Assembly (NCBI GenBank): GCA_965218695.1
Contig: CBDCLR010000006.1
Location: 1-14,463, forward strand
From: Nitrosopumilus sp.
GTDB taxonomy: Archaea; Thermoproteota; Nitrososphaeria; Nitrososphaerales; Nitrosopumilaceae
Reading direction: 5' to 3'
DNA length: 14,463 nt
Shown: one piece after another, positions 1-14,463 of the stretch
Layout: each line of letters opens with the position of its first letter
Position numbering within the stretch: the first letter of the stretch is position 1
Translations under genes and position numbers: made by a program
Notes under the pieces: generated by a model
The model's input: the letters and a program-made list of their open reading frames with translations, nothing else
What the model was told of the DNA's origin: nothing
The model's database searches: none

Positions 1-820
1 AGTAGGTTATATCCGGCCTGTCGGATGTGGTGATGCCGGAGACGGTAAGGGTTATGGTGTCGTCCGAACCGGCGGGATCAGAGTTTGCCGACACCGTTCC
101 GACAGATAGGGTGAATCCTTCGCCGTTTGTGGTTGTGACGTCTATGTTCTCGCTGTACGTCAGGACTATCTCGGTAAGGGAGGTCACGGCAGCCGCGGTG
201 ATTGTTGGCGGGGTGGTGTCCGGCAGCGGGGTGGTGCCGGTAAAGGTCTGGTCTGCTGCCGGGTTTGATGCGCCGTCTGTCACGGAGCCATCAGACTCGG
301 TATAAGTCACGTTTGGAGCATCGGATGCGGTGATGCCTGAGACGGTAAGGGTTATGGTGTCGTCCGAACCCGCGGGATCAGTATTTGCCGTCACCGTTCC
401 GGTGGAAAGGGTAAATCCTTCGCCGTTTGTGGTTGTGACGCCTATGTCCTCGCTGTACGTCAGGAGTATCTCGGTAAGGGAGGTCACGGCAGCTGCGGTG
501 ATTGTTGGTGGAATAGTATCCGGCAGCGGGGTGGTGCCGGTAAAGGTCTGGCTCGCTGCAGGGTTTGATGCGGTGTCTGCCACGGTGCCATCAGACTCGG
601 TGTAAGTCACGTCTGGAGCATCGGACGCGGTGATGCCGGAGACGGTAAGTGTTATGGTGCTGTCCGAATTGTCGGGATCAGTATTTGCCGTCACCGTTCC
701 GGTGGAAAGGGTAAATCCTTCGCCGTTTGTGGTTGTGACGCCTATGTCCTCGCTGTACGTCAGGAGTATCTCGGTAAGGGAGGTCACGGCAGCTGCGGTG
801 ATTGTTGGTGGAATGGTGTC
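1..820 (-). repeat. Tandem type A domains A16, A17 and partial A18, exact 300-nt period
   Basis: Markers at 41, 341 and 641; 373-514 is identical to 673-814. Confidence 0.9.
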
Positions 821-3800
821 TGATGGAATGTTGTTTGTGACCAACATTGCCGCAAAGCTGGCAAGCGAGTTTGGCTGCGGATGCAAAGTAAATGGCTCTG
901 ATAGCGCGTACTCTAATACGTTATCGTTACCAGTATCCACAACAAACATCTTGTATCCGTCATTAGAGAAGGCCAGGCCTGTCGGGGAGTTGTCTTGTGA
1001 ATCTATTTGGAAGGAGCCGACAAAGGTGACATCCGATACGCCGGTGACATTGGATATGTCAAAGGGGGTGGCTAGCGCGTACTCGTTTACGTCTCTACTG
1101 GTAAAACCTACGACAAACATCTTTGTTCCGTCAGCAGAGAAGGTCAGGCCTGTCGGGGCTTCGACTTCTGATGCCACTGAGAAAGAGTCGACGATGGAGG
1201 AAGTGGATACGTCAAAGGGGGTGGTCAGCGTGTACTCGTGTACGGCATCGGGAGAGAAACCTGCGACAAACATCTTTGTTCCGTCAGCAGAGAAGGCCAC
1301 GTCTCGGAGAATTGTGTCTTGTAAGGATACTGAGAAGGAGCTGTCATAGGTGGCAGTGGATACGTCAAAGGGGGTGGCTAGCGCGTACTCGTATATGTCA
1401 TTGTCAAAATTACCTGCGACAAACATCTTTGTTCCGTCAGCAGAGAAGGCCAGGCCTGTCGGGGATTGGTCCTGTGAGAGTACTGAGAAAGAGCCGGCAA
1501 AGGTGACATTGGATACGTCAAAGGGGGTGGTTAGCGCGTACTCTAATACGTCAGTGCTGGAAAAACCTACGACAAACATCTTTGTTCCGTCAGCAGAGAA
1601 GGCCAGGCCTGTCGGGGAGTTGTCTTGTGAATCTACCGAGAAGGAGCCGACAAAGGACGGAGGAGCAGCAGCAGGAATGTCATCTATGCTACCCGTGGTT
1701 TTGTCGTATGCCAGATTGATGACATCATTACTATCAAGCACACTGCTGAGGGCAAGGGTGACCGTGTCGGCAGCGGCCGTGATTCCAGTCACGGTAGGAT
1801 TTGTGGATATGGTGCCGGATAGCGCAAAGTCTCCGGGTGCCGCACCGTTTATTGTGACGTCTTCGGACAGTACGACGTCAATTGTCGATGTGCTGGAAGT
1901 TTCGATGGAAGATACCGTTGGCGGCGCGTCATCTACTGTACGGTCAAAGGTCTGGTTTGCTGCCGGGTTTGATGCGGTGTCTGCCACGGTGCCAAGTGAA
2001 TCGGTGTAGGTTATATCTGGAGTATCGGATGTGTTGGTGATGCCGGAGACGGTAAGGGTTATGGTGTTGTCCGAACCGGCGGGATCAGAGTTTGCCGTCA
2101 CTTCCCCGACGGAGAGGGTGAATCCTTCGCCGTTTGTGGTTGTGACGTCTATGTCCTCGCTGTACGTCAGGACTATCTCGGTAAGGAAGGTCACGGCAGC
2201 CGCGGTGATTGTTGGTGGAATGGTGTCCGGCAGCGGGGTGGTGCCGGTAAAGGTCTGGTCTGCTGCAGGGTTTGATGCGGTGTCTGCCACGGTGCCATCA
2301 GACTCGGTGTAAGTCACGTTTGGAGTATCAGATGTGGTAATACCGGAGACGGTAAGGGTTATGGTGCTGTCCGAATTGTCGGGATCAGTATTTGCCGACA
2401 CCGTTCCGGTGGAAAGGGTAAATCCTTCGCCGTTTGTGGTTGTGACGTCTATGTTCTCGCTGTACGTCAGGAGTATCTCGGTAAGGGAGGTCACGGCAGC
2501 TGCGGTGATTGTTGGTGGAATAGTATCCGGCAGCGGGGTGGTGCCGGCAAAGGTCTGGTCTGCTGCCGGGTTTGATGCGGTGTCTGCCACGGTGCCATCA
2601 GACTCGGTGTAAGTCACGTTTGGAGCATCGGATGTGGTAATACCGGAGACGGTAAGGGTTATGGTGCTGTCCGAATTGTCGGGATCAGTATTTGCCGTCA
2701 CCGTTCCGGTGGAAAGGGTGAATCCTTCGCCGTTTGTGGTTGTGACGTCTATGTTCTCGCTGTACGTCAGGACTATCTCGGTAAGGGAGGTCACGGCAGC
2801 TGCGGTGATCTCTGGTGGAATAGTATCCGGCAGCGGGGTGGTGCCGGTAAAGGTCTGGCTCGCTGCCGGGTTTGATGCGCTGCCTGTCACGGAGCCATCA
2901 GATTCGGTGTAAGTCACGTTTGGAGCATCGGATGCGGTGATGCCTGAGACGGTAAGGGTTATGGTGCTGTCCGAATTGTCGGGATCAGTATTTGCCGACA
3001 CTGTTCCGACAGATAGGGTGAATCCTTCGCCGTTTGTGGTTGTGACGTCTATGTTCTCGCTGTACGTCAGGACTATCTCGGTAAGGGAGATCACGGTAGC
3101 CGCGGTGATTGTTGGCGGGGTGGTGTCTGATGGAATGTTGTTTGTGACTGACATTGCCGCAAAGCTGGCAAGGGAGTTTGGCTGTTGGAATAACGTAAAT
3201 GGTTCAGATAGCGCGTACTGGTGTACGTTCTCGCCGAAATTACCCAAGACAAATATCCTCGTTCCGTCAGCAGAGAGGGCCAGGCCTTGCGGGAATGTGT
3301 CTTGTGATGCCACTGAGAAAGAGTCGACAAAGGCGGCAGTGGACACGTCAAAGGCGGGGGTTAGCGCGTACCCGTATACGGCATCGTTAGAACTACCCAC
3401 TACAAACATCCTAGTTCCGTCAGCAGAGAAGGCCAGGCCTCGCGGGGATATGTCTTGTGATGACACGGAGAAAGAGTCGACAAAGGTGACATCCGATGTG
3501 CCGGCGACATTCGATACGTCAAAGGGGGCGGATAGCGTGTACTCGTTTATGTCATCGCCAGCACCGCCCAAGACAAACATCTTTGTTCCGTCACCAGAGA
3601 AGGCCATGTCTAGCGGGAGTATGTCTTGTGATGCCACTGAGAAAGAGTCGACAAAGGAGGCAGTGGACACGTCAAAGGCGGCGGATAGTGTGTACTCGTT
3701 TATGTTATTGTCGAAACTACCCACAACAAACATCTTTGTTCCGTCAGCAGAGAAGGCCAGGCCTGTCGGGAGTGTGTCTTGTGAACCTACTGAGAAAGAG

Positions 3801-6800
3801 TCGACAAAGGAGGCAGTGGATACGTCAAAGGCGGCGGTTAGTGTGTACTGGTGTACGGCATCGTTATCTCTACCACTACCAGTACCCACTACAAACATCC
3901 TTGTTCCGTCATTAGAGAAGGCCAGGCCGGTTGATCCCGAGTCTTGTATACCTACTGGGAAGGAGCCGACAAGGGGCGGAAGAGGGATGTCATCTATGCT
4001 GCCCGTGGCCTTGGTGTATGCCAGGAAGATGGCATCATTGCTGTCAAGCGTATCGTCAAGGGCAAGGGCTACCGCGTTGTTTGCAACAGCGGTGATTCCG
4101 GTCACGGCCGGGTCTGTGGATATGGTGCCGGACAGCGCAAAGTCTTCCGGTGCCGCATCGTTTATTGTGACGTTTTCGGACAGCACGATGTTAATTGTTG
4201 ATGTGCCGGCAGTTGCAACGGAGGACACGGTTGGAGGCGCGTTATCGGTTGTGCCGGTAAAGGTCTGGCTTGCTGCCGAGGTTGATGCACTGCTGCCTGT
4301 CACGGTGCCGGATTCCGCAGAGTAGGTTATGTCCGGCCTGTCGGATGTTGTGATGCCGGAGACGGTAAGTGTTATGGTGTTGTCCGAATTGTCGGGATCA
4401 GAGTTTGCCGACACCGTTCCTCCGACAGATAGGGTGAATCCTTCGCCGTTAGTGGTTGTGACGTCTATGTTCTCGCTGTACGTTAGGACTATCTCGGTAA
4501 GGGAGGTCACGGCAGCCGCGGTGATTGTTGGGGCAACGGTGTCTAGCGGTACAATGTTGTTTTTGACCGACATTGCCGCAAAGCTGGCAAGCGAGTTTGG
4601 CTGCGGGAATAGCGTAAATGGCTCTGACAGCGCGTACTCGTATACGGCATTGCTGTCATTTTCCAGAACAAACATCCTTGTTCCGTCATCAGAGAAGGCC
4701 AGGGCTGTCAGGGTGAATCTCTGTGATGACACGGAGAAGGAGTCGACAAAGGAGGCAGTGGACACGTCAAATGGGGAGGTTAATGCGTACTTGATTACGG
4801 CATCGTTGTCAGAAGACGAAACAAACATCTTGGTTCCGTCATCAGAGAAAGCCAGACCCTGCGGGGATGGTGCGTGTGATGCCACTGAGAAAGAGTCGAC
4901 AAAGGTGACAGTGGATACGTCAAAGGGGCCATTTAGTGTGTACTCGTTTACGTAACTGTCACCGCCGAAAATATCCAGAACAAACATCTTTGTTCCGTCG
5001 TTGGAGAAGGCCAGACTCCGCGGGGATATATCCGTTTGAGATACTTGGAAAGAGTCGACAAAGGAGGAAGTGGATACGTCAAATGGGGCGGTTAGCGTGT
5101 ACTCGTGTACGTCATTGCTGACAAGACCTATGACAAACATCTTTGTTCCGTTAGCAGAGAAGGCCAGGTCTGCCGGGAATGTGTCTTGTGAGTCTACTGA
5201 GAAAGAGTCGACAAAGGAGGCAGTGGATATGTCAAATGGGGCGGATAGCGCGTACTCGTTTATGTCAATGCCGGCAAAACCTACGACAAACATCTTTGTT
5301 CCGTCATCAGAGAAGGCCAGGCCTGTCGGAGTGGTGTCTTGTGAAGCCACCGAGAAAGAGCCGACAAAGGACGGAGGAGCAAGAATGTCATCTATGCTGC
5401 CCGTGGCTTTGGCGTATGCCAGGCTGATGACATCATTACTGTCAAGCGTATCATTGAGGGTAAGGGTGACCGTGTCGGCAAGGACCGTGATTCCGGTCAC
5501 GGCCTGGTCTGTGGATATGGTGCCGGACAGCGCAAAGTCTTCCGGTGCCACAGAGTTGACTGTAACATTTTCGGACAGCACGACGTCAATTGCCGATCTG
5601 CCGGCAGTTGCAATGGAGGACACGGTTGGCGGCGCGTCATCAGTTGTGCCGGCAAAGGTCTGGTCTGCTGCCGGGTTTGATGCGGTGTCTGCCACGGTGC
5701 CAAGTGGAGCGATGTAGGTTATAGCTGGAGTATCGGATGTGCTGGTGATGCCGGAGACGGTAAGGGTTATGGTGTCGTCCGAACCGGTGGGATCAGAGTT
5801 TGCCGTCACTTCCCCGACGGAGAGGGTGAATCCTTCGCCGTCTATCGTTGTGACGTTTACATTCTCATCATACGTCAGGACTATCTCGGTAAGGGAGGTC
5901 ACGGCAGCCGCGGTGATTGTTGGTGGAACGGTGTCCGGCAGCGGGGTGATGCCGGTAAAGGTCTGGCTCGCTGCAGGGTTTGATGCGCTGTCTGTCACGG
6001 AGCCATCAGACTCGGTGTAAATCACGTTTGGAGTATCGGATGCGGTGATGCCGGAGACGGTAAGGGTTATGGTGTTGCTCGAATTGTCGGGATCAGTATT
6101 TGCCGACACCGTTCCGACGGAGAGAGTGAATCCTTCGCCGTCCGTGGTTGTGACGTCAACGTTCTCGCTGTACGTCAGGACTATCTTGGTAAGGGAGGTC
6201 ACGGCAGCCGCGGTGATTGTTGGTGGAACGGTATCTATTGGGGGATCAATGTCATCGGGTGGTGGTGTCGGTGCAATGTTGTTTGCAACTGACATTGCCG
6301 CAAAGCTGGCAAGGGAATTTGGCTGTGGGAATAGCGTAAATGGTTCTGATAGCGCGTACTCGTTTACGGCAGTTTTACTATCACCTAGAACAAACATCCT
6401 TATTCCGTCAGCAGAGAAGGCCAGGCCCTTTGGGGAGTTGTCCTGTGCTGCCACGGAGAAAGAGTCGACAAAGGTGACATTGGATATGTCAAATGGGGCG
6501 GATAGCGCGTACTCGTTTACGTCATCGCCGGAAGTACCTACAACAAACATCCTTGTTCCGTCATCAGAGAAGGCCAGATCCCATGGAGTTATTTCTTGTG
6601 ATGCCACTGGGAAGGAGCTGGTAAAGGTGGCAGTGGGCACGTCAAAGGCGGTGGTTAATGCGTACTGGTATACGGCATTGGCAGCATTACCCACTACAAA
6701 CATCTTTGTTCCGTTAGCAGAGAAGGCCAGGCCTGTGGGGATTTCGTCTTGTGAAGCCACTGAGAAAGAGCTGGTAAAGTTGACATTGGATATGTCAAAG

Positions 6801-9800
6801 GGGGCGGATAGCGCGTACTGGAATACGGCATTAGCAACATTACCCACTACAAACATCTTTGTTCCGTCATTGGAGAAGGCCAGGCCTCGCGGATTCAAAT
6901 TCTGTAAATGTAGTGAGAAGTCGTTGACAAAGTCGGCAGTAGATACGTCAAAGGGGGCGGATAGTACGTACTGGTATACGGCATTGCCAATATCACCCAC
7001 TACAAACATCCTGGTACCGTCATTGGAGAAGGCCAAACCTCGTGGGAATTCGTCTTGTGATGCCACTGGGAAAGAGTCGGTAAAGGACGGAGGAACAAGA
7101 ATGTCATCTATGCTGCCTATTGTTTTGTCGTATGCCAGGCTGATGACATCATCATGAGCAAGCGTGTCGTTAAGGGCAAGGGTGACCGTGTCGGCAACGG
7201 CGGTGATTCCAGTCACGGCCAGGTCTGCGGATATGGTGCCGGACAGCACAAAGTCTTCGGGTGCCGTACCGTTTATTGTGACGTCTTCGGACAGTACGAT
7301 GTCAATTGCATTTGTCGATGTGCTATTAGTTGCAATGGAAGATACCGTTGGAGGCGCGTCATCGGTTGTGCCGGTAAAGGTCTGGTTTGCTGCCGGGGTT
7401 GATGCACTGCTGTCTGTCACGGTGCCGGATTCCGCAGAGTAGGTTATATTCGGCCTGTCGGATGTTGTGATGCCGGAGACGGTAAGGGTTATGGTGTCGT
7501 CCGAACCGGCGGGATCGGTGTTTGCCGACACCGTTCCTCCGTCAGAGAGGGTGAATCCTGTGCCGTCCGTGGCGTTGACGTCTATGTTCTCGCTGTACGT
7601 CAGGGTTATGCTGGTAGCCGAGGTCACGGCAGCTGCGGTGATTTCCGGCGGTAGTGGCGGTGTCGATGCAACGTTGTTTGTGACCGACATTGCCGCAAAG
7701 GATGCAAGGGAATTTGGCTGCGGAAGCAGGTCAAACGGCTTTGATAATGCGTACTGGTGTACTTTATCGGAACTAGTGCCTACGACAAACATCCTGGATC
7801 CGTCATCGGAGAAGGCCACGGATTGCGGGAGTAAATCTTGTGATGCCACTCGGAAGGAGCCGGCAGGGGCGGCAGTGGACACGTCAAAGGGAACGGACAG
7901 TGCGTACTGGTATACGACTCTGCTGGCAGGATCTACAACAAACATCCTTGTTCCGTCATCAGAGAATGTCAGGCCTGATGGGGAACTGTTTTCTGATGGT
8001 AATGAGAAAGAGCCGGCAACGCCTGCAAAAGATATGTCAAAGGTGGCGGTTAGCGAGTACGCGTATACGGCATCGTTACGGTTGCCTGTAACAAACATCT
8101 TTCTTCCGTCATTGGAGAGGGCCACGTCTCGCGGATCTGAATCTTGTGGTGCCACTGGGAAGGAGCTGTCAAAGGAGGCAGTGGACACGTCAAATGGGGC
8201 GGCCAGCACGTACTGGTGTACGGCATCGTTATCAGAATCCACAACATACATCCCGGTTCCGTTAGCAGAGAAGGTCAGGCCCTGCGGTCTGAATGTAATG
8301 CCTTCCGATGTCACCACTGCGAAACTGTCGATAAATACGGCATTGGATGATATGTCAAAGGGGACAGCCAGCGAGTACTCGTTTACGTTATTGTTGTTAC
8401 CACCTACGACAAACATCTTTGTTCCGTCAGCGGAGAAGGCCAGGCCTGATGGCACAGTATCCTGATCTGATACTGGGAAAGAGTCCACAAATAGCGGAGG
8501 AGGAAGAGGAGCAGAGACGTCATCTATGCTACCCGTGGTTCTGGTGTATGCCAGGCTGATGACATCATCATGATCAAGGTTATCGTCAAGGGAAAGGGTG
8601 ACCGTGTCGGCAACGGCCGAGATTGCAGTCACGGTCGGATTCGTGGATATGGTGCCGGACAGCACAAAGTCTTCAGGTGCCGCCAAGTTGTATGCGATAT
8701 TTTCGGACAGCGTGACGTCAATTGTCGTTGTGCCGGCAGTATTAATGGAGGATACGACCGGAGGCGCACCGTCAACCGTATCGACAAAGGTCTGGGTTCG
8801 TGCCGGGTTTAATGTATTGTCTGTCACGATACCGGGCGGAGAGTTGAAAATTATATTTGGAGTATCGGATGTGCTGGTGATGCCGGAGACCGTAAGGGTT
8901 ATGGTGTTGTCCGTACCACCGGCGGAAACGGTGTTTGCCGTCACCGTTCCTCCTTCGGTGGAGAGGGCAAATCCCGTGCCGTCCGTGTAGTCGACGATTA
9001 TATCCTCGCTGTACGTCAGGACTATCTCGGTAAGGGAGGTCACAACAGCTGCGGTGATCTCCGGTGGAACGGTGTCCGGCAGCGTGGTGGTGCCGTCAAA
9101 GGTCTGGTCTGCTGCCGGGTTTGATGCGGTATCTGCCACGGTGTTGCCAGCTGATGCGGAGTAAATTATATCCGGAGGAGTACCGTCAGATGATGCCGGG
9201 ATGCCGGAGACGACAAGCGTTATGGTGTCGCTTGAACCTCCGGGATCGGTGTTTGCCGTCACTAACCCGACAGAGAGGGAGAATCCCGTGCCGTCTGTGT
9301 AGTCGACGTCTATGTCCTCGCTGTACGTCAGGACTATCTGGGTATCCGAGATCACAACAGCTGCGGTGATTGTTGGTGGAATAGTATCCGGCAGCGCCGT
9401 GGTACCAGTAAAGGTCTGGCTCGCTGCAGGGTTTGATGCGCCGTCTGTCACGGAGCCATCAGACTCGGTGTAAGTCACGTTTGGAGCATCGGATGCGGTG
9501 ATGTCGGAGACGGTAAGGGTTATGGTGTCGTCCGAACCTGCGGGATCAGAGTTTGCCGTCACCGTTCCGACAGATAGGGTAAATCCTTGGCCGTCCGTCG
9601 TTGTGACGTTAACGTTCTCGCTGTACGTCAGGACTATCTCGGTAAGGGAGGTCACGGCAGCCGCGGTGATTGTTGGTGGAACGGTGTCCGGCAGCGGGGT
9701 GGTGCCAGTAAAGGTCTGGCTTGCTGCCGGGTTTGATGCGCTGTCTGTCACGGTGCCGTCAGACTCGGTGTAAGTCACGTTTGGAGTATCGGACGCGGTG

Positions 9801-12800
9801 ATGCCGGAGACGGTAAGGGTTATGGTGTTGCCCGAACCGGCGGGATCAGAGTTTGCCGTCACTTCCCCGACGGAGAGGGTGAATCCTTCGCCGTTTGCGG
9901 CGTTGATGTCAACGTTCTCGCTGTACGTCAGGACTATCTCGGTAAGGGAGGTCACGGCAGCTGCGGTGATTTCCGGCGGGGTCGTGTCTGGTGGAATGTT
10001 GTTTGTAACCGGATCTGCCGCAAAGCTTGCAAGCGAGTTTGGCTGTGGGAATAGCGTAAATGGCTTTGATAGTGTGTACTCGTTTATGTCATCATTATCA
10101 TTGCCTACGACAAACATCCTAGTTCCATCGCCAGAGAAGGCCAGGCCTCGCGGATTTTCGTCTTCTGATGCCACTGAGAAAGAGCTGACAGGGGCGGCAG
10201 TGGATACGTCAAAGGGGGCGGACAGCGCGTACTCGTTTACGTCATCGCCAATAAGACCTACGACAAACATCCTAGTTCCGTCGCCAGAGAAGGCCAGGCC
10301 CGATGGGAACGTGTCTTGTGAAGCCACTGAGAAAGAGCTGTCAAAGGTGGCAGTAGATATGTCAAAGGGGACAATCAGTACGTACTCGTTTACTTTACCG
10401 CTAATAGTACCTAGGACAAACATCTTTTTTCCGTCGTTGGAGAAGGCCAGGCCTGATGGGAACCTCTCTTGTGAAGCCACTGAGATGGAGTTGGCAAGGG
10501 TGGCATCGGATATGTCAAATGGGGCGGATAGCGTGTACTCGTTTACCTTACCGTTAGAATCACCTACGACAAACATCCTAGTTCCGTCACCAGAGAAGGC
10601 CAGGCGTGATGGGGACGTGTCTTGTGAGGATACTGAGAAAGAGCCGGCAAAGACGGCATTGGATATGTCAAATGGGGCGGATAGCGCGTACTCGTTTACG
10701 TCATCTCCACCAAGATCTAGAACAAACATCTTTGTTCCGTTATTGGAGAAGGCCAGGTCTGATGTATTCTCTCCTTGTAAAGCCACTGAGAGGGAGTTGG
10801 TAAAGGACGTGAGAGCAAGAATGTCATCTATGCTGCCCGTGTCTTTGGCGTATGTCAGATTGATGTCATCATTACTATCAAGCGTATCACTGAGGGCAAG
10901 GGTGACCGTGTCGGCAGCGGCGGCCGTGATTCCAGTCACGGTCGGGTTTGTGGATATGGTGCCGGACAGCGCAAAGTCTTCGGGTGCCGCAGAGTTGACT
11001 GTGACGTCTTCGGACAGCACGACGTCAATTGTTGATGCACTGGAAATTTCGATAGAAGATACGGTTGGCGGCGCGTCATCTACTGTGCGGTCAAAGGTCT
11101 GGTCTTTTGCGGCATTTGAGGCGCCGTCTACCACGGTGCCATCAGATTCGATATAAGTCACATCCGGAGTATCGGATGTGTTGGTAATGCCGGAGACCGT
11201 AAGGGTTATGGTGTTGCCCGAACCTGCGGGATCGGTGTTTGCCGTCACGTCTCCGTCAGAGAGGGTGAATCCTGCGCCGTCCATGGCGTCGACGTCAACG
11301 TTCTCGCTGTACGTCAGGACTATGCTGGTAGCCGAGGTTACAGAGGATGCGGTAATTGTTGGGGCAACGGTATCTGGTGGAATGTTGTTTGTAACCGGAT
11401 CTGCCGCAAAGCTGGCAAGCGAGTTTGGCTGTGGTAACAAGTTAAATGGTTTGGGCAGCACGTACTCGTTTATGTCATCGTTAAAATCACCCAGGACAAA
11501 CATCCTTGTTCCGTCGCCAGAGAAGGCCAGGCCTGATGGGGATCTGTCTTGTGAGGCCACTGGGAAAGAGTTGGCAAGGGTGACATTGGATACGTCAAAG
11601 GGGGCGGCCAGTGCGTACTCGTGTACGGCATCGTTAAAATTACCTACAACGAACATCCTTGTTCCGTCGCCAGAGAAGGCCAGGTCTCGTGGGAATGTGT
11701 CTTCTGATGCCACTGAGAAAGAGCCGACAAAGGAGGAAGTCGATACGTCAAAGGGAGCGGTTAGCGCGTACTCGTTTACGGCATCGCCAAGATCACCTAC
11801 AACAAACATCCTTGTTCCGTTGTTGGAGAAGGCCAGGCCTGATAGGAATACGTCTTGTGAATCCACTGAGAAAGAGTCCACAAAGATGACATTGGATATG
11901 TCAAAGGGGGTGGACAGTATGTACTCGTTTACGTCATTGCCTTCATCGCCTAGGACAAACATCCTTGTTCCGTCGCCAGAGAAGGCCAGACCTTGTGGGA
12001 GTGTGTCTTGTGATACCACTGAGAAAGTGTTGACAAGGGTGACATTGGATACGTCAAAGGGGGCGGATAGCGCGTACTCGTTTACGGCATCTCTATCAAG
12101 ATCTAGAACAAACATCTTTTTTCCGTCAGCGGAGAAGGCCAGGCCTGATAGATCCGTTCCTTGTGGAGCCACTGAGAAGGAGCTGGCAAAGAATGAAAGA
12201 AGAATGTCATCTATGCTGCCCGTGTTTCTGTCGTATTCCAGGTTGATGTCATCATTACTATCAAGCGTATCACTGAGGGCAAGGATAACCGTGTCGGCAA
12301 GGATGGGGGTGATTCCAGTCACGGTCGGGTTTGTGGATATGGTGCCGGACAGCGCAAAGTCTCCGGGTGCTACAGAGTTTACTGTGACGTCTTCGGACAG
12401 CACGACGTTAATTGTCGATGTGCTGGAAGTTTCGATAGAAGATACGGTTGGCGGCGCGTCATCCACTGTGCGGTCAAAGGTCTGGTCTTTTGCGGCATTT
12501 GAGACGCCGTCTACCACGGTGCCATCAGATTCGATATAAGTCACATCCGGAGTATCGGATGTGTTGGTAATGCCGGAGACCGTAAGGGTTATGGTGTTGC
12601 CCGAACCTGCGGGATCGGTGTTTGCCGTCACGTCTCCGTCAGAGAGGGTGAATCCTGCGCCGTCCATGGCGTCGACGTCAACGTTCTCGCTGTACGTCAG
12701 GACTATGCTGGTAGCCGAGGTTACAGAGGATGCGGTAATTGTTGGGGCAACGGTATCTGGTGGAATGTTGTTTGTAACCGGATCTGCCGCAAAGCTGGCA

Positions 12801-14239
12801 AGCGAGTTTGGTTGTGTGGATAACGTAAATGGTTCGGGCAGTGTGTACTCGTTTATGTCAACATCATCATCACCTGAAACAAACATCTTTGTTCCGTCGT
12901 TGGAGAAGGTTAGGCTTGATGGGGATGAGTCTTGCGAAACTACTGGGAAAGAGCTGACAAAGGTGATATTGGATATGTCAAATGGGGCAATCAGTACGTA
13001 CTCGTTTACTTTACCGTCAAAAATATCTAGAACAAACATCTTTGTTCCGTCGTTGGAGAAGGTTAGGCCTCGTGTGAATGGATCCTCGAAGGCCACTGAG
13101 AAAGAGTTGACAAAGGAGGCAGTTGATACGGTAAAGGGGGCTGTTAATGTGTACTCGCTTACAACATAGTCACTAGCATCTATGACAAACATCTTCATTC
13201 CGTCGCCAGAGAAGGCCAGGCCTGACGGAGCTGTTACCTGCGATGCCACTGAGAAAGAGCCGGCAGAGGTGGCAGAAGACAAGTCAAAGGGGGCGGACAG
13301 CGCGTACTCGTTTACGTTTTGACTATCATCATCTAGAACAAACATCCTGGTACCGTCACCAGAGAAGGCCAGGTCTGACGGAGCTGTTACCTGCGATGCC
13401 ACTGAGAAAGAGCCGGCAGAGGTGGCAGAAGACAAGTCAAAGGGGGCGGACAGCGCGTACTCGTTTACGTCATTGTCATTATCACTTAGAACAAACATCC
13501 TTGTTCCGTCGCCAGAGAAGGCCAGACCTCGTGGGAATATGTCTTCTGAATACACTGAGAAAGAGTCGACAAAGGATGCAGAAGCAGCAGAGATGTCATC
13601 TATGCTGCCCGTGTTTCTGGTGTATGTCAGGTTAATGTCATCATCATGAGCAAGTGTGCCGCTAAGGGTGAGGATAAGTGTGTTTGTAGGTGTGGCGGCA
13701 GTAGCAGTAGCAGGGATGATTCCAGTTACGACCGGGTCTGTGGATATGGTGCCAGACAGCACAAAGTCTCTGGGTGCCACAGAGCTGACTGTAACGTTTT
13801 CGGACAGCATGACGTGAATTGTTGATGTGCCGACAGTACCGATGGAGGACACGATTGGCGGCGCGTTATCGGTTGTGCCGGTAAAGGTCTGGCTTTCTGC
13901 TGCATTTGAGGCGCCGTCTGCCACAGTGCCAGATGCCGCAGCATAAATCACATCTGGCGTATCAGAGGTGAAGGGGATGCCGGAAACCGTAAGGGTTATG
14001 GTGTTGTCCGAACCAGCGGGATCGGTGTTTGCCGTCACTATTCCCCCGTCAGAGAGGGAGAATCCTGCGCCGTCTATCGTTGTGACGTTTACATTCTCAT
14101 CATACGTCAGGACTATCTCGGTAGCCGAGGTTACAGAAGCTGCGATAATTGTCGGGTGCTCCGCCGCATGTACCGGAACAATGGACAAAGAGGCCAACAT
14201 CAGCGTGGAAATTAAAATAACAAAGGAAATTCTCTCCAT
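2..14239 (-). CDS. Giant secreted/cell-surface repeat protein (putative adhesin) with Ig-like (SwmB-like) repeats and eight beta-propeller cassettes; 3'-truncated by the window edge, at least 4,746 aa
   Basis: Manual translation from ATG 14239 gives MERISFVILISTLMLASLSIVPVHAAEHPTIIAASVTSATEIVLTYDENVNV..., and the same frame at the left edge reads ...TITLTVSGITTSDRPDITY. An in-frame TAA lies upstream at 14267-14269. All 21 repeat-like + strand shadow ORFs start at positions divisible by 3, so there is no frameshift. The ORF track has no minus-strand ORF in this frame, which implies no internal stop. Confidence 0.95.
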   Translation of the reverse strand, partial: MERISFVILISTLMLASLSIVPVHAAEHPTIIAASVTSATEIVLTYDENVNVTTIDGAGFSLSDGGIVTANTDPAGSDNTITLTVSGIPFTSDTPDVIYAAASGTVADGASNAAESQTFTGTTDNAPPIVSSIGTVGTSTIHVMLSENVTVSSVAPRDFVLSGTISTDPVVTGIIPATATAATPTNTLILTLSGTLAHDDDINLTYTRNTGSIDDISAASASFVDSFSVYSEDIFPRGLAFSGDGTRMFVLSDNDNDVNEYALSAPFDLSSATSAGSFSVASQVTAPSDLAFSGDGTRMFVLDDDSQNVNEYALSAPFDLSSATSAGSFSVASQVTAPSGLAFSGDGMKMFVIDASDYVVSEYTLTAPFTVSTASFVNSFSVAFEDPFTRGLTFSNDGTKMFVLDIFDGKVNEYVLIAPFDISNITFVSSFPVVSQDSSPSSLTFSNDGTKMFVSGDDDVDINEYTLPEPFTLSTQPNSLASFAADPVTNNIPPDTVAPTITASSVTSATSIVLTYSENVDVDAMDGAGFTLSDGDVTANTDPAGSGNTITLTVSGITNTSDTPDVTYIESDGTVVDGVSNAAKDQTFDRTVDDAPPTVSSIETSSTSTINVVLSEDVTVNSVAPGDFALSGTISTNPTVTGITPILADTVILALSDTLDSNDDINLEYDRNTGSIDDILLSFFASSFSVAPQGTDLSGLAFSADGKKMFVLDLDRDAVNEYALSAPFDVSNVTLVNTFSVVSQDTLPQGLAFSGDGTRMFVLGDEGNDVNEYILSTPFDISNVIFVDSFSVDSQDVFLSGLAFSNNGTRMFVVGDLGDAVNEYALTAPFDVSTSSFVGSFSVASEDTFPRDLAFSGDGTRMFVVGNFNDAVHEYALAAPFDVSNVTLANSFPVASQDRSPSGLAFSGDGTRMFVLGDFNDDINEYVLPKPFNLLPQPNSLASFAADPVTNNIPPDTVAPTITASSVTSATSIVLTYSENVDVDAMDGAGFTLSDGDVTANTDPAGSGNTITLTVSGITNTSDTPDVTYIESDGTVVDGASNAAKDQTFDRTVDDAPPTVSSIEISSASTIDVVLSEDVTVNSAAPEDFALSGTISTNPTVTGITAAAADTVTLALSDTLDSNDDINLTYAKDTGSIDDILALTSFTNSLSVALQGENTSDLAFSNNGTKMFVLDLGGDDVNEYALSAPFDISNAVFAGSFSVSSQDTSPSRLAFSGDGTRMFVVGDSNGKVNEYTLSAPFDISDATLANSISVASQERFPSGLAFSNDGKKMFVLGTISGKVNEYVLIVPFDISTATFDSSFSVASQDTFPSGLAFSGDGTRMFVVGLIGDDVNEYALSAPFDVSTAAPVSSFSVASEDENPRGLAFSGDGTRMFVVGNDNDDINEYTLSKPFTLFPQPNSLASFAADPVTNNIPPDTTPPEITAAAVTSLTEIVLTYSENVDINAANGEGFTLSVGEVTANSDPAGSGNTITLTVSGITASDTPNVTYTESDGTVTDSASNPAASQTFTGTTPLPDTVPPTITAAAVTSLTEIVLTYSENVNVTTTDGQGFTLSVGTVTANSDPAGSDDTITLTVSDITASDAPNVTYTESDGSVTDGASNPAASQTFTGTTALPDTIPPTITAAVVISDTQIVLTYSEDIDVDYTDGTGFSLSVGLVTANTDPGGSSDTITLVVSGIPASSDGTPPDIIYSASAGNTVADTASNPAADQTFDGTTTLPDTVPPEITAAVVTSLTEIVLTYSEDIIVDYTDGTGFALSTEGGTVTANTVSAGGTDNTITLTVSGITSTSDTPNIIFNSPPGIVTDNTLNPARTQTFVDTVDGAPPVVSSINTAGTTTIDVTLSENIAYNLAAPEDFVLSGTISTNPTVTAISAVADTVTLSLDDNLDHDDVISLAYTRTTGSIDDVSAPLPPPLFVDSFPVSDQDTVPSGLAFSADGTKMFVVGGNNNNVNEYSLAVPFDISSNAVFIDSFAVVTSEGITFRPQGLTFSANGTGMYVVDSDNDAVHQYVLAAPFDVSTASFDSSFPVAPQDSDPRDVALSNDGRKMFVTGNRNDAVYAYSLTATFDISFAGVAGSFSLPSENSSPSGLTFSDDGTRMFVVDPASRVVYQYALSVPFDVSTAAPAGSFRVASQDLLPQSVAFSDDGSRMFVVGTSSDKVHQYALSKPFDLLPQPNSLASFAAMSVTNNVASTPPLPPEITAAAVTSATSITLTYSENIDVNATDGTGFTLSDGGTVSANTDPAGSDDTITLTVSGITTSDRPNITYSAESGTVTDSSASTPAANQTFTGTTDDAPPTVSSIATNSTSTNAIDIVLSEDVTINGTAPEDFVLSGTISADLAVTGITAVADTVTLALNDTLAHDDVISLAYDKTIGSIDDILVPPSFTDSFPVASQDEFPRGLAFSNDGTRMFVVGDIGNAVYQYVLSAPFDVSTADFVNDFSLHLQNLNPRGLAFSNDGTKMFVVGNVANAVFQYALSAPFDISNVNFTSSFSVASQDEIPTGLAFSANGTKMFVVGNAANAVYQYALTTAFDVPTATFTSSFPVASQEITPWDLAFSDDGTRMFVVGTSGDDVNEYALSAPFDISNVTFVDSFSVAAQDNSPKGLAFSADGIRMFVLGDSKTAVNEYALSEPFTLFPQPNSLASFAAMSVANNIAPTPPPDDIDPPIDTVPPTITAAAVTSLTKIVLTYSENVDVTTTDGEGFTLSVGTVSANTDPDNSSNTITLTVSGITASDTPNVIYTESDGSVTDSASNPAASQTFTGITPLPDTVPPTITAAAVTSLTEIVLTYDENVNVTTIDGEGFTLSVGEVTANSDPTGSDDTITLTVSGITSTSDTPAITYIAPLGTVADTASNPAADQTFAGTTDDAPPTVSSIATAGRSAIDVVLSENVTVNSVAPEDFALSGTISTDQAVTGITVLADTVTLTLNDTLDSNDVISLAYAKATGSIDDILAPPSFVGSFSVASQDTTPTGLAFSDDGTKMFVVGFAGIDINEYALSAPFDISTASFVDSFSVDSQDTFPADLAFSANGTKMFVIGLVSNDVHEYTLTAPFDVSTSSFVDSFQVSQTDISPRSLAFSNDGTKMFVLDIFGGDSYVNEYTLNGPFDVSTVTFVDSFSVASHAPSPQGLAFSDDGTKMFVSSSDNDAVIKYALTSPFDVSTASFVDSFSVSSQRFTLTALAFSDDGTRMFVLENDSNAVYEYALSEPFTLFPQPNSLASFAAMSVKNNIVPLDTVAPTITAAAVTSLTEIVLTYSENIDVTTTNGEGFTLSVGGTVSANSDPDNSDNTITLTVSGITTSDRPDITYSAESGTVTGSSASTSAASQTFTGTTDNAPPTVSSVATAGTSTINIVLSENVTINDAAPEDFALSGTISTDPAVTGITAVANNAVALALDDTLDSNDAIFLAYTKATGSIDDIPLPPLVGSFPVGIQDSGSTGLAFSNDGTRMFVVGTGSGRDNDAVHQYTLTAAFDVSTASFVDSFSVGSQDTLPTGLAFSADGTKMFVVGSFDNNINEYTLSAAFDVSTASFVDSFSVASQDILPLDMAFSGDGTKMFVLGGAGDDINEYTLSAPFDVSNVAGTSDVTFVDSFSVSSQDISPRGLAFSADGTRMFVVGSSNDAVYGYALTPAFDVSTAAFVDSFSVASQDTFPQGLALSADGTRIFVLGNFGENVHQYALSEPFTLFQQPNSLASFAAMSVTNNIPSDTTPPTITAATVISLTEIVLTYSENIDVTTTNGEGFTLSVGTVSANTDPDNSDSTITLTVSGITASDAPNVTYTESDGSVTGSASNPAASQTFTGTTPLPDTIPPEITAAAVTSLTEIVLTYSENIDVTTTNGEGFTLSTGTVTANTDPDNSDSTITLTVSGITTSDAPNVTYTESDGTVADTASNPAADQTFAGTTPLPDTIPPTITAAAVTSLTEILLTYSENIDVTTTNGEGFTLSTGTVSANTDPDNSDSTITLTVSGITTSDTPNVTYTESDGTVADTASNPAADQTFTGTTPLPDTIPPTITAAAVTFLTEIVLTYSEDIDVTTTNGEGFTLSVGEVTANSDPAGSDNTITLTVSGITNTSDTPDITYTDSLGTVADTASNPAANQTFDRTVDDAPPTVSSIETSSTSTIDVVLSEDVTINGAAPGDFALSGTISTNPTVTGITAAADTVTLALSSVLDSNDVINLAYDKTTGSIDDIPAAAPPSFVGSFSVDSQDNSPTGLAFSADGTKMFVVGFSSTDVLEYALTTPFDVSNVTFAGSFSVLSQDQSPTGLAFSADGTKMFVAGNFDNDIYEYALATPFDVSTATYDSSFSVSLQDTILRDVAFSADGTKMFVAGFSPDAVHEYTLTTPFDVSTSSIVDSFSVASEVEAPTGLTFSADGTKMFVVGFTSRDVNEYALATPFDISNVTGVSDVTFVGSFQIDSQDNSPTGLAFSNDGYKMFVVDTGNDNVLEYALSEPFTLHPQPNSLASFAAMLVTNNIPSDTIPPTITAAAVTSLTEILLTYSEDIGVTTTNGEGFTLSTGTVTANTDPDNSDSTITLTVSGITASDAPDVTYTESDGTVADTASNPAASQTFTGTTPLPDTIPPTITAAAVTSLTEILLTYSEDIGVTTTNGEGFTLSTGTVTANTDPAGSDDTITLTVSGITASDAPNVTYTESDGSVTDGASNPAADQTFTGTTPLPDTTPPTITAAAVTSLTEIVLTYSENIDVTTTNGEGFTLSVGTVSANSDPAGSDDTITLTVSGITTSDRPDITY
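830..1933 (-). repeat. Module 8: type B domain with 5-blade cassette (insert ~875-1678)
   Basis: Five MFV motifs (~1572, 1419, 1266, 1113, 942). Confidence 0.85.
1934..3127 (-). repeat. Tandem array of four highly similar type A domains (A12-A15), exact 300-nt period
   Basis: Markers at 2048, 2348, 2648 and 2948. Confidence 0.9.
3137..4246 (-). repeat. Module 7: type B domain with 5-blade cassette (insert ~3182-3988)
   Basis: Five motifs (~3891, 3726, 3573, 3402, 3249 IFV variant), with 12-nt and 18-nt in-frame loop insertions. Confidence 0.85.
4247..4543 (-). repeat. Type A domain A11
   Basis: Marker at ~4361; RPDITYSAESG variant. Confidence 0.85.
4556..5641 (-). repeat. Module 6: type B domain with 5-blade cassette (insert ~4601-5386)
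   Basis: Five MFV motifs (~5286, 5133, 4980, 4821, 4668). Confidence 0.85.
5642..6235 (-). repeat. Two tandem type A domains (A9-A10)
   Basis: Markers at ~6056 and 5755. Confidence 0.85.
6278..7363 (-). repeat. Module 5: type B domain with 5-blade cassette (insert ~6323-7102)
   Basis: Five MFV motifs (~7002, 6849, 6696, 6543, 6390). Confidence 0.85.
7364..7655 (-). repeat. Type A domain A8
   Basis: Marker at ~7478; RPNITYSAESG variant. Confidence 0.85.
7673..8773 (-). repeat. Module 4: type B domain with divergent 5-blade cassette (insert ~7718-8518)
   Basis: Motifs at ~8409, 8243 (GMYVV variant), 8091, 7938 and 7785. Confidence 0.85.
8774..9988 (-). repeat. Tandem array of four type A domains (A4-A7), ~300-320 nt units
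   Basis: TITLTVSG-type markers at ~9809, 9509, 9209 (variant) and 8888. Confidence 0.85.
9998..11080 (-). repeat. Module 3: type B domain with 5-blade cassette (insert ~10043-10822)
   Basis: Five MFV motifs (~10722, 10569, 10416, 10263, 10110). Confidence 0.85.
11081..11375 (-). repeat. Type A domain A3
   Basis: DTVAPTITASSVTSATSIVLTYSENVDVDAMDGAGFTLSDG... Confidence 0.85.
11384..12463 (-). repeat. Module 2: type B domain with 5-blade cassette (insert ~11429-12205)
   Basis: Five MFV motifs (~12108, 11955, 11802, 11649, 11496) between GSIDD and PQPNSLASF. Confidence 0.85.
12464..12758 (-). repeat. Type A domain A2
   Basis: Nearly identical to A3 at an offset of 1383 nt. Confidence 0.85.
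12767..13870 (-). repeat. Module 1: type B Ig-like domain with inserted 5-blade cassette (insert ~12812-13594)
   Basis: DNAPP...LTYTRNTGSIDD, then five MF(V) motifs at 153-nt spacing (~13491, 13338, 13185, 13032, 12879), then QPNSLASFAADPVTNN. Confidence 0.85.
13871..14161 (-). repeat. Type A Ig-like stalk domain A1
   Basis: PTIIAASVTSATEIVLTYDENV...TDPAGSDNTITLTVSGI...DVIY...GTVADGASNAAESQTFTGTT; the marker TITLTVSG or a close variant occurs 18 times in the window. Confidence 0.85.
14165..14239 (-). other. Sec/SPI-type signal peptide, 25 aa (MERISFVILISTLMLASLSIVPVHA)
   Basis: Short n-region with Arg, a hydrophobic core, then Pro and V-H-A before A-E-H-P, where the first repeat domain begins. 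Confidence 0.85.
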
Positions 14240-14254
14240 CTCTTTATTTTCACA

Positions 14255-14265
14255 CCCCCCCCCCC
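14255..14265 (-). repeat. G11 homopolymer (C11 on +), 15 nt upstream of the ATG
   Basis: cacacccccc cccccgttat at 14251-14270; it is the only run of this length that I saw in the window. Confidence 0.95.
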
Positions 14266-14307
14266 GTTATTCTGTTGATACTCACAAAAAATGGTAGTTA
14301 ATGCTCA

Positions 14308-14324
14308 TATATATAAAATTCCAG
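14308..14324 (-). promoter_or_regulatory. Putative archaeal promoter (proximal TATA box TTTATATA, purine-rich BRE-like flank)
   Basis: Minus strand reads CTGGAATTTTATATATATG; TTTATATA is at 14317-14310 and a T/G initiator-like step lies at 14286/14285, at roughly the expected distance. Confidence 0.6.
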
Positions 14325-14381
14325 CTGACAGGGTGCCCCAAAGCATGCAACCTTCACATGACTATGCCAAGTTAATGCTCA

Positions 14382-14398
14382 TATATATAAAATTCTAG
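14382..14398 (-). promoter_or_regulatory. Second (distal) copy of the putative TATA/BRE promoter
   Basis: Minus strand reads CTAGAATTTTATATATATG within the second repeat copy; TTTATATA is at 14391-14384. Confidence 0.5.
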
Positions 14399-14463
14399 CT
14401 GACAGGGCTGCATGAAATCAATCTGACCGAAGTTGACAGGATGGCAATGGATGCATATCTTGA

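Follow-up and report, generated by a model that had tools for sequence, protein, structure and literature searches.

Does a giant archaeal protein built from Ig-like stalk domains and beta-propellers carry its propellers in series with the stalk, or nested inside the stalk domains? The question is raised by a 14,463-nucleotide stretch of Nitrosopumilus DNA (the window; assembly GCA_965218695.1, contig CBDCLR010000006.1), in which a first-pass annotation had proposed that each propeller interrupts an Ig-like domain and hangs off the side of a continuous rod. Our best explanation, to which we give a probability of roughly 80%, is that a single gene takes up nearly the whole window and encodes a giant surface protein, secreted by a Nitrosopumilaceae archaeon, with split stalk domains, side-branch propellers and a likely role as an adhesin.

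Gene and domain layout

A single open reading frame, listed as 3′-open at the contig end, fills window positions 2-14239 of the minus strand and is translated without a stop into 4746 aa (protein P0001). The host genome carries an archaeal SSU rRNA (1467.9 bits). As read by eye from the translation, the N-terminus has a hydrophobic core and then VHA-AE, a putative signal peptide (MERISFVILISTLMLASLSIVPVHA before AE; residues 1-25, 14165..14239). After this signal-peptide-like start the protein comprises 17 full and one partial Ig-like domains of a type termed A (Pfam SWM_repeat) and eight of a second type, B, each interrupted by an insert so that an N-terminal part (B N-part) is separated from a short tail. 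Motif searches count 8 GSIDD, 8 Q.NSLASFAA..V.NN and 40 blade motifs (five per module), and for the A domains 17 ends (QTF...) and 18 LTY.

All features lie on the minus strand and are given as window positions, with residues in brackets. A domains were placed with a profile HMM (A-HMM) of 97 positions built from 17 copies, propellers and tails by motifs and insert length, and B N-parts by insert length (motifs in module 1) and the A-HMM positions quoted; propeller lengths are those of the inserts from GSIDD to QPNSL. The signal-peptide-like segment is followed by an A domain at 13865..14161 (27-125; A-HMM 2-97, SWM_repeat). Module 1 has its B N-part, ending in GSIDD, at 13595..13870 (124-215; A-HMM 4-86 only), its predicted five-bladed propeller of 260 aa at 12815..13594 (216-475) and its tail, the presumed last B strand plus linker, at 12758..12814 (476-494). 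An A domain at 12458..12751 (497-594) leads to module 2, with B N-part at 12206..12463 (593-678; A-HMM 2-80), propeller (258 aa) at 11432..12205 (679-936) and tail at 11375..11431 (937-955). Another A domain, at 11075..11368 (958-1055), precedes module 3, whose B N-part is at 10823..11080 (1054-1139; A-HMM 2-80), propeller (259 aa) at 10046..10822 (1140-1398) and tail at 9989..10045 (1399-1417). Four tandem A domains at 8768..9982 (1420-1824) separate it from module 4 (B N-part 8519..8773, 1823-1907, A-HMM 2-81; propeller of 266 aa 7721..8518, 1908-2173; tail 7661..7720, 2174-2193).

Module 5 is reached through one A domain at 7358..7654 (2196-2294) and consists of a B N-part at 7103..7363 (2293-2379; A-HMM 2-90), a propeller (259 aa) at 6326..7102 (2380-2638) and a tail with a longer Pro/Asp-rich linker at 6236..6325 (2639-2668). 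Two A domains at 5636..6229 (2671-2868) are followed by module 6, the copy modelled below: B N-part at 5387..5641 (2867-2951; A-HMM 2-85), propeller (261 aa) at 4604..5386 (2952-3212) and tail at 4544..4603 (3213-3232). The A domain behind it, at 4241..4537 (3235-3333), was the model's internal control. Module 7 has its B N-part at 3989..4246 (3332-3417; A-HMM 2-80), propeller (268 aa) at 3185..3988 (3418-3685) and tail at 3128..3184 (3686-3704), and four A domains at 1928..3121 (3707-4104) lead to module 8 (B N-part 1679..1933, 4103-4187, A-HMM 2-81; propeller of 267 aa 878..1678, 4188-4454; tail plus linker 821..877, 4455-4473). Positions 2..814 (4476-4746) hold two A domains and part of a third, which the contig end truncates (last A-HMM match 2-71 only).

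Any anchor would lie in the C-terminus, beyond the assembled contig end. A search for A, B or propeller matches outside the contig of the window (C7) gave none at E <= 1e-3, the C-terminal 215 aa of homologue P0002 gave no convincing match (best E 0.03), and no continuation of the protein was found among the open-ended ORFs of small contigs. A separate search of the contigs returned one weak match on contig C1 (E 2e-4).

Conservation of the module junctions

The nested modules noticed in the first-pass annotation are confirmed as a sequence observation. The A domains end as it described (e.g. ...NVTYTESDGTVADTASNPAADQTFAGTT), GSIDD, an insert (given as about 260 aa, found to be 258-268 aa) and the QPNSLASFAA resumption occur in 8/8 modules, and its span of 830-13870 runs from near 830, where the 16-residue motif in the tail of module 8 ends, to the start of module 1 at 13870. 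GSIDD and QPNSLASFAA are invariant in all eight copies. The eight are paralogues, 58-73% identical, and their identical junctions are thus not independent observations. Best conserved is the tail, with a mean pairwise identity across modules of 89.5%; the B N-part averages 70.7% and the propeller 56.6%.

More telling are the distant nested modules in other genomes of the family (G059, L091/L104/L109; L073), which at 30-34% identity keep the junction pattern ...Y....G.I.D, then a propeller, then (P)N.L..F....V.N; examples are EPNTLAGFERQQIINE, ESNQLPSFTADEVVDE, LPNPLGSFALLQVQNS and TANVMGDFDAMQVPN. The nested pattern was found by regular expression in 4 of 151 scanned proteins (P0001, which is the query, P0002, P0008 and P0012), and an HMM count agrees; this sorting of propeller contexts is crude, with 236 of 475 assigned to 'other' and one of the modules in the window among these. 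Homologue P0002 has 10 nested heads.

The inserted propeller

We modelled module 6 with its neighbouring A domain (B*+A) in AF2 from an alignment of 87 rows, obtaining a mean pLDDT of 92.4 and a pTM of 0.77. An AF2 run on the A-B*-A unit with the eight paralogues only was unusable (pLDDT 48.1, pTM 0.24). By DSSP of the model the insert has 5 x (3 strands + D strand) plus an N-terminal closing strand, and is predicted to be a five-bladed beta-propeller with four-stranded blades and a closed ring. The model was compared with 48,161 chains by VIA-align; among the best 50 matches, all 50 are propellers, spanning model residues 84-103 to 336-350, none reaches residues 354-360, and identity is 4-18%. 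First among them ranks 3qqz_A (Z 24.2, rmsd 2.5, 226 of 243 residues aligned, over model residues 88-338). The YjiK C-terminal domain (3qqz) and the glutaminyl cyclases 3mbr and 3nok (Z 24.2, 21.6 and 20.0; 215-226 residues aligned, rmsd 2.5-2.9) have chains of 232-243 residues that are almost fully covered, which fits the count of five blades; they differ in being free-standing domains at 11-14% identity, from which function is not transferable.

Foldseek matches, among those listed, are also propellers, with 1l0q in the top row; propellers fill both the VIA-align and the Foldseek list, and neither contains an Ig-fold row that could bridge the B N-part and the tail. Among solved chains, 1l0q_A alone is related to the blades in sequence (phmmer E 7.8e-9, 38.9 bits), and the alignment is at blade level only, over about 1.5 blades (query 118-195, chain 114-180). 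Whole-propeller matches number 475 in 142 of the 151 scanned proteins, and 409 of the 475 stop short of the tail, at module-HMM positions 335-346. The same propeller is also found right behind signal peptides, or in series after complete Ig domains, and is thus autonomous. At E <= 1e-3 it is found in 10,446 representative proteins and is among the commonest modules of giant proteins of marine archaea, SAR11, Patescibacteria and Bacteroidota.

The predicted split B domain and its last strand

All eight B N-parts match the A-HMM, with independent E-values of 3.6e-7 to 6.8e-4, supporting their homology to A domains at the sequence level. Each aligns from position 2-4 up to only about 80-90 of 97, so the B N-parts would lack the last strand. 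The model agrees in its detail: 8 of 9 secondary-structure elements of the neighbouring A domain are matched in the B N-part, and the ninth, the QTF strand, has a B counterpart only after the propeller, a strand at model residues 354-360. Block pLDDT is 90 for residues 81-90, 89 for 341-350 and 96 for 351-360. From this correspondence we deduce that residues 354-360 would pair in cis with the B sandwich. A profile of the B N-part gave no match to PDB sequences at E <= 10.

A trans test was run with ESMFold2, a predictor other than AF2, on the B N-part as one chain and the tail plus A domain as the other. The score was 0.61, and the best of three controls 0.00; of 80 solved complexes 58 reach the pass mark, against 2 of 110 mismatched pairs, a calibration that is only rough, with our own alignments used. 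Contacts agree 100% between runs, partner pLDDT is at least 82, and on the partner contacts come only from residues 3-22, which are the tail. On the B N-part they fall at chain-1 residues 2-7, 9-15, 66-78 and 82-87 (e.g. Y76-F354, I10/A11/T12-V359/K360/N361 and I83-L351), which in this prediction docks the tail between strands F and A. A general readiness of an open beta-sandwich to take up a strand may be partly behind the pass.

Profile truncation, model correspondence, fold matches and trans contacts together support, in silico, a split topology of the B domain. Two proposals of the first-pass annotation hold up in the models: that the insert lies in the hairpin before the last B strand, and that NSLASF...V.NN is this strand.

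Alternative readings of the tail

One alternative has the domains as beads on a string: a complete B N-part, a propeller in series, and QPNSLASF...V.NN either linking to the next domain or opening it. Relatives do have the same propeller in series after complete Ig domains (...AVRDASGNLIVGTFD, propeller, ...YPITV in L086/L058/P0006; ...LADDASAVLATTTVTASNG, propeller, in L050), but there D..GN and a further strand precede the propeller, and the B domain is without these. Pfam's own boundaries also seem to favour this reading. The whole protein matches SWM_repeat (PF13753) at 212.9 bits (E 5.3e-64; cut-off 27 bits) in seven stretches, the best covering 2-84 of 86 positions; these stretches are A domains, matched over their first ~76 residues only. 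The B N-part alone scores 26.0 bits and spans profile positions 22-85, so that by these boundaries it would be a nearly full SWM_repeat; its match to Big_5 is weak, ending at profile position 79 of 105 with 19.9 bits (cut-off 23.6). The SWM_repeat model ends near GSIDD, before the last strand, and the hmmscan of the rejoined B domain that the first-pass annotation had suggested is therefore uninformative: with position 85 of 86 reached before the tail is added, it speaks neither for nor against nesting. Nor does the tail resemble the last A strand above controls, since joining the real tail to the B N-part does not raise its A-HMM score above the level reached with 20-mers drawn at random from the insert (32-75 of 100 scoring at least as high across the eight modules) or shuffled tails (54-91 of 100). 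Against the series reading stand the absence of A-HMM positions ~81-97 from all eight B N-parts, the 7-residue strand, not coil, that the best conserved part of the module forms in a model block of pLDDT 96, and its docking in trans. We consider this reading highly improbable.

The other alternative makes the tail an extra outer (D-type) strand on propeller blade 5 and leaves B a truncated sandwich. The tail and the inter-blade strands (SFVDSFSV) are loosely similar in PF(D/T)xxxxx-S(F/L)xxSF, and blade 5 is not followed by a D strand belonging to it; yet a D-type strand at model residues 91-97 precedes blade 1, which makes five D strands for five blades. The solved propellers, all 50 among the matches listed, end by model residue 350 and most start at 84-95, most homologous propellers stop before the tail, as noted above, and the tail is predicted to bind the B N-part with no propeller present. 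The chance of this reading is likewise very slim.

Proposed architecture and function

In the split-domain reading that we prefer, the backbone would be a chain of ~100-aa Ig-like beta-sandwich domains, 18 of type A (SWM_repeat type) and 8 of type B. The B chain would form 8 of its 9 elements, end in GSIDD, leave the sandwich and form the five-bladed propeller. The first strand after GSIDD would complete blade 5 (Velcro closure), which brings the two propeller ends together, and the returning (Q)PNSLASFAA..V.NN would complete the sandwich as its last (G) strand, running antiparallel to strand F but parallel to A, before the next A domain follows. The stalk would thus be continuous, with propellers as side branches held by two adjacent strands and, judging from Ig topology, attached at the B-domain end that faces the preceding domain. 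Topology likewise suggests, in line with the first-pass annotation, that the propellers point laterally. By convention the D-A and B-C loops form the top face of a propeller. Entropy of blade columns peaks in these loops and falls to its minimum in the strands and FS.DG turn. Since the chain enters and leaves the propeller on the side of the C-D loops, the variable face should point away from the stalk. As the heads are more diverged than the stalk, the eight or more propellers may differ in ligand.

We infer that the protein is likely a multivalent fibrillar adhesin or binding protein. The same architecture could serve instead as a scaffold of the cell envelope or matrix, in the manner of an S-layer accessory protein, or as an array of enzymes with active sites in the propellers, which we think unlikely. 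The Methanosarcina surface-layer relation of 1l0q_A, a YVTN propeller, points that way, as do the enzymes among the fold neighbours (glutaminyl cyclases, Z 20-21.6; GH43, Z ~18-20; SMP30, Z 17.1) and a weak match of the single propeller to Pfam SGL (PF08450; 27.1 bits against a cut-off of 26.3, with no stretch passing, covering profile positions 135-164 of 246 only; the 107.1 bits of the whole protein are summed over eight modules). Enzyme propellers, however, usually have blade-specific catalytic residues, and here the five blades of a propeller are close repeats with the same structural positions conserved in each; identity to the enzyme entries, among the matches listed, is 4-14%. A fibre with projecting heads is, moreover, the layout described for adhesins.

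Comparison with known systems

The first-pass annotation knew of no adhesin with a repeated nested design, which proves too strong a statement. According to published work, RTX adhesins have 'split' Ig-like domains from which ligand-binding domains emerge, with the stated purpose of holding the head clear of the fibre axis, and Ab3a of Acinetobacter baumannii carries six carbohydrate-binding modules on such domains in one protein (PMC12077191; bioRxiv 10.1101/2025.09.30.679566); AhLap of Aeromonas hydrophila and FrhA of Vibrio cholerae are further examples beside Ab3a (the same sources and PMC10865825). RTX adhesins as described there share with the present protein, as modelled, a fibre of Ig-like extenders, several heads per protein, and heads with adjacent termini that bud from an Ig-like domain completed afterwards. 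They differ in host (an archaeon here; a Gram-negative outer membrane and T1SS for RTX), in the N-terminus (here a putative Sec signal peptide and then an A domain, with no retention module), in the extenders (SWM_repeat/Big_5-like here, BIg in RTX) and in the heads, which here are five-bladed propellers inserted before the last single strand and number 8 (10 in P0002) along the whole stalk, whereas RTX heads cluster near the distal end. No RTX-type family is among the six Pfam families found in the assembled 4746 aa, the C-terminus lying beyond the contig, and no nonapeptide repeats were seen by eye in the C-terminus of P0002. With its heads on split Ig-like domains, and without the RTX retention module or host, the protein appears from the models to work like an RTX adhesin in how it displays its heads, without being a member. 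The split-domain design is thus already known, and what this protein adds is an archaeal host, propellers as heads, and 8-10 of them spread along the stalk. The texts of PMC12077191 and bioRxiv 10.1101/2025.09.30.679566 make no mention of propellers on split domains. Our literature search found no description of a split-domain propeller adhesin and nothing on YVTN in Thaumarchaeota, and among the titles listed none describes this giant Nitrosopumilus propeller protein; in a paper on sponge Thaumarchaeota (PMC6697440), 'propeller' occurs in the reference list only.

Other systems share parts of the design. SWM_repeat proteins, presumably named after SwmB, a giant cell-surface motility protein of marine Synechococcus, share the A-domain match and are giant, repetitive and secreted; their Pfam model is without the last strand, and a nested propeller is not in the family definition. 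The surface-layer protein of Methanosarcina mazei (1l0q) is archaeal and combines a propeller, which we take to have seven blades, with Ig-like (PKD) domains, but by its entry title the YVTN propeller and PKD stand in tandem and are not nested. A classic example is the integrin beta subunit, whose Ig-like hybrid domain harbours the betaI domain, so that a binding domain is nested in a loop of a stalk beta-sandwich; this is a single insertion, eukaryotic and of another inserted fold.

Implications

Somewhat tentatively, and at not quite even odds, we propose that split-domain head display arose independently in Archaea: in a lineage of Nitrosopumilaceae the autonomous, widely shared propeller may have moved from an in-series position into the last Ig hairpin, and the nested unit may have been amplified 8- to 10-fold, giving a bottle-brush with heads along its whole shaft and diverged binding faces, which as a multivalent and multi-specific attachment organ would have no described counterpart in archaea. 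An Ig-like repeat ending ...G.I.D with a conserved N.L..F...V.N strand ~260 aa further on can serve annotation as the cue for a candidate binding head, and B N-part, propeller and tail together would give the true domain borders for expression constructs. If the models are right, the protein is a clean archaeal case of the split-domain rule that is used to spot ligand-binding domains in RTX adhesins. The rule would then stand as a general way of building fibrillar surface proteins, reached by convergence, rather than as the peculiarity of one bacterial family.

Gene and domain layout

The window is the entire small contig C7 (14,463 bases) of a 2.63-Mb, nine-contig genome that carries an archaeal SSU rRNA (1467.9 bits); its nearest related loci are titled 'Nitrosopumilus sp.' A single giant ORF (2..14239, minus strand) fills the contig, its stop-free translation (protein P0001) running for 4746 aa with the 3′ end open. 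With A for a complete Ig-like stalk domain and B* for one split by a propeller, the order is SP-A-B*-A-B*-A-B*-AAAA-B*-A-B*-AA-B*-A-B*-AAAA-B*-AA-(A cut), giving a signal-like N-terminus and a stalk of 26 Ig-like domains. Pfam marks SWM_repeat in seven stretches (212.9 bits), while the SGL propeller signal is weak (107.1 bits summed, with no single stretch passing). Each module comprises the B N-part, ending in GSIDD, a propeller insert (258–268 aa across the eight modules) and a tail. The first-pass annotation placed the array at 830–13870, coordinates that do bracket modules 1–8, and its repeated junctions are borne out by eight GSIDD and eight Q.NSLASFAA..V.NN motifs. There are also 17 A-domain ends and 18 A-domain starts, and each module contributes five blade motifs, 40 in all.

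Tail 5 is followed by a longer linker rich in Pro and Asp (6236–6325), APTPPPDDIDPPIDTVPP; PPPDDIDP linkers like it recur in a related record (L015, L016). The plus strand holds sixteen ORFs of 101–462 aa (630–14297), all within the giant gene, which we treat as putative shadow frames; GC skew on that strand is positive throughout (0.14–0.28).

Since the contig, essentially one gene, stops within an A domain and the other eight contigs yielded no continuation or extra copy (one weak match, on C1, E 2e-4), the true protein must be longer, and any C-terminal anchor is absent from the assembly, which probably broke off here within repeats. The full-length homologue P0002 (5191 aa) ends in about 250 aa comprising an acidic EPEPEPE segment, a nine-Gly run, a Cys-containing domain of about 190 aa and a poly-Asp/Ser stretch; no obvious transmembrane helix was seen there by eye, and a search of the window's genome with this C-terminus gave no convincing match (best E 0.03).

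Evidence for nesting

Profile truncation. A profile of 97 positions, built from the 17 full A domains, matches each B N-part from position 2–4 to just 80–90, so that the last strand is absent in all eight. A sub-threshold Big_5 match to the B N-part likewise stops, at profile position 79/105. The Pfam SWM_repeat model does not extend to the last strand, and the B N-part by itself already matches it up to 85/86 (26.0 bits); hmmscan of the rejoined B domain is therefore uninformative on nesting. Joining B N-part and tail gave an A-profile score no better than joining random or shuffled 20-mers; the tail is therefore not recognizably A-like in sequence.

Structure model. AlphaFold2 with eight alignment rows reached pLDDT 48.1. 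A second model, of module 6 plus the next A domain (467 aa), used 87 rows, the extra sequences being 26 nested modules and 53 propeller-only relatives; it has mean pLDDT 92.4 and pTM 0.77, with no segment below 50. Aligned via the A profile, the B N-part matches the A domain one to one in eight secondary-structure elements; the A domain's ninth, the QTF strand, has no counterpart in it. Only past the propeller does a 7-residue strand, FAAMSVK, appear (model 354–360, block pLDDT 96). Each of the propeller's five blades has three strands and an outer one, and the fifth outer strand is the one directly after GSIDD (model 91–97). From these strand counts, the ring would be closed by its own N-terminal strand, which would bring the propeller's two ends together, as an inserted domain requires.

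Fold search. VIA-align was run against 48,161 chains. All 50 matches listed are propellers, spanning model 84–103 to 336–350 (top match 3qqz_A: Z 24.2, rmsd 2.5, 226/243 residues), and none of these 50 covers 354–360. Among 151 scanned proteins (the 150 best representatives and P0001), 142 contain complete propellers, 475 in total, and 409 of these stop at module-profile 335–346, upstream of the tail. Elsewhere propellers immediately follow signal peptides, form long blade arrays or come in series after complete Ig domains. Stopping short of the tail and occurring in such other settings argue that the propeller is autonomous and does not include the tail.

Trans-complementation. ESMFold2 was given the two halves as separate chains: the B N-part (88 aa, alignment of 34 rows) and a 123-aa partner made of the tail and the A domain that follows. 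The pair scored 0.61 against 0.00 for the best of three controls. In calibration, 58 of 80 solved complexes attained the mark, as did 2 of 110 mismatched pairs, counts only roughly valid here because we supplied our own alignments. Three runs agreed in 100% of contacts, with partner pLDDT of at least 82. Contacts are confined to partner residues 3–22, the tail, and fall on residues 2–7, 9–15, 66–78 and 82–87 of the B N-part; along strand F the tail pairs antiparallel (72–78 against 15 to 9), along strand A parallel (10–12 with 14–17), and I83 of GSIDD adjoins L351. In the predicted complex, the docked tail occupies the G-strand place of the B sandwich. Open sandwiches may tend to accept a strand in any case, which may account for part of this result.

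The first-pass proposal that each propeller sits inside a B domain, before its last strand, is thus backed in silico by profile truncation, the pLDDT 92.4 model, the fold matches and docking in trans, and we give the nested architecture a probability of about 0.8–0.9. The hairpin before the last Ig strand lies at the chain-entry end, occupied by the preceding domain, so the heads would project sideways from the stalk.

Junction conservation and duplication

The eight module copies are paralogues (58–73% identity), so their shared junctions cannot be counted as independent support. Weightier are nested modules at 30–34% identity in further genomes within the family (genome G059, locus L073), which retain the junction as ...Y....G.I.D / propeller / (P)N.L..F....V.N. 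Conservation is highest in the tail (mean pairwise identity 89.5%), followed by the B N-part (70.7%) and the propeller (56.6%). Identity matrices of B N-part and propeller correlate (Spearman 0.58, over non-independent pairs), which suggests that duplication acted on the entire nested unit.

In modules 1–3 (12758–12814, 11375–11431, 9989–10045) the tails, each of 16 residues, are identical, and the linker after them is nearly so, yet the propellers are only 59–66% identical; this contrast points to either strong constraint on the junction or gene conversion.

Distribution

The propeller is abundant, with 10,446 matching proteins among the representatives at E ≤ 1e-3 (3,250 at ≤ 1e-30) and locus titles including Nitrosopumilus, Cenarchaeum, Pelagibacteraceae, Patescibacteria and Bacteroidota. 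Its occurrence inside the family is scattered, with 12 of 200 sampled genomes positive at E ≤ 1e-20. The nested form is rare, with four of the 151 scanned proteins having it: P0001 (8 modules), P0002 (10), P0008 (3) and P0012 (3). It also occurs in loci of one 'Nitrosopumilus sp.' record and L073 (30 modules), and in G059.

One 'Nitrosopumilus sp.' chromosome record (L010–L020) has nested modules in at least six separate regions (near 71–95, 188–204, 909–917, 1011–1026, 1487–1499 and 1580–1587 kb), hence several giant nested-module genes.

Nitrosopumilaceae have in-series as well as nested arrangements. In the in-series form, the propeller comes after a complete Ig-like domain ending ...AVRD.sGN.ivGTFD and before ...YPITV and the next domain; D..GN and a strand precede the propeller. 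Such relatives are L086/L099 (genome G006), L058, L031/L032 and L050, and proteins P0006, P0024, P0009 and P0036. A further recurrent type, which looks bacterial (P0016, P0020, P0023, P0027, P0047, P0049, P0051, P0056, P0071), has the propeller at the extreme N-terminus: a signal peptide, ...SISYSSP.DL, the propeller, then ...E(T/S).ANDGS(I/V).GS...L.GETF.

Comparison with known adhesins

The first-pass annotation knew of no described adhesin with a repeated nested design. This goes too far: split-domain heads, also repeated within one protein, are described for RTX adhesins (PMC12077191; bioRxiv 10.1101/2025.09.30.679566). P0001 itself does not belong to the RTX adhesins: it comes from an archaeon, lacks a retention module, and none of its 4746 aa carries an RTX element, the C-terminus being missing from the assembly. 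Its heads are propellers, which the main texts of those papers do not mention, and P0001 and P0002 distribute 8–10 heads along the shaft instead of grouping them towards the distal end.

Within the propellers it is the D-A and B-C loops that vary most, the strands and FS.DG turn being conserved. Among solved structures, sequence similarity reaches just one, the propeller of a Methanosarcina surface-layer protein (1l0q, E 7.8e-9). That the protein instead serves as an enzyme or a scaffold is the less likely alternative. The signal-like N-terminus, 26-domain stalk, projecting heads, variable loops and RTX adhesin parallel make it plausible that P0001 is a multivalent binding or adhesion protein.
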